Positions 1 through 64,000 of a stretch of DNA of 64,000 bases are shown piece by piece. A model generated the notes under the pieces. That model saw only the letters and a program-made list of their open reading frames with translations, was not told where the DNA came from and did no database searches. The DNA lies in NCBI RefSeq assembly GCF_016026235.1, contig NZ_CP065613.1, one strand, 5' to 3'. The position numbers were made by a program, and so were the translations under genes. How positions within the stretch are numbered: position 1 is the stretch's first letter; each line of letters begins with the position of its first letter. The stretch is from Escherichia coli (lineage in GTDB: Bacteria; Pseudomonadota; Gammaproteobacteria; Enterobacterales; Enterobacteriaceae).

Positions 1-350
1 CCAGAATGTTTTAAACATGCATCTTGCGAACAACTTTAGGCAAACGGTGTTAGTGATGAACAAAAAACAATCAAAACCGACAGCACAAAAATAAAACCAC
101 TGTAATATCAATACATTACAGTAGTGGTGATGACGAATGAAATTTCAAAAACTAGCCTTTTTCCGCGCCGCTCCCGCCCCGTGGCAGGCCACCCCACCGG
201 GAGGACCCGTCAGCCTGACAGCCATGACGAACGTCTGATACAGCGCCCTGCATGAATGACATCGGGATAATCCAGAAAGGAATAGCATCGTACCCACAAG
301 AATCAGTGTAAGTGTCCTGTTTCTTCCACCCCCGCACAGGACTGGCGAGC

Positions 351-527
351 ATGAGGGACAAACCCGCGAACCATAAACGCGGTAAAAACCCGGTGTGCAT
401 CGTTTTTGATTATTCCCGCACACTCGCGCAGAAGGAGTTCCCCGTCGGGCTACGGTCATGGTTAATGCGGGAATACAGCGACGATACAGCGCATGATGTG
501 TCAGGCCTGAATACCTTTATCCGTTAA
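351..527 (+). CDS. hypothetical small protein (about 58 aa from ATG at 351)
   Basis: Open frame distal to the lysis cassette; weak RBS; no recognisable motif. Confidence 0.2.
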   Translation: MRDKPANHKRGKNPVCIVFDYSRTLAQKEFPVGLRSWLMREYSDDTAHDVSGLNTFIR

Positions 528-666
528 AAGGGATATCAGTTAAGTTATCCCGTGTAGGGTATAAGCCATTATCAAGCCCACCCGTAGATGGACTTTGTAA
601 TGGATAGCTGTTGCTCAGTTCTCGTAATGCTTTGATTTTTCCGATAACGCAGTTTTGCGTTTGCCA

Positions 667-1188
667 TCAGCACGCGATATCGAGAGTCAACTGCAGTTGC
701 TCGCGCCAGTACTCGACATTTGCTTCAATAACCGGCTTATCCCATCGCCAGCGAGCCATCTCTCTTGCCCCATTGCTGGCTTTTGATTTCCGGTCATCGC
801 GAATGCGACATGCTTGCTCATATTTCTGCTGCTCAGTCAGTTCACCGCGAAGCAGACTATCAATGTGCAGGTCGCACCATACGGAGAATTTCGGATCGCA
901 CCATCTTGCAAAGGCAACTGATAACTTTGGATGCTGCCATGTTCCGCCGCCCCTGTCCTTTCGTGCCTTGCTTGTTTTTACATACCCGGAATCACGGGTA
1001 TGTAGAATTTTCGATGGTTCACCTGAATAAACCTCATCCAGAGCTCTAACGTATTCGAGAGTTTCAGCGTTGGACAACCAGTGATCCAGACGCTTCCCGA
1101 AACGTTTTGCAATATCAGTGGCATTAATCCAGCCATCAGTATTGAAGCGGATAGGTTCGCCTTTGTAATTCAGTGGAACGATATTCAT
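667..1188 (-). CDS. KilA-N domain antirepressor-like protein
   Basis: 173-aa ORF following Rz on the late strand; N-terminal KilA-N-like segment (NYKGEPIRFNTDGWINATDIAKRFGKRLDHW). Confidence 0.6.
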   Translation of the reverse strand: MNIVPLNYKGEPIRFNTDGWINATDIAKRFGKRLDHWLSNAETLEYVRALDEVYSGEPSKILHTRDSGYVKTSKARKDRGGGTWQHPKLSVAFARWCDPKFSVWCDLHIDSLLRGELTEQQKYEQACRIRDDRKSKASNGAREMARWRWDKPVIEANVEYWREQLQLTLDIAC

Positions 1189-1390
1189 AGCGTCTTACCT
1201 TTTAGAAAGATGAGCCTGTTCGCACAGAAAAGCCGCCCCGAGATGGTCGCCACCATATACGGCAGTTCTCAGGCTCAGCTTTCTGAAAGACTCGGGATTG
1301 TTACGCGCTGCGATGCGCGGTTTACTGCGGACATATAAAAGCCCCGCAAGTGCGAGGCTCATTAAATTGACTTTGTGATTTGCAAAAAAA

Positions 1391-1828
1391 TTATTTCAGG
1401 CATTGCGTCCTGATGTATTCCTGCAGGTAGTTAACCTGCGCGGTTATCCTGTCGATTCCACTTCGGAGACGGTAATAATTGAGTTCAGCATCTGCTGTAA
1501 GTCCTGGGCTTTCTCCATAGCCCATGCTGCTGGCTCCGGTCGTTGACTTTGCACAGGTGGCGGCGACTTGCAGGCGCTTACGACCAGCAGAAACATCAGC
1601 ACGGAGACTTTCGATAGTCGCGTTAGCATCAGCAAGCTCCTTTGTGTATCTGGCGTCGAGTTCTGCTACATCACGTTGACGCTTCTGCATATCAGAGATG
1701 ATGGATGTGGCCTTATCGCGCTGCTCTTTGTAGGTAATGGCGTTATCACGGTAATGATTAACAGCCCATGACAGGCAGACGATGATGCAGATAACCAGAG
1801 CGGAGATAATCGCGGTGACTCTGCTCAT
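1391..1828 (-). CDS. Rz: Rz i-spanin (inner-membrane spanin)
   Basis: Strong resemblance to lambda Rz ([34 protein letters not shown]...); start overlaps endolysin stop; track ORF begins 5 codons upstream. Confidence 0.85.
1444..1635 (-). CDS. Rz1: Rz1 o-spanin lipoprotein embedded in the +1 frame of Rz
   Basis: ORF nested inside Rz; hydrophobic signal ending in lipobox-like VVSAC followed by proline-rich segment, as in lambda Rz1. Confidence 0.6.
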
Positions 1829-2358
1829 TGATCTATCCCCCAACAGGCTAATGCGCTTTCCTGGTCACGACGAATAACCTGTCCATAGCAGTTATTTGAA
1901 CGTATGCGGCAATCGCGCCCAACATCTTTTATCCACCAGCGAATCGCCTCGCATGCGCCCTTACGATCACCGGCATTCAGCCGCTTATAAAACGTCGACG
2001 GGAAACACTTACCGGGGCCAATGTTATAGGGGCAAAATGACGCTATACCCGCTTTTTGTGGTTCGGTCAGTGGTACTTTAATATTGCGCTCCACCCATGC
2101 CAGCGCCTTATCACGTTCAATGGCGTTAACCTGGTCGCATTTTTCCTTCGACAGCTTCATTCCCGGTATGACAGGCTTACCATCCACCATTGTGGCACCA
2201 CGACAGATGGTCCATATGCCAGAACCATCACGGTATGCCGTTGTGTGATTACCCTCTTTTTCGTTCAGAAACTGGTCAAGTATCTGGGGAGCAGACGCGC
2301 CTGCGGCAATCAGCGCCAGAACAGCAGCCGACAGGCCGTATTTGATTTTTGCGCTCAT
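1825..2358 (-). CDS. R: SAR-type endolysin (T4-lysozyme-like muramidase)
   Basis: N-terminal Gly/Ala-rich weakly hydrophobic SAR segment ([18 protein letters not shown]) followed by E-x8-D-x5-T catalytic spacing ([16 protein letters not shown]). Confidence 0.85.
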
Positions 2359-2423
2359 GGATATTTATCAGGATTTATCGGCAACAAATAACGAGCCAAC
2401 TTATATACGCCTTTTAAGATAAG

Positions 2424-2984
2424 TCAGCCCCAGCTGGATCCAGTCATCAGGCTCTTTCTTAAAGGGGGAGTATTGAAATCACGAAGAAGAGCCTCCCGCA
2501 CCGCAGCATCCATGTCTGCACCACTGGCAAGTGCTTCAATCTCTGCCGCCACCTGCAAATACCCCATGCAACGGCCAATGCGTTTCATAACTCTGGTGTT
2601 TTCGTCTTTCAGGCATCTGATAGCGAGATTAATAATTTTCAGGCAGTGATGATGCGATGCCCGGACAGGTTTTCCGTTCTCATAAACGACGAACTCACCC
2701 TCTTCACAGGAAACCCTGAAAGGCCGACGGGGTTCCTGGTCTTTATCCGGTGCAGACGCAATAAAATCACTTTTATGCTCTTCCTCTCCGGCACTGTTAA
2801 CCGTAATGACGTACTCAGGCCGCAGGTAAGCCGCCTCTTTTTCTGACAATGCGGCCGGTAAAAACTTTTCCTGCAAAAACTTCATAAAAGTCTCGTGAGC
2901 GACTTTGTGGCAGTAATCGTAAATCGCCGCATAATGCTCATCGCGGCGTTTGTTTTCATCTTCAGAACTCACCAACGCCGACAA
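2424..2984 (-). CDS. hypothetical protein inserted between holin and endolysin
   Basis: 186-aa ORF (TTG or GTG start) between S and R; no recognisable domain; a 27-aa coupled ORF with good SD lies just upstream. Confidence 0.45.
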   Translation of the reverse strand: MSALVSSEDENKRRDEHYAAIYDYCHKVAHETFMKFLQEKFLPAALSEKEAAYLRPEYVITVNSAGEEEHKSDFIASAPDKDQEPRRPFRVSCEEGEFVVYENGKPVRASHHHCLKIINLAIRCLKDENTRVMKRIGRCMGYLQVAAEIEALASGADMDAAVREALLRDFNTPPLRKSLMTGSSWG

Positions 2985-3055
2985 TTTTTATTAAGCTCAG
3001 TGATTTCATTTTCCAGGTGATTGAATCGCTGATTCATTTCTTCATGCTTCATTAT

Positions 3056-3271
3056 TTACTCTCCCCGTGCAGCCTTACGCTTGTCTTCTCTTATTTTGAA
3101 ATACAGATTCGTCAGATAAGTCAGAAGCCCCAGAAGCAGACTTCCCAGCACACCAATCGCAGCCCACTGTGATGGACTGACCTGATCCAACCACTGCAAA
3201 AACCAGTAGCCGGCACTGCCGGCGGAGGTGCCGTAGGCAATGCCCGTTGAAATTTTGTCCATGGATTTCAT
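3056..3271 (-). CDS. S: pinholin (phage 21 S21-like class II holin, dual-start motif)
   Basis: 71 aa; [24 protein letters not shown]... matches the phage 21 S21 pinholin pattern incl. M1-K-S-M4 dual start; two TM segments. Confidence 0.8.
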
Positions 3272-3563
3272 AGCCTCACCTCCGCAAATAACGGATGGCG
3301 TAGTTTTACACTGAGAAATGAAAGGGATTTGAAAAGAAAAAAACGCAAAAGCGGGCGAAACGATATATACAGTAAGGAAAGCACTCTATCCAACAAACCA
3401 CCCACAGTTAATCGGAATAAAAGCAGAGTGCTTATGAATGATCGCACGCCCGAAGGTTAGTATTTCTGCACAGCAATTTTGCAAAAAAAGGCGATCATTC
3501 ATAACTTAAACGTCTTTCAGTCACTCCGGGATTTCCCATCATCGCAGACTGAAAGACTCTGAC

Positions 3564-3638
<75 letters not shown>

Positions 3639-3641
3639 ATA

Positions 3642-3717
<76 letters not shown>

Positions 3718-3719
3718 GC

Positions 3720-3796
3720 TGGCCCACCACCGAGGACTCGAACCTCGCACCGTCAACTTAGAAGGTTGATGCTCTATCCGGATGAGCTAGTGGTGG
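3720..3796 (-). tRNA. tRNA-Arg (anticodon UCU, reads AGA), phage-type
   Basis: Cloverleaf with anticodon loop CUUCUAA, T-arm CGAGGUUCGAGUCCUCG, encoded CCA; 5' base appears to be C, which is unusual. Confidence 0.7.
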
Positions 3797-3797
3797 T

Positions 3798-3874
3798 TGG
3801 TGGCCCTTGCTGGACTTGAACCAGCGACCTGGCGATTATGAGTCGCTCGCTCTGACCAACTGAGCTAAAGGGCC
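3798..3874 (-). tRNA. tRNA-Ile2-like (anticodon CAU, lysidine-type; could be scored as Met)
   Basis: GGCCCUUUAGCUCAGUUGGUCAGAGCGAGCGACUCAUAAUCGCCAGGUCGCUGGUUCAAGUCCAGCAAGGGCCACCA, close to E. coli ileX-type tRNA. Confidence 0.75.
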
Positions 3875-3961
3875 GGAGGCAGAATAATAACCATATGTCA
3901 TCACATCTGCAAACTCATCTGACCACCAGCGTGTTTAACGTCCTGTACCGTTTTTCAGGCA

Positions 3962-3990
3962 TAAAAAACCCGCCCGGAGGCGGGTTTAAG
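3962..3990 (-). terminator. intrinsic terminator between Q and the tRNA cluster (tR'-like)
   Basis: On minus strand: hairpin CCCGCC-UCCG-GGCGGG followed by UUUUUUAU. Confidence 0.5.
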
Positions 3991-4073
3991 CTGTGTGGCG
4001 AAGCAACCACTCTTAACAGAATATCCCGTTTTTTACGTACGTAAAATATTTTCTAGAAAGTCGCCCCTTACCA

Positions 4074-4490
4074 TCAGGGATGTTCAATATATTTGTCCAT
4101 TTCTAACCGGACACCCAACATCATCAACATTCCTTCCACCACCCCCTCGGCTTTTTGTAGCTTCTTTCCTATATAACCATCTGAGCATCCATGCTTCCGC
4201 GCCAGCGTCATGAATGTCATCCCAAACACGTAGTAGTCAACCAGCAAGTCATGTAGATCGTTGTTGTTCCGGTTAAGGCGGGCCATACACCCACATATAA
4301 CCATCGCGTCATCGTCACAGCATTGCGGGCGGGATTTTACTTTTGAAGGGATTAATCCCTTAAAACCGGCAGCAATGGACGACCAGGTCACATCCTCATG
4401 ATTATTAGCCACCCACGCGCCCCAGCGCTCAAGAACCTGCTGAATATCACGCATCACTGTCTTTACCCCTGTCCCATCCACGATGAACAA
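4074..4490 (-). CDS. Q: late antiterminator Q (phage 21/933W-type)
   Basis: 138 aa with Cys-rich zinc-finger-like core ([16 protein letters not shown]) and position immediately upstream of terminator and lysis genes. Confidence 0.75.
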
Positions 4491-4650
4491 TCAGAACACC
4501 ATCAACAATGGCGTGCCCTTTGCCCTCTTTATCTTCAGCATATTTTCTTACCGTGGCGCGATTACAGTTCAGCATTCGTGAAACTTCGGTCATATTACCT
4601 CGTGTCTGGATAAGCAGTTCCGGTATCGTTTGAATTTTGACGCTCATCAA
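4447..4650 (-). CDS. ninH: NinH-like protein
   Basis: 67 aa resembling lambda NinH (…[34 protein letters not shown]…[13 protein letters not shown]). Confidence 0.8.
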
Positions 4651-4741
4651 ATACTCTCCGGTTCGGTGATTTTTATCCCGGGCTTTCCACCAGGGACATA
4701 ATGATCGCGCACAAGCCAGGGCAAAACAAACTCATGGCGCA

Positions 4742-4999
4742 TCAGCGCAGCGCCTCCTGCACCAGTTTTTCAAACTTTCCGACTCTGGTTTCCAGCTCTG
4801 CCACACAGTCCACCAGCTCATCTACTGCTTTCTGTGCGCGATGCTTCGCCTGCATCAGTTCCCGAAGCGCGGGTACCATATCTTTACGGATAGCGTCTTT
4901 TGTTATGCCCGTTTTTTCGAGTTGTTCAGCATGACGCAGCATTTCCTGCGCGTGTTTACGCAATTGTTCAGGGGTAAAAGTCATTGTCTGGTTGTTCAA
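4742..4999 (-). CDS. hypothetical coiled-coil protein (nin-region)
   Basis: 85-aa ORF whose start overlaps the DnaB-like stop (ATGA coupling). Confidence 0.5.
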   Translation of the reverse strand: MNNQTMTFTPEQLRKHAQEMLRHAEQLEKTGITKDAIRKDMVPALRELMQAKHRAQKAVDELVDCVAELETRVGKFEKLVQEALR

Positions 5000-6387
5000 A
5001 AGAAACGCTCCATCTTACTGCTGTCAGTTCGTTTATTACTGTATCTGCGCGGATTGCCGGGCTTCATGGGAGTGGAAAGCACCCGTGCACTTTCCTGGTC
5101 CACAGGCAGAAAATGTCCGTTATAAAAACGCCGGTAAATCGTTCCCAGAGAACCGTTACGTTGTTTCGTGATATTGATTTCTGCGATGCCCCTGGCCTGC
5201 GTATCCGGGTTGTACACTTCATCCCTGTAAAGCATCAGAATGATGTCTGCATCCGCCTCTATTTCTCCGGAATTTTTCAGGTCTGAGTTCATGGGACGTT
5301 TATTGGGTCTGGACTCCACACCGCGGGAGAGCTGGCTCAGCGCAATCAACGGAAAACCACCGGATTTTGCCAGGCCTTTAAGCCCCTTTGAGATTTCACC
5401 CACGGCAAGGTCATGACGCCCCGTGGTTCGGGTTTTTATCAGCCCGAGATAATCAACCACCACCAGCGCCGTTTCCGGATATTTAATCAGGTGGTGTTTC
5501 GTTGTTGCGCATATCTCATCAATGGCCAGGTTCGCCTGGTCCACCATCCAGATATTGCGCCCGGTCATCCGCCCCACCCCTTGTGAGAAACGCGCCCAGT
5601 CTTCATCTTCAAAGTGAGCCACAGATTTCAGGCGTGATACTGGCATCCCTCCAGCCGCAGACACCATACGTTCACCAATCTGGATGTTCGCCATCTCCAT
5701 GGTGAACAGAAGCACACCATGCCCCTGCTCAGTCACCTTGTCGATGATGTCCAGCGCAAGTTCGGTTTTCCCCATCGAAGGACGGGCGGCAATGAATACC
5801 AGGTCTCCGGGCTCCATACCGCCTGTTTTTGCGTCCAGTTCATCAATACCGGTCATCAACGTCCTGGATTTCTCCAGCCCCTGATTCCGGCATTCAACAC
5901 GCTCAACCACTTCCGGAAGCACATCATCAATATGTACCGGCTGAATGACGCCCTTTCCTGTCGACAGTGTGACCATCATGTTCTGCGCATCCTTCAGGGC
6001 ATCTTCAGCTGCTTCACAGGTATGCGCATCACGTAATTTCTGCAGCGCCTCATTCAGTGTTTTTTCTGCATCGCGCAGTGCGGCATTGCGCCGCAACGCT
6101 GCAACATAGTGCTCCAGTGAAGACTTCACCCAGGTTTTACGCCCGGTATCAGTAATCACCGGGGCAAGTTCCGGCATCTCATTACACAACAGCACGGGGT
6201 CAATCACTCCTGAAACACGGGCCTGTCTGCAGATGCCCGTATAGATATCCTGATACGCTCGTACAGAAAAAACGTCCGCTGGCAGTGTGGCCAGAATATC
6301 CATCACTTCAGGATCTGCTCCGCGCAGAAAGAACGCGCCGATGACAGCGCCTTCAAGGTCATCGTTACGCCATACTGGAGTTGTCAT
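4996..6387 (-). CDS. DnaB-family replicative DNA helicase
   Basis: 463 aa; C-terminal RecA-like ATPase with Walker A (ARPSMGKT) and DnaB-type motifs; start overlaps loader stop. Confidence 0.9.
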   Translation of the reverse strand: MTTPVWRNDDLEGAVIGAFFLRGADPEVMDILATLPADVFSVRAYQDIYTGICRQARVSGVIDPVLLCNEMPELAPVITDTGRKTWVKSSLEHYVAALRRNAALRDAEKTLNEALQKLRDAHTCEAAEDALKDAQNMMVTLSTGKGVIQPVHIDDVLPEVVERVECRNQGLEKSRTLMTGIDELDAKTGGMEPGDLVFIAARPSMGKTELALDIIDKVTEQGHGVLLFTMEMANIQIGERMVSAAGGMPVSRLKSVAHFEDEDWARFSQGVGRMTGRNIWMVDQANLAIDEICATTKHHLIKYPETALVVVDYLGLIKTRTTGRHDLAVGEISKGLKGLAKSGGFPLIALSQLSRGVESRPNKRPMNSDLKNSGEIEADADIILMLYRDEVYNPDTQARGIAEINITKQRNGSLGTIYRRFYNGHFLPVDQESARVLSTPMKPGNPRRYSNKRTDSSKMERFF

Positions 6388-7271
6388 GCAGCCACACCTC
6401 TGATACGAGAACGGTAACTGGGCCAGTTAAACGACAACCAGTTGCGTCCCCCGTCTGTGATCCTGTCGGCAATTCGGGGACTGATGAACGCCCACAACTC
6501 TTCCGGTGAGAGGTTACTGATCAGAATGGTGGGCAAGATACTTTCGTACCTGGCGTTGATAATTTCCTGCAAAATAGCCATTTCAGCCGCGCTGCCAAAC
6601 TGAACGCCAACTTCGTCGATGATCAGCAAATCCATTGACGCATAACGCTCAATAACTTCATCCGCTGTTTTTTCGCTGTCATTCCGCCAGCAATTTTTCA
6701 CAGCACGGGTAAGGCGCATCACGTCGGTGATCTCCACACTGGCCAGATAGTTACGGATGATGTGTTTTGCCATTGATACCGCCAGATGATTTTTCCCGGT
6801 TCCGCAACTGCCGGTCATAACAAGACTGGTACCGTTCTCCAGCATATCTGGCCAGTTCTCCGCATAGCGGCGACAGGCCGCAAGATTCCTGGCTGCGTCA
6901 GGATTAACCTCCAGATAATTATCAAACTCGCAGTCCCGAAAACGCAGGGCAATTCCGGCGTTATCAGTCAGCTCTTCCGCCTTGATGGACGACAGCTCCA
7001 TGGTCAAATCGTTGGCCTCAGCGATTAAGCAGTCAGGGCAGCATGAAATTTTTTCTCTGTCCTCGCCATTACGATCGCTCCACACCAGTATATGCGTGTG
7101 ATATTCGCCATGTTTTTCGCAATATCCGCGACCTTCACGCATCAGGCAGGAACGATAAGGCCATGGCTTTTCGCCCTTCTGAGCAAATGCAATCTCTGCC
7201 CGTAACTCATCCATTCGCGCCTGTAGTCTTTTTTGTTGTTCACGCAGGTTAAACGTCATCATCGCTGTCAC
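6384..7271 (-). CDS. DnaC/IstB-like AAA+ helicase loader
   Basis: Walker A GSCGTGKNHLA, Walker B LLIIDEVG; N-terminal Cys/His-rich region; translationally coupled to helicase. Confidence 0.8.
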   Translation of the reverse strand: MTAMMTFNLREQQKRLQARMDELRAEIAFAQKGEKPWPYRSCLMREGRGYCEKHGEYHTHILVWSDRNGEDREKISCCPDCLIAEANDLTMELSSIKAEELTDNAGIALRFRDCEFDNYLEVNPDAARNLAACRRYAENWPDMLENGTSLVMTGSCGTGKNHLAVSMAKHIIRNYLASVEITDVMRLTRAVKNCWRNDSEKTADEVIERYASMDLLIIDEVGVQFGSAAEMAILQEIINARYESILPTILISNLSPEELWAFISPRIADRITDGGRNWLSFNWPSYRSRIRGVAA

Positions 7272-7272
7272 C

Positions 7273-8181
7273 TCAGAATGTCAGTTTGTCACTGGATTTA
7301 CCGAATTTGTCAGACATGGCTCCCAGGCCAGCCAGGACATCGACCTGTCGCTGTCGCCCACCTCCGGGAGCGGCTGGCTGTTGCCAGAAGTCTTCGAAGT
7401 GACGATCGGGTCCAAAGAACGTCGCTGCCTGCTTCACGAACTGTGTGCCGTTATTTCCTGTGGCACGTACCCAGGCAGCATACCGCTTCACGCCATCAAG
7501 CATGGTCTCCGGTTTTATTCCCTCCCTGATACGGGCTTTCCAGGCTTTGAAGGCTGCTGACTTGGAATTGCCACCAGCACGTTTGGGATATTCCTGCCAG
7601 GCCTGTTCAAATTCCGGTGAATATTCCTGTCGGGCAGAACGCGCTGGTGCAGACGCGTCAGCGGATGCGCCAATAGTGTTTTTACTCTCTGTAGTATTCT
7701 CTGAAGTAATCTCTGTTGTATTCTCTGTAAGATCGAAATTGGTTTTCCCTTCTCCGCGGCGAGGGGTTTCCCGTGTCCGCGGTGAAGGCTTTCCCTCCTC
7801 CGCGAAATTGGGTTTTACAGTTTCCCGAAAACGGGTTTCCCCATTTCGGGAAAACTGATTGTTTTCATTGATAATTTCATTAAGGCGCTCACAATCTATA
7901 CGGTAGAACATTTTGTGCTCAAGACGCTTGTTGGTTTCAACCAAAATGCCTCTGGACACAAGATGCTTACGCGCTACAGCCTGTTGTTCAAATGTAAGTC
8001 CGGTTTCGTGTTGTATCTCTTCACGCGTTTTATGTACGCCTTCCGCTGCATGTGCTTTATCCTGCCAGTAAAAAATCTGACCAAAGAAAATAACAGCGTG
8101 CGGACTTCCCATGTATTTAACGAGCCCAGGGTAATAAGCAACCGGATGCCCAAAATCGAGCAGAAGATCAGACGGACGCAT
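7273..8181 (-). CDS. O-like replication initiator (replisome organiser)
   Basis: Position upstream of loader/helicase; central region encodes aa repeats created by DNA iterons; ATG at 8181 with SD GGAGGTGG. Confidence 0.7.
   Translation of the reverse strand: MRPSDLLLDFGHPVAYYPGLVKYMGSPHAVIFFGQIFYWQDKAHAAEGVHKTREEIQHETGLTFEQQAVARKHLVSRGILVETNKRLEHKMFYRIDCERLNEIINENNQFSRNGETRFRETVKPNFAEEGKPSPRTRETPRRGEGKTNFDLTENTTEITSENTTESKNTIGASADASAPARSARQEYSPEFEQAWQEYPKRAGGNSKSAAFKAWKARIREGIKPETMLDGVKRYAAWVRATGNNGTQFVKQAATFFGPDRHFEDFWQQPAAPGGGRQRQVDVLAGLGAMSDKFGKSSDKLTF
7686..7855. repeat. phage origin-like iterons inside the O-like gene
   Basis: Four 12-bp direct repeats TCTCTGNNGTAN (7686-7730) followed by about five ~23-bp repeats of TTTCCC..TCCGCGG..GGG type (7745-7855). 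Confidence 0.6.
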
Positions 8182-8401
8182 AACCACCTCCCAGGCGTTT
8201 AAACATTTTTCCGGACTGAAACGCCACCAGCGGATAACTCAGGGTATGAGTACGTCCCTGAACCTGGCAGACAACCTTCTGGCTTTCTGTATTGACCAGG
8301 CAAACCCGCAGAACGTGACCGTTGCTGGTGGTGAACCACTGCCCCACTCGGGGGCAACGGTTGTATCGGTGATACAGGGAATTAACGACGCGGCGAATCA
8401 T
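8168..8401 (-). CDS. hypothetical small protein
   Basis: 77-aa ORF with SD GGAGG, start/stop overlaps with both neighbours. Confidence 0.4.
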   Translation of the reverse strand: MIRRVVNSLYHRYNRCPRVGQWFTTSNGHVLRVCLVNTESQKVVCQVQGRTHTLSYPLVAFQSGKMFKRLGGGYASV

Positions 8402-8760
8402 GGGCGCACCTCCCATTGATTACGACGGAAAACAGTGTGATTCAGGTTGGTTTCAGCCTCATGGAATGCTTCAATACAGCTCTCGTAGTACCGCATTGTG
8501 CGCAGACTTAACCCAAGCTGAAGCATCATCAGCCCATCAAGGGTGATGTAATAACCACGCAGGGAATCGCCATAGATGTGATAAGTGCCAGGTATGAAAT
8601 TGCGGGTAAAAAATTCGCGCGAGCAGTTCAGGTACTCGATTTTGTCGACGATATTCTGGTGCATGCGCTTGAAGTGGCAGGCAACATGCAAAGAAAAAAT
8701 AACGGCCTTGCCGTTGACGGTCTCAATTTTGAGGAATGAGTGGGTTGGGACTGTAGCCAT
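8398..8760 (-). CDS. hypothetical protein
   Basis: 120-aa ORF from ATG with SD GGAGG at 8760; track ORF extends upstream through low-complexity sequence, judged non-coding. Confidence 0.45.
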   Translation of the reverse strand: MATVPTHSFLKIETVNGKAVIFSLHVACHFKRMHQNIVDKIEYLNCSREFFTRNFIPGTYHIYGDSLRGYYITLDGLMMLQLGLSLRTMRYYESCIEAFHEAETNLNHTVFRRNQWEVRP

Positions 8761-9053
8761 GATGGCAGCCTCCGTTGACTGTGGAAAACTTCCACCACCG
8801 GAGGTGCAAATCTCGCTGGTGGCGGACTGAACAGGGTTTGCACTACCGGCGTCAACGGAGACCGGCGAGCCTTTCGGCTCCCCTGCCCAGCCCACCATAA
8901 TTCTGGCGTGCGTGAGCGCGGACGATAAAAAAGACGCTGGCGCGTCGTATATCGCCGTTGACAATTCCGGGGTGCAAATCCCGGCACCCGCTTTATAAGG
9001 TGCAGAGACAGTGTAACGTCCCGAAATTGCAGAATCAATATCTTGGAGAACAA

Positions 9054-9878
9054 TCATGCAGCACCCGCCAGTTCTTTATCGTGAGTAAATTCGCCATTCC
9101 AGTTTCTCTTCATGGGTAATGCACCTCTAAGATACTGGCGATAAATCCAGACCGCCCCTTTCTGGAGAAGAACTGGTGTGTACGAATAAAACCCTTCTTC
9201 ATAACCTGAATCGATATAGTGGTGACGTTCGGTCAGATACAGATCTCGGGCATATGCCTTTACACGCCATGCGGGGCTTCGCGATTCAGGACGCTCGTCA
9301 TAAAGCCAGTTGTGAGCCTCCAGAAATGCTGTGATGCGCTGAACATTTACTCCATTAAGTTGCTTGCAGAACTGAACCGGTGTCATGCCAGGCTGGAATA
9401 AATTTTCCAGATGTTCGATGTATTGGGCCTGACGATGAACGTAACTAATTGCTCTGTTTTTAGCCTCATATTCGTCCGCCCAGGCACGGGCAGCAGCAGC
9501 CGGATCGCTAAAATCTGGTAGGGATGCCATTGTGGTAAGACAGTAATTCCCCGTTTTACGAATTGAGGGAATTACCTCCGATGTAATCCACCGTTTAAAA
9601 CGTCTTGCCTGTTTTTTTCGACTTTTGATAATCAGCGCATAGAGCCCGGATTCATTGACCAGCAAAGGCTTACGTCCCGAACCTAAGTAATCCTTATATT
9701 CGGTTTTATCTTCATCATCGATGGACTGAAGGGAGATAGCAGTATTTGTCAGCCCCAGCGCGTTACATATATCCACGGCAAAAAACCATGGTGTTGAATC
9801 AATGACCACACTACGAACTGATGACAACAATTCACCAGTGCTTGATTTAAAATCGAAAACTTTGATATTGTTTTTCAC
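9054..9878 (-). CDS. Bro-N / KilA-C (ANT) family antirepressor
   Basis: Bro-N motif KVFDFKSSTGELLSSVRSVVIDSTPWFFAVDICNALGL; GTG start at 9878 preceded by GGAGA; C-terminal antirepressor-like domain. Confidence 0.75.
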   Translation of the reverse strand: MKNNIKVFDFKSSTGELLSSVRSVVIDSTPWFFAVDICNALGLTNTAISLQSIDDEDKTEYKDYLGSGRKPLLVNESGLYALIIKSRKKQARRFKRWITSEVIPSIRKTGNYCLTTMASLPDFSDPAAAARAWADEYEAKNRAISYVHRQAQYIEHLENLFQPGMTPVQFCKQLNGVNVQRITAFLEAHNWLYDERPESRSPAWRVKAYARDLYLTERHHYIDSGYEEGFYSYTPVLLQKGAVWIYRQYLRGALPMKRNWNGEFTHDKELAGAA

Positions 9879-46081: not shown

Positions 46082-46332
46082 GGTATCTCCGGTTTTTCTT
46101 ATGCAGGGTAGTGCTTGAGATAAATGCTCGGCGGGGCAGTAGAGTTAATGAAGTGTTACTGAACGCCGAAGCTCACTTTTTAAAATTCGTTCTTCCATGC
46201 CCGGTAACGCTCCAGAAAACGGCTTTAATTGTTGTTATGACGCTATTACCTCGGTGAAAGTGATTATTCACTGTTACATACGGGTTACAACGTTAAAACG
46301 GTGCAATCATAGCTATCACATTGTTAAGATAC

Positions 46333-46348
46333 TGTGAAATCACTCACA
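46333..46348. promoter_or_regulatory. CRP binding site in mgl promoter region
   Basis: Perfect TGTGA-N6-TCACA motif (TGTGAAATCACTCACA). Confidence 0.6.
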
Positions 46349-46360
46349 GATTGAAAGCGG

Positions 46361-47401
46361 TTACATCGCCTGATTTGTTGAGTTAGTGATCGCTGCCGCA
46401 TTCTGGCGTGTTGCGACAGAATGGCGACGCACTAACGTCGGCATAAAACAGTGGCTGGCACGAGGATCAATATTGCCTGCTGCCCCCTGCAAGGCCAGTT
46501 CGGTGGCTAATTTCGCCATTGAAGCAATGGGATAACGCACGGTCGTTAATTGCGGGTCGGTGTAACGGGCGATGGGAATATCATCGAAACCGATGATTGA
46601 GAGATGTAACGGAATCGCAATGCCATTATCTTTTAATGCTGTCAGTGCGCCAGCAGCCATATTGTCGTTATAAGCAAATACAGCGGTAAGTTGTAGATTG
46701 CGCCCCAGCAGTTCAACCATCGCCGCCTCACCGCCCGGCATGTCCGGCGTACCAGTGCCAATCCAGCTTTCCGGCGGAATAATATCCTGCTCTTTCAACG
46801 CACTCATCCAGCCTGCTTTACGCATGGCGTCATCTTCAATGCCGTGGCTGGAAGAAAGATAACCAATACGTTGATGACCGTTATTCAGCAACATGCGCGT
46901 CGCCATTCGGGCACCGCTGAGATTATCCAGGCAAACGCAACGATGGGCGTACCCCGGCACAACGCGGTTGATTAACACCATACCGGGAATGTTATCCATA
47001 AATTGCGCCAGTTCATCGTCACTCAATGCTTTTGAGTGAACAATCAACGCATTACAACGCTGGCGAATTAACACCTCAATGGCGTGACGCTCTTTTTCCG
47101 CTTCATGATAGCTATTGCCGATTAGCACGTATTTCTGATGCTGCTGGGCGACCAGATCCACCGCTTTTACCAGCGCGCCGAAAAACGCATCAGAAACGTC
47201 CATCACCACCACGCCAATGGTGTCGCTAACCTGAGTTGCCAGCGCCTGGGCATTGGCGTTTGGCCGATAATCCAGCTCACTCACGGCTTTCATTACTGCT
47301 TCACGCGTGTCGGCACTGACCAGCGTGCTGTTATTGATCACCCGGGAAACCGTTGCCACAGAGACGCCAGCCTGACGCGCTACATCACGAATGGTGATCA
47401 T
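46361..47401 (-). CDS. galS: GalS repressor (LacI family, mgl isorepressor)
   Basis: 346 aa from [21 protein letters not shown] (LacI-type HTH). Confidence 0.95.
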
Positions 47402-47487
47402 ATTCACTACCTGTTAGTAAATGACTGCTTGCTGGCGGCTATTTTGTCAGCACTGAATACAGGACTTCGTGAATCGAGTCACAGCAA

Positions 47488-47503
47488 TGGAAACGGTTAC
47501 AGC
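47488..47503. promoter_or_regulatory. candidate gal-type operator upstream of galS
   Basis: TGGAAACGGTTACAGC resembles GalR/GalS operator half-palindrome. Confidence 0.35.
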
Positions 47504-47532
47504 CGTTTTGTTAACGAATGTGATCCAGATCG

Positions 47533-48690
47533 TTATCTTGATGTTTTAGATATTGCCGTTCCGGCAGCACGCAAAGTTAACTGACGCCAGAGCCATTCCA
47601 CCGGCCCCTGGCGGAAGTAACGCAGCCAGATAACAGAGAAGAGGATATTCGCCAGCCATACCGGAATAACAAACGCCAGCAGCTCCAGGCGGTCAAAATG
47701 CATAAACAAACCGAGGTGGTAAAAAAGCATGGTACAAATCAGCGTTTGCAATAGATAGTTGGTCAGCGCCATCCGTCCGACGCAGGCGATCGCAAGCACC
47801 AGCTTAAAGCGGCTCAATTGCGGCCAGAAGCCATAAAACAGCGACGCATAGCCAATCGCCTGAAACGGCGCACTCAGTTCCCGCGGCATTTGAAGTAAGA
47901 AGGCACACCAGCGATACGCCCAGTCCAGCTGCCATTGCAGGGCGATGGCAGGAAGGTTAATGGTCACCCCAATCGCCACCAGCACAAAACCAGTACGACG
48001 ATAGTGACGTAAGCTGAACTGCCCTTTCAGCCAGCCGCTGCGCATCAGCGCCGCACCAATGAGCATCATCCCTGCCAGTTGCCAGCCATACTGTGCGCCC
48101 AGTGCCAGTAAACTGTTGCCAACACCATCGGCACGATTACTGATCGCTTCAACGCCGCCGTGAAGCTTCCAGTATTTTTCATACAAAATAGCCGATGCAT
48201 CCGGCGTCCAGGCGCGGCTGGTCTGGCTGTCGGAAATCAGCCCCAATAACAGCAAAACGCCAAGCCCCACCAGATAAAGCATGACGCCTGTATTAAACAG
48301 GCTTTTTACCGATGGCGCATCGCGCACCAGCCGCCAGCAGATTAAGCCCACCAGCCCGTAAGCCAGCAGAATATCGCCGTCCCAGAACAATAAACCGTGA
48401 ATAAAACCCAGCAAGACTAACAGCGTTAACCGCGACTGGATCCAGCGTCTGCCACGGGGCAGCAACATTTGCAGGCCCGCACCAAACAGCAGCGCAAAAA
48501 GCGTGAGGAATTTCACCTGGCCGATGAGATCGAGAAATGCCCAGGTCCATGCATCCTGCGGCGTAATAGCGCCGTACCAGGCGGGATTGAGATAAGCCGC
48601 CTTTGGTAGCCCAAAGGCGCTGATGTTTAATAGCAGGATCCCCAGAATGGCGACGCCGCGAACAAAATCGAGCGTTACGTTGCGCTCCAT
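47533..48690 (-). CDS. yeiB: DUF418-family inner membrane protein
   Basis: 385-aa polytopic protein; synteny. Confidence 0.85.
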   Translation of the reverse strand: MERNVTLDFVRGVAILGILLLNISAFGLPKAAYLNPAWYGAITPQDAWTWAFLDLIGQVKFLTLFALLFGAGLQMLLPRGRRWIQSRLTLLVLLGFIHGLLFWDGDILLAYGLVGLICWRLVRDAPSVKSLFNTGVMLYLVGLGVLLLLGLISDSQTSRAWTPDASAILYEKYWKLHGGVEAISNRADGVGNSLLALGAQYGWQLAGMMLIGAALMRSGWLKGQFSLRHYRRTGFVLVAIGVTINLPAIALQWQLDWAYRWCAFLLQMPRELSAPFQAIGYASLFYGFWPQLSRFKLVLAIACVGRMALTNYLLQTLICTMLFYHLGLFMHFDRLELLAFVIPVWLANILFSVIWLRYFRQGPVEWLWRQLTLRAAGTAISKTSR

Positions 48691-48706
48691 GGTTCCTGCC
48701 TTTTAA

Positions 48707-49375
48707 TCAGTTGTGATGACGCACAGCGCGCAGAAACTCGTGGCGCGTATTCTGACTGGATTTGAACAATCCACCAAGAGAGGTCGTTGTTGTGGCACTG
48801 GTTGCATCGCGGATGCCACGCGCTTTCACGCAGTAATGCACCGCATCAATGGAGACAGCCACGTTATTGGTGCCCAGCAGCGTTTGTAGCGCAATAAGAA
48901 TTTGCTGCGTCAGACGTTCCTGCACCTGCGGACGCTGGGCAAAGAACTGCACGATACGGTTAATTTTTGACAGACCGATCACCGAATCTTTCGGGATATA
49001 AGCCACCGTCGCTTTGCCATCGATGGTAACAAAATGGTGTTCACAGGTACTGGTCAGAGTGATATCGCGCACGGTGACCATTTCATCGACCTTCATTTTG
49101 TTTTCAATGAGGGTGATTTTCGGGAAGTTGGCGTAATCCAGACCGGAGAAAATTTCATCGACATACATTTTAGCGATGCGATGCGGCGTTTCCATCAAAC
49201 TGTCATCAGCCAGGTCGAGATTCAGCAGCTGCATGATTTCGGTCATATGACCAGCAATAAGGCTTTTGCGCGTTTCGTTATCCATTTCATGCACGGGCGG
49301 GCGCAGCGGTGTTTCCAGTCCTCGCGCAACTAACGCTTCATGAACCAGGGCCGCTTCTTTACTGAGTGATGGCAT
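48707..49375 (-). CDS. folE: GTP cyclohydrolase I
   Basis: 222 aa (…[21 protein letters not shown]…). Confidence 0.95.
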
Positions 49376-49599
49376 TTATGATTTCTCCTGCAGGTGTGAC
49401 GCCTCCGCCCTGCGTGGGGGCAAAGTTATTAAGCTGATTTACAGCCTGATTATTGTGCGTGAGGCGGCGCACATAATCCAGTATTCACAGCGATAATTAT
49501 TGTAATTGCCGCTGCCTTTCATCAGCAGATGTTAAAACATCGTTATGCAAATACGGAAGTGAAAGTTACTCACAGCACATTGAATAAACGGTATGATGA

Positions 49600-50469
<870 letters not shown>

Positions 50470-50474
50470 AAGTC

Positions 50475-50490
50475 CGCCCGGTTCGCCGGG
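50475..50490. terminator. putative bidirectional terminator between yeiG and cirA
   Basis: Palindrome GCCCGG-TTC-GCCGGGC between convergent genes. Confidence 0.45.
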
Positions 50491-50500
50491 CATCTTCTCA

Positions 50501-52480
50501 TCAGAAGCGATAATCCACTGCCATAAAGTAACGACGTCCGTCTTCGTTATAGCTGTAGTCGTCACGACTGAGATCCTTGTTGCCAAGGTTCAGCACGCCT
50601 GCGCGCAGTTTGACGTCTTTAGTCACCTGCCAGGCCGCTCCGGTATTCCAGATGGTATAACCGCCAGGTGTTTTAGCCGTCGCGCTGTCGGCTCGTTTCT
50701 GCCCGGTATAGTGACCAGAAACATAGAATGACCAGTCTTCCAGCGCCAGCGGTTTCCAGTCCAACGTACCGTTAGCGGTATGGAACGGCAGATCAGATAG
50801 CGGTTTATTTTCGCCGTTGCTGACATCACGACCATCGTTGTAGGTGTAGTTGAGTGACAGTTTCCATTCATCGTTGAACGGAATTTTCAGCTCGGTTTCC
50901 ACGCCCTGAATACGTGCTTTGTTAACGTTGTAGTAGCTAAATACCGGCACACCGTTCGCTGTAAAACCAACAAAGTTTTGGTAGCCCGGTGCAGCATTGA
51001 CGTCAGACGTACGGCTGATGCTGATACGATCTTTCACATCGTTACGGAAAACGGTAACGCTGGATTCAACCCCTTCCAGCCAGCCTTCTTCACCCATGTA
51101 GTAAAGCCCCAGCTCCCAACTTTCGCTGGTTTCTGGTTTCAGATCCGGGCTACCCACAATCTTACATGCGCCACGGCAGGAATTGCTCGTCCAGTCAGGG
51201 CTAAGTTGCAACAGAGAAGGTGCTTTAAATGCCGTCGCCCAGCCCCCTTTCACCGTTACGGTGTCGGTGGCGTTATAAACCAGGTAAGCACGCGGACTCC
51301 AGTGTTCACCGTAGGTTTCATGATCGTCCATACGTACGCCGGTCGTCAGCGCCAGCGGCTCGAAGATCCGCCATTCATCTTCCACAAACAGCGCGTACTG
51401 GCTGGCAGACGTTTTGGAGCTGGTTCCCCCGGTCAGGTTCACCGCATCGCTAAGTTTGTCGTGACGCCATTCACCGCCAACCGTGAGAAACTGATTAATC
51501 GCCGTCAGCGGCAACGTGTATTTGCCGTCGACCGTATTGCTTTCGGAAGTTATCGGGCTGCTGTTGCCAGGGTTTTTGTTCTCGACTTTCTCACCGTAGT
51601 ATTTCAGTTCGCTGGTGCCGTAATCCCAACGCCCATTATGGCTGACGGAGTAGTTCTGGCGTTCCAGGCGGTTTTTGTCCAGCGAGTCGGAATCACGATC
51701 CTGACGGTCGAAACCGTATCCGGCAGTAAAATCGTGATTTTGATTCGGTGTCCAGGCAAATTCGACATTGCCGTCGCGGCTGGAGAATCCTTCAATACGC
51801 GGCGTATCTCCGGTATCGGTGGTCGTTGAGTTTTGCGGGTCATCCTTTTCACGTTTTGCCAGGCTGCCGTAAGCTTTCATTCCCAGCACACCATCAATTA
51901 ATGGTCCACTGGTAAAGAACTGACCGTTATAGGTATCACCGCGATCGCGATGTTCCTGAATGGTGGTATCGACGGTAACGGTACCCGACCATTTCTGACC
52001 GATTTTTTTGGTGATGATATTCACTACACCGCCGAGCGCATCGGAACCGTACAGCGACGACATCGGGCCACGGACCACTTCAATACGTTCGATGGAATCG
52101 ACCGGGATCCAGTTCAGATCGAAATCATTGTGGCGGAAGACGGCATTGCGGGAGTTAACGCGTTTACCGTCGACAAGAATCAGGGTGTAGCTGCTGTCCA
52201 GACCACGAATACTAACGCCCTTACGGTTATCCCCTTCGTTCGTCAGTTGTACGCCAGGCACTTCTTTGAGGACATCCTTCAGATTCTGTACCGGTTTTCG
52301 CTGCAGGTCTTCCTGGGTAATGACGCTGATACTGGCGGGTGCATCTTTAAGGTTTTGTTCAACGGAAGATGCAGTGACAACCATCGTTTCGCCATCATCA
52401 TCGACCGCTAACACAGGCCATGCACAAGAAATAGCGGACAAACACAGCCCGACCCGTACGAAAGGGTTCAACCTAAACAT
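50501..52480 (-). CDS. cirA: TonB-dependent catecholate siderophore/colicin I receptor
   Basis: 659 aa, signal peptide, TonB box, C-terminal …AVDYRF. Confidence 0.95.
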
Positions 52481-52649
52481 TCCATATCTCCATGAGGTAA
52501 CTACGAAAATAAAATGGGTTATCGCTCACATCTTCTTCACGTCCCCTTGCGTACGGCAGCATCGCGGTGGACTTATTTGTATGCAGGTGATCATCCCAGA
52601 AAGCCGGACCAGCCTCTGATTTGTCAGCCTTTTTTGATTGCGGCGTAAC

Positions 52650-52676
52650 GATAATGCAAACGATAACAATTATCAA
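52650..52676. promoter_or_regulatory. Fur box in cirA promoter region
   Basis: GATAATGCAAACGATAACAATTATC matches Fur consensus GATAATGATAATCATTATC at most positions. Confidence 0.55.
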
Positions 52677-52771
52677 TCCAAATGTTAAATTTTATATCCG
52701 CATGATTTGTCAGGGAAATGGAATTGAAAAAGCCCTCTCGGTTGAGAGGGCTTAGCAAGGAAGGGAGAAAC

Positions 52772-54241
52772 TTATTTCTTATCGTTCTGCGGGAACTTCA
52801 TTTCGCTGTAGCGTACGAAGTGGGTTCCTTTAATCAGCTTGTAGCCGAACCAAATAATCAGGAACAGCGGGATACCAATATACGTTGCCGCTACGCCGCC
52901 CCAGTCAATGGTATCTTTAAGGAACGCTTCGTAGTTCTGGCCCAAAGTGATAATCAGACACAGAATGAATGCGAAGATCGGCCCCAATGGGAAGAAACCT
53001 GAACGGTACGGCAGATCGTTAATGTCGTGTCCCTGCAATACGTAACCGCGACGGAAGCGATAGTGGCTAATGGCAATCCCCAGCCAGGCGATAAAACCGG
53101 TCATCCCGGAGGTATTCAGCAGCCACAGGTATACCGTCTGGTTGCCAAACATGGAGGTCAGGAAGCACAGACCGGCAATCACCGTCGTCGCATACAGCGC
53201 ATTACGCGGCACGCCACCACGCGACAGTTTAGCGAAAATGCGCGGCGCTTTACCGTCACACGCCAGGGTGTACAGCATACGAGTAGACGCATACATACCG
53301 GAGTTACCCGCTGACAGCACCGCCGTCAGAATAACTGCGTTCATCACCGCCGCCGCAGAGAGCAGACCCGCGTGCTGGAACACCAGGGTGAACGGACTAA
53401 CGCTGATGTCTTTAACATCGTTACGCAGCAGGCTCGGATCGGTGTACGGAATAATCAGGCTGATAATCAGGATCGCGAACACATAGAACAACAGGATTCG
53501 CCAGAACACCTGACGTACCGCGCGTGGAATGTTTTTCGCCGGATCTTCGGACTCGCCTGCAGCAATACCGATCAGCTCGGTTCCCTGGAAAGAGAAGCCG
53601 ACAATCATAGCTACGCCGATCATCGCCGCAAAACCACCAGCAAACGGCGCTTCGCCGATTGTCCAGTTGCTCCAGCCCGCAGGCTGCGCGCCTTTGAAGA
53701 TACCGATAATCATCAGCACGCCAACGATGATAAAGACAATAACTGTCGTGACTTTGATCAGTGAGAACCAGTATTCCGCTTCACCAAAGCCGCGAACAGA
53801 GATGTAGTTCAGCAGGAAGATAACGCCGAGGAACAACGCACTCCAGATCCAGCCCGGTGTATCCGGGAACCACCAGCTCATGACCAGCTGAGCTGCAACC
53901 AGGTCAACGGCAATAGTCACCGCCCAGTTGTACCAGTAGTTCCAGCCCAGCGCGAAGCCAAAGCCCTCTTCAACATAGTTCTGACCGTAAGTGGCAAACG
54001 AACCGGAAACCGGCATATATGCAGCCAGTTCACCGAGACTGGTCATCAGGAAGTAAACCATCAGGCCAATCAACATATACGAGAGCAATGCCCCGCCCGG
54101 ACCTGCCTGAGAAATCGTTGCGCCAGAGGCAACAAAAAGACCTGTACCGATGGAACCGCCAATGGCAATCATCGTCAGGTGACGCGCCTTTAATTCACGG
54201 CGTAAGCCCGGCGCTTCTGTGGTTTTAGTTTCGGAAACCAT
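52772..54241 (-). CDS. lysP: lysine-specific permease
   Basis: 489-aa APC-family transporter. Confidence 0.95.
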   Translation of the reverse strand: MVSETKTTEAPGLRRELKARHLTMIAIGGSIGTGLFVASGATISQAGPGGALLSYMLIGLMVYFLMTSLGELAAYMPVSGSFATYGQNYVEEGFGFALGWNYWYNWAVTIAVDLVAAQLVMSWWFPDTPGWIWSALFLGVIFLLNYISVRGFGEAEYWFSLIKVTTVIVFIIVGVLMIIGIFKGAQPAGWSNWTIGEAPFAGGFAAMIGVAMIVGFSFQGTELIGIAAGESEDPAKNIPRAVRQVFWRILLFYVFAILIISLIIPYTDPSLLRNDVKDISVSPFTLVFQHAGLLSAAAVMNAVILTAVLSAGNSGMYASTRMLYTLACDGKAPRIFAKLSRGGVPRNALYATTVIAGLCFLTSMFGNQTVYLWLLNTSGMTGFIAWLGIAISHYRFRRGYVLQGHDINDLPYRSGFFPLGPIFAFILCLIITLGQNYEAFLKDTIDWGGVAATYIGIPLFLIIWFGYKLIKGTHFVRYSEMKFPQNDKK

Positions 54242-54445
54242 ACAAAAATGCTATCCATCTAAAAAATGAGGCGCGATTGTAGCAGACGATTGGCAATTCT
54301 TCCGGCAGAAATACACGGTTATAAGACACCTTCATGATCGCCCAGGGATTATAAGTAAAGCAGCCAATCTCTTTTCTGGCGAATGCATGCTGAAGGCGCT
54401 GCGTCACGAAATCGACACAGCACCAGCATGTTCTTGTACAGCAAC

Positions 54446-55327
54446 TTAACGCGGCACATTTGCGGGATCGCAATAGTCCAGAAAGCGCCGTAGCGCGTTG
54501 GAAAGGTGTTTTTGCCGATGATGTATACGCCACAACGTACGCATCAGGCGCGGCAGAGGGACCGCAACTTCACTTAATGTGCCTGCCTGCAATTGATCTT
54601 CAATCACCCGTCGCGACAGGCAACTAATTCCCAACCCATGACGCACCGCATGTTTGATTGCCTCGGAGTTACCTAATTCCATCGCCATCTCAAACTTCGG
54701 TAAATGTGACAGCAACAGATAATCGACAATCTCCCGCGTGCCGGAGCCGCGTTCACGCAGGATCCACGGCGCAGCGGCCAGCTGTTCTAAGGTGACCGGA
54801 CCACGGGCAAACGGCGAAGTCGGCGCGGCGAAAACCACCAGCTCGTCTTCCAGCCACGGTTCAGAAATGATTTCAGTGCTGTGGCACGGTCCTTCAATAA
54901 AGCCAATATCAACGCGGAAATCCAGCACCGCTTGCATCACGTCCTGGCTGTTCCCAACGCTAAGTTCAATCGGCAACTGCGGATAATCATGGCGATAACG
55001 GGCGATAACTGCAGACAGAATGTAGTTACCGATGGTACTACTGGCATAGATACGAATCGCGCCGTTGTCTTCGCGAAACAGTTGTTCGATTTCAACCGCC
55101 TGTTCAAGCAATGCCAACGCACGCGGATAGAGCAGCCGCCCGTGTTCATTAACAACCAGTCTTTTCCCCACGCGATCAAACAGTTGCACGCCAAGCTGCC
55201 CTTCCAGGTCGGTCAAGGCTGCGCTCACTGCTGATTGCGACAACGCCAGCATCACCGACGCCTGGGTGGTTGATCCACTTTTCAATACTTCTGCAAAAAC
55301 TTCCAACTGCCGGAGGGTGATGTGCAT
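54446..55327 (-). CDS. yeiE: LysR-type transcriptional regulator
   Basis: N-terminal LysR HTH ([24 protein letters not shown]…); divergent from yeiH. Confidence 0.9.
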
Positions 55328-55425
55328 AGTCGCTTACCACTTATAAAGATTAATTATAAATATATAATCAATTTTATTTTTAAACCAGTTAGTCGTAACC
55401 TTATGCCCGGTTAAAGGAGAGGGTT

Positions 55426-56475
55426 ATGACGAATATCACCTTACAGAAACAACATCGTACACTGTGGCATTTTATTCTGGGGTTAGCCCTGAGTGCAGTT
55501 ATCACCGGGGTCGCCCTGTGGGGTGGTTCCATTCCCGCGGTTGCGGGTGCCGGGTTTAGTGCCCTCACCCTCGCAATCTTGTTGGGGATGGTTTTAGGCA
55601 ACACCATCTATCCGCACATCTGGAAAAGCTGTGACGGTGGTGTGCTGTTTGCCAAGCAATATTTATTACGTCTGGGTATCATTCTTTATGGCTTCCGTCT
55701 GACGTTCTCGCAAATTGCCGATGTCGGTATCAGTGGGATCATCATTGACGTGTTGACGCTGTCCAGTACCTTCCTGCTGGCTTGCTTCCTGGGGCAGAAA
55801 GTGTTTGGTCTGGATAAGCACACCAGCTGGTTGATCGGTGCCGGTAGCAGTATCTGTGGTGCTGCCGCGGTACTGGCGACTGAGCCGGTAGTGAAAGCGG
55901 AAGCCAGTAAAGTAACCGTGGCTGTTGCAACCGTTGTTATCTTCGGGACCGTCGCGATTTTCCTCTACCCGGCGATATATCCGCTGATGTCTCAATGGGT
56001 TAGTCCGGAAACTTTCGGTATCTACATTGGTTCTACTGTGCACGAAGTGGCGCAGGTGGTGGCGGCAGGTCATGCCATCAGCCCGGATGCAGAAAACGCA
56101 GCAGTTATTTCCAAAATGCTGCGCGTGATGATGCTGGCTCCGTTCCTCATCCTGCTGGCGGCGCGTGTTAAACAGCTGTCTGGGGCGAACAGCGGCGAGA
56201 AAAGCAAAATCACTATTCCGTGGTTTGCCATCTTGTTCATCGTAGTTGCCATCTTTAACTCGTTCCACCTGTTACCGCAGAGCGTGGTGAACATGCTGGT
56301 AACGCTGGATACCTTCCTGCTGGCAATGGCGATGGCGGCGCTGGGTCTGACCACTCACGTCAGCGCGCTGAAAAAAGCCGGGGCGAAACCTCTGCTGATG
56401 GCACTGGTACTGTTTGCCTGGCTGATTGTTGGTGGTGGTGCGATTAACTATGTGATTCAAAGCGTCATCGCATAA
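55426..56475 (+). CDS. yeiH: UPF0324 inner membrane protein
   Basis: 349-aa polytopic protein. Confidence 0.85.
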
Positions 56476-56548
56476 ACCACTACATCTTGCTCCTGTTAAC
56501 CCGCTATCATTACCGTTTTCCTCCAGCGGGTTTAACAGGAGTCCTCGC

Positions 56549-57406
56549 ATGAAATACATTGGAGCGCACGTTAGTGCTGCTGGCGGTCTGGCAAATGCCG
56601 CAATTCGCGCCGCCGAAATCGACGCAACCGCGTTTGCCTTGTTCACCAAAAACCAACGTCAGTGGCGTGCCGCACCGCTCACGACGCAAACCATCGATGA
56701 ATTCAAAGCCGCCTGTGAAAAATATCACTACACATCGGCGCAAATTCTTCCCCACGACAGTTATCTGATTAACCTCGGACATCCGGTCACTGAAGCTCTG
56801 GAAAAATCGCGCGATGCCTTTATAGATGAAATGCAGCGTTGCGAACAGCTGGGGCTTTCTTTGCTCAACTTCCACCCTGGCAGCCATCTGATGCAGATTT
56901 CAGAAGAGGATTGCCTTGCGCGTATTGCCGAATCCATCAACATTGCGCTGGATAAAACTCAAGGTGTGACTGCGGTGATTGAAAACACCGCCGGTCAGGG
57001 CAGTAACTTAGGGTTTAAATTCGAACATCTCGCGGCGATTATCGACGGCGTGGAAGATAAATCCCGTGTCGGCGTCTGCATTGATACCTGCCATGCTTTC
57101 GCTGCCGGGTATGATTTGCGTACTCCAGCCGAATGCGAGAAAACGTTCGCTGATTTTGCCCGTATTGTCGGCTTTAAGTATCTGCGCGGGATGCACCTTA
57201 ACGATGCGAAAAGCACCTTTGGCAGCCGCGTTGACCGCCATCATAGCCTCGGTGCAGGCAATATCGGTCATGATGCGTTCCGCTGGATCATGCAGGACGA
57301 CCGTTTCGACGGCATTCCGCTGATCCTTGAAACCATCAACCCGGATATCTGGGCAGAAGAGATCGCCTGGCTGAAAGCGCAACAAACTGAAAAAGCGGTA
57401 GCCTGA
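56549..57406 (+). CDS. nfo: endonuclease IV
   Basis: 285 aa, AP-endonuclease family 2. Confidence 0.95.
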
Positions 57407-57408
57407 AG

Positions 57409-58497
57409 ATGAATAACCGGGAAAAGGAGATCCTTGCAATTTTACGGCGTAACCCGCTGATTCAGCAGAACGAAATTGCGGACATGCTGCAAATCAGTCG
57501 TTCGCGCGTTGCGGCGCATATTATGGATTTAATGCGCAAAGGCCGGATTAAAGGCAAAGGTTACATTCTCACCGAGCAGGAATACTGCGTAGTGGTGGGG
57601 ACAATCAATATGGATATTCGCGGGATGGCGGATATCCATTACCCACAAGCGGCTTCTCATCCCGGTACAATTCATTGCTCGGCGGGCGGCGTGGGTCGCA
57701 ACATCGCCCACAATCTGGCGCTGTTAGGCCGTGACGTCCATTTGCTTTCAGTGATTGGCGATGACTTTTATGGCGAAATGCTCCTGGAAGAAACGCGCCG
57801 TGCCGGCGTGAATGTCTCCGGCTGCGTTCGTTTGCATGGTCAAAGCACATCGACGTATCTGGCAATTGCCAATCGAGACGATCAAACCGTGCTGGCGATT
57901 AACGATACCCATCTGCTGGAACAGTTGACACCGCAACTACTGAACGGGTCGCGCGATTTACTTCGTCATGCGGGCGTGGTACTGGCTGATTGCAACCTGA
58001 CAGCCGAGGCGCTGGAATGGGTCTTTACCCTCGCTGATGAAATCCCGGTGTTTGTCGATACCGTTTCAGAATTCAAAGCGGGCAAAATCAAACACTGGCT
58101 GGCGCATATTCACACCCTGAAACCCACTTTACCGGAGCTGGAAATTTTATGGGGACAGGCGATCACCAGCGATGCTGACCGTAATGCCGCAGTGAATGCA
58201 TTGCATCAGCAAGGTGTTCAGCAACTGTTTGTTTATTTGCCCGATGAGTCAGTTTATTGCAGCGAAAAGGATGGAGAACAATTTTTGCTGACCGCGCCAG
58301 CGCATACGACAGTAGACAGTTTTGGTGCTGACGATGGTTTTATGGCGGGCCTGGTATATAGCTTTCTTGAAGGATACAGTTTCCGCGACAGCGCCCGTTT
58401 TGCGGTAGCCTGCGCGGCAATTTCGCGCGCCAGCGGCAGCTTAAACAACCCTACCCTGTCTGCCGATAACGCGCTTTCATTAGTGCCAATGGTGTAA
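57409..58497 (+). CDS. yeiI: PfkB-family sugar kinase with N-terminal HTH
   Basis: 362 aa; ribokinase-like fold. Confidence 0.85.
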   Translation: MNNREKEILAILRRNPLIQQNEIADMLQISRSRVAAHIMDLMRKGRIKGKGYILTEQEYCVVVGTINMDIRGMADIHYPQAASHPGTIHCSAGGVGRNIAHNLALLGRDVHLLSVIGDDFYGEMLLEETRRAGVNVSGCVRLHGQSTSTYLAIANRDDQTVLAINDTHLLEQLTPQLLNGSRDLLRHAGVVLADCNLTAEALEWVFTLADEIPVFVDTVSEFKAGKIKHWLAHIHTLKPTLPELEILWGQAITSDADRNAAVNALHQQGVQQLFVYLPDESVYCSEKDGEQFLLTAPAHTTVDSFGADDGFMAGLVYSFLEGYSFRDSARFAVACAAISRASGSLNNPTLSADNALSLVPMV

Positions 58498-58502
58498 CAA
58501 TG

Positions 58503-58540
58503 TTGCCGGATTCGACGCTTGACCGCATCTTATCCGGCTC
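58503..58540. repeat. REP element
   Basis: GCCGGATTCGACGCTTGACCGCATCTTATCCGGC. Confidence 0.5.
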
Positions 58541-58552
58541 ATAAATTGCGCA

Positions 58553-59803
58553 CTACGCTAAACCAATAAAGAATCCTGCAATAGTAGCACTCATCAGGTT
58601 AGAAAGTGTCGCCGCCGCCAGCGCGCGTAAACCAAGTTGGGCGATTTCCGGCGCACGGTGTGGCGCAACCGCAGAAAACGCCCCCACCACCACCCCGATA
58701 GAACCAAAGTTAGCGAAACCGCACAACGCGAAAGAAATAATCGCCACGGTTTTAGCATCCAGAGTGCCACCCGTTTGCAGATATGGCGAGAAATTGAGAT
58801 AAGCGATAAATTCATTGATCGCCAGCTTCTGCCCAATCAAACTCTCGGCAAGATTTGCATCACTCCAGTCAACCCCCATCACCCACGCCAATGGGGCCAA
58901 CAGGTAACCTAAAATGGACTCCAGCGAGGCATGTGCAAAACCAAACCAGCCGCCAACGCCGCCGATAATACCATTAATTAACGCAATGATGGCGACAAAT
59001 GCCATAACAACTGTCGCTACACCGGCGGCGATTTTCAGCCCGGTCATTGCCCCTGTCGCAGCGGCTTCAATAATGCTTTTTGGCGGTGTTTCGGTGAAAG
59101 AGAGGTTATTAAAGGAAACCTGCGAAGATTCCGTAGCCGGGCTTAACAGGCGGGCAAACAAGATCCCGCCTGGGATCGCCATTAACGATGCCGCCAGCAA
59201 ATATTCCACAGGTACGCCCAGGGCGGCGTAACCAATCATTGTCGAACCAGCAATCGAGGCCATGCCACTACAAATCGCTGTAAATAATTCATTGCGATTC
59301 AGACGATCGATAAAGGGTTTGACGATCGCCGGAATTTCGTTTTGCCCGAGGAAAATGGTGGTGACCGCGACGAATGACTCAATCTTGCTGATATTTAATG
59401 CTTTCTGGAATATACCGCCGAGAATGCGAATTAAAATCCCCATCACACCGATGTAGTAGAGAATACTCACCAGTGCAGTGACGAAGATAATTACCGGTAA
59501 TACCCTGAAACCAAAGATAAATCCTGCGCCATCAAACAGCGTGTCCATTTTCGGCCCGACCAGCGAACCGAAGATAAATGCGCTACCCGCGTCGCTGTAC
59601 GCCATCACTTTATGCACGCCAAAAGCGACTTTTTCAGCGACCCAACACCCTGGCGGTAACCAAAGCATAATCCCGCCAATCACGACCTGTAACACTAACG
59701 CCGCGCCAACGGTACGCAGGCTGATCTTCTTCTTGTTTACTGACAGTAAAAACGCAATCGTCAGCAATACCACCATTCCCAGAACACTTCTCATGACATC
59801 CAT
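58553..59803 (-). CDS. nupX: NupC-family nucleoside permease
   Basis: 416 aa; paralog of psuT. Confidence 0.9.
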   Translation of the reverse strand: MDVMRSVLGMVVLLTIAFLLSVNKKKISLRTVGAALVLQVVIGGIMLWLPPGCWVAEKVAFGVHKVMAYSDAGSAFIFGSLVGPKMDTLFDGAGFIFGFRVLPVIIFVTALVSILYYIGVMGILIRILGGIFQKALNISKIESFVAVTTIFLGQNEIPAIVKPFIDRLNRNELFTAICSGMASIAGSTMIGYAALGVPVEYLLAASLMAIPGGILFARLLSPATESSQVSFNNLSFTETPPKSIIEAAATGAMTGLKIAAGVATVVMAFVAIIALINGIIGGVGGWFGFAHASLESILGYLLAPLAWVMGVDWSDANLAESLIGQKLAINEFIAYLNFSPYLQTGGTLDAKTVAIISFALCGFANFGSIGVVVGAFSAVAPHRAPEIAQLGLRALAAATLSNLMSATIAGFFIGLA

Positions 59804-59902
59804 AGTTATTATCTCTTCATGTCATATTGGGCGACGGCTTTCTGCCCCTCAGAAATAGCCGGGCCTGCATCTTGCGATACTGACCCGGCTTGTTATCAAC
59901 AC

Positions 59903-60844
59903 TTAATGGGTTTTGATGTAGCCGCGCACGCACTCTTCGACTAAGCCCCAGAACCAGTCGGTATCAATAGTGATGCCGACTTTGGTATTAGCGGGCTTGC
60001 CAAGAACGCCCAGCTCGTCGCAGACGGTACGCCCATAGCAAGGGCCACTGTTGACGTCCACTTCGACGTACATCTCCTGGGTTTTAATGCCATCAGGGTT
60101 AATCAGATAACCGATGCAGGTGGCGTCGTGCACCGGGCCGCCAGCCAGGCCGTAGTTTTCGAACTGGGTTTTGAGAGTGAAGTTCATGATGTCGCTGAAC
60201 AGCTCTCCGGCAGGGCCGCCTGCCCTTTCCATTCGTGCAATCACGTCCGGGGTGCAAACGGTCTGGTTGGTAAGATCGAGGCCCATCATCACTAATGGAA
60301 CGCCAGAAGTGAACACCACGCGTGCGGCTTCCGGGTCAGCAAAGATGTTGAACTCGGCAGATGGCGTGAAGTTGCCTGTACCGTAAGCGCCGCCCATTAG
60401 CACAATTTCACGAATTTTAGGCAGGATCGCGGGTTGCATACGCATTGCCACCGCGATATTTGAAAGCGGACCAACCGGCACCAGAGTGATATCGCCATCG
60501 CTTGCCATCAGGGTATCAATGATGTATTTCACCGCGTGGGTACTTTCTGCCTGGCGGGTCAGCGGCTCGAATACCGGGCCATCCAGTCCGGTTTCACCGT
60601 GAATATTATCGGCAACGATTTGTTGACGCATAATGGGTTGCGGCATCCCCGCATAAACCGGAACATTAATCTCCAGTTTCTGGCAAACATTCAGGCCATT
60701 AATTAATGTTTTATCAAGCGTCTGATTACCCGCTACAATAGTGATGCCTAATAAATCTATTGCCGGATGTTTCGCTGCCATCATCATTGCAATAGCATCA
60801 TCATGACCCGGATCACAATCCAGAATAATTTTTCTCTTTTCCAT
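59903..60844 (-). CDS. rihB: pyrimidine-specific ribonucleoside hydrolase
   Basis: IU-nucleoside hydrolase N-terminal DCDPGHDD motif. Confidence 0.9.
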
Positions 60845-61012
60845 TGTTTATTTCCTCTGTTTCCAGTTGCGTTATTTTTTCTACAGCAAAGAAAATTCGA
60901 CCGGGCCGATGATTGAATCTTAACAACAGCGTACGTATGCTAAATATGAGAAATCTCACAGCGGATAAACATCGTGAAAGAAATCCACAATAATGATCTT
61001 AAGCTGCAATTG

Positions 61013-61672
61013 ATGAGTGAATCCGCGTTTAAGGATTGCTTTTTAACGGATGTTTCAGCCGATACGCGGCTGTTTCATTTTTTAGCGCGTGACTACATTG
61101 TGCAGGAAGGGCAACAGCCGTCCTGGCTGTTTTACCTGACGCGAGGCCGCGCCAGGCTTTACGCCACGCTAGCTAATGGTCGCGTGTCGCTGATCGATTT
61201 CTTTGCCGCCCCCTGTTTTATTGGTGAGATTGAGTTAATCGATAAAGACCATGAACCGCGTGCGGTACAGGCTATTGAAGAGTGTTGGTGCCTTGCGCTC
61301 CCTATGAAACATTACCGTCCGCTGTTATTAAACGACACCCTATTTTTACGAAAACTTTGCGTCACCTTAAGTCATAAAAATTATCGTAATATTGTTTCTT
61401 TAACTCAGAATCAATCATTTCCGTTAGTGAATCGCCTGGCAGCATTTATATTACTCTCACAAGAAGGTGATCTTTATCACGAAAAGCATACGCAAGCGGC
61501 AGAGTATTTAGGCGTTTCTTATCGACATCTTTTATATGTTCTCGCGCAATTCATTCACGACGGTTTATTAATTAAAAGCAAGAAAGGATATCTAATTAAA
61601 AACAGAAAGCAGTTGTCAGGGCTGGCGCTGGAGATGGACCCGGAGAATAAATTCTCCGGGATGATGCAGTAA
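61013..61672 (+). CDS. yeiL: CRP/FNR-family regulator
   Basis: 219 aa from [11 protein letters not shown]…. Confidence 0.85.
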
Positions 61673-61691
61673 AAATTATTTGCAATAGCGC

Positions 61692-61735
61692 GATTGCCGG
61701 ATACAACGCTTGATGCGTTTTATCCGGTCTACAAA
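61692..61735. repeat. REP element
   Basis: GCCGGATACAACGCTTGATGCGTTTTATCCGGTCTAC. Confidence 0.5.
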
Positions 61736-61742
61736 TTGAGCA

Positions 61743-62993
61743 TTACGCCAGACCAATAAAGAACCCGGCAATGGTCGCGCTCATCAGGTTGGAAAGCGTT
61801 GCTGCTGCCAGCGCCCGTAAACCAAGCTGAGCGATTTCCGGTGCACGTTTTGGCGAAATAGCCGAAAATGCGCCAACGACAACACCGATAGAACCAAAGT
61901 TAGCAAAACCACAAAGCGCAAAGGAGATAATCGCAATGGTTTTCACTTCCAGCGTGCCGCCCGTTTGCAGGTATGGGGAGAAACTCAGGTAAGCGACGAA
62001 TTCGTTAATCGCCAGTTTCTGCCCAATCAGGCTACCCGCAAGGTTGGCATCACTCCAGTCCACACCCATGATCCACGCCAGCGGTGCCAGCACATAGCCA
62101 AAAATACTTTCCAGAGAAGCATTGGTAAAACCAAACCAACCGCCAATTCCGCCGATAATGCCATTAATCAGCGCAATAATTGCGACAAACGCCATTACCA
62201 CCGTCGCCACACCGGCGGCGATTTTCAACCCGGTCATCGCACCGCTCGCCGCCGCTTCGATAAAGCTTTTTGGCGGCGTTTCACTGAACGACAGATTTTC
62301 AAATGTGACCTGCGAAGGCTCGGTTGCCGGACTAAGAATACGTGCAAACAAAATACCGCCGGGGATCGCCATCAGCGATGCCGCCAACAGGTAGTCAATT
62401 GGTACGCCCATTCCGGCATAACCAATCATCATCGAACCCGCAATGGACGCCATCCCGCTACAAATTGCGGTAAACAACTCGTTGCGATTCATGCGATCGA
62501 TAAACGGTTTAACGATCGCCGGGATCTCATTTTGCCCGAGGAAAATAGTAGTAACCGCAACAAAAGATTCGATTTTGCTGATGTTGAGGGCTTTCTGGAA
62601 AATGCTGCCAAGGATGCGAATCAGCAGCCCCATCACGCCAATGTAGTACAGCAGACTGATGAGCGCAGTGACGAAGATAATCGCCGGGAGTACGCGAAAG
62701 GCGAAGATAAAGCCTGCGCCATCAAACAGGACATCCATTTTCGGCCCAACCAGCGAACCAAAAATGAAGGCGCTACCGGCATCACTGTAAGACATCACTT
62801 TATGAACACCTAATGCCGCCTGTTCTACTGCCCATTTTCCCGGCGGAAAATAGAGCATGATGCCACCAATAGCGATTTGCAGCAGCAGTGCGGCTCCAAC
62901 CGTGCGCAAACTGATGCTCTTTTTATTTACCGACAACAGAAATGCTATTGCCAGTAACACCACCATCCCCACAACACTTCTCATTATATCCAT
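61743..62993 (-). CDS. psuT: putative pseudouridine/nucleoside transporter (NupC family)
   Basis: 416 aa, about 88% identical to NupX. Confidence 0.9.
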   Translation of the reverse strand: MDIMRSVVGMVVLLAIAFLLSVNKKSISLRTVGAALLLQIAIGGIMLYFPPGKWAVEQAALGVHKVMSYSDAGSAFIFGSLVGPKMDVLFDGAGFIFAFRVLPAIIFVTALISLLYYIGVMGLLIRILGSIFQKALNISKIESFVAVTTIFLGQNEIPAIVKPFIDRMNRNELFTAICSGMASIAGSMMIGYAGMGVPIDYLLAASLMAIPGGILFARILSPATEPSQVTFENLSFSETPPKSFIEAAASGAMTGLKIAAGVATVVMAFVAIIALINGIIGGIGGWFGFTNASLESIFGYVLAPLAWIMGVDWSDANLAGSLIGQKLAINEFVAYLSFSPYLQTGGTLEVKTIAIISFALCGFANFGSIGVVVGAFSAISPKRAPEIAQLGLRALAAATLSNLMSATIAGFFIGLA

Positions 62994-63086
62994 AATGATT
63001 TTCCCTTCATGCCAGTAAACCCGGCGTCAGCGCCAGGTTTCGGTATGTATGATCAGTACGGGCGACGGCTTTCTGCCCGTCAGAAA

Positions 63087-64000
63087 TTAACCCGCGAGAC
63101 GCTGATATTCTTTGGCAATTTCGCTCGCCAGAATGGCGTTGTTGAACACCAGCTGGATGTTGGATTTCAGGCTGTCACCGCCGGTCAGCTCAGCAACGCG
63201 CGCCAGCAGGAATGGCGTACTTTCTTTACCAATAACACCCTGCGCTTCAGCTTCAGCTACCGCCTGATCGCCGCATTGATAGTGTGTTCCGGCATAGCAA
63301 ACTGTTCCGGGATCGGGTTCGCTACCACGAGGCCACCGTTCAGCCCGCTTTGCCATTTCACCGCCATTGCACGGGCAATTTCGCTGGCGCTGTCGAGACG
63401 AATGCTGACGTCAAACGGGCTGGTACGGCAGAAAAACGCAGGCAGCGCTTTAGTCTGATAGCCAATTAACGGCACACCGAAGGTTTCTAAATACTCAGTG
63501 GTTAATCCTAAATCGAGAATAGATTTCGCCCCGGCACAAACAACGGTGACATTAGTATTTGCCAGTTCTTGCAAATCGGCAGAAATATCGAAGGTATGTT
63601 CCGCCCCGCGATGAACACCACCAATTCCCCCGGTGGCAAATACTTTAATTCCGGCAAGCGCCGCAATAATCATCGTTGAAGCCACAGTGGTTGCGCCATT
63701 TTTTCCGGCGGCAACAACAAAAGGTAAATCGCGACGACTAACTTTGGTCACGTTATGCCCTTCACGACCCAGTAATTCAATTTCTTCTTTGCTTAAACCC
63801 ACTTTCATCACGCCACCAATAATGGCGATAGTGGCAGGTACTGCGCCCTGTTTACGAATAGTTTCTTCAACTTCAATTGCGGTCTGGGCATTTTGTGGGA
63901 ACGGCATCCCGTGAGAAATAATGGTCGATTCCAGCGCCACAACCGGTTTTTTGTTTTTTAAAGCGTCCTGCACTTCCGGGGAAATTTGTAATAATTCAGG
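63087..64000 (-). pseudogene. psuG: pseudouridine-5'-phosphate glycosidase, frameshifted; 5' end beyond window
   Basis: Homology split between two overlapping frames (track ORFs 63257-63973 and 63087-63356). Confidence 0.6.

Follow-up and report, generated by a model that had tools for sequence, protein, structure and literature searches.

Organization of the Lysis Cassette

The window (the whole stretch of DNA analyzed here, 64,000 nucleotides of an Escherichia coli contig) carries a phage lysis cassette on its minus strand. The gene order, Q, four tRNA genes, S, a gene that we call X, R, and Rz/Rz1, is the arrangement of a lambdoid late operon, Q marking the start of the late operon that bears the lysis genes. 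The features are listed below.

4074..4490, minus strand: Q, late antiterminator (PF06530 Phage_antitermQ, E = 5.8e-54)
3564..3874, minus strand: four tRNA genes between Q and S (ARAGORN; Rfam tRNA matches)
3056..3271, minus strand: S, 71-aa P21-type class II holin (pinholin) (PF04971, E = 1.1e-35; phrog holin families)
2969..3052, minus strand: 5′ fragment of X, a 27-aa ORF (phrog_1085 match; alignment to the intact 209-aa gene)
2985..2989, no strand assigned: frameshift site 1, five T on the plus strand (six bases in all relatives)
2424..2984, minus strand: 3′ fragment of X, a 186-aa ORF (phrog_1085, E = 1.3e-64; homologues)
2464..2468, no strand assigned: frameshift site 2, five G on the plus strand (DNA alignment with the intact 213-aa allele; three-frame translations)
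2401..2466, minus strand: ancestral C-terminal tail of X, off-frame (the translation reads PFKKEPDDWIQLGLTYLKRRI and then stops)
1825..2358, minus strand: R, 177-aa SAR-type lysozyme (PF00959, E = 5.4e-24; alignment to 3HDE and 4ZPU)
1391..1828, minus strand: Rz, inner-membrane spanin subunit, 145 aa (PF03245, E = 1.5e-34)
1444..1629, minus strand: Rz1, outer-membrane lipoprotein spanin subunit (PF06085, E = 2.4e-20; phrog_3198)
1339..1360, minus strand: terminator-like hairpin followed by a T run, just 3′ of Rz (consensus match only)

The earlier note on this DNA, which placed the cassette at 2424–3271, had S, the 27-aa ORF, and the 186-aa ORF where we find them, but the endolysin gene (2358..1825) lies outside that range. 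The tRNA genes have anticodons CAT, TCT, TGT, and TCC according to ARAGORN, and the one with the CAT anticodon has been named tRNA-Ile by PGAP in a related strain, E. coli CFSAN029787.

Terminator-like sites, such as the consensus match downstream of Rz, are not more numerous in the region than expected from shuffled sequences. Similarly, promoter-like sites in the S–R region are at the shuffled expectation, the ORF list for the plus strand of the S–R interval contains only short unsupported ORFs, and the Rfam search of the region matched the tRNAs and no other RNA. These ORF, Rfam, and shuffling results speak against an antisense gene, a regulatory RNA, or an internal terminator in the S–R interval.

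Pinholin, Lysozyme, and Spanins

The S protein matches the family Bacteriophage P21 holin S (PF04971) over residues 5–67 with 121.8 bits at a cut-off of 26 (E = 1.1e-35). Its gene begins with ATG AAA TCC ATG (M1-K2-S3-M4), a putative dual start for the antiholin and holin forms, and is preceded by a strong Shine-Dalgarno sequence, GGAGGTGAGG. The first transmembrane domain (TMD1, residues 8–27) is weakly hydrophobic, 12 of its 20 residues being Gly, Ala, Ser, or Thr and the 15-residue hydropathy means ranging from approximately 0.0 to 0.6; TMD2 (residues 36–57) is strongly hydrophobic, with means up to 2.2, and the C-terminal tail is charged. S21 of phage 21 belongs to the same Pfam family and likewise has a dual start and two TMDs. 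S is a pinholin of the P21 type, predicted by analogy to form pinholes and depolarize the membrane; the description of the holin in the earlier note, including the dual-start motif, is thus borne out by the PF04971 match, the MKSM start, and the character of the two TMDs.

The R protein contains a T4-lysozyme-like domain (PF00959, E = 5.4e-24) and aligns from residue 12, SAR segment included, to the SAR endolysins R21 (3HDE) and RrrD (4ZPU). The catalytic triad E35/D44/T50 has the Glu-8-Asp-5-Thr spacing and is aligned to EG..YKD..GVWT of R21 (3HDE). Residues from approximately 7 to 27 form a putative N-terminal signal-anchor-release segment with seven Ala, two Gly, and two Ser, with Lys4 and Lys6 upstream; from established rules, the Pro that follows the ASA motif should block signal peptidase I. 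These observations agree with the previous assignment of a SAR segment to the endolysin. R is a SAR endolysin, for which export via Sec in a tethered inactive form and activation upon release are predicted.

The start codon of Rz (ATG) overlaps the stop codon of R, and the 145-aa gene has also been called in the identical locus of a near-identical assembly (L095, see below). Rz1 (1629..1444) is embedded in Rz (1828..1391) in another frame and has the lipobox LVVSAC, as expected for a two-component spanin.

In phage 21, TMD1 of the pinholin exits the bilayer, pinholes depolarize the membrane, the SAR lysozyme is released, and the spanin acts. By analogy, the S21-type pinholin of the window would accumulate in the inner membrane; its weakly hydrophobic TMD1 would leave the bilayer, and small pinholes would collapse the membrane potential. 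Depolarization would release and activate the membrane-tethered lysozyme R, and the Rz/Rz1 spanin would then disrupt the outer membrane. The gene identities fit the signal-anchor-release pathway proposed earlier, the mechanism being carried over from phage 21.

A Single Gene Split by a Homopolymer Frameshift

The two ORFs between S and R had been described as a gene for an unknown 186-aa protein and a coupled 27-aa ORF in front of it. Comparison with homologues leads to a different picture. The 27-aa ORF matches positions 117–139 of phrog_1085 (E = 0.0017) and the 186-aa ORF matches positions 141–286 (E = 1.3e-64), that is, the fragments fall contiguously on the profile of one family of unknown function. 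In the 27-aa ORF, codons 1–22 are authentic and are followed by five out-of-frame codons and TGA; the 186-aa ORF follows its homologues co-linearly, starting at residue 23 of the intact protein, as far as approximately position 2469 of the window, and then leaves the family frame for its last 14 codons. The ATG of X lies 4 nt past the S stop codon, with a Shine-Dalgarno sequence, GGGGAGAG, inside the 3′ end of S.

In E. coli CFSAN029787, the position of X is occupied by a single 630-nt CDS (WP_001300760.1, “hypothetical protein”), and an alignment of 721 bases shows one extra A, in the run AATAAAAAATTG, and one substitution relative to the window. Six public near-identical assemblies (L095–L100) have six T where the window has five, and each encodes a single 209-aa protein. 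Of these, L095 (locus on a 4.68-Mb contig) was compared with the window over 7,052 bases, and the only difference is the T missing from the window at 2985–2989; L097, L099, and L100 differ from the window by the same base alone, and L096 and L098 likewise have six T. The unsplit allele with exactly the ...SSWG end of the window (P0161) is present on 10 public contigs, and a search of approximately 15 billion proteins for four possible products of the split allele found none of them on record.

Judging from these sequences, a single 209-aa gene has lost one base from a run of six A and is thereby divided into the 27-aa and 186-aa ORFs, whose apparent coupling is an artefact of the frameshift. 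The six-base run in the near-identical assemblies and the lack of recorded split products indicate that the split has arisen only once, by a private mutation or by an error in assembly. X as a whole has no uninterrupted frame co-linear with homologues from start to stop; relative to the family, it carries two one-base deletions (2985–2989 and 2464–2468), so the inserted gene cannot be regarded as intact.

One could still suppose that an intact 186-aa lysis-modulating gene is coupled to a 27-aa leader in an unusual S–X–R unit, given that the gene lies within the lysis cassette and that the ORFs overlap, the TGA of the 27-aa ORF covering a GTG of the 186-aa frame (GTGA). Such a stop/GTG overlap may allow low-level re-initiation with a 182-aa product. 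However, in every relative the 27-aa ORF corresponds to the true N-terminus of the same protein, the split allele occurs just once, inspection of the upstream sequence revealed no Shine-Dalgarno sequence before the TTG or GTG of the 186-aa frame, and the S–X–R arrangement is common (see below). We therefore give the coupled-leader reading hardly any credence.

The run of A might alternatively be a site of programmed −1 frameshifting or transcriptional slippage, possibly a phase-variable switch, with the full-length protein still being made. Indeed, a −1 shift on AAU AAA AAU UG restores exactly the wild-type ...LNKKLS..., and lysine codons in A runs are shift-prone. On the other hand, the heptamer is U AAA AAU rather than X XXY YYZ, re-pairing would place tRNA-Lys on UAA, and five A's are far below the run lengths that give appreciable slippage of RNA polymerase. 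Moreover, the five-base allele is found in no relative, all six near-identical assemblies having six bases. A programmed −1 frameshift site was rejected on the heptamer rules and on the absence of the shifted allele from relatives, and the reading in general seems extremely improbable.

The two possible origins of the singleton are closer to each other. If the five-base run were a sequencing or assembly error, the strain would have the 209-aa gene, with the shared C-terminal frameshift as its sole lesion. The indel affects a homopolymer, nothing else distinguishes the window from L095 over 7,052 bases or from three other assemblies, and the products of the split allele are missing from approximately 15 billion proteins, all of which makes an error a serious possibility, if the less probable of the two. 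The main argument against it is that no other homopolymer indel was observed in the window over 6.7 kb in comparison with CFSAN029787, over 7 kb with L095, or over 24 kb with FDAARGOS_943, which indicates that the assembly is not error-prone; an error-prone assembly as the source of the window was rejected on this basis. In addition, natural frameshifts arise most commonly by homopolymer slippage, and IS insertions and pseudogenes are visibly building up in the lineage. Given the absence of other homopolymer indels, we lean slightly toward a real mutation.

The decay of the lineage is seen both in the prophage and in the gene family. For its chromosomal backbone, the window has its closest match (99.8%) in FDAARGOS_943, whose genome is rich in IS elements (annotated are IS600, ISSfl3, and ISSso6) and has, at the same prophage, IS600 in place of S and X. 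In the window prophage, an IS3-family element at 17865–19108, with GTA on both flanks, interrupts the excisionase gene xis. The X homologue from O158:H23 has been annotated as “frameshifted” by PGAP, and many copies of the X family are truncated to 104–116 aa or reduced to N-terminal stubs. With the prophage degrading, a genuine X pseudogene is plausible.

An Older Frameshift and the Lost C-Terminal Tail

The second lesion, identified in the DNA alignment with the intact 213-aa allele, replaces CCACCC of intact alleles by CCCCC at 2464–2468 of the window. The C-terminus of the family, ...NTPPFKKxPxxWIxPGLxYLKxRI, is conserved down to homologues with approximately 30% identity. The window still encodes this tail, PFKKEPDDWIQLGLTYLKRRI followed by a stop codon, at 2466..2401, in another frame and unjoined to the ORF.

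Frameshift 2 also occurs in CFSAN029787, in four IMG/VR loci, and in a 181-sequence cluster of E. coli and Shigella flexneri origin. It is the older of the two, common to close relatives, and frameshift 1 is private to the window. Since frameshift 2 is shared, even the “intact” 209-aa form lacks the best-conserved segment of the family. This tail-altered 209-aa form is widespread, as seen from the 181-sequence cluster, one member of which is present on 379 contigs, and thus it may retain some function.

The Family of X and Its Relation to YdfR

The homology search for the 186-aa protein, proposed earlier as a check, yielded phrog_1085 (E = 1.3e-64) and homologues with E-values reaching 7e-129, and hence the ORF is not coding by chance. 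The dN/dS ratio of 0.40 between the repaired X of the window and the intact 213-aa allele likewise indicates that the family encodes a real protein whose sequence is moderately constrained. In a database of 5.8 billion sequences, 132 homologues were found at E ≤ 0.001, and all those with a named source come from E. coli or Shigella. Searches in Pfam, NCBIfam, and PADLOC revealed no family for either fragment of X or for the repaired protein.

The homology of X is to long YdfR (DUF1327) proteins, of which it covers the C-terminal two-thirds. Homologues of 287–333 aa contain PF07041 at the N-terminus, followed by the X module, and are named “YdfR family protein” or “DUF1327 domain-containing protein”; one of them (P0004, 333 aa, with PF07041) has 82% identity over 94% of the X query. 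Proteins of 296 aa match X at E of approximately 1e-30, and distant homologues have a DUF1327-like N-terminal domain (hhalign 84%, E = 7e-6). X itself has no DUF1327 (PF07041) domain, and its alignments to long YdfR proteins start after the DUF1327 block; in the phrog_1085 profile, whose 296 positions include the DUF1327 part, X of the window starts at approximately position 117.

According to the homologue alignments and the hhalign comparison, the usual architecture consists of a DUF1327-like domain, a coiled coil, and a conserved C-terminal domain. Prophages of E. coli have the full form, an N-terminal form only (YdfR of K-12, 103 aa), or a C-terminal form only (185–217 aa, as in the window). 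X is evidently the stand-alone coiled-coil and C-terminal module of the long YdfR proteins.

In the AlphaFold2 model, X begins with a helical hairpin at the N-terminus, continues through an acidic linker that is disordered (residues 66–109), and ends in a confident C-terminal domain of three strands and helices (pLDDT 76–90). No fold relative of the module was found, and the sequence search of PDB yielded weak matches only, GCN4 coiled-coil fusions among them (best E = 0.047). The protein has no hydrophobic segment, the maximum 19-residue Kyte–Doolittle mean being 0.76. The profile search of 1.84 billion cluster representatives gave 41 relatives of X, none of them with an informative extra domain. 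The X module family is thus very small, moderately constrained, and without a recognizable fold.

A Gene Between S and R in Related Cassettes

In order to see how often S and R are separated, we considered 80 IMG/VR loci with the closest holins, 71 of which contain both S and a lysozyme gene. An intervening gene is present in all 45 loci with the 177-aa lysozyme, encoding DUF1327 only (40 loci), the 209-aa form (four loci), or both (one locus), and S and R abut in all 26 loci with an R21-like lysozyme. The slot of X in the window is of the former type, directly after the S21-type holin and before the 177-aa lysozyme; R of the window is only approximately 33% identical to the R21 type, in whose loci R follows S without a gene between them.

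The same layout is known from characterized prophages and phages. In the Qin prophage of K-12, the order essQ (216 nt), ydfR, rrrQ (534 nt, 177 aa), rzpQ/rzoQ coincides with that of the window in both gene order and sizes, the intervening gene also starts 4 nt past S, and the spanin genes are embedded in both. The difference is in the content of the slot: YdfR of Qin is a 103-aa protein with DUF1327 only, whereas X of the window is the complementary module, lacking DUF1327 and frameshifted. As the long proteins join DUF1327 to the X module, ydfR of Qin and X belong to one mosaic family.

The viable phage mEp460 has a holin, a YdfR family protein in the slot of X, a lysozyme, and Rz, and several other isolated phages have a similar arrangement. 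The “YdfR family protein” of the Stx2 phage 86 contains the C-terminal module (59% identity over residues 63–217). The genes of mEp460 and phage 86 are intact and contain DUF1327, in contrast to the broken copy of the window, which does not.

The Stx phage 933W has a holin 79% identical to S of the window and a lysozyme of the same 177-aa type, as well as a zone of tRNA and moron genes between Q and S. However, its gene order is S, R, ant, Rz/Rz1: R follows S directly, and the extra gene, ant, is found between R and Rz.

Hence, the statement of the earlier note that S and R are normally adjacent does not hold for cassettes of this type, as demonstrated by the 45 of 45 sampled loci with the 177-aa lysozyme, Qin, and mEp460; nor is an additional gene between them unusual, the essQ–ydfR–rrrQ layout being standard in Qin, mEp460, and the IMG/VR loci. 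For the Qin/mEp460-type cassette, with an S21-type holin and the 177-aa SAR lysozyme, an occupied S–R junction is the normal state. Both the gene arrangement and the X family are already known and catalogued in databases, and the claim of novelty could not be upheld. The locus is unusual solely in that a frameshift in a homopolymer gives the appearance of a small ORF upstream, which illustrates an annotation trap: one gene is turned into an apparent “coupled” leader ORF and a novel gene.

Possible Role of X

The position of the X start codon 4 nt past the S stop codon and its Shine-Dalgarno sequence inside S suggest that X would be a cytoplasmic protein made late in infection. It would be soluble and accessory to lysis rather than a component of it. 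In the window, frameshift 1 would stop translation at codon 28 and frameshift 2 would replace the conserved tail, leaving X non-functional or nearly so. S, R, and both spanin genes are intact and would be expected to work independently of X; transcription by Q-modified RNA polymerase should continue across the untranslated part of X, and polarity on R is unlikely.

We estimate the probability at roughly three in four that the locus is an ordinary lambdoid lysis cassette in which X is one YdfR-type accessory gene, twice frameshifted, dispensable, and inactive here. X itself is most likely a non-essential, soluble, late-expressed accessory protein, inactive in the window.

The genomic context of the family bears on a possible regulatory role. 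In every locus examined, members of the X family are found in the late region, adjoining the lysis genes or just upstream of them, and distant homologues of the X module occupy the Q–S interval, ahead of the holin gene, in some cases with HicAB modules as neighbors. Intact members might be true lysis regulators, for example cytoplasmic factors binding the charged C-terminal tail of the pinholin or tuning translation of R, in which case the frameshift would change lysis timing. This would agree with the presence of the family only by late-operon lysis cassettes, where it occupies the S–R junction or lies just ahead of S, with the distance of 4 nt between the S stop and the X start, and with the persistent linkage to lysis genes, which is compatible with a role in lysis timing.

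Nevertheless, the position relative to S is not fixed, and a late-region family of this kind fits an accessory gene better than an integral component of lysis. The same types of S and R work without X in 933W; X, as a soluble protein devoid of membrane segments, differs from known antiholins and releasins; family members are often truncated or frameshifted; and the zone between Q and S is a general hot spot for morons (stx, tRNAs, HicAB). Taking all this into account, we consider a regulatory role of intact X proteins unlikely. Still less probable is a more specific version, in which the X module is a dedicated late-phase lysis-linked effector coupling RNase E-mediated RNA decay or the cytoplasmic tail of the pinholin to lysis timing, with homopolymer runs acting as on/off switches in prophage populations.

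No functional study of a gene between S and R was found in the literature except the RNase E interaction screen with K-12 YdfR. According to two-hybrid and pull-down data, K-12 YdfR (DUF1327) binds residues 1–597 of RNase E, i.e., its catalytic half, and co-purifies with RNA, and its overexpression has little effect on the transcriptome (PMC13232886). In a screen cited in the same paper, a ydfR mutant was scored as envelope-defective (PMC13232886). We suggest that polarity on the lysozyme gene, which lies downstream of ydfR, may account for this defect. For X, the lead from YdfR and RNase E is the only functional one, and it is indirect, as the DUF1327 domain is absent from the window X.

The broken copy of the window is unsuited to the study of the X module and overall matters little. 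Given the report on YdfR and RNase E (PMC13232886), an intact X allele is a reasonable, low-priority candidate for a late-phase phage factor.

Accessory genes in and around the lysis cassette

Between the late antiterminator gene Q and the pinholin gene S, the prophage carries a cluster of tRNA genes:

3564-3874, four tRNA genes, anticodons CAT, TCT (Arg), TGT (Thr), and TCC (Gly)

The tRNA with the CAT anticodon is assigned to Met by ARAGORN, and to Ile by PGAP in relatives. Rfam matches to "Plastid-ycf2" on the opposite strand of the same interval (3564-3874) were sub-threshold and simply reflect the tRNA complements.

In two loci of distant homologues of the accessory gene, L084 (2127-2781) and L087 (1780-2434), an opposite-strand HicA/HicB toxin–antitoxin pair lies between Q and the YdfR-like gene, which is another sign of accessory cargo gathering in the zone from Q to the holin. 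In E. coli 2015C-3121 (L093, 749-1645), the stand-alone module is intact (213 aa); after it come a DUF1327 gene of its own (75 aa) and a reverse-strand ORF, and then the lysozyme gene. Thus, the two domains also occur unfused, in the order opposite to that of the long fused proteins.

In the window, the stop codon of the broken accessory gene is separated from R by 65 nt, and no recognisable Shine-Dalgarno sequence was seen upstream of the R start codon (…GATAAATCCTGATAAATATCCATG; region 2358-2423 inspected). Downstream of R, a mosaic break is observed between the window (603-1713) and the corresponding locus of E. coli CFSAN029787 (L083, 942-2920): in the window, the 145-aa Rz is directly followed by a 173-aa KilA-N gene (1188..667), whereas in CFSAN029787 Rz is 155 aa long and is accompanied by a ParD/ParE toxin–antitoxin pair and a KilA-N gene unlike that of the window.

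Insertion elements and the closest genome

The excisionase gene of the prophage, directly upstream of the integrase gene (19253..20539), is interrupted by an insertion element flanked on both sides by the trinucleotide GTA:

17865-19108, IS3-family element
18734..19072, minus strand, ORF of the element
17868..18707, minus strand, ORF of the element

The prophage can probably no longer excise.

By chromosomal backbone, the closest genome is FDAARGOS_943 (99.8%). Its locus L094 (NZ_CP065615.1, 286958-289305), corresponding to about 1825-3874 of the window, has IS600 between tRNA-Gly and the lysozyme gene, with the holin and accessory genes missing; copies of IS66, IS600, and IS110 are found throughout this prophage. 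Compared with FDAARGOS_943, the window lacks 10 bp (ATGAGATTGC) at 47415, in FDAARGOS_943 the galS–yeiB intergenic region, and shows a further 2-bp difference at 63258-63259.

Follow-up and report, generated by a model that had tools for sequence, protein, structure and literature searches.

What occupies the gap between the tRNA genes and the holin gene of a lambdoid prophage of Escherichia coli, at the place where Stx phages carry stx? The question is raised by a locus in the 64,000-nucleotide stretch of E. coli DNA that was analysed (the whole of which is hereafter called the window), where the minus strand carries every gene around the gap, in the transcription order Q gene, tR'-like hairpin, promoter, four tRNAs, gap and holin. 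The Q-family late antiterminator gene, the upstream neighbour, is an open reading frame at 4074–4490, annotated by RefSeq as 'antiterminator Q family protein' in a 99.9%-identical genome. Downstream of it, a tR'-like intrinsic terminator with a strong hairpin (AAACCCGCCUCCGGGCGGGUUUUUUAUG, 3960–3987) is recognizable from its sequence and from the inverted repeat I20, and its position, separating the presumed pR' from the tRNA unit, suggests that it is tR' itself. A promoter scan places a sigma-70-type promoter (TTTGCA, 18 nt, TATTAT) at 3884–3913, about 9 nt before the first tRNA; it is presumably a Q-independent promoter of the tRNAs and of the sequence behind them, with a transcription start predicted near 3876–3878. 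ARAGORN places a tRNA array at 3564–3874, comprising a CAU tRNA (Met according to ARAGORN, Ile according to RefSeq), Arg-UCU, Thr-UGU and Gly-UCC. Since tRNA-Gly(UCC) was located by ARAGORN on the minus strand at 3564–3638, its CCA end is at 3564; and since the open reading frame of the downstream neighbour, a class II holin gene of 71 aa starting with MKSMDK (3056–3271), begins at 3271, the tRNA-to-holin gap measures 292 nt (3272–3563). A preliminary description of the locus regarded this stx position as otherwise empty, apart from two perfect inverted repeats, which is misleading: nearly the entire gap is conserved, and it holds a conserved non-coding module. The inverted repeats are the stems of hairpins in a structured RNA of about 180 nt on the minus strand (3379–3557), which consists of three stem-loops, SL1, SL2 and SL3, and abuts the 3' end of the last tRNA.

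Both repeats proved to be exactly as they had been described. The 14-bp repeat (I3) has the arms 3432–3445 and 3491–3504, TTATGAATGATCGC and GCGATCATTCATAA, which are 100% complementary and 45 nt apart, and the 11-bp repeat (I6) has the arms 3512–3522 and 3547–3557, GTCTTTCAGTC and GACTGAAAGAC, likewise 100% complementary and 24 nt apart. The latter does lie next to the 3' end of tRNA-Gly, as had been claimed, starting 6 nt past the CCA in the direction of transcription. A third repeat, I17, which pairs at 9 of 9 positions between 3379–3387 and 3425–3433, had been missed. The chance occurrence of such repeats was estimated from 100 dinucleotide-preserving shuffles of the 64-kb window, in which perfect hairpin-type repeats were counted if their loop did not exceed 100 nt. 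Repeats of at least 14 bp are expected 0.03 times per window (they arose in 3 of the 100 shuffles) and were observed exactly once, at 3432–3504. The 11-bp repeat alone is at chance level, with 2.06 expected, and is validated only by its covariation in relatives.

Read on the minus strand, the three hairpins differ in architecture. SL1 (3512–3557) is built on an 11-bp basal stem, which is the second repeat of the preliminary description, and carries an apical GGG-AAAU-CCC hairpin above an asymmetric, highly conserved internal loop (UGCGAUGAU opposite GGAGU); its predicted folding energy is -21.1 kcal/mol (z -4.95). The core hairpin SL2 (3432–3504) has the 14-bp repeat as its basal stem, and the 45 nt formerly regarded as a spacer contain an inner 8-bp helix, P2a (UUUUUGCA paired with UGCAGAAA), and a conserved 9-nt loop, AAAUUGCUG; SL2 folds at -23.7 kcal/mol (z -3.99). 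A further small hairpin within SL2, P2b (CC-UUCG-GG in the window and CC-UUYG-GG in the family), is only possible, because it is without compensatory support and is disrupted in some copies. SL3 (3379–3433) comprises a basal stem of 7–9 bp, an inner helix and a near-invariant G/U-rich segment, GGGUGGUUUGUUGG, and folds at -20.2 kcal/mol (z -4.54). Every hairpin of the window thus folds far better than its shuffles, at z -4.0 to -5.0, and the complete 292-nt spacer folds with a z of -3.5. Among the loci recovered from IMG/VR the architecture is modular, SL2 being always present, SL3 usually present and SL1 optional.

The comparison of homologs indicates that these stems are maintained by selection at the level of RNA. 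In an early alignment of six diverged copies, compensatory changes were found in all three stems, with near-invariant loops. RNAalifold, applied to 56 distinct SL2-SL3 sequences, returned a long SL2 outer helix around the 8-bp inner helix, together with a two-helix SL3. Standard pairs fill 97.8% of the 2117 pair cells of this alignment, as against 38–46% in slid controls, in which the pairing partners were shifted by 1–3 columns. Compensatory changes occur at 12 SL2-SL3 pairs (1–7 in the slid controls) and the covariation score is 0.267 (0.06–0.08 in the slid controls), with much of this covariation coming from the split between two main clades, so that the cell counts overstate the number of independent events. 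By helix, compensatory changes are found at 5 of the 15 pairs of the SL2 outer helix and at 7 of the 15 pairs of the two SL3 helices together; the 8 pairs of the SL2 inner helix are 99.8% paired. For SL1, 97.1% of the cells are paired across 30 distinct sequences, compared with 35–58% after sliding, and 4 pairs show compensatory changes. The strand can also be read from the alignment: G-U cells number 259 and A-C cells 16, and pairing reaches 97.8% on the sense strand, that of the tRNAs and late genes, compared with 86.3% on the antisense strand. This G-U excess and the better pairing of the sense strand imply that the structure belongs to the RNA of the tRNA/late-gene strand, and is not a DNA palindrome.

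The loops are more conserved than the stems. As the homologs were gathered by exact-word anchors, apparent conservation is inflated at the anchor, which was partly controlled by a second scan with the anchor placed outside the 19-mer of SL2: of the 48 distinct homologs in that scan, 29 had the 19-mer unaltered and 13 more had it with one mismatch. The substitution met most often in it is U to C, by which a U-G pair of the inner helix becomes C-G. A coding function was rejected. The 38-aa open reading frame at 3386–3502 and the 10-codon open reading frame of the HK639 type are not conserved, and a U-run within SL2 has between 6 and 9 residues in copies that are otherwise nearly identical, such indels shifting the frame; the variable U-run and the short reading frames that differ between clades together imply that the element is not coding. 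Compensated pairs, strand-specific G-U pairing and no conserved reading frame, the general marks of a structured non-coding RNA, were all found here, and it is very probable that the element is a selected RNA structure on the tRNA/late-gene strand.

The element is widespread. The 292-nt spacer is present in 529 of 5426 complete E. coli genomes (about 10%), nearly always at 95–100% identity, the median genome having one such place, always on the chromosome and never annotated. It is also contained, at about 97% identity, in four records of temperate phages. Strains CFSAN029787 and APEC O1 and phage phi467 are among its carriers. A 75%-identical relative of the repeat-bearing part lies in the Q-to-holin late leader of phage HK639, and another 75% match lies in a prophage of E. 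coli OW1E2 with a different antiterminator gene and a different holin. Scanning IMG/VR for the invariant 19-mer TTTTTGCAAAATTGCTGTG yielded 120 loci. A covariance model made from the alignment (R1) finds a single copy in the window (3361–3509, minus strand, 159.4 bits) and matches Citrobacter sedlakii, Yokenella regensburgei and Phytobacter ursingii at 151–158 bits, as well as a Pseudocitrobacter MAG at 102.7 bits, where the match is cut off at the end of the locus. A scan of genome contigs with an 18-mer gave 16 matches, of which R1 confirmed only 4, all in Enterobacteriaceae, the others being chance. RefSeq leaves the element unannotated, and two phage records call it a 'hypothetical protein'.

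The most constant feature of its surroundings is the tRNA array. In the window the element stands directly 3' of the last tRNA, on the same strand and 6 nt past the CCA of tRNA-Gly, as a 3' trailer would, and the window has no terminator between the array and the element. A same-strand tRNA array precedes the element by 1–7 nt in most of about 115 loci: copies with SL1 start 6–7 nt past the CCA of a tRNA that is nearly always Gly-UCC, and in copies without SL1, SL2 starts 1–2 nt after the CCA. Exceptions that have no upstream tRNA or no SL3 exist (for example L017/L058, L086 and the OW1E2 type), and the tRNA link is thus frequent and not obligatory. The other neighbours vary, the upstream antiterminator genes differing between loci and the holins, 200–900 nt downstream of the element, belonging to several unrelated sequence types. 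The promoter hexamers are kept in 54 distinct and otherwise unalignable upstream contexts (-35 TTGCAn, -10 TATTAT/TATCAT), with a spacing of 17–18 nt; they follow the tR'-type terminators and precede the tRNA by about 9 nt.

The far side of the element is also patterned. A hairpin followed by a U-run is found after SL3 in 46 of 56 distinct tails, within about 60 nt and often as two in tandem, and these terminators have at least four unrelated sequences. In the window, the alignment reveals instead the remnant of a decayed intrinsic terminator at 3331–3357 on the minus strand (CGCCCGCUUUUGCGUUUUUUUCUUUU, against GCCCGCUUUUGCGGGCUUUU in most relatives), with a hairpin of only 3 bp that folds no better than its shuffles (z -0.52). 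Near-identical E. coli copies form a series in the 3' arm of this terminator, GCGGGC, GCGGGT, GCGGTT and GCGTTT, the window having GCGTTT. Because the terminator of the window has decayed, the RNA may lack a defined 3' end there, and transcripts from the tRNA promoter may run on towards the holin gene. In the family at large, the sequence arrangement suggests a unit, made up of promoter, tRNA array, structured RNA and terminators, that would not depend on Q and would shield the lysis genes. The hairpins themselves are another matter. The preliminary description had proposed processing or termination structures of the tRNA transcript, and the RNA-structural part of that proposal is supported by the covariation, the G-U excess and the fixed spacing of 1–7 nt from the tRNA; the terminator part is not. 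Neither repeat's hairpin is followed by a U-tract (the minus strand continues with GCACUCUGC after SL2 and with GUUUAAG after SL1), an intrinsic terminator scan found no site within 3379–3557, and in relatives the intrinsic terminators lie 20–60 nt past the third hairpin. Lacking U-tracts, these hairpins are not terminators.

Comparison with known RNAs places the element in a familiar setting without giving it a family. A cmscan against Rfam 15, over 2800–4600 at E<=1 and over 3290–3580 at E<=10, returned only tRNAs and noise; AgvB, AsxR, STnc100, isrK, isrJ and C4 are among the families that were not matched. The interval from pR' to the holin is a hotspot of prophage sRNAs, in which AgvB and AsxR are located (PMC4104026), as are PasA/C/D and STnc100 (PMC8550237; bioRxiv 10.64898/2026.05.13.724894). 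AgvB/AsxR (RF02702/RF02703), STnc100/PasD (RF02076), PasA/PasC and StxS thus share their niche, from Q/pR' to the holin, with the element, and these moron-site sRNAs are, like it, non-coding and usually followed by an intrinsic terminator. However, AgvB/AsxR and PasA/C are short and convergent to the late operon (PMC4104026; PMC8550237 Table S6), whereas the element is co-oriented with it, about 180 nt long and fused to tRNAs. Identity with the Pas sRNAs was rejected: with the PasA/C/D1/D2 sequences taken from E2348/69 at the coordinates of PMC8550237 Table S6, blastn at word size 7 against the window gave chance matches, the spacer was unmatched at three Pas loci, and R1 found nothing at the Pas loci of E2348/69. 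A RIL-seq candidate beside a pseudo-tRNA-Gly in prophage PP10 of E2348/69 was dismissed likewise, with just 6.7 bits under R1.

Phage HK639 shows how the element is combined with other RNAs. Its late leader runs from tR' (isrJ-like, below threshold) through a tRNA, a decayed tRNA-Gly and the element with its terminator to STnc100, which lies immediately downstream of the element (52.6 bits against a gathering score of 47), and on through the STnc100 terminator and one further terminator to the holin. In this row the element behaves like one more RNA module among such modules. The put RNAs of HK022 and the putL-like RNA of HK639 resemble the element in being phage-encoded tandem stem-loops with conserved internal loops upstream of terminators. 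They differ from it in that the element sits in the late and not the early leader, beside a Q protein, and antitermination would defeat the insulating terminators. Identity with put RNA was discarded, as R1 with filters off found nothing in the whole of HK022 (best score 8.5 bits, E 8.4), and a whole-genome search of HK639 returned only the late-leader copy, leaving the annotated putL-like RNA at 34187–34312 unmatched. With intrinsic terminators and lambda tR' the element shares a stable hairpin in the late leader; it differs from them in that SL1 and SL2 have no U-tract, in its long A/U-rich stems with large structured loops, and in being accompanied by separate bona fide terminators, upstream (3960–3987) and, in relatives, downstream.

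A closer counterpart in genetic position is the 3'ETS-leuZ RNA of the E. coli glyW-cysT-leuZ tRNA operon, which was reportedly described by Lalaouna et al. in 2015. Like that RNA, the element immediately follows the final tRNA of its array on the strand of the tRNAs and is presumably released by tRNA 3' processing; the 3'ETS ends at an intrinsic terminator, as the element probably does in most of its relatives. The element differs in being prophage-borne, three to four times longer and built of three conserved hairpins, and the two are not known to be related in sequence. A resemblance to GcvB in GUCUGCGAU, UUUGCAA and a G/U-rich stretch was considered and rejected: the motifs are not colinear, shared 9-mers are at chance level and the Rfam GcvB model does not match. 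Searches of the full-text literature found the conserved words of the element, in DNA or RNA spelling, in no related paper, and nothing about it in the literature on 3'ETS, prophages and tRNAs. We conclude that the element is a new family of a known kind of RNA, absent from Rfam, and most likely a tRNA-operon trailer RNA at a prophage sRNA hotspot.

How such an RNA might work can be outlined on the basis of this arrangement. The explanation that we prefer, with some reserve, is that the element is a released, stable, trans-acting RNA trailing the tRNA array of lambdoid prophages. Its co-transcription with the tRNAs, its processing, its stability and its action in trans are what we infer from position and structure. 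The tRNA array and the module would constitute one transcription unit, driven by the conserved sigma-70 promoter downstream of the Q-controlled tR', and maturation of the tRNA 3' end, by RNase E or other 3'-end processing, would set the module free as an RNA that is compact and highly structured. This RNA would end, in most relatives, at one or two intrinsic terminators, and the same terminators would bar Q-independent transcription from the lysis genes. During lytic growth, Q-modified polymerase coming from pR' would read through, and the module would become part of the late-mRNA leader. Its likely functional surfaces are the invariant loops: in SL1 the internal loop GAUGAU/GGAGU, in SL2 the sequence AAAUUGCUG with the nucleotides around it, and in SL3 GGGUGGUUUGUUGG. 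Most probably the RNA would serve as a stable, prophage-made regulatory or sponge/decoy RNA acting in trans, comparable to the sRNAs of the pR' moron site and to the 3'ETS of glyW-cysT-leuZ.

The main rival is an element that acts purely in cis in the leader of the late and tRNA transcript, without any function in trans, and that provides one or more of the following: sites for tRNA 3' processing, a 5' cap that, once the tRNA is cut out, would protect the lysis mRNA from 5'-end-dependent RNase E decay, or a structured leader on which Rho could not load. This would account for the position of SL1 (or of SL2 where SL1 is missing) 1–7 nt past the CCA, across an A/U-rich linker, and for the constant placement of the element on the late-gene strand between tRNAs and lysis genes, and it accords with the earlier idea of processing structures. 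Nevertheless, hairpins serving stability or processing in general do not need loops that stay near-invariant over 75%-diverged copies, terminators usually stand between the element and the lysis genes, and the distance of 200–900 nt to the holin, with intervening modules such as STnc100 and extra terminators, means that in those phages the holin mRNA is not capped at its 5' end by the hairpins; a purely cis-acting leader is, on balance, an unlikely explanation, if one to be taken seriously. A device directed at protein or polymerase and not at base-pairing with RNA is distinctly less plausible. It might be a decoy of lambdoid phages in which tRNA-derived parts, such as the k-turn or C/D-box-like GAUGAU...CUGA loop of SL1 and the 7-bp acceptor-like stem of SL3, would sequester a host RNA-processing or defence factor, or it might be a conditional read-through switch, through which transcripts from the tRNA promoter would enter the lysis cassette independently of Q, with the graded decay of the terminator (GCGGGC > GCGGGT > GCGGTT > GCGTTT) tuning the leak. 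An element that is specifically a read-through device, acting by put-like processive antitermination or as a ligand- or protein-sensing switch on the downstream terminators and so controlling Q-independent entry into the lysis genes, is quite improbable. Its succession of a conserved structured domain, variable terminators and genes, its multiple stem-loops with conserved internal loops, and its presence in HK639, in whose genome a putL-like antiterminator RNA is annotated, would all be fitting. Against it, R1 matches neither HK022 nor the putL-like RNA of HK639, Q-type antiterminators are present in all these phages, and constitutive antitermination from the sigma-70 promoter to the holin would presumably be self-destructive for a lysogen. 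The terminators are moreover unrelated in sequence, and a conserved alternative pairing with the element is therefore not possible; a riboswitch-like pairing noted by eye, the 7-bp complementarity of GUGGGUG and CGCCCGC, was rejected, as it occurs in the window type only and is lost in the HK639 type.

The remaining two explanations deny the element a function as RNA. According to one, it is a decaying and functionless relic of duplicated tRNA genes that is carried along with the array. By eye, SL1 has GAUGAUG-GGG...CCCG in common with the variable loop and T arm of the neighbouring tRNA-Gly, a 7-bp stem closes SL3, and decayed tRNA copies do adjoin the element, as in HK639 (27.5 bits, below the tRNA gathering score). 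Yet no tRNA model matches SL1–SL3, and relics would not, in different clades and genera, still have 97–98% pairing with compensatory changes and loops that hardly vary, which makes this explanation very improbable. The other treats the repeats as a feature of the DNA: a protein-binding palindrome or operator, the remnant of a MITE or IS, or, as the preliminary description had suggested, a scar left at the stx position when cargo was exchanged or DNA recombined. Perfect 14-bp arms are indeed unusual, and the element sits in a known hotspot of module exchange, its borders forming junctions with differing upstream and downstream partners. A protein-binding palindrome would, however, be conserved in sequence, and G-T would be excluded from a DNA cruciform, whereas here the arms change in a compensatory manner and G-U is tolerated on one strand only; a mobile-element remnant is also at odds with the one copy in the window, the median of one place per genome and the lack of a target-site duplication or other direct repeat beside the arms. 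A scar would be expected to bracket stx. The 5-kb Q-to-S interval of the Stx2 phage Min27, which holds stx2AB and other genes, contains neither the element nor either arm around stx, and the spacer matched no Stx phage record in searches of phage records. The repeats accordingly do not flank the stx cassette, and with covarying arms, a single copy and loops more conserved than stems, the scar reading fails; DNA-level readings as a whole are largely refuted and scarcely credible any longer. What Stx phages do have in common with the locus is the head of the array (promoter, Ile and Arg, at about 84% identity), and not its Thr-Gly-element tail.

The element is thus found in roughly a tenth of the complete E. 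coli genomes and in prophages of several other Enterobacteriaceae, and Rfam has no family for it. Should lysogens make it as a stable RNA, it would be a further family among the RNAs by which prophages, from the pR' moron site, rewire the regulation of their host, such as AgvB, AsxR, the Pas sRNAs, STnc100 and StxS, and it would be a phage example of an RNA derived from the trailer of a tRNA operon. The covariance model and its alignment offer a direct handle for annotation and for experiments. The proposed Q-independent insulating unit bears on the expression of prophage tRNAs in lysogens, and also on the reason for which stx takes the place of the module in Stx phages, whose tRNA array has the same head.

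The late leader of phage HK639 (44266-45230) consists of RNA modules in a row, each with its own terminator, and the conserved structured RNA (SL1-SL2-SL3; window 3379-3557, minus strand) is one of them. First comes an isrJ-like tR' RNA, whose 34.6 bits fall short of its gathering score (37); then follow a tRNA and a decayed tRNA-Gly (27.5 bits), the structured RNA, STnc100 (44780-44985; 52.6 bits, over the gathering score of 47), a further terminator and the holin gene. No RNA annotation is present in the HK639 record for any of these late-leader modules.

A decayed tRNA just 5' of the structured RNA is seen in several relatives: L002/L147 (HK639; 44443-44514), L005, L035 and L048. These remnants have a degenerate 5' half but an intact 3' half, with T-arm, acceptor 3' strand and CCA, a pattern suggesting that the tRNA 3' end is important for the structured RNA. 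Judged by eye only, the SL1 internal loop (window 3525-3546), GAUGAUG...GGAGUGACUGA, has a C/D-box- or kink-turn-like arrangement; it is also like the variable-loop and T-arm segment of the adjacent tRNA-Gly (3564-3600), UGAUGAUGCGGG...CCCG, again by eye only, and SL1 may be of tRNA origin.

Copies of the structured RNA vary in form and in how they have been annotated. SL2 of the L235 homolog is wholly without the inner helix P2a, and locus L107, in addition to its main copy, carries a second, weak match to the covariance model approximately 1.3 kb further upstream, at 954-1054 (32.5 bits, E 3e-4). In phage records ON470583.1 (18592-18882) and ON470580.1 (16397-16685), the structured RNA is overlapped by an annotated 'hypothetical protein', which is probably a spurious ORF call, given the covariation and a frame-shifting U-run.

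Downstream of SL3, the 3' arm of a terminator forms a graded series among near-identical copies (GCGGGC, GCGGGT, GCGGTT and GCGTTT; L006, L010, L014, L021, L028 and others), of which the window (3331-3357) has the weakest form, in effect no terminator. This series may tune the leakage from the tRNA promoter toward the holin. At the holin gene itself, a perfect 9-bp inverted repeat (window 3222-3230 and 3277-3285, arms 46 nt apart) pairs the Shine-Dalgarno region (GCGGAGGUG, minus strand) with holin codons ~14-17, and could sequester the ribosome-binding site; repeats of 9 bp are often found by chance. An extra ORF of 186 aa (window 2424-2984, minus strand; a hypothetical protein of 209 aa in RefSeq) is placed between the holin and endolysin genes, which usually abut, and the inserts at this position in relatives differ, including the YdfR family and DUF1327.

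Perfect hairpin-type inverted repeats, counted over the whole window with arms of at least 11 bp and loops of at most 100 nt, amount to 16 seed positions in total, compared with 2.06 expected in shuffles. In view of this excess, some of the others, located at 6738/6846, 19863/19947, 24842/24879, 29607/29628, 35019/35039 and 63554/63634, may be genuine, for instance as terminator hairpins or other structures.

The tRNA array is preceded by a sigma-70 promoter on the minus strand (window 3884-3913; TTTGCA, 18 nt, TATTAT), approximately 9 nt upstream of the first tRNA. Both hexamers are kept across 54 distinct upstream contexts, and the promoter-Ile-Arg head of the array is common to Stx2 phages, with ~84% identity. 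Together, these two features of the sequence suggest that prophage tRNA arrays lying 3' of tR', the terminator controlled by the late antiterminator Q, would be expressed independently of Q.

Follow-up and report, generated by a model that had tools for sequence, protein, structure and literature searches.

Two families of direct repeats that lie within a single phage gene most likely constitute the replication origin of a Shiga-toxin-type prophage of Escherichia coli. We consider it rather probable (about 75%) that they form the theta-replication origin of this prophage, located inside its own initiator gene in the layout known from the origin of phage lambda. Five 23-bp repeats look like putative binding sites of the initiator itself, and an adjoining array of 12-bp repeats is probably an opening or helicase-loading element. 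The term lambda-like refers to the layout of the origin; the initiator protein is not a detectable relative of lambda O.

Organisation of the replication region

Both repeat arrays are contained in one open reading frame in the ORF list of the window, the whole 64-kb stretch of DNA that was analysed (Table 1). An alternative start codon, ATG at position 8181, lies two codons downstream of the GTG and is the annotated start in near-identical genes of Stx phages. The initial annotation had placed the repeats in a replication initiator gene, as in lambda, and the gene context agrees with this: the arrays are located between the DNA-binding and C-terminal domains of the protein, with the genes of a helicase loader and a helicase downstream. 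The protein matches PHROG 270 'replication initiation protein' over practically its full length (residues 3-303, E = 1.5e-65), a label assigned by similarity rather than by experiment, while searches of Pfam (E <= 0.01) and NCBIfam returned no family for it. The loader gene product matches Pfam families IstB_IS21 (3.1e-15) and Bac_DnaA (1.4e-6) and PHROG 50 'DnaC-like helicase loader' (1.2e-89), and the helicase matches Pfam DnaB_C (3.3e-72) and DnaB (2.4e-5) as well as PHROG 19 (1e-114).

Table 1. Coordinates of the features of the putative origin region in the 64-kb window
Feature	Position	Strand	Remarks
DnaB-like replicative helicase gene	4996..6387	-	follows the loader gene
DnaC/IstB-like AAA+ helicase loader gene	6384..7271	-	immediately downstream of the initiator gene
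Initiator gene	7273..8187	-	304 aa from GTG 8187; putative origin embedded within
C-terminal helical domain, aa 186-245	7453..7632	-	pLDDT 80-93
Array of four 12-mers	7686..7733	-	+ strand unit TCTCTGnnGTAn, sense unit CAGAGAnTACnn; adjoins the iterons, downstream in the sense direction
Five 23-bp direct repeats, putative iterons	7741..7855	-	units start at 7741, 7764, 7787, 7810 and 7833 (+ register)
N-terminal winged-helix DNA-binding domain, aa 20-114	7846..8130	-	AlphaFold2 pLDDT 87-97, topology H-H-E-H-H-E-E-H
Second low-stability AT-rich stretch	7849..7885	.	flanks the iterons towards the N-domain; overlap with the final iteron and with the end of the winged helix's coding region

The gene is 97% identical to that of the 'phage replication protein O' of Stx1a- and Stx2a-converting phages of type Eru7. 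Of 5426 complete E. coli genomes, 100 carry the whole gene, which RefSeq mostly labels as hypothetical protein, and 1672 show a partial match of unspecified extent.

In the AlphaFold2 model both arrays fall in the part of the gene that codes for a disordered linker (aa 111-167) between the winged helix and the C-terminal domain. Foldseek related the N-domain most closely to the N-domain of a staphylococcal plasmid RepA and to ArsR/MarR winged helices, at a weak E of about 0.02, and a profile search of the PDB retrieved only wHTH regulators (best E = 6.9e-6). The N-domain is the predicted reader of the iterons, and the C-domain is presumed to recruit the replication partners.

A regulatory function of the repeats, for instance in autorepression of the operon or in controlling transcripts that run on into the loader and helicase genes, is scarcely credible. 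The initiators of iteron replicons often autoregulate, and the region is transcribed through; however, the arrays are situated in the middle of the gene, away from the start of the operon, and neither promoter-like matches (1 against 1.1 in shuffled sequences) nor terminator-like ones (1 against 1.5) were enriched. Nor did an Rfam search of positions 6500-8800 assign the repeats to a family; its only matches were C4 and isrK, further upstream.

The 23-bp repeats

The initial annotation counted about five repeats of some 23 bp, and exactly five are present (TRF period 23, score 80). On the + strand the copies read GGTTTTCCCTTCTCCGCGGCGAG (7741), GGGTTTCCCGTGTCCGCGGTGAA (7764), GGCTTTCCCTCCTCCGCGAAATT (7787), GGGTTTTACAGTTTCCCGAAAAC (7810) and GGGTTTCCCCATTTCGGGAAAAC (7833), following the pattern GGnTTTCCC..., with a sense-strand consensus of roughly TTTCGCGGAnnnGGGAAAnCC. 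The richness in TTTCCC and TCCGCGG attributed to them is divided among the copies: TCCGCGG occurs in copies 1 and 2 and is altered to TCCGCGA in copy 3, and copies 4 and 5 carry TTTCCC..GGGAAA dyads in its place. Dyad content is represented by the inverted repeats I1, I3, I4 and I8 and by a single-strand DNA fold with z = -3.9. The self-match at a lag of 23 is 0.636, against 0.251 +/- 0.047 over all segments of the 64 kb, and at a lag of 12 it is 0.778 against 0.271 +/- 0.082; values this high are reached solely by segments overlapping this site. Both arrays are unique in the window.

The repeated zone extends over 7736-7857 and codes for aa 111-151 of the initiator. Since a period of 23 bp is not a multiple of three, successive copies are read in different frames, three in all. 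The repetitive amino-acid stretches that had been ascribed to both families are therefore produced by the 12-mers and not by the 23-mers. Five units with a related consensus recur in relatives whose proteins are 31-71% identical, and the iteron zone (identity 0.63-0.80) is at least as conserved as the sequence of the folded N-domain (0.62-0.76). The 23-mers thus appear to be selected as DNA and not as peptide.

Three or more tandem units precede the 12-mer array in 46 of 68 lineages among the matches listed, with a period of 23 in 38 of them, 22 in five, 21 in two and 20 in one; such repeats follow the array in only two of the 68. The bacterial genome matches likewise have iteron periods of 23 or 22. 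Between lineages the sequence of the units varies together with the N-domain of the initiator, and the spacing of 22-23 bp is kept. A similar N-domain and similar iterons are combined with a different C-domain in 123 locus pairs, and a similar N-domain with different iterons in two. This behaviour is that of iterons and agrees with the initial view of the 23-mers.

The 12-bp repeat array

The four 12-bp repeats originally described are also present (TRF period 12, 3.7 copies, score 67). Their + strand sequences are TCTCTGTAGTAT (7686), TCTCTGAAGTAA (7698), TCTCTGTTGTAT (7710) and TCTCTGTAAGAT (7722), the last of which retains only TCTCTG. The pattern TCTCTGNNGTANTCTCTG is matched three times, against 0.00 expected from 100 shuffles. 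The array codes for TENTTEITSENTTES (aa 152-167) and gives the repetitive peptide TENT TEIT SENT TES.

The 12-mer zone has a GC content of about 0.31-0.325, its sense strand is 65% purine, and it ranks among the two 36-nt stretches of lowest stability in the initiator gene. It occupies the position of the AT-rich unwinding tract of lambda and P22, and the lambda-like order that had been proposed, with iterons followed by an AT-rich purine-skewed tract as in these two phages, is confirmed. The other stretch, at the N-domain side of the iterons (Table 1), is the least stable 36-nt segment, at -39.6 kcal/mol (gene mean -49.8 +/- 4.3) and a GC content of 0.30-0.33, and opening could equally start at this flank instead of at the 12-mers. 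Where relatives are poor in AT, the array falls only a little below its surroundings in stability, and easy melting alone is therefore an insufficient explanation of the array.

Several known signals were compared with the unit. No DnaA box was found in it, and it can be read as DnaA-trio-like over merely half of its length. Every unit carries the CTG site of the E. coli primase; recognition by primase was rejected as the function of the 12-mer, since its nine fixed bases exceed what CTG would need. No description of the array was found in the searchable literature, in which string matches led to unrelated primers and papers.

Distribution and conservation of the 12-mer array

Viral contigs of at least 69 lineages contain the array, as do genomes of Proteobacteria, Bacillota, Cyanobacteria, Chloroflexota, Planctomycetota and other phyla; the lineages counted are mutually non-independent, and the first scans demanded the exact DNA motif, which biased the sample. 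The number of copies is four at the E. coli locus and usually exactly three elsewhere (61 of 69 lineages among the matches listed). Nine of the 12 bases are fixed across flanking sequences with GC contents from 0.28 to 0.70. The free positions are AT-biased (GC 0.22-0.40), follow genome composition (Spearman 0.33, p = 0.005) and include a second codon position (N/I/T/S), while three third-codon positions are fixed. In a codon-degenerate scan for x-E-x-T repeated three times, 92 of 120 loci among the matches listed were spelled exactly as CAGAGAnTACnn, and the probability of this spelling under the codon usage of the same genes is 1.9e-5. Among relatives the identity of the 12-mers is 0.80-0.95, above that of the iteron zone.

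These data bear on the possibility that the repeats are slippage products that encode a flexible low-complexity linker and have no function at the level of DNA. The predicted disorder of the linker would suit such an origin, as would the fact that the 12-mers are always in one frame and encode T-E-x-T. Arrays in other reading frames were sought and none was found among the matches listed. Six candidates, four scoring best in another frame and two in very short ORFs, were rejected: L226 is an artefact of a GC-rich alternative frame, and L229, L240, L254, L257 and L307 are decayed remnants and short unrelated ORFs. With all arrays in a single frame, a role of the TExT repeats at the peptide level is conceivable. 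A linker shaped by slippage alone is nevertheless very improbable, given that the 23-bp units are read in three frames and keep their spacing but not their sequence across lineages, that the iteron zone matches or exceeds the folded N-domain in identity and the 12-mers surpass both, and that within the 12-mer synonymous positions are fixed far beyond codon-usage expectation while a second codon position is free.

The same 12-mer is found beside N-domains that are just 14-30% identical, and the same array adjoins unrelated iterons in mEp460, Pantoea phage AH07 and Staphylococcus phage 37. Because the 12-mers stay constant beside unrelated iterons, in these phages and in the viral lineages in general, they cannot carry the specificity of the initiator, and because this holds also beside such divergent N-domains, they are not read by the variable surface that recognises the iterons. 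This is the part of the initial annotation that needs revision, as it had treated both families as iterons. That the 12-mers are a second class of double-stranded initiator binding sites is unlikely, even though both families are tandem direct repeats inside the initiator gene, and the tight co-occurrence of the array with one N-domain family makes some contact plausible; besides their constancy, their 12-bp period and their position fit an unwinding element and not the 22-23-bp lattice of the iterons. The sequence of the 12-mers is conserved whatever the type of iteron or C-domain, the helicase-loading genes or the phylum of the host.

The array could also serve mainly as a recombination junction at which phages exchange the N- and C-terminal halves of their initiators. 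The C-domain is indeed swapped as a unit: phiP27 and other phages share with the window only positions 7273-7677, and the mosaic breakpoint of phiP27 lies 9 nt from the first 12-mer. The 123 locus pairs mentioned above, with shared N-domain and iterons and unlike C-domains, and the pairing of one C-flank with different iteron sets are also in line with such exchange. As the principal function of the array this is nonetheless highly unlikely. The array is conserved across phyla and over the whole range of GC contents, usually in exactly three copies, and the drift of its free positions with genome composition speaks for purifying selection that has acted on the fixed bases over long periods, and against recent exchange. 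A junction role and a replication role of the 12-mers are mutually compatible.

Proposed mechanism of initiation

According to the favoured reading, that of an origin inside the initiator gene, the winged-helix N-domain of the 304-aa protein would bind the five 23-bp iterons, which are encoded just downstream of this domain in the disordered linker. Distortion of the DNA by the resulting nucleoprotein complex would be followed by strand opening in the neighbouring 12-mers, a zone of low stability that is rich in A and T and skewed towards purines. The C-domain would then recruit the DnaC-like loader and the DnaB-like helicase that the phage itself encodes in the neighbouring genes.

The array-bearing ORF has an N-domain of the same family, as judged by a family profile, in 97 of 101 independent genome matches among those listed. 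This N-domain is matched by 34,622 clusters at 50% identity, and the peptide of the array is found in about 20% of the best 150. Given how closely the array follows one N-domain family, we regard some conserved surface of these initiators as its most likely reader, which might bind one of the opened strands in the manner of plasmid Rep proteins; alternatively, the reader could be a universal replication protein of the host. In its broadest form, our proposal is that the triple 12-mer CAGAGAnTACnn is an undescribed sequence-specific signal for origin opening or helicase loading, common to a very large family of phage initiators across phyla, a phage counterpart of the oriC 13-mers or of DnaA-trios, which a conserved initiator surface or some universal replisome protein would read. 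This generalisation is tentative, and we give it somewhat less than an even chance.

The region described here places a putative origin in Eru7, a widespread replication type of Stx phages, whose copy number is driven by replication. Some defence systems also sense phage origins that are located within initiator genes: the LmuB protein of Lamassu is enriched at the lambda O iterons (PMC12663957). As a simple sequence flag, the 12-mer array could help to locate origins in phages and prophages by the thousand, from many different phyla, and it offers a clean test of how iteron initiators choose the site of opening. Synonymous recoding of the array is possible, which makes the role of the DNA separable from that of the peptide.

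Comparison with known replication systems

The putative origin resembles those of lambda and P22 in being located within the initiator gene, in the linker between a DNA-binding N-domain and a partner-binding C-domain. It further shares with them four to five iterons with internal dyads at a spacing of 20-24 bp (20, 24 and 23 in lambda, exactly 23 for the five units here), followed by an AT-rich tract, purine-rich on the sense strand, and then by the helicase-loading genes. The origin oriλ consists of four 18-bp iterons and a 38-bp AT-rich sequence inside O (PMC3349717); the tract is needed for unwinding (PMC7466680), and its purines are distributed unequally between the strands (PMC5043065). 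Its GC content is 0.21 with 71% purine on the sense strand, compared with 0.31 and 65% in the 12-mer zone. Like the phages that carry the 12-mer array, lambda and P22 differ in their iterons and have the adjacent tract, with repeated ACAAAAGAC, in common. However, the tract of lambda is a plain A/T run, while here it is a regular array of 12-mers with nine fixed bases, and the partners are DnaC-like and DnaB-like proteins of the phage, whereas lambda uses P together with the host DnaB.

The initial description of the gene as O-like thus holds for the layout and not for the protein. BLASTP against lambda O was not significant, and hhalign of a 60-sequence N-domain profile with aa 1-138 of O gave a probability of 0.14%. 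The initiator did not match Pfam PF04492 (Phage_rep_O), which in a scan of 63 proteins recognised only lambda O and P22 gp18. Its assignment to the O family was rejected on these grounds.

The Eru7 Stx phage Stx2_14040 (LC567818.1) has the same replication region, with 95.6% identity over 91% of the gene. Eru7 was named as a replication type of Stx phages in PMC8951638. The Eru classification rests on two genes next to cI, and the putative origin is not part of it; iterons are unmentioned in both Eru typing papers, and the replication origin is undiscussed in the one that defines Eru7.

The RepA_N plasmid initiators (RepA of pSK41 and pTZ2162; PDB 4pt7, 4pql and 5kbj) are the top structural matches of the N-domain, although these matches are weak (E of about 0.02, TM 0.22-0.45), stand alongside generic ArsR/MarR wHTH proteins and are not accompanied by a match to Pfam RepA_N. 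Their origin iterons, too, reportedly have a central position in the rep gene, flanked by a conserved N-domain and by a C-domain that is specific to the host (attributed to Weaver et al. 2009 and Schumacher et al. 2014). They belong, however, to plasmid replicons of Gram-positive bacteria and not to phages.

The array itself is reminiscent of the 13-mers of oriC and of RK2 oriV, which similarly comprise three to four tandem short AT-rich motifs adjoining the initiator sites. The unwinding elements of oriC and RK2 are repeated sequence-specific motifs in which the sequence matters and not AT content alone, and the initiator binds one opened strand in a sequence-specific manner (PMC5043065, PMC4081077). 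The 12-mers are likewise conserved in sequence beyond base composition, as would be expected of such an element. They differ from the 13-mers in the motif and in their period of 12 instead of 13, and they are at the same time protein-coding, in one frame.

Replication initiator and its gene neighbourhood

Both repeat families of the window lie within the ORF of a 304-aa initiator, followed downstream by the genes of a loader and a helicase. The initiator matched no Pfam or NCBIfam family and was assigned to PHROG 270 'replication initiation protein' (1.5e-65). In its AlphaFold2 model, a confident winged-helix domain (N-domain, aa 20-114; pLDDT 87-97) is joined by a disordered linker (about aa 115-185) to a helical C-domain (aa 186-245). 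Because the 23-bp repeats (iterons) encode aa 111-151 and the 12-bp repeats (12-mers) aa 152-167, the repeats fill the linker. In a fold search the N-domain falls among winged helices, the top match being the N-domain of staphylococcal plasmid RepA with a weak E of ~0.02, and a profile search of PDB sequences found wHTH regulators.

Rfam matches to C4 antisense RNA and isrK fall within the 5' part of an ORF with Ash and Rha domains that lies upstream of the replication genes, beside an antirepressor-like gene; this region looks like an antisense-controlled antirepressor module of the P1/P7 type.

Features of the replication region and its surroundings
Feature	Coordinates	Strand	Remarks
DnaB-like helicase	4996-6387	-	
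DnaC/IstB-like AAA+ loader	6384-7271	-	
Initiator ORF	7273..8187	-	
12-mer array	7686-7733		starts 7686, 7698, 7710, 7722
Iterons	7741-7855		starts 7741, 7764, 7787, 7810, 7833
AT-rich stretch	7849-7885		N-domain side of iterons
ORF with Ash and Rha domains	8398-9057		
C4 antisense RNA (Rfam)	8815-8902	-	80 bits, E = 1.7e-15
isrK (Rfam)	8927-9000	-	50 bits

Repeats within the initiator gene

The initial annotation reported four 12-bp and about five 23-bp direct repeats, and both sets were recovered. The 12-mer reads TCTCTGnnGTAn on the + strand, of which the copy at 7722 retains only TCTCTG, while each of the five 23-bp units opens with GGnTTT(C/T)CC. An 18-nt pattern, TCTCTGNNGTANTCTCTG, has three matches versus 0 in 100 shuffles. 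Self-match reaches 0.778 at lag 12 in the 12-mers (0.271 +/- 0.082 window-wide) and 0.636 at lag 23 in the iterons (0.251 +/- 0.047 window-wide), values equalled nowhere else across the 64 kb. Dyads are present in the 23-mers, and the zone folded as single-stranded DNA gives z = -3.9. The 12-mer zone has a GC content of 0.31 and is 65% purine on the sense strand, i.e. in the direction of the initiator gene. Measured over 36 nt, the AT-rich stretch is the least stable part of the gene and the 12-mer zone the second least stable. As the AT-rich stretch flanks the iterons on the side far from the 12-mers, the iterons are bracketed by two easily melted zones.

Occurrence in Stx phages and E. coli genomes

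With 'phage replication protein O' of Stx1a- and Stx2a-converting phages the initiator gene shares 95.6-97.3% identity. Among these phages is Stx2_14040, which serves as reference for replication type Eru7 (PMC8951638); the Eru papers mention neither iterons nor an origin. The whole gene occurs in 100 of 5426 complete E. coli genomes, mostly under a hypothetical name in RefSeq, and part of it matches 1672 of them, where it is named 'LvrA C-terminal domain-related protein' or hypothetical. Phage matches suggest that this common part is the C-terminal half, 7273-7677. Many database copies of the initiator (P0001-P0004, P0008, P0012) are labelled 'partial' and stop between aa 114 and 161, at the iterons or 12-mers, which may reflect breaks in short-read assemblies at this probable origin, perhaps because several prophages per genome share the array.

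Phage phiP27 has only 7273-7677 in common with the window, the match ending 9 nt short of the first 12-mer. Beyond the shared half it carries its own origin-like repeats in the same position (L002:3405-3580), namely two GATC-containing copies of CTTGCGGATCATGTTTTRAA 24 bp apart and, after them, a CAGAWTCTGAMGGKTCA unit with 15/32-bp spacing that is present at least five times (5-6 by eye).

Distribution of the 12-mer array

Scanning of viral contigs for an exact pattern of three 12-mers gave at least 120 matches, those listed having ~57 distinct flanks on the iteron side and ~69 on the C-domain side. Both viral scans pooled comprise at least 69 lineages judged on either flank (flank GC 0.28-0.70), a count that depends on arbitrary k-mer thresholds and does not equal independent events, since lineages share ancestry. 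Among the matches listed, the array has three copies in 61 of 69 lineages (four in the window), at least three tandem units lie just upstream of it in the sense direction in 46 of 68, and such units lie downstream in 2 of 68. The period of the 46 upstream sets listed is 23 in 38, 22 in 5, 21 in 2 and 20 in 1. All listed viral arrays are read as xCA GAG AnT ACn, in ORFs of median length 312 aa, at about aa 153.

In a sample of one genome per bacterial species, in which the matches listed are a lower bound, the array was found in Gamma-, Beta- and Alphaproteobacteria, Campylobacter, many Bacillota, Cyanobacteria, Chloroflexota, Planctomycetota, Nitrospirota and Actinomycetota, with the frame, ORF size and 22-23-bp upstream repeats seen in viral contigs. 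The listed loci with the array CAGAGAnTACnn are L005-L209 (viral contigs) and L212-L331 (bacterial genomes). A variant array, CAGAAAATACAA x6, occupies the usual position in a 290-aa ORF (L203:7917-7990). A long (C/T)CTCTGGTGTAA tandem run occurs in a 2116-aa ORF without the initiator N-domain (L029:116-6463), probably an unrelated repetitive protein.

Annotated initiator genes containing the array include those of Staphylococcus phage 37, Bacillus phages BtCS33, phiCM3 and 0105phi7-2, Erwinia PEp14, Burkholderia DC1, Lactobacillus mv4 and Xanthomonas SU1, among others. In phage 37, four 23-bp repeats are followed by AACAGAGATTACTACAGAGATTACTACAGAGACTAC (L332:1501-1535), the C-domain and a DnaC-like loader gene. 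With phage mEp460 and Pantoea phage AH07 the window has nothing but the array in common (~97% over 40 bp), and in each of them it is followed by five 23-bp repeats of unlike sequence. No description of the array was found in the searchable literature, in which older subscription articles about the origins of lambdoid phages and phages of Gram-positive hosts are not represented.

Different behaviour of iterons and 12-mers

Iteron sequence differs among lineages yet stays linked to the N-domain: 123 locus pairs combine like N-domains and iterons with different C-domains, against just two with like N-domains and different iterons. Five related units are kept in relatives of 31-71% protein identity, and a 23-bp period cannot represent a peptide repeat. 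The 23-mers thus behave as putative initiator-specific sites.

The 12-mers have the character of a common element. The first scans demanded the exact motif, a bias partly corrected by a codon-degenerate scan (x-E-x-T three times), in which 92 of 120 loci listed spelled exactly CAGAGAnTACnn. Elsewhere in the same genes, GAG accounts for 45% of Glu codons, xCA has a frequency of 26% and AnT one of 22%, from which the expected frequency of this spelling is 1.9e-5. Three third-codon positions are fixed. A second codon position is among the free ones and yields N, I, T or S; as a group, the free positions follow genome GC only weakly and remain AT-biased (0.22-0.40). Since the reading frame never varies, the array may act through its peptide as well as through its DNA.

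Of 101 independent ORFs bearing the array among the bacterial-genome matches listed, 97 match the N-domain profile, and therefore the array goes with one winged-helix family, in which P15, Q37, Y40, W41 and L76 are near-invariant. It is tied to no host phylum, C-domain type (Phg_2220_C, DnaD-like, others) or helicase-loading gene set. The N-domain family comprises 34,622 clusters at 50% identity (E <= 0.001); at least three T-E-x-T units occur at the expected place in 30 of its top 150 clusters. The best relatives (P0017-P0054 and others) are mostly 360-880 aa with two matched stretches each, suggesting that in part of the family the winged-helix domain is tandemly duplicated. The 12-mers could be read by a universal host replication protein or by a surface conserved among these initiators; the tight co-occurrence of array and N-domain favours the initiator surface.

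Proposed origin and comparison with known systems

Layout, co-inheritance, spacing and DNA-level conservation are demonstrated at the sequence level, and the repeat region is very probably a replication origin. The proposal of two iteron families holds as regards the origin and is replaced by a single iteron family accompanied by a conserved array that is not made of iterons. The winged helix would bind the five iterons, the resulting complex would put stress on the DNA, the strands would open within the 12-mer array, and the C-domain would bring in the phage-encoded loader (DnaC-like) and helicase (DnaB-like).

By analogy, this system would work like that of lambda, in which the origin consists of four 18-bp iterons and an adjoining 38-bp AT-rich sequence inside O (PMC3349717); this tract is required for unwinding (PMC7466680) and has a strong purine asymmetry (PMC5043065). 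The initiator itself showed no detectable relationship to lambda O and cannot be assigned to the O family. In both lambda and P22, an AT-rich purine-strand tract comes after the iterons in the sense direction; here the 12-mer zone occupies its place. The iterons of lambda and P22 are unlike, whereas the tract is common to both, with ACAAAAGAC(A) recurring every 14-16 nt (L210:620-661 and L211:32922-32960). Lambda additionally carries one TCAGAGAATTCT, with 1 mismatch to a 12-mer of the window, and the two tract types may share ancestry. The unwinding elements of oriC and RK2 likewise contain repeated sequence-specific motifs, which the initiator binds in single-stranded form (PMC5043065, PMC4081077). 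Taken alone, the locus adds a probable member to the lambda-type class of origins lying within an initiator gene; what sets it apart from known origins of this type, and is worth pursuing, is the regular, widely conserved 12-mer array.

Follow-up and report, generated by a model that had tools for sequence, protein, structure and literature searches.

The window analysed here, a stretch of 64,000 nt of Escherichia coli DNA, carries a lambdoid prophage that is closely related to Stx-converting phages. Read along the minus strand, the gene order of this prophage is a Cro-like gene, two Ant/Bro genes, an RNA module, an ORF with a Rha domain, a small ORF, genes for O-like, DnaC-like and DnaB-like proteins, and Q, placing the module in the early rightward operon. 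The module (Table 1) contains two small RNAs, one resembling IsrK and P4 seqA and one of the C4/P4 CI antisense type, together with two sets of short complementary boxes that are named a and b following the annotation of the P1 record (NC_005856). All of these are crossed by a 219-aa ORF whose ATG (9057–9055) overlaps the TGA (9056–9054) of the upstream Bro-N gene. The original prediction had described positions 8761–9053 as intergenic. The standard annotation leaves no such gap, with the 219-aa ORF running from 9057 to 8398, and the downstream ATG lies at 8760 and not at 8761.

Both RNAs were detected by covariance-model searches at the gathering threshold, and both matches are full length (model positions 1–87 of 87 for C4 and 1–77 of 77 for isrK, the latter including a terminal intrinsic terminator). 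They are the sole such copies in the 64-kb window, and both lie on the minus strand. With two matches above Rfam's curated thresholds, the earlier suggestion that the region could be a structured RNA is borne out. The IsrK-like RNA is composed of a first hairpin (9003–8984), a second hairpin (8983–8968) with box a1 exposed in the loop, followed by box b1 and the intrinsic terminator. The Rfam c4-a1b1 model stays below threshold in the window (17.8 bits versus 46.7), and the isrK model covers the same stretch; the upstream boxes therefore rest on the match to isrK and on the complementarity of the boxes themselves. The hairpin-forming segments that had been noticed in the sequence are also real: the 88 nt at 8815–8902 fold with −50.7 kcal/mol on the minus strand (z = −5.3), against only −34.1 kcal/mol on the plus strand (z = −1.4). 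Likewise, the region is GC-rich as described, with a GC content of 0.56–0.62 over 8725–9024 versus 0.43–0.50 in the flanks.

Table 1. Features of the RNA module and of the reading frame that crosses it, in minus-strand order (positions are those of the window).
Feature	Position	Strand	Evidence and remarks
Long ORF, 219 aa ('Ash family protein', P4 eta analogue)	8398..9057	-	Crosses promoter, IsrK-like RNA and C4; in frame with Rha ORF
Putative internal sigma-70 promoter	9010..9038	-	-35 TTGATT 9038-9033, 17-nt spacer, -10 TACACT 9015-9010
IsrK / P4-seqA-like small RNA	8927..9003	-	Rfam RF01394 isrK, 61.8 bits, threshold 50
Box a1 (GAUUUGCAC)	8972..8980	-	Upstream copy of a′ target; motif of the original prediction
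Box b1 (GUCAACGGCGA)	8952..8962	-	Upstream copy of b′ target
Intrinsic terminator of IsrK-like RNA (GACGCGCCAGCGUC then UUUUUU)	8927..8946	-	Terminator scan; 3′ hairpin of isrK model
C4 / P4-CI-type antisense RNA	8815..8902	-	Rfam RF01695, 80.1 bits, threshold 45
Conserved AUG in C4 5′ end	8896..8898	-	In frame with Rha ORF; start of orf45 in Gifsy-1
Box b′ (UCUCCGUUGAC)	8851..8861	-	In the loop of hairpin 2 of C4; partner of b2 and b1
Box a′ (GUGCAAACC)	8835..8843	-	Single-stranded, 3′ of C4 hairpin 2; pairs with a2 and a1; inverted copy of the original prediction
Box a2 (GAUUUGCAC)	8804..8812	-	Directly 3′ of C4
Box b2 (GUCAACGGAGG)	8769..8779	-	Overlaps Shine-Dalgarno GGAGG (8773-8769) of Rha-domain ORF
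Proposed regulated ORF, 120 aa, stand-alone Phage_pRha domain	8398..8760	-	Pfam PF09669; PHROG 995/821/518

The motif that had first marked this region, GATTTGCAC, has exactly two copies in the 64-kb window (8804–8812 and 8972–8980), both on the minus strand. An inverted copy with one mismatch (GGTTTGCAC on the plus strand, 8835–8843) was found where it had been reported. The direct repeats had been placed about 160 bp apart: the two exact minus-strand copies exist, but their start-to-start spacing is 168 bp. When up to one mismatch is allowed, the motif is not above chance in the window (25 found versus 24.5 expected), and its signal lies in the clustering of three copies inside 180 bp. A second trio, built on GTCAACGG and corresponding to boxes b1, b′ and b2, had been missed. 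The extended form GTCAACGG[A/C]G has three copies in the window, all of them in the module region (8770–8779 and 8953–8962 on the minus strand, and inverted at 8851–8860), versus an expectation of 0.28, and none of 100 shuffles reaches three. What may look like a third direct copy of GTCAACGG (8711–8721, inside the Rha ORF) does not belong to the box system; in the relatives of the module it is fixed by VNG codons, whatever the b-box type. The hairpin beside it (8715–8691), at most a putative intrinsic terminator, is weak and poorly conserved, with a T-run that is weak in most relatives. It is the sole terminator-like feature seen where the P4-type arrangement has a Rho-dependent terminator that translation relieves.

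Within the module, b′ matches b2 perfectly (10/10 bp), and this match overlaps the GGAGG located 8 nt before the ATG of the Rha ORF, while a′ pairs with a2 through a 7-bp core. In the minimum-free-energy fold of a read-through RNA (9003–8745), b′:b2 (10 bp) and a′:a2 (6 bp) both pair in cis. The duplex energies of cognate boxes are −9.7 (a) and −16.6 (b) kcal/mol, against −3.3 and −6.8 kcal/mol for non-cognate ones. Co-folding of the predicted mature C4 with its target improves on the separately folded RNAs by just about 1.6 kcal/mol, and co-folding with the IsrK-like RNA brings little or no gain, both results being obtained with a tool that cannot model loop–loop or kissing complexes.

Conservation of the motif across related prophages, which the original prediction had envisaged, takes the form of covariation. 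In a sample of 58 distinct relatives of the module, about 95% of cells between a′/b′ and a2/b2 are paired, and 12 of the 16 variable core pairs are compensatory, a result that 0 of 500 shuffles reach; slid controls show about 40% pairing. For the a′:a2 core, all five variable pairs are compensatory (95.5% of cells paired), and for the b′:b2 helix this holds for 7 of 11 pairs (95.3% paired). The helices with the upstream boxes are kept as well: a1:a′ is paired in 91% and covaries, and b1:b′ is paired in 88%, with 8 of its 11 pairs changed on both sides. C4 helices 4–6 (the long stem and the hairpins) are 100% paired across the 58 relatives, with eight compensatory pairs in the long stem and four in hairpin 1. 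Hairpin 1 of the IsrK-like RNA is also 100% paired, with compensatory changes in six of six pairs.

The module is real and of an already known kind, here without RNA annotation. Among the systems compared is P4 (NC_001609), whose eta/kil mechanism is summarised in PMC10111431 with reference to Forti et al. 1999. In P4, the C4 model matches CI at 74.9 bits and the isrK model matches the seqA region at 60.8 bits. Both a-type and b-type boxes are present, and the junction between Shine–Dalgarno sequence and ATG before kil (GGAGGCTGCCATCATGGCTAC) is identical to the junction before the Rha ORF. The P4 long ORF also starts upstream of the internal promoter, with an ATG that overlaps the stop codon of the upstream gene, replication genes follow downstream, and the 'Ash' parts of both elements align (E = 8e-11). 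P4 differs in being a satellite, the element described here being a lambdoid prophage equipped with a CI/Cro switch; the seqA–CI spacer of P4 is longer, and its boxes read GUGAGAA / UUCACAGG. Furthermore, the nested ORF encodes Kil (65 aa) in P4 and a Rha domain (120 aa) here. The 120-aa Rha ORF holds the place of kil. Pairwise comparisons of its product with P4 Kil, P1 Icd and Gifsy-1 AnrP were negative (E = 0.81 for AnrP), and it is likewise unrelated to Ant.

C4-type RNAs are processed by RNase P from a longer transcript, resulting in a stable RNA of about 77 nt in P1 and P4. The immI region of P1/P7 (NC_005856) encodes the same RNA family (68.8 bits for P1 C4) and shares the order a1, b1, C4, a2, b2, which is annotated in P1 and followed there by icd. 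As in the prophage, b2 adjoins the ribosome-binding site of the ORF next downstream, and AAUUAUGG is conserved at the 5′ end of C4. The annotation of the P1 record places the mature 5′ end of C4 within the AUG, between U and G. By analogy with P1, the mature C4 of the prophage is predicted to span approximately 8896–8818; the context AAUUAU/GG at its 5′ end is conserved. In P1, the ORF that begins at the C4 AUG stops after 14 codons and none runs through the RNA. The genes downstream are icd and ant in P1, whereas here the Rha ORF lies downstream and the Ant/Bro genes upstream, and the C1 operator on the P1 c4 promoter has no identified counterpart here.

Salmonella Gifsy-1 shares the succession of isrK directly followed by a C4 homologue (the 'orf45' region), from which a processed RNA, STnc1160, is derived (PMC4825925). 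Gifsy-1 is described as having an internal promoter and a terminator that is leaky (PMC4825925), corresponding to a putative promoter and a predicted terminator here. Both elements also share the complementarity of the small RNA with the C4 region and an AUG in the 5′ end of C4. The Gifsy-1 genes isrK-orf45-anrP-isrJ are situated downstream of Q in the late region, whereas the module described here precedes the replication genes in the early operon. Gifsy-1 has a separate 45-codon orf45 with a stop codon overlapping the anrP ATG, whereas here the frame is fused to the Rha ORF, to which AnrP is unrelated. The net observed effect of the upstream small RNA in Gifsy-1 is activation, not repression. 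Hamiltonella phage APSE-8 (LR794148) provides a further example, for which the depositors annotated isrK, C4 and then Bro-N and Rha genes, and marked the a′/b′ regions. The ORF from its C4 AUG has only 15 codons. Box names in this record are swapped relative to that of P1, a′ denoting the box in the loop and b′ the one in the single strand.

The family membership of the two RNAs, the complementarity and covariation of the boxes, and the open frame make it very probable that we are dealing with an RNA module for immunity and attenuation that belongs to the P4 CI / P1 c4 family and is accommodated in a lambdoid early rightward operon. Its expression would start at the putative internal promoter, which was read by hand from the sequence and is kept in most of the 58 relatives. 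The predicted transcription start is G9003, with 6 nt from TACACT to the start of the isrK model, and the spacing between the −10 element and position 1 of this model equals that of P4. A consensus promoter scan of 8300–9300 listed none, the putative promoter matching 8 of 12 consensus positions and lying below the cut-off of the scan. We infer that 9010–9038 is the equivalent of PLE in P4 and PisrK in Gifsy-1.

In the proposed mechanism, this internal promoter (~9038–9010) would fire constitutively, giving transcripts that begin at about 9003. Most of these would end at the terminator (8946–8927), resulting in an IsrK/seqA-like RNA of ~77 nt that carries a1 and b1. Read-through RNA would contain C4 (8902–8815), which, following the P1 analogy, would be cut within the AUG between U8897 and G8896 to form a stable RNA of ~79 nt. 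C4 would present b′ in a hairpin loop and a′ as a single strand, allowing them to pair with b2 (8779–8769) and a2 (8812–8804), either in cis or in trans. As this pairing would hide the Shine–Dalgarno sequence of the 120-aa Rha ORF, the ORF would not be translated. The untranslated RNA would then end early (as in P4 and P1), and the replication genes further downstream would stay off in the lysogen. Transcription from the early promoter upstream, on the other hand, would yield transcripts with the ATG at 9057, coupled to the Bro stop codon. Ribosomes moving along the whole 219-aa Ash–Rha ORF may melt the RNA structures and render these transcripts insensitive to the RNA repressor, as is the case for P4 eta. 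The IsrK-like RNA could compete for the C4 boxes through a1 and b1, as IsrK does in Gifsy-1. Specificity would be set by the a and b boxes, which differ among related prophages.

A positive switch of the Gifsy-1 type is an unlikely reading of the same elements, although it is compatible with a repressing module and not exclusive of it. Here, the read-through mRNA would be locked in cis until the IsrK-like RNA, acting in trans, frees the AUG at 8898 for translation of a 166-aa protein that continues into Rha, thereby promoting prophage induction. Gifsy-1 has the same order of isrK then C4, its orf45 begins at the homologous AUG, and experiments showed that IsrK in trans activates anrP translation via orf45 (PMC4825925). 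Moreover, the C4 AUG is invariant in the alignment of relatives, at a distance of 138, 141 or 144 nt from the Rha ORF and always in frame with it. However, this AUG has no obvious Shine–Dalgarno sequence before it, belongs to the basal part of the C4 stem, and would be cut through by P1-type processing, whereas a strong and conserved GGAGG, overlapped by b2, precedes the ATG at 8760. The frame is also open upstream of the C4 AUG and of the internal start, for which translation from the C4 AUG alone cannot account.

The ORFs over this region had been judged to look non-coding, but the region is not plainly so. In none of the 58 relatives is the frame of the 219-aa ORF interrupted by a stop codon, against 35 different stop sites in the two remaining frames, and every segment has a length divisible by 3. 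The ATGA context recurs beside different upstream genes, and the ORF aligns to residues 17–143 of P4 Eta (E = 8e-11). In a few relatives, the frame is open for more than 1 kb further upstream; these were not taken as real fusions, as the translation is implausible low-complexity sequence. The ORF across the RNA module is thus probably not meaningless. Pfam Phage_ASH (PF10554) matches residues 15–105 (54.6 bits, 1.7e-14), Phage_pRha matches residues 122–202, and the RefSeq name is 'ash family protein'. Together with the ATGA junction to the upstream gene, these matches could be taken to mean that the stretch is only the N-terminal 'Ash' domain of an Ash–Rha regulator, with repeats at the protein level and incidental RNA matches. 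We consider this highly improbable: at variable positions the amino acids change freely, while Watson–Crick or G–U pairing is kept inside the C4 stems and between boxes separated by up to 168 nt, and two independent covariance models match over their full length. The residues matched by Phage_ASH correspond to the isrK, C4 and a2/b2 nucleotides, likewise in P4, where Phage_ASH also matches the old conceptual 'cI' ORF across the CI RNA gene, and an RNA is named as the P4 immunity factor (PMC10111431, PMC4825925). The RNA reading stands even if the N-terminal part of the 8398 gene is translated here. The open frame resembles P4 eta, one of the nested eta and kil genes, which is translated across the CI RNA gene.

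It is scarcely credible that two direct and one inverted GATTTGCAC copies near regulator genes form a DNA operator array bound by a neighbouring protein (Bro, Rha, CI or Cro), even if a concerted change of the copies could in principle follow protein specificity, since the inverted copies fall exactly in the loop and in the single-stranded segment of a conserved RNA fold, G–U pairs are tolerated (at pair 88/191, for instance, 36 sequences have AU and 10 have GU), fold stability is strand-specific, and the two box sets reassort freely while the adjacent protein is 80–98% identical. The idea of a regulatory site array, raised in the original prediction, survives in a different form, with a1 and a2 as RNA target boxes and a′ as their covarying antisense counterpart, rather than as DNA operators for neighbouring proteins.

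An RNA immunity module at this position represents no new class of mechanism, its principles being those of P1, P4 and Gifsy-1. In three inspected records (phiP27, SfV and Stx2_14040) and in RefSeq, the region bears no other label than 'ash family protein' or the N-terminal part of a regulator, and at least one survey of regulatory regions in Stx phages considers the 'Ash domain' to be a functionally uncharacterized protein domain (PMC8951638). Recognition of a C4/CI and IsrK/seqA RNA module gives this 'Ash' region a concrete, testable function. As the module lies directly upstream of the replication genes, control at the RNA level could affect induction and cross-immunity among co-resident prophages.

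We tentatively speculate, as a possibility that falls a little short of even, that the a and b box sets constitute a modular, freely reassorting two-part RNA 'barcode' that decides which co-resident lambdoid or Stx prophages silence the Rha and replication modules of one another and which ignore them. The 'Ash domain' would then be the by-product of an ORF kept open across an RNA gene, and not a folded domain. The 58 distinct loci, otherwise 80–98% similar, contain nine variants of a′ and eleven of b′, combined in 19 ways. On some contigs, two modules with different box sets are arranged in tandem, and E. coli genomes contain up to six copies.

The minus-strand region 8761-9053 holds a module consisting of an IsrK/seqA-like small RNA, a C4 antisense RNA and their target boxes, immediately upstream of a 120-aa ORF with a Phage_pRha domain (Rha ORF). 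A scan of the window with Rfam models, judged against curated thresholds, returned full-length matches to C4 antisense RNA (RF01695; 80.1 bits, threshold 45) and to isrK (RF01394; 61.8 bits, threshold 50), supporting the structured-RNA reading of the original prediction. The C4 stretch takes the shape of its family (a 17-bp stem that closes the fold, two hairpins inside it and a segment left unpaired) and folds at -50.7 kcal/mol (z = -5.3), compared with -34.1 kcal/mol (z = -1.4) for the opposite strand. At minimum free energy, the read-through RNA (9003-8745) folds with 10 bp between b' and b2 and 6 bp between a' and a2; box names are those of the phage P1 record.

The GC-rich composition and the repeated motif first reported here are real. 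GC content is 56-62% between the stop of the Bro-N/Ant-type gene (TGA 9056-9054) and ATG 8760 on the minus strand, against 43-50% in the flanks. The 64-kb window has exactly two copies of GATTTGCAC, which lie 168 bp apart on the minus strand (boxes a1 and a2), and the predicted inverted copy is present with one mismatch (box a'). When one mismatch is allowed, the count of GATTTGCAC across the window is at chance level, so the signal lies in the clustering of the copies. A second trio, GTCAACGG[A/C]G, had been overlooked: its three copies in the window all fall within the module region (0.28 expected; at least three in 0/100 shuffles).

Features of the RNA module and the surrounding prophage early region
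Feature	Sequence	Position	Strand
CI-like repressor		11523-12218	+
Cro-like gene		11129-11395	-
Ant-like gene		9931-10704	-
Bro-N gene		9054-about 9878	-
RNA module		8761-9053	-
isrK match		8927-9003	-
Box a1 (predicted motif; loop of IsrK hairpin 2)	GAUUUGCAC	8980-8972	-
Box b1	GUCAACGGCGA	8962-8952	-
Intrinsic terminator of IsrK-like RNA	GACGCGCCAGCGUC + UUUUUU	8946-8927	-
C4 match		8815-8902	-
Box b' (loop of C4 hairpin 2)	UCUCCGUUGAC	8861-8851	-
Box a' (predicted inverted copy; single-stranded stretch)	GUGCAAACC	8843-8835	-
Box a2 (predicted motif; immediately 3' of C4)	GAUUUGCAC	8812-8804	-
Box b2 (overlaps Shine-Dalgarno GGAGG, 8773-8769)	GUCAACGGAGG	8779-8769	-
Second motif trio	GTCAACGG[A/C]G	8953-8962; 8851-8860 (inverted); 8770-8779	
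Start codon of Rha ORF (8 nt past Shine-Dalgarno)	AUG	8760	-
Rha-domain ORF		8398-8760	-
Small ORF		about 8168-8401	-
O-like replication initiator		7273-8187	-
DnaC-like loader		6384-7271	-
DnaB-like helicase		4996-6387	-
Q antiterminator		4074-4490	-
Four tRNA genes in a row		3567-3874	-

The region is found in about 370-380 phage records, including phiP27, SfV and many Stx-converting phages, and a 401-bp stretch of it is present in 559 of 5,426 complete E. coli genomes, at up to 6 places per genome. The module is carried by all 80 viral contigs sampled for an 80-98% identical copy of the 120-aa protein, which yielded 58 distinct sequences for alignment. Among these, differences cluster in the six boxes, which change strictly in concert, as would be expected if the boxes determine the specificity of an antisense RNA for its targets. 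Pairing stands at 95.3% in the b':b2 helix, where 7 of 11 pairs have changed on both sides, and at 95.5% in the a':a2 core, where 5 of 5 have; it reaches 100% in the C4 stems and in IsrK hairpin 1, which hold many compensatory pairs. These values were reached in 0/500 shuffles, and sliding the partner by 1-3 columns lowers pairing to about 40%. The upstream boxes follow the same pattern (a1:a' 91% and b1:b' 88% paired), and mean duplex energies are -9.7 (a) and -16.6 (b) kcal/mol for cognate boxes versus -3.3 and -6.8 for non-cognate ones. Such concerted, pairing-preserving variation argues against reading the motifs as a DNA operator and against reading them as repeats within a protein. The 58 relatives hold 9 a' and 11 b' variants in 19 combinations, indicating that a and b boxes reassort independently. 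Some related contigs (L049, L059, L037 and L065, upstream of position 1501; L120, L130, L165 and L175) carry two tandem isrK-C4 modules in one open frame, separated by only the first ~22 codons or so of the Rha ORF and differing in a and/or b box type.

The original prediction also held that the ORFs over this region look non-coding, which the relatives make unlikely. A 219-aa ORF (Ash-Rha ORF) extends on the minus strand from ATG 9057 to 8398 and shares its frame with ATG 8760; this frame is free of stops throughout the module in 58/58 relatives, while the other two frames contain 19 and 16 distinct stop sites. Across the relatives, the distance to the ATG of the Rha ORF is 240, 243 or 246 nt from the start site and 138, 141 or 144 nt from an AUG inside C4, all multiples of three. 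In relatives, the upstream ATG and the stop codons of several different upstream genes overlap as ATGA. In the window, such overlaps join the Bro stop to the Ash-Rha start (9054-9057) and the Ash-Rha stop to the start of a small phrog_1153 ORF (MIRRV...; 8398-8401), a chain that suggests translational coupling along the operon toward the replication genes. In a wider sample of 92 distinct, more diverse C4 loci, 66 of the ORFs starting at the C4 AUG run for >70 codons, fused to a long downstream ORF, although some translate to implausible sequence and their true downstream frame may differ; 11 are short (<=25 codons, like P1 and APSE) and 15 medium, like Gifsy-1 orf45.

RefSeq names the 219-aa ORF 'ash family protein', and Pfam assigns residues 15-105 to Phage_ASH and 122-202 to Phage_pRha. 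Phage_ASH (PF10554) also matches the old conceptual 'cI' ORF of P4 (8168-8584 (-) in the P4 record), across the CI RNA gene. In both, the match covers exactly the isrK/seqA and C4/CI nucleotides; judged from this coincidence, the 'Ash domain' is the conceptual translation of the RNA module. The hit lists for RefSeq 'ash family protein' records showed no RNA feature under the Ash match.

P4 is the closest match among known systems. The C4 model picks out its CI RNA, and the isrK model its seqA region; its eta, a 199-codon ORF whose ATG overlaps the upstream gene's stop, passes through seqA and CI; its nested kil ORF begins after GGAGGCTGCCATCATGGCTAC, identical to the junction in the window; and the 219-aa ORF can be aligned with Eta over residues 17-143 of the latter (E = 8e-11). 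As the gene order in the table indicates, the module directly precedes the replication genes, a placement shared with P4. According to the account of P4 in PMC10111431 (citing Forti et al. 1999), transcripts from a constitutive promoter inside eta terminate early via CI-seqA interactions and are processed to CI RNA, with Kil translated only upon read-through; full-length Eta is made only on transcripts from an upstream promoter, with its translation coupled to the gene before it, and this translation keeps termination from occurring. P1 shares the RNA and the order of the boxes but lacks an ORF across the RNA, and it carries a different cargo, icd and ant. In Gifsy-1, a C4 homologue directly follows isrK, the published orf45 uses the conserved AUG within the 5' end of C4 as its start, and translation is activated by the short IsrK RNA acting in trans (PMC4825925).

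The analysis shows membership in the RNA families, complementarity and covariation of the boxes, a conserved frame and the gene context; for the window, we infer a promoter, a processing and a termination step, a sign for the IsrK effect and a role for the Rha protein. A putative internal promoter would give the IsrK-like RNA and, after read-through and processing, C4, which would mask a2 and b2 and hence the ribosome-binding site of the Rha ORF. With the Rha ORF untranslated, early termination would be expected for transcription from the internal promoter. RNAs begun at the upstream early promoter would be translated from ATG 9057 straight across the module and thereby escape control, and the IsrK-like RNA could compete for the boxes of C4. 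At 8691-8721 (-), 45 nt inside the Rha ORF, a hairpin resembling an intrinsic terminator is formed by AACGGCAAGGCCGTT and trailed by a T-run, which is weaker in most relatives. A third GTCAACGG copy adjoins this hairpin; across the relatives it shows no covariation with the b boxes. The module belongs to a kind long characterised and already in Rfam, so its novelty is low; by-products of modest value are the coincidence of the 'Ash domain' with an RNA gene and the barcode-like box diversity, here documented in numbers.

The window holds a lambdoid prophage with its early right operon on the minus strand. The tRNA genes lie directly downstream of the Q-like gene, a layout typical of Stx-type lambdoid phages. 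As listed, the two Ant/Bro-type ORFs (9054-10076 and 9931-10704, minus strand) overlap by 146 nt; the downstream one probably starts near 9878, since homology begins at its residue 68. A D12-methyl RNA match at 9895-9959 is weak (21.8 bits, far below the threshold of 57), and a Peptidase-S11 RNA motif (Rfam; 72.8 bits, threshold 34.8) lies at 30581-30661 (-), distant from the prophage early region.

Follow-up and report, generated by a model that had tools for sequence, protein, structure and literature searches.

Related transporters and recombination between diverged genes

The classic case of interlocus gene conversion is that of tufA and tufB in Salmonella and E. coli, which frequent conversion keeps approximately 99% identical. 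For the oxa genes, which are 22% diverged, RecABCD-dependent recombination in E. coli is reduced about 100-fold relative to identical DNA, with joints located mostly in the longer identical blocks; the efficiency of lambda Red on the same genes exceeds that of RecABCD about 100-fold, and RecET acts on homologies of 5-13 bp (PMC2327257). Depending on the pathway, efficient recombination needs a minimal identical segment (MEPS) of 23-90 bp (PMC3758752). Within the concentrative nucleoside transporter family (CNT/NupC; TIGR00804), E. coli NupX (P33021) and PsuT/YeiM (P33024) group together in a clade with vcCNT, apart from NupC; NupX shows weak uptake of uridine and cytidine, PsuT takes up neither of these nor xanthosine (PMC11241209). 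The two copies are thus not redundant. The name of PsuT rests on its operon context.

Here, we analyzed the nupX/psuT locus in a 64,000-nt stretch of E. coli DNA (the window), in which both genes encode full-length family members with no structural difference from the described proteins. The two genes are very probably ancient paralogues that, arranged as direct repeats, undergo rare homology-guided exchange resulting in deletions and conversion tracts, making the locus an ordinary instance of a familiar process. As in tufA/tufB, a contiguous tract was copied between paralogues with native sequence retained on both sides (131 nt in ABWA45), but conversion of nupX/psuT is too rare to homogenize the genes, whose dS exceeds 1. 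The similarities to the oxa genes include the degree of divergence, the rarity of events, the in-frame hybrids and the location of joints mostly in the longest identical blocks, whereas the nupX/psuT events, in contrast to those of the lambda inversion assay used for oxa, are natural, chromosomal and distributed across isolates, and comprise deletion and conversion products only (PMC2327257).

Organization of the locus

The transporter genes nupX (yeiJ, repeat copy A; 58553..59803) and psuT (yeiM, repeat copy B; 61743..62993) are both located on the minus strand and correspond to the genes annotated as nupX and psuT, respectively, in matching E. coli records. Each consists of a 1,251-nt ORF encoding a 416-aa NupC/CNT-family protein (a nucleoside transporter in the case of NupX), and both exceed the curated cut-off of 442 bits for TIGR00804 (NCBIfam, NupC/NupG CNT transporters; 492.3 bits for nupX and 517.6 bits for psuT) across profile positions 1-401 of 401. 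The intervening segment contains rihB (yeiK; 59903..60844, minus strand), encoding a pyrimidine ribonucleoside hydrolase (full-length match to equivalog NF007417, 728 bits), and yeiL (60974..61672, plus strand), encoding a CRP/FNR-family regulator (full-length match to NF007707, 416 bits). On one side, the locus is flanked by yeiI (57409..58497, plus strand; HTH and PfkB-type sugar kinase), which is convergent with nupX, and on the other by the psuG ORF (63087..64000, minus strand), the 5' end of which is cut by the window edge. psuT is the last gene of psuK-psuG-psuT, the operon for pseudouridine catabolism. In the window strain, psuG is frameshifted by a 4-bp deletion at approximately 63270/63271. 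A sequence-only reading of this region had described two paralogous NupC-family genes of about 88% protein identity in the same orientation, 3.2 kb apart and flanking rihB-yeiL, and all of this agrees with the direct orientation, the start-to-start spacing of 3,190 bp and the amino acid identity of 365/416 (87.7%, ungapped alignment) found here.

The similarity extends past the coding sequences, on the 3' side over a REP-like flank of approximately 50 nt and on the 5' side over a 28-nt element of 96% identity, with a 41-nt indel. By repeat search and alignment, the full repeat unit A (58503..59856, minus strand; 1,354 nt) consists of the REP-like 3' flank, nupX, the RBS region and an upstream stem-loop element, and unit B (61694..63087, minus strand; 1,394 nt) of the REP-like 3' flank, psuT, a 5' leader containing the 41-nt extra segment and the upstream stem-loop element. 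The conserved stem-loop elements are located on the minus strand at 59827..59849 upstream of nupX (AGGGGCAGAAAGCCGTCGCCCAA) and at 63058..63080 upstream of psuT (ACGGGCAGAAAGCCGTCGCCCGT), the latter directly past the psuG stop codon. A palindrome of the GCCGGATAAG...CATCCGGC type is visible in the 3' flanks of both genes. An Rfam scan of 56000-64000 (E<=1) yielded no match to the conserved upstream element; the sole match was a sub-threshold hit to the REP-derived naRNA4 at 61665-61729 (30.4 bits vs 59.5, E=0.022).

Divergence of the two copies

The ungapped nucleotide alignment of nupX and psuT contains 977 identical positions out of 1,251 (78.1%), with identities of 87.5, 95.7 and 51.1% at the first, second and third codon positions, respectively. 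Across six genomes, dS ranges from 1.28 to 1.55 and dN is approximately 0.075 (dN/dS ~0.05), and both genes are maintained by strong purifying selection. The resemblance clearly points to homology and not to chance.

Uninterrupted identity between the copies is short. The longest identical block in the window is 20 nt (58695..58714, partner 61885-61904), which is below the MEPS length usually given for efficient RecA-dependent exchange (~23-30 bp of uninterrupted identity; PMC3758752, PMC2327257), while the pairs of K-12 (blocks of 38, 23, 21, 20 and 20 nt) and O103:H2 (32, 30 and 26 nt) reach it. The pair of the window strain is therefore a weaker substrate than, for example, that of K-12.

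Origin of the gene pair

E. albertii, three Citrobacter species and Leclercia contain the gene order psuK-psuG-psuT-yeiI-nfo-yeiH with one transporter, and yeiI is located directly beside psuT. The E. coli locus thus corresponds to the single-transporter psu locus of E. albertii and Citrobacter plus one yeiL-rihB-transporter cassette of the Superficieibacter electus type. In E. coli this cassette lies directly against psuT, creating the direct repeats, whereas in Superficieibacter electus it occurs at another locus, without psu genes. In the phylogeny, Escherichia and Citrobacter PsuT form a group excluding NupX (97% bootstrap), and NupX groups with the transporter of the rihB-linked Superficieibacter cassette (94%). 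From the single-transporter relatives and this grouping of NupX, it appears that E. coli gained the 3.19-kb yeiL-rihB-nupX module between psuT and yeiI. The two genes are accordingly best regarded as ancient paralogues that were probably brought together by module gain and not by local duplication.

A recent local tandem duplication within E. coli, followed by insertion of rihB-yeiL, could account for the repetition of the whole unit together with its upstream stem-loop and REP-like 3' flank. However, transporters of other genera are likewise accompanied by these flanking elements, synonymous divergence is saturated (dS 1.3-1.5), and a clade consisting of E. coli NupX and PsuT only received 0% bootstrap support, against 97% and 94% for the alternative groupings, which renders a recent duplication extremely improbable. 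Instead of a recent duplicate pair, nupX/psuT would be the scar left where a pyrimidine-nucleoside module of three genes was acquired.

Homologous (Campbell-type) recombination of a transporter gene carried on the cassette with the resident psuT may have brought the module into the E. coli ancestor. This route, which we consider rather unlikely and put forward tentatively, would explain why the 3' boundary of the module lies exactly at the end of the transporter coding sequence and why the whole unit of stem-loop, gene and REP-like flank is repeated. If true, the module would be a reversible cassette bounded by recombination substrates, its occasional excision would yield natural PsuT/NupX domain-swap transporters, and the resulting chimeras could help to map determinants of substrate specificity.

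Deletion of rihB-yeiL by exchange between the copies

Among 5,426 complete RefSeq E. coli genomes, a sample that is clonally biased so that frequencies do not represent rates, five (SY019, EH10-18-47, E203449, CFSAN004176 and 11PC) contain a single chimeric gene with a psuT 5' part and a nupX 3' part between psuG and yeiI and lack rihB-yeiL, as identified with a junction probe and in agreement with annotation. Overall, rihB and yeiL are present in 5,418 genomes and rihB-yeiL is absent from eight. All five chimeras are in-frame ORFs of 416 aa in which psuT-type sequence changes to nupX-type sequence in one switch, with the intervening segment lost and the flanks unchanged, as expected from unequal crossover. 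Switches were mapped with a seven-genome panel (256 fixed and 397 majority-diagnostic sites), which replaced the window's own alleles because the window derives from a divergent lineage and rendered the junction zone noisy. The five junction intervals all differ (gene positions 757-767, 925-947, 965-977, 1084-1088 and 1198-1202) and are confined to 58602..59047 of nupX, equivalent to 61792-62237 of psuT. The chimeras swap at residues ~253-400.

These observations support five independent deletions. The 11PC case, the junction of which falls in the last ~50 nt of the coding sequence, is less secure as a deletion, since single-copy outgroup psuT genes are themselves nupX-like in this part. It is conceivable that single-transporter genomes never had the module or regained psuG-psuT-yeiI from a relative, for instance E. 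albertii, by transfer, as their gene order is exactly the ancestral one and the last ~10 nt and the 3' flank of E. albertii psuT are nupX-type, so that a junction like that of 11PC (1198-1202) would mimic the ancestral state. Yet four of the five chimeras contain 160-490 nt of unmistakable nupX-type 3' coding sequence where E. albertii psuT remains psuT-type to ~1240, the psuT parts of all five are ordinary E. coli alleles and not E. albertii-like, and five different junctions need five events. Furthermore, the EH10-18-47 chimera is a perfect join of K-12 psuT and K-12 nupX within a 23-nt identical block, with 0 mismatches. We therefore regard such an origin as very improbable. Even less credence can be given to an assembly artefact in which the two paralogues collapsed into one. 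Some records are 'whole genome shotgun' chromosome-level assemblies, but two of the chimera records are complete, finished genomes, an identity of 78% is far below what repeat collapse would need, and in-frame genes with one switch each argue against it, as do the four distinct chimeric proteins that recur in exact form on 4, 6, 6 and 29 separate contigs in NCBI, ENA and Logan.

In the favored scenario of deletion by exchange between the repeats, exchanges would start within the 3'-terminal third of each gene, in a few identical blocks of ~11-38 bases. Unequal crossover would then delete 3,190 bp, comprising the 5' part of nupX, rihB, yeiL and the 3' part of psuT, leaving an in-frame psuT::nupX chimera and restoring the ancestral gene order; short non-reciprocal gene-conversion tracts would be the second product. 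The junctions are located in or beside the longest identical blocks, which in various genomes are 23-32 nt at 754-757, 23 nt at 925, 17 nt at 973, 20 nt at 1090 and 14-29 nt at 1204-1222. The deletion junction of E203449 adjoins the 20-nt block at 58695-58714.

The enzymology would be RecA/RecBCD-type homeologous recombination, prophage Red/RecET or RecA-independent template switching. Real exchanges that are not RecA-mediated, arising through slipped misalignment or RecA-independent template switching at short identities or through divergence-tolerant prophage recombinases (Red, RecET), are a possibility that retains some weight, although we consider it unlikely. With the parental alleles used, three junction intervals span 5-13 nt and the parents are imperfect (2-32 residual mismatches), so that microhomology-type mechanisms are compatible with the data. 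An identity of 78%, the efficiency of Red at 22% divergence and the 5-13 bp used by RecET point in the same direction (PMC2327257). Lambdoid prophages are also found in most natural E. coli. However, the junctions are concentrated at or next to the longest identical blocks and not at random microhomologies, the same joint distribution as that of RecABCD events at 22% divergence (PMC2327257), and a clearly illegitimate deletion at this locus, the common internal nupX deletion described below, looks different. A spacing of 3.2 kb is, moreover, far for replication slippage.

The sequence-only reading had suggested that recombination between the two genes might delete or duplicate the genes lying between them, an idea to be abandoned if nucleotide identity proved too low for homologous recombination and other genomes showed no structural variation. 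Identity is indeed low at 78%, but deletion products exist, and the recombination idea is supported for deletion, with events restricted to ~0.1% of genomes. The duplication part was not recovered: a synthetic junction probe for the reciprocal product, a nupX::psuT hybrid between rihB and yeiL in a locus with three transporter copies, had 0 true matches in the 5,426 genomes. The repeats recombine poorly, without being inert. As a natural case, the locus shows in numbers the extent to which divergence limits ectopic recombination in E. coli: with copies that are 78% identical, 5,426 genomes contained five deletions, a few conversion tracts and no duplication, and every joint was at or beside the longest identical blocks. 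In the natural chimeras, domains are already swapped between a transporter with weak uridine/cytidine uptake and a putative pseudouridine transporter. The practical value is modest. In a search of the open-access literature, we encountered neither nupX/psuT hybrids nor variation of the yeiL-rihB-nupX module.

Gene conversion and other variants

Positions 979-1109 (131 nt) of ABWA45 nupX are 100% identical to the psuT of the same genome, while both flanks are nupX-type. The 100-nt core of this tract has 0 mismatches to psuT compared to 21 to unconverted nupX, and the 3' edge of the whole tract coincides with the 20-nt block at 58695-58714. ABWA45 nupX is thus an interlocus gene conversion product, and this allele was identified in 10 genomes. 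Shorter conversion tracts are present in Z0117EC0005 and in K-12-type nupX. In pangenome analyses, caution is warranted, as some strains have a hybrid or converted allele under the name 'psuT' or 'nupX'.

In O103:H2 and B2 strains, nupX-type bases scattered through the psuT allele were also considered as conversion and rejected, as E. albertii psuT shows the same pattern, including a run of 7-8 sites; this is a deeply divergent, E. albertii-like allele and not a recent conversion. BA92, the lone match of the duplication probe above 80% coverage, contains an internal rihB deletion instead. Two further rearrangements, the yeiI to psuK deletion of CUPS04 and, in TOK-001, a loss of rihB together with the 5' end of nupX that is associated with IS1, are unrelated to the repeats. 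A short rihB probe matched in two places in 7 genomes; these are not nupX/psuT junction duplications and possibly reflect IS insertion or a larger duplication.

The commonest variant of the locus is an internal nupX deletion of ~1.14 kb, found in 971 genomes (about 18%). These 'nupX-less' genomes were rejected as products of paralogue-mediated recombination, as the deletion is internal to nupX and occurred at GTTA-type microhomology of ~4 nt, so that ~45 nt remain at the 3' end of the gene and ~66 nt at its 5' end.

Structure of the nupX and psuT repeats

Both genes are minus-strand open reading frames of 1,251 nt encoding 416 aa (nupX, 58553-59803; psuT, 61743-62993), are so annotated in near-identical E. 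coli records, and encode full-length transporters of the NupC/NupG CNT family (TIGR00804; 492 and 518 bits, respectively, with a cut-off of 442 bits). They enclose rihB (59903-60844, minus strand) and yeiL (60974-61672, plus strand) and are flanked by yeiI (57409-58497, plus strand) on the nupX side and psuG (from 63087, minus strand) on the psuT side. The sequence-only reading had described two same-orientation repeats of approximately 88% protein identity, which was confirmed (365/416 residues, 87.7%; 3,190 bp from start to start). Nucleotide identity reaches only 78.1%, falling to 51% at third codon positions. The homology outruns the coding sequences, comprising an approximately 50-nt REP-like flank at the 3' end and, at the 5' end, the ribosome-binding region and a 28-nt element (27/28 identical), which an extra 41 nt separates from the ribosome-binding region on the psuT side. 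The full repeat units thus span 58503-59856 (nupX) and 61694-63087 (psuT). The yeiI-nupX spacer measures 55 nt in the window (58498-58552), O157:H7 and 55989, and 106 nt in K-12-type genomes (2090-2195 of the K-12 comparison locus L009), which carry an additional 51-nt REP/BIME-like insertion.

NupX is an inefficient transporter of uridine and cytidine, uptake of uridine, cytidine or xanthosine by PsuT was not detected, and psuT is named after the pseudouridine operon to which it belongs (PMC11241209). RihB hydrolyses ribonucleosides, preferring those of pyrimidines (PMC10526354).

Deletion and gene conversion between the repeats

Among 5,426 complete E. coli genomes, 5,331 matched the whole locus over at least 80% of its length and 5,418 matched rihB-yeiL. 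Five genomes (SY019, EH10-18-47, E203449, CFSAN004176 and 11PC) were identified with a probe for the contiguous yeiI-transporter-psuG junction, and their annotation places a single 416-aa NupC-family gene between yeiI and psuG. Comparison with intact loci from a panel of genomes (256 fixed and 397 majority-diagnostic sites) showed that all five chimeras switch once, from psuT-type at the 5' end to nupX-type at the 3' end, the polarity that would be expected for an unequal crossover removing 3,190 bp. The hydrolase and regulator genes are thereby lost, and the N-terminal 60-95% of PsuT is joined to the NupX C-terminus. Counted along the transporter gene, the junctions lie at 757-767 (11 nt; SY019), 925-947 (23 nt; EH10-18-47), 965-977 (13 nt; CFSAN004176), 1084-1088 (5 nt; E203449) and 1198-1202 (5 nt; 11PC); as all of them differ, they represent five separate events. 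They fall on or next to the longest identical blocks found in one or other genome (23-32 nt at 754-757, 23 nt at 925, 17 nt at 973, 20 nt at 1090 and 14-29 nt at 1204-1222), and the EH10-18-47 chimera matches K-12 psuT and K-12 nupX without a mismatch, joined within a 23-nt identical block. Assembly artefacts were ruled out because the exact chimeric proteins recur on 4, 6, 6 and 29 independent public contigs. The least secure case is 11PC, as its junction falls where the ancestral psuT was already nupX-like; its product is identical to K-12 PsuT. Repeat-mediated deletion of rihB-yeiL, which the sequence-only reading had considered possible, was therefore borne out, in 5/5,426 genomes.

RecABCD-dependent events between 22%-diverged genes in E. 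coli are approximately 100-fold rarer than with identical DNA, are Ruv-resolved and have their joints mostly within longer identical blocks (PMC2327257). In E. coli the minimal efficient processing segment (MEPS) varies between pathways (23-90 bp), and heteroduplex containing mismatches is aborted by mismatch repair (PMC3758752). Since the nupX/psuT products and joint positions agree with such homeologous recombination (PMC2327257, PMC3758752), RecA-type exchange starting in the longest identical blocks would be the most likely route. Lambda Red is approximately 100-fold more efficient on 22%-diverged genes and homologies of 5-13 bp suffice for RecET (PMC2327257). Some of the exchanges may stem from template switching or prophage recombinases, a substantial minority possibility, the joint positions favouring the RecA-type route. 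The longest identical run in the window is only 20 nt, making this strain's pair a weaker substrate than that of K-12, with blocks of 38, 23, 21, 20 and 20 nt.

The duplication-junction probe also revealed genomes with psuT-matching sequence in the 3' part of nupX. In ABWA45, a 131-nt stretch of nupX (positions 979-1109) is identical to that genome's own psuT and is bordered by nupX-type sequence on either side; the 100-nt core of this tract has 0 mismatches to psuT and 21 to unconverted nupX. The allele is present in 10 genomes, several from the same strain series, and shorter psuT-like patches were found in Z0117EC0005 (~1179-1203) and in K-12-type nupX (~1113-1146). Gene conversion thus occurs, but much too rarely to homogenise the pair. 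In the ABWA45 lineage, the recipient of the 131-nt conversion, psuT is itself a pseudogene by annotation, interrupted by an internal stop (L016 7738-8988).

A synthetic probe for the reciprocal duplication, whose halves are unjoined in intact genomes, had no true match in the 5,426 genomes; the sole candidate, BA92, was rejected as an internal rihB deletion. Of the proposed roles of the repeats as recombination substrates, deletion was thus supported, with gene conversion in addition, and duplication was not found. This is a textbook process acting, rarely, on known genes, and nupX/psuT is a newly documented instance of it.

By far the commonest locus variant, shared by 971/5,426 complete genomes (18%), is a single deletion of approximately 1.14 kb, after which about 45 nt of nupX remain at the 3' end and about 66 nt at the 5' end (KE51, L002 4090-4260). 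It was rejected as psuT-mediated, being internal to nupX and joined at an approximately 4-nt microhomology. Its prevalence indicates that nupX is dispensable in a large, successful lineage. Deletions in CUPS04 (yeiI to psuK) and TOK-001 (IS1-associated) are not linked to the repeats either. In CUPS04 (L003 6001-7803; one genome), the loss extends from within the 3' part of yeiI as far as psuK, and the remaining, truncated yeiI overlaps a gene for a psuK-like kinase; the yeiI and psuK-like kinases are approximately 40% identical paralogues in opposite orientation. Furthermore, a 401-nt internal rihB probe matched two separate places in seven genomes, and six locus matches were on records labelled plasmids.

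Age and origin of the pair

Synonymous divergence between nupX and psuT is saturated (dS 1.28-1.55; dN ~0.075, dN/dS ~0.05; Nei-Gojobori, six genomes), and both are old genes under purifying selection. Among the matches listed, compared as one genome per species, E. albertii, three Citrobacter species and Leclercia share the order psuK-psuG-psuT-yeiI-nfo-yeiH. Their sole transporter shares 88-98% identity with E. coli PsuT, and yeiL, rihB and a second transporter are absent from this locus. Superficieibacter electus carries a yeiL-rihB-transporter cassette at a locus without psu genes. In a protein neighbour-joining tree (300 bootstraps), Escherichia and Citrobacter PsuT form a clade without NupX (97%), NupX groups with the Superficieibacter cassette transporter (94%), and an E. 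coli-only NupX+PsuT clade was never recovered (0%). In E. albertii, psuT is of the psuT type except for its last ~10 nt, which, like the yeiI-side flank, are of the type now on E. coli nupX. This indicates that E. coli carries an additional 3.19-kb yeiL-rihB-nupX module bounded at the extreme end of the transporter gene. We infer that the E. coli lineage acquired this module; an old arrangement repeatedly lost in the relatives would be less parsimonious. For the gain, homologous, Campbell-type insertion via the transporter gene would fit the module boundary, but is a rather doubtful mode of entry.

Stem-loop, allelic dimorphism and apparent operon decay

Three further features are possibly worth more attention than the repeats. 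A conserved 23-nt stem-loop (ACGGGC-AGAAAGCCGTC-GCCCGT; core GGCAG-N3-GC-N-GTCGCC) lies on the minus strand at 59827-59849 (nupX) and 63058-63080 (psuT), the only two occurrences of the core within the 64-kb window. It is located 58-87 nt upstream of each transporter start (window and comparison loci L018-L023 and L027) and, in the loci examined, occurs once before every PsuT/NupX-clade transporter of Escherichia, Citrobacter, Leclercia and Superficieibacter, with either psuG or rihB as the upstream gene. The Leclercia stem-loop contains a compensatory change (G-C to A-U), and that of E. albertii contains G-U pairs, valid on the sense strand only. Rfam returned no match for it. The element may function in intercistronic mRNA processing, stability or translation, or as a protein-binding site.

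Two haplotypes of yeiI in E. coli are only 81% identical in nucleotide sequence (L009 vs L011, L013 and L002; window 57409-58497). The 55989/O103/B2 type shows 91% identity to E. albertii, the distance normally separating the two species and seen for nfo as well. For the K-12 type, also that of the window, the identity to E. albertii is only 78.7%, which suggests an old replacement by foreign DNA. A similar dimorphism of approximately 10% affects psuT (dS ~0.55) and psuG, the O103/B2 type being nearer E. albertii.

Compared with K-12 and O157:H7, psuG of the window (minus strand) has a 4-bp deletion in a CGATCGAT repeat (~63270/63271), causing a frameshift and premature stop and leaving two open reading frames (63257-63973 and 63087-63356). 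An IS5 splits psuG in FDAARGOS_943, the closest record at 99.7% identity, where psuK also has an internal stop. Judging from these lesions, the pseudouridine operon seems to be decaying in this lineage, with psuT still intact.

What the first reader, a model, noticed from the sequence alone, without database searches (positions are those of the whole stretch)
63087..63973. psuG appears frameshifted
PsuG-like sequence is split between two frames: one reads …PEQFAMPEHTINAAIRR then stops at 63257, while the expected C-terminal part (DQAVAEAEAQGVIGKESTPFLLARVAELTGGD…) continues in another frame to 63087. The switch lies at about 63263 to 63271, where the minus strand has a single GATC; loss of one copy of a tandem GATCGATC (a 4-bp deletion) would explain it, but I infer the intact sequence from memory. 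This is either a genuine pseudogene or a sequencing error.
Basis: partly seen in the sequence, partly recalled or inferred. Interest (0 to 1): 0.5.

Follow-up and report, generated by a model that had tools for sequence, protein, structure and literature searches.

The report
Frameshifted psuG pseudogene, recurrent 4-bp deletion
This E. coli strain's gene for the pseudouridine-breakdown enzyme PsuG is truly broken by loss of one copy of a 4-base tandem repeat; this is an ordinary inherited pseudogene, not a sequencing error, and the same deletion has arisen independently at least three times in the species.

Summary
On the minus strand, psuG (63087 to the window end; the start codon is inferred to lie 21 nt beyond it) reads in one frame to ...TINAAI-RR-TAG (stop at 63259-63257). 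The native C-terminus, DQAVAEAEAQ...EYQRLAG, continues in another frame to 63087. Intact PsuG is 312 aa (PDB 4GIJ). The product here has 252 native residues plus RR. It lacks residues 253-312, including T270, L274 and N289, whose Arabidopsis counterparts are needed for catalysis, so it should be inactive.

It is not a sequencing error. The exact 254-aa product is called on at least 24 contigs from separate assemblies. None of 5,426 complete RefSeq E. coli genomes has the junction. The deletion sits on three psuG haplotypes that differ by 8-11 SNPs, and each has an intact twin with no SNP differences. That indicates recurrent slipped-strand deletion at the longest period-4 tract in the gene. 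psuK and psuT remain intact. This is an ordinary strain- or lineage-specific pseudogene of low interest.

The parts
63257..64000 (-). The 5' part of psuG in its native frame, cut by the window end; the ATG is about 21 nt beyond 64000. It encodes native residues 8-252, then Arg-Arg and a premature TAG at 63259-63257.
   Evidence: It is identical to reference PsuG up to I252. The full truncated product of 254 aa carries Pfam PF04227 Indigoidine_A.
63266..63270 (-). Deletion junction: the one remaining CGATC of the ancestral CGATCGATC tract (gene nt 752-760). Four bases are lost. Their exact placement within 63265-63271 is ambiguous because of the repeat.
   Evidence: Alignments. The tract is the longest period-4 repeat in psuG, and GATCGATC is its own reverse complement.
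63087..63269 (-). The 3' part of psuG, now out of frame and untranslated. It encodes native residues 253-312 (D253...G312) and the original TAA stop at 63089-63087.
   Evidence: frame B translation. It is identical to the C-terminus of 4GIJ. It contains T270, L274 and N289, which map to At T289, L293 and N308.
61743..62993 (-). psuT, the nucleoside transporter gene downstream in the same operon. It is intact at 416 aa.
   Evidence: The exact protein is widespread in E. coli. It is annotated psuT in relatives.

Best explanation
psuG in this E. coli genome is a genuine loss-of-function pseudogene. One unit of the tandem, palindromic tetranucleotide tract CGATCGATC was lost, most likely by slipped-strand mispairing during replication. 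The reading frame shifts after Ile252 and translation stops two codons later. The 254-aa product lacks the C-terminal 60 residues. By comparison with the Arabidopsis enzyme, this segment includes lid helix alpha12 and ceiling helix alpha13 of the active site, so the strain should be unable to cleave pseudouridine-5'-phosphate. Shown here: the lesion, its presence in many independent assemblies, and its occurrence on three haplotypes. Inferred: the slippage mechanism, enzyme inactivity, and the neutrality of the loss. In the window's lineage the allele is inherited. It is shared with about 22 other assemblies, some of which have since gained further changes. In two other E. coli backgrounds the same deletion arose independently.
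For: The 4-bp gap is seen against every reference. Reference PsuG is 312 aa. The exact 254-aa product is on at least 24 contigs in 32 collection blocks, with NCBI accessions CAD7363943.1, SQP93824.1 and STM06773.1 and Logan runs ERR1082468 and SRR13627083. All of L015-L018 carry the deleted junction and all 14 intact-PsuG loci (L001-L014) carry the wild-type one; L023 carries the deletion too, shown by its gap-free alignment to the window. One search pairs each deleted allele with an intact allele at zero SNP differences: window/L015 with FDAARGOS_943, L017 with TB06052, and L018 with strain 720632. The three haplotypes differ from each other by 8, 11 and 11 SNPs. Flanks of L017 and L018 are only about 97% identical to the window. 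CGATCGATC is the longest period-4 tract in the gene. The neighbouring longest period-6 tract also shows one-unit deletions in about 25 genomes. The Ec/At alignment is gapless at offset 19. In the Arabidopsis enzyme T289A and L293G are inactive and N308A keeps 0.52% of catalytic efficiency, and helices alpha11-alpha13 form the lid and ceiling of the active site (PMC10761123). Later changes within the window's lineage, namely a 6-bp deletion in L016 and two substitutions confined to psuG in L023, show the allele has been inherited for some time.
Against: No reads could be inspected for the window's own assembly. L015 is 100% identical to the window and may be the same assembly, so it does not count as independent. 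The junction is absent from all 5,426 complete RefSeq E. coli genomes, from GTDB species representatives and from JGI metagenomes, so the allele is rare. Short-patch recombination could in principle move the deletion between haplotypes: the nearest flanking markers allow a tract under about 105 bp for L018 and under about 276 bp for L017. Inactivity of the truncated protein is inferred from mutants of a homologue, not measured.
Confidence: 0.93

Rival explanations
1. Sequencing or assembly error: the strain really has an intact GATCGATC, and the 4-bp gap is an artefact, for example of basecalling at Dam-methylated GATC sites.
For: The site holds two adjacent Dam sites. No complete RefSeq E. 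coli genome has the junction. The one locus fully identical to the window (L015) could be the same assembly.
Against: The same junction and the same 254-aa product are found in assemblies from different projects, including Logan re-assemblies of raw runs ERR1082468 and SRR13627083 and NCBI assemblies GCA_901482675.2 and GCA_030000655.1. These lie on diverged backgrounds. The tract is not a homopolymer. Lineage members carry further private changes, so they are distinct isolates.
Confidence: 0.02
2. Single origin spread by recombination: the deletion arose once and was moved onto other psuG haplotypes by short gene-conversion patches, rather than arising three times.
For: E. coli recombines often. 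Flanks around psuG are mosaic: identity varies gene by gene. Marker spacing allows a patch under about 105-276 bp.
Against: Each recipient haplotype is SNP-identical to an intact twin over the whole 914 bases, so any patch would have to be very short and carry no marker, and this would have to happen twice. The site is the best slippage substrate of its period in the gene, and the adjacent hexanucleotide tract also shows scattered one-unit deletions.
Confidence: 0.04
3. The gene still functions, either by ribosomal frameshifting across the lesion or as two polypeptides that assemble.
For: Frame B is open for 154 nt upstream of the premature stop, and an ATG at 63356 could start an 89-aa peptide. 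Rare Arg codons AGG-CGG precede the stop.
Against: There is no X_XXY_YYZ heptamer and no homopolymer of 5 or more in the overlap zone; all four heptamers in the ORF lie far upstream at 63704-63962. Restoring the frame needs a -1 or +2 shift, whereas rare-codon pausing favours +1 (established knowledge). Every other E. coli examined encodes a single 312-aa chain. The 89-aa peptide would begin with 29 unrelated residues.
Confidence: 0.01

Closest known systems
E. coli PsuG (YeiN), pseudouridine-5'-phosphate glycosidase, PDB 4GIJ/4GIK/4GIL/4GIM; Pfam PF04227 Indigoidine_A
   Same: The window sequence is this gene. It sits in the same operon context, with psuT, yeiL, rihB and nupX in the window and fruA and psuK upstream in relatives. 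The DNA is over 99% identical, and the protein is identical to that of strain 720632 through residue 252 and again in the shifted frame for residues 253-312.
   Different: A 4-bp deletion at gene nt 752-760 truncates the product to 254 aa. The C-terminal lid and ceiling helices, with T270, L274 and N289, are not translated.
Tetranucleotide tandem-repeat frameshift hot spot of lacI (CTGG repeats; Farabaugh et al. 1978, recalled from memory)
   Same: Gain or loss of one 4-base unit of a short tandem repeat by slipped-strand mispairing, recurring independently at the same site. The loss is seen here on three haplotypes at the longest period-4 tract in the gene.
   Different: Only 2.25 repeat units are present here against three in lacI. 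The recurrence is seen in natural isolates, not in a mutational spectrum, and the rate has not been measured. The tract here is also an 8-bp palindrome containing two Dam sites.
Other natural disruptions of the psuKGT operon in E. coli
   Same: Independent loss-of-function lesions occur in the same non-essential salvage operon. These are an IS5-family insertion in psuG plus a psuK internal stop in FDAARGOS_943, IS1A or ISKpn26 in or beside psuK in three genomes, and a psuK internal stop in TB06052. psuG and psuT are listed among variable 'extended-core' genes in PMC12595684.
   Different: Those are IS insertions or nonsense changes at other positions. Here psuK and psuT stay intact and only psuG is hit.

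Membership tests
PsuG / Indigoidine_A (PF04227) pseudouridine-5'-phosphate glycosidase gene | Sequence homology over the full length to characterised PsuG | tested here: met
   The intact allele of the same locus (strain 720632, identical in protein to the window's two frames) matches 4GIJ at E = 1.8e-198 over residues 1-312. The window DNA is over 99% identical to annotated psuG. PF04227 is on record for the truncated product.
PsuG / Indigoidine_A (PF04227) pseudouridine-5'-phosphate glycosidase gene | Conserved operon context psuK-psuG-psuT | tested here: met
   psuT lies directly downstream in the window. psuK lies directly upstream in L015, which is identical to the window over the 6.7 kb they share, and in all relatives.
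Functional PsuG enzyme | A single uninterrupted chain of about 312 aa that includes the catalytic N-terminal residues (E31, K166) and the C-terminal lid and ceiling residues (T270, L274, N289) | tested here: not met
   The frame breaks after I252 and stops at 63259-63257. T270, L274 and N289 lie in the untranslated part. The mapping to At T289/L293/N308 comes from a gapless alignment, and the mutant data come from PMC10761123.
Functional PsuG enzyme | Pseudouridine-5'-phosphate glycosidase activity | not testable with these tools
   This needs an enzyme assay or a growth test.
Genuine pseudogene (as opposed to an artefact) | The lesion is reproduced in independently sequenced genomes | tested here: met
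   At least 24 contigs in 32 blocks from NCBI and Logan, one more Logan run, and DNA junctions verified for L015-L018 and for L023 by gap-free alignment to the window.
Programmed ribosomal frameshift gene | A slippery motif at the shift site, with the split arrangement conserved across relatives | tested here: not met
   There is no slippery heptamer or homopolymer in the 154-nt overlap zone. The split arrangement is absent from 5,426 complete genomes.
Contingency (phase-variable) locus | A long, hypermutable simple-sequence repeat with frequent on/off variants among close relatives | tested here: not met
   There are only 2.25 units of a 4-nt repeat. No expansion alleles were seen. The deletion is rare: 0 of 5,426 complete genomes.

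The most novel reading that the evidence does not exclude
Loss of PsuG may be selected rather than neutral. The same 4-bp deletion has arisen at least three times, and IS and nonsense lesions occur elsewhere in psuK and psuG. Together these could reflect convergent, adaptive inactivation of pseudouridine catabolism in certain host-associated E. coli lineages, with the Dam-site palindrome GATCGATC acting as a preferred mutational target.
Probability: 0.05. Interest if true: 0.4.

Novelty: already known. Interest (0 to 1): 0.12.

Why it matters
It matters little beyond annotation. The locus should be labelled a frameshifted psuG pseudogene, not the truncated 'indigoidine synthase A like protein' that some records call it. 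[quoted passage not shown] Because psuK is intact, it could accumulate pseudouridine-5'-phosphate when given pseudouridine. The recurrence of the same deletion on three backgrounds is a small natural example of slipped-strand mutation at a very short tandem repeat. It is also a caution that an identical indel in different strains need not mean common descent.

Tried and rejected
1. I looked for the deleted junction in complete RefSeq E. coli genomes using a 40-mer whose flanks are too short to seed on wild type. There was no match. No positive control exists in that collection, but a similar 44-mer for the 6-bp deletion did work.
2. I scanned GTDB species-representative genomes and JGI metagenomes for the junction. 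Both gave zero hits, so the source organism could not be named that way.
3. The exact PsuT protein was tried as a lineage marker, but it is too widespread (3,642 blocks).
4. I looked up the truncated product on other protein backgrounds. The E79D version is not on record. The A220V version exists but proved to be the window's own haplotype with two later substitutions, not a fourth independent event.
5. I tried to settle whether the 4-bp or the 6-bp deletion recurred within the window's lineage (window: 4-bp only; L016: both; FDAARGOS_943: 6-bp only). The four flanking SNPs shared by L016 and FDAARGOS_943 are ancestral states, so this stays unresolved.
6. A literature search for the accession numbers and strain names found nothing useful. 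A search for psuG with pseudogene found only a pan-genome list.
7. Recoding was considered and rejected.
8. The first was repeated correctly, and the second was replaced.

Full report
**What is in the sequence.** Read on the minus strand, the last 914 bases of the window (64000 to 63087) are the gene psuG (formerly yeiN), which encodes pseudouridine-5'-phosphate glycosidase. One frame runs from the window edge to ...PEQFAMPEHTINAAI-RR and stops at TAG 63259-63257. A second frame carries DQAVAEAEAQGVIGKESTPFLLARVAELTGGDSLKSNIQLVFNNAILASEIAKEYQRLAG and ends at TAA 63089-63087. The ORF finder's start at 63973 is only the first GTG it met. The frame is open to the window end, and in relatives the ATG lies 21 nt further on (MSELKIS then PELLQISPEV...).

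**The lesion.** I aligned the region with intact psuG from four complete genomes, including a K-12 strain. The references read GCGGCGATCGATCAGG and the window reads GCGGCGATCAGG, so exactly four bases are missing from the tract CGATCGATC. The remaining CGATC is at 63270-63266. Reference PsuG is 312 residues and ends ...EYQRLAG, as in the crystal structures 4GIJ, 4GIK, 4GIL and 4GIM.

**Real mutation or error.**
- I rebuilt the full truncated product (254 aa; the seven N-terminal residues were taken from relatives) and looked it up by exact identity. It is called on at least 24 contigs in 32 blocks of the assembly collection. These include NCBI assemblies GCA_001907535.1, GCA_901482675.2 and GCA_030000655.1 and a Logan assembly of run ERR1082468. 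GenBank proteins CAD7363943.1, SQP93824.1 and STM06773.1 are named 'indigoidine synthase A like protein [Escherichia coli]'.
- All four fetched loci carry the deleted junction at the DNA level, and all 14 loci with intact PsuG (L001-L014) carry the wild-type junction.
- L015 is 100% identical to the window over 6.7 kb and may be the same genome. The others differ from it and from each other.
- A further run, SRR13627083, carries the same deletion on the window's haplotype plus two extra substitutions. Both lie inside psuG (63363 C>T and 63272 G>A), and there are none in 2.8 kb of flank.
- The tract is not a homopolymer.
- Taken together, a sequencing artefact is very unlikely. I could not inspect reads.

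**How common it is.** A 40-base query centred on the junction, whose flanks are too short to seed on wild-type DNA, found nothing in 5,426 complete RefSeq E. coli genomes. The 81-base query gave at best 81/85 identity, which is the 4-base gap alone. The junction is also absent from GTDB species representatives and JGI metagenomes. The allele is rare.

**One origin or several.** This is the only part of the finding that is not routine.

| Haplotype | Alleles with the 4-bp deletion | Intact allele with zero SNP differences |
|---|---|---|
| A | window, L015 | FDAARGOS_943 |
| B | L017 | TB06052 |
| C | L018 | strain 720632 |

- Over the 914 bases, the haplotypes differ by 8 SNPs (A-B), 11 SNPs (A-C) and 11 SNPs (B-C).
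- The flanks of L017 and L018 are only about 97% identical to the window.
- Haplotype C is nearly identical to a locus type found in several hundred complete genomes, all of them intact.
- The simplest reading is three independent deletions. A single origin moved by gene conversion would need marker-free patches under about 105 bp for L018 and under about 276 bp for L017.
- The slippage model fits. CGATCGATC is the longest period-4 tract in psuG, and GATCGATC is its own reverse complement. The longest period-6 tract, AGCTGAAGCTGAAGC, lies 8 nt downstream and also shows one-unit deletions. That 6-bp deletion is in frame (AEAEAQ to AEAQ) and occurs in about 25 complete genomes of varied background, annotated as intact psuG.
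- Within lineage A, the window has the 4-bp deletion only, L016 has both deletions, and FDAARGOS_943 has the 6-bp deletion only. One of the two must therefore have recurred again. Flanking SNPs cannot say which, because the four sites shared by L016 and FDAARGOS_943 are ancestral states.

**Consequence for the protein.**
- The product keeps residues 1-252, adds Arg-Arg and stops.
- The E. coli and Arabidopsis enzymes align without gaps at an offset of 19 (Ec 9-307 against At 28-326).
- The lost segment, Ec 253-312, therefore contains T270, L274 and N289, the counterparts of At T289, L293 and N308.
- In the Arabidopsis enzyme, T289A and L293G are inactive and N308A retains 0.52% of catalytic efficiency. 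[quoted passage not shown]
- The catalytic E31 and K166 are retained, but the truncated chain is expected to be inactive. This is an inference, not a measurement.
- Recoding is not supported. The 154-nt zone where both frames are open has no X_XXY_YYZ heptamer and no homopolymer run of 5 or more, and rescue would need a -1 or +2 shift.

**Context.**
- psuT, directly downstream, is intact at 416 aa. psuK is an intact 313-aa ORF in all five fetched carriers of the deletion.
- No promoter-like site lies between psuG and psuT, and no terminator-like site lies on the gene's strand. psuT is therefore probably co-transcribed. The extra 170 nt of untranslated RNA could cause some polarity, which is inference only.
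- PsuK and PsuG are the two enzymes of pseudouridine degradation in E. coli (abstract of PMC9247573). The predicted phenotype is loss of pseudouridine salvage, possibly with build-up of the phosphorylated intermediate.
- Other lesions in this operon turned up in passing. FDAARGOS_943 has an IS5-family insertion in psuG and an internal stop in psuK. Three genomes have IS1A or ISKpn26 in or beside psuK. TB06052 has an internal stop in psuK.
- A pan-genome study lists psuG and psuT among variable 'extended-core' genes (PMC12595684). The operon looks dispensable and decays sporadically.

**Comparison with what is known.** This is psuG itself, carrying a classical slipped-strand frameshift of the kind first described at the CTGG repeats of lacI (my recollection, not checked here). 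It fails the tests for a programmed frameshift and for a contingency locus. I found no paper describing this allele, but the sequences are already public.

**Verdict.** The lesion is a genuine, heritable frameshift pseudogene of a well-characterised, non-essential salvage gene. It is of low interest (0.12), and the only mildly notable feature is recurrence at a 9-bp tandem palindrome.

Noticed in passing
window 1-20540: A lambdoid prophage lies next to mlrA (yehV). It carries a lysis cassette, Q antiterminator, replicative helicase, Rha regulators, excisionase and an intact integrase ORF (19253-20539, + strand). The same integrase is annotated 'frameshifted' in the close relative FDAARGOS_943. 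Relatives annotate mlrA with a non-ATG start directly after the integrase gene, so the prophage appears to replace the 5' end of mlrA.
   Followed up: partly
window 3564-3874 (-): The prophage carries a cluster of four tRNA genes: Gly-tcc, Thr-tgt, Arg-tct and a CAT-anticodon tRNA. ARAGORN calls the last one Met, while PGAP annotates the equivalent gene as tRNA-Ile in CFSAN029787.
   Followed up: no
window 8815-9003 (-): Rfam matches to C4 antisense RNA (80 bits) and isrK Hfq-binding RNA (62 bits) lie side by side within the prophage regulatory region.
   Followed up: no
window 30581-30661 (-): An Rfam Peptidase-S11 RNA motif (73 bits) lies directly upstream of the pbpG ORF (29644-30585, - strand).
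   Followed up: no
psuG gene nt 768-782; window 63243-63257 (-); L004 and L016: A 6-bp in-frame deletion of one AGCTGA unit (AEAEAQ to AEAQ) occurs in about 25 complete E. coli genomes, including O55:H7 strains, and is annotated as intact psuG. It also occurs in two close relatives of the window. With the 4-bp deletion it forms a four-gamete pattern: the window has the 4-bp deletion only, L016 has both, and FDAARGOS_943 has the 6-bp deletion only.
   Followed up: partly
L004 (FDAARGOS_943), L020 (TB06052), hits H127-H129: Other independent lesions occur in the psu operon. FDAARGOS_943 has an IS5-family insertion in psuG and a psuK internal stop. MSB1_9I and 23AR1101 have IS1A in or beside psuK, and CFS3292 has ISKpn26 there. 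TB06052 has a psuK internal stop.
   Followed up: partly
L016 (GCA_901482675.2) 2003-2940 and 8344-9819: This relative, which shares the 4-bp deletion, also has fruK split into two ORFs and an IS1 inserted in yeiL, suggesting wider gene decay in that isolate.
   Followed up: no
L023 (SRR13627083); window 63363 and 63272: This locus is the window's haplotype with two extra substitutions, both inside the psuG pseudogene (A220V and one synonymous change), and none in the 2.8 kb of flanking sequence. That fits relaxed constraint, but it is a single anecdote.
   Followed up: yes
window 60413, 60308 (rihB) and 58845, 58807 (nupX): Four derived substitutions are specific to the window/L015 clade; L023 shares the two rihB changes but does not extend to the nupX sites. 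Every other E. coli locus that covers each site has the other base. Their coding effect was not checked, and both ORFs are full length.
   Followed up: no
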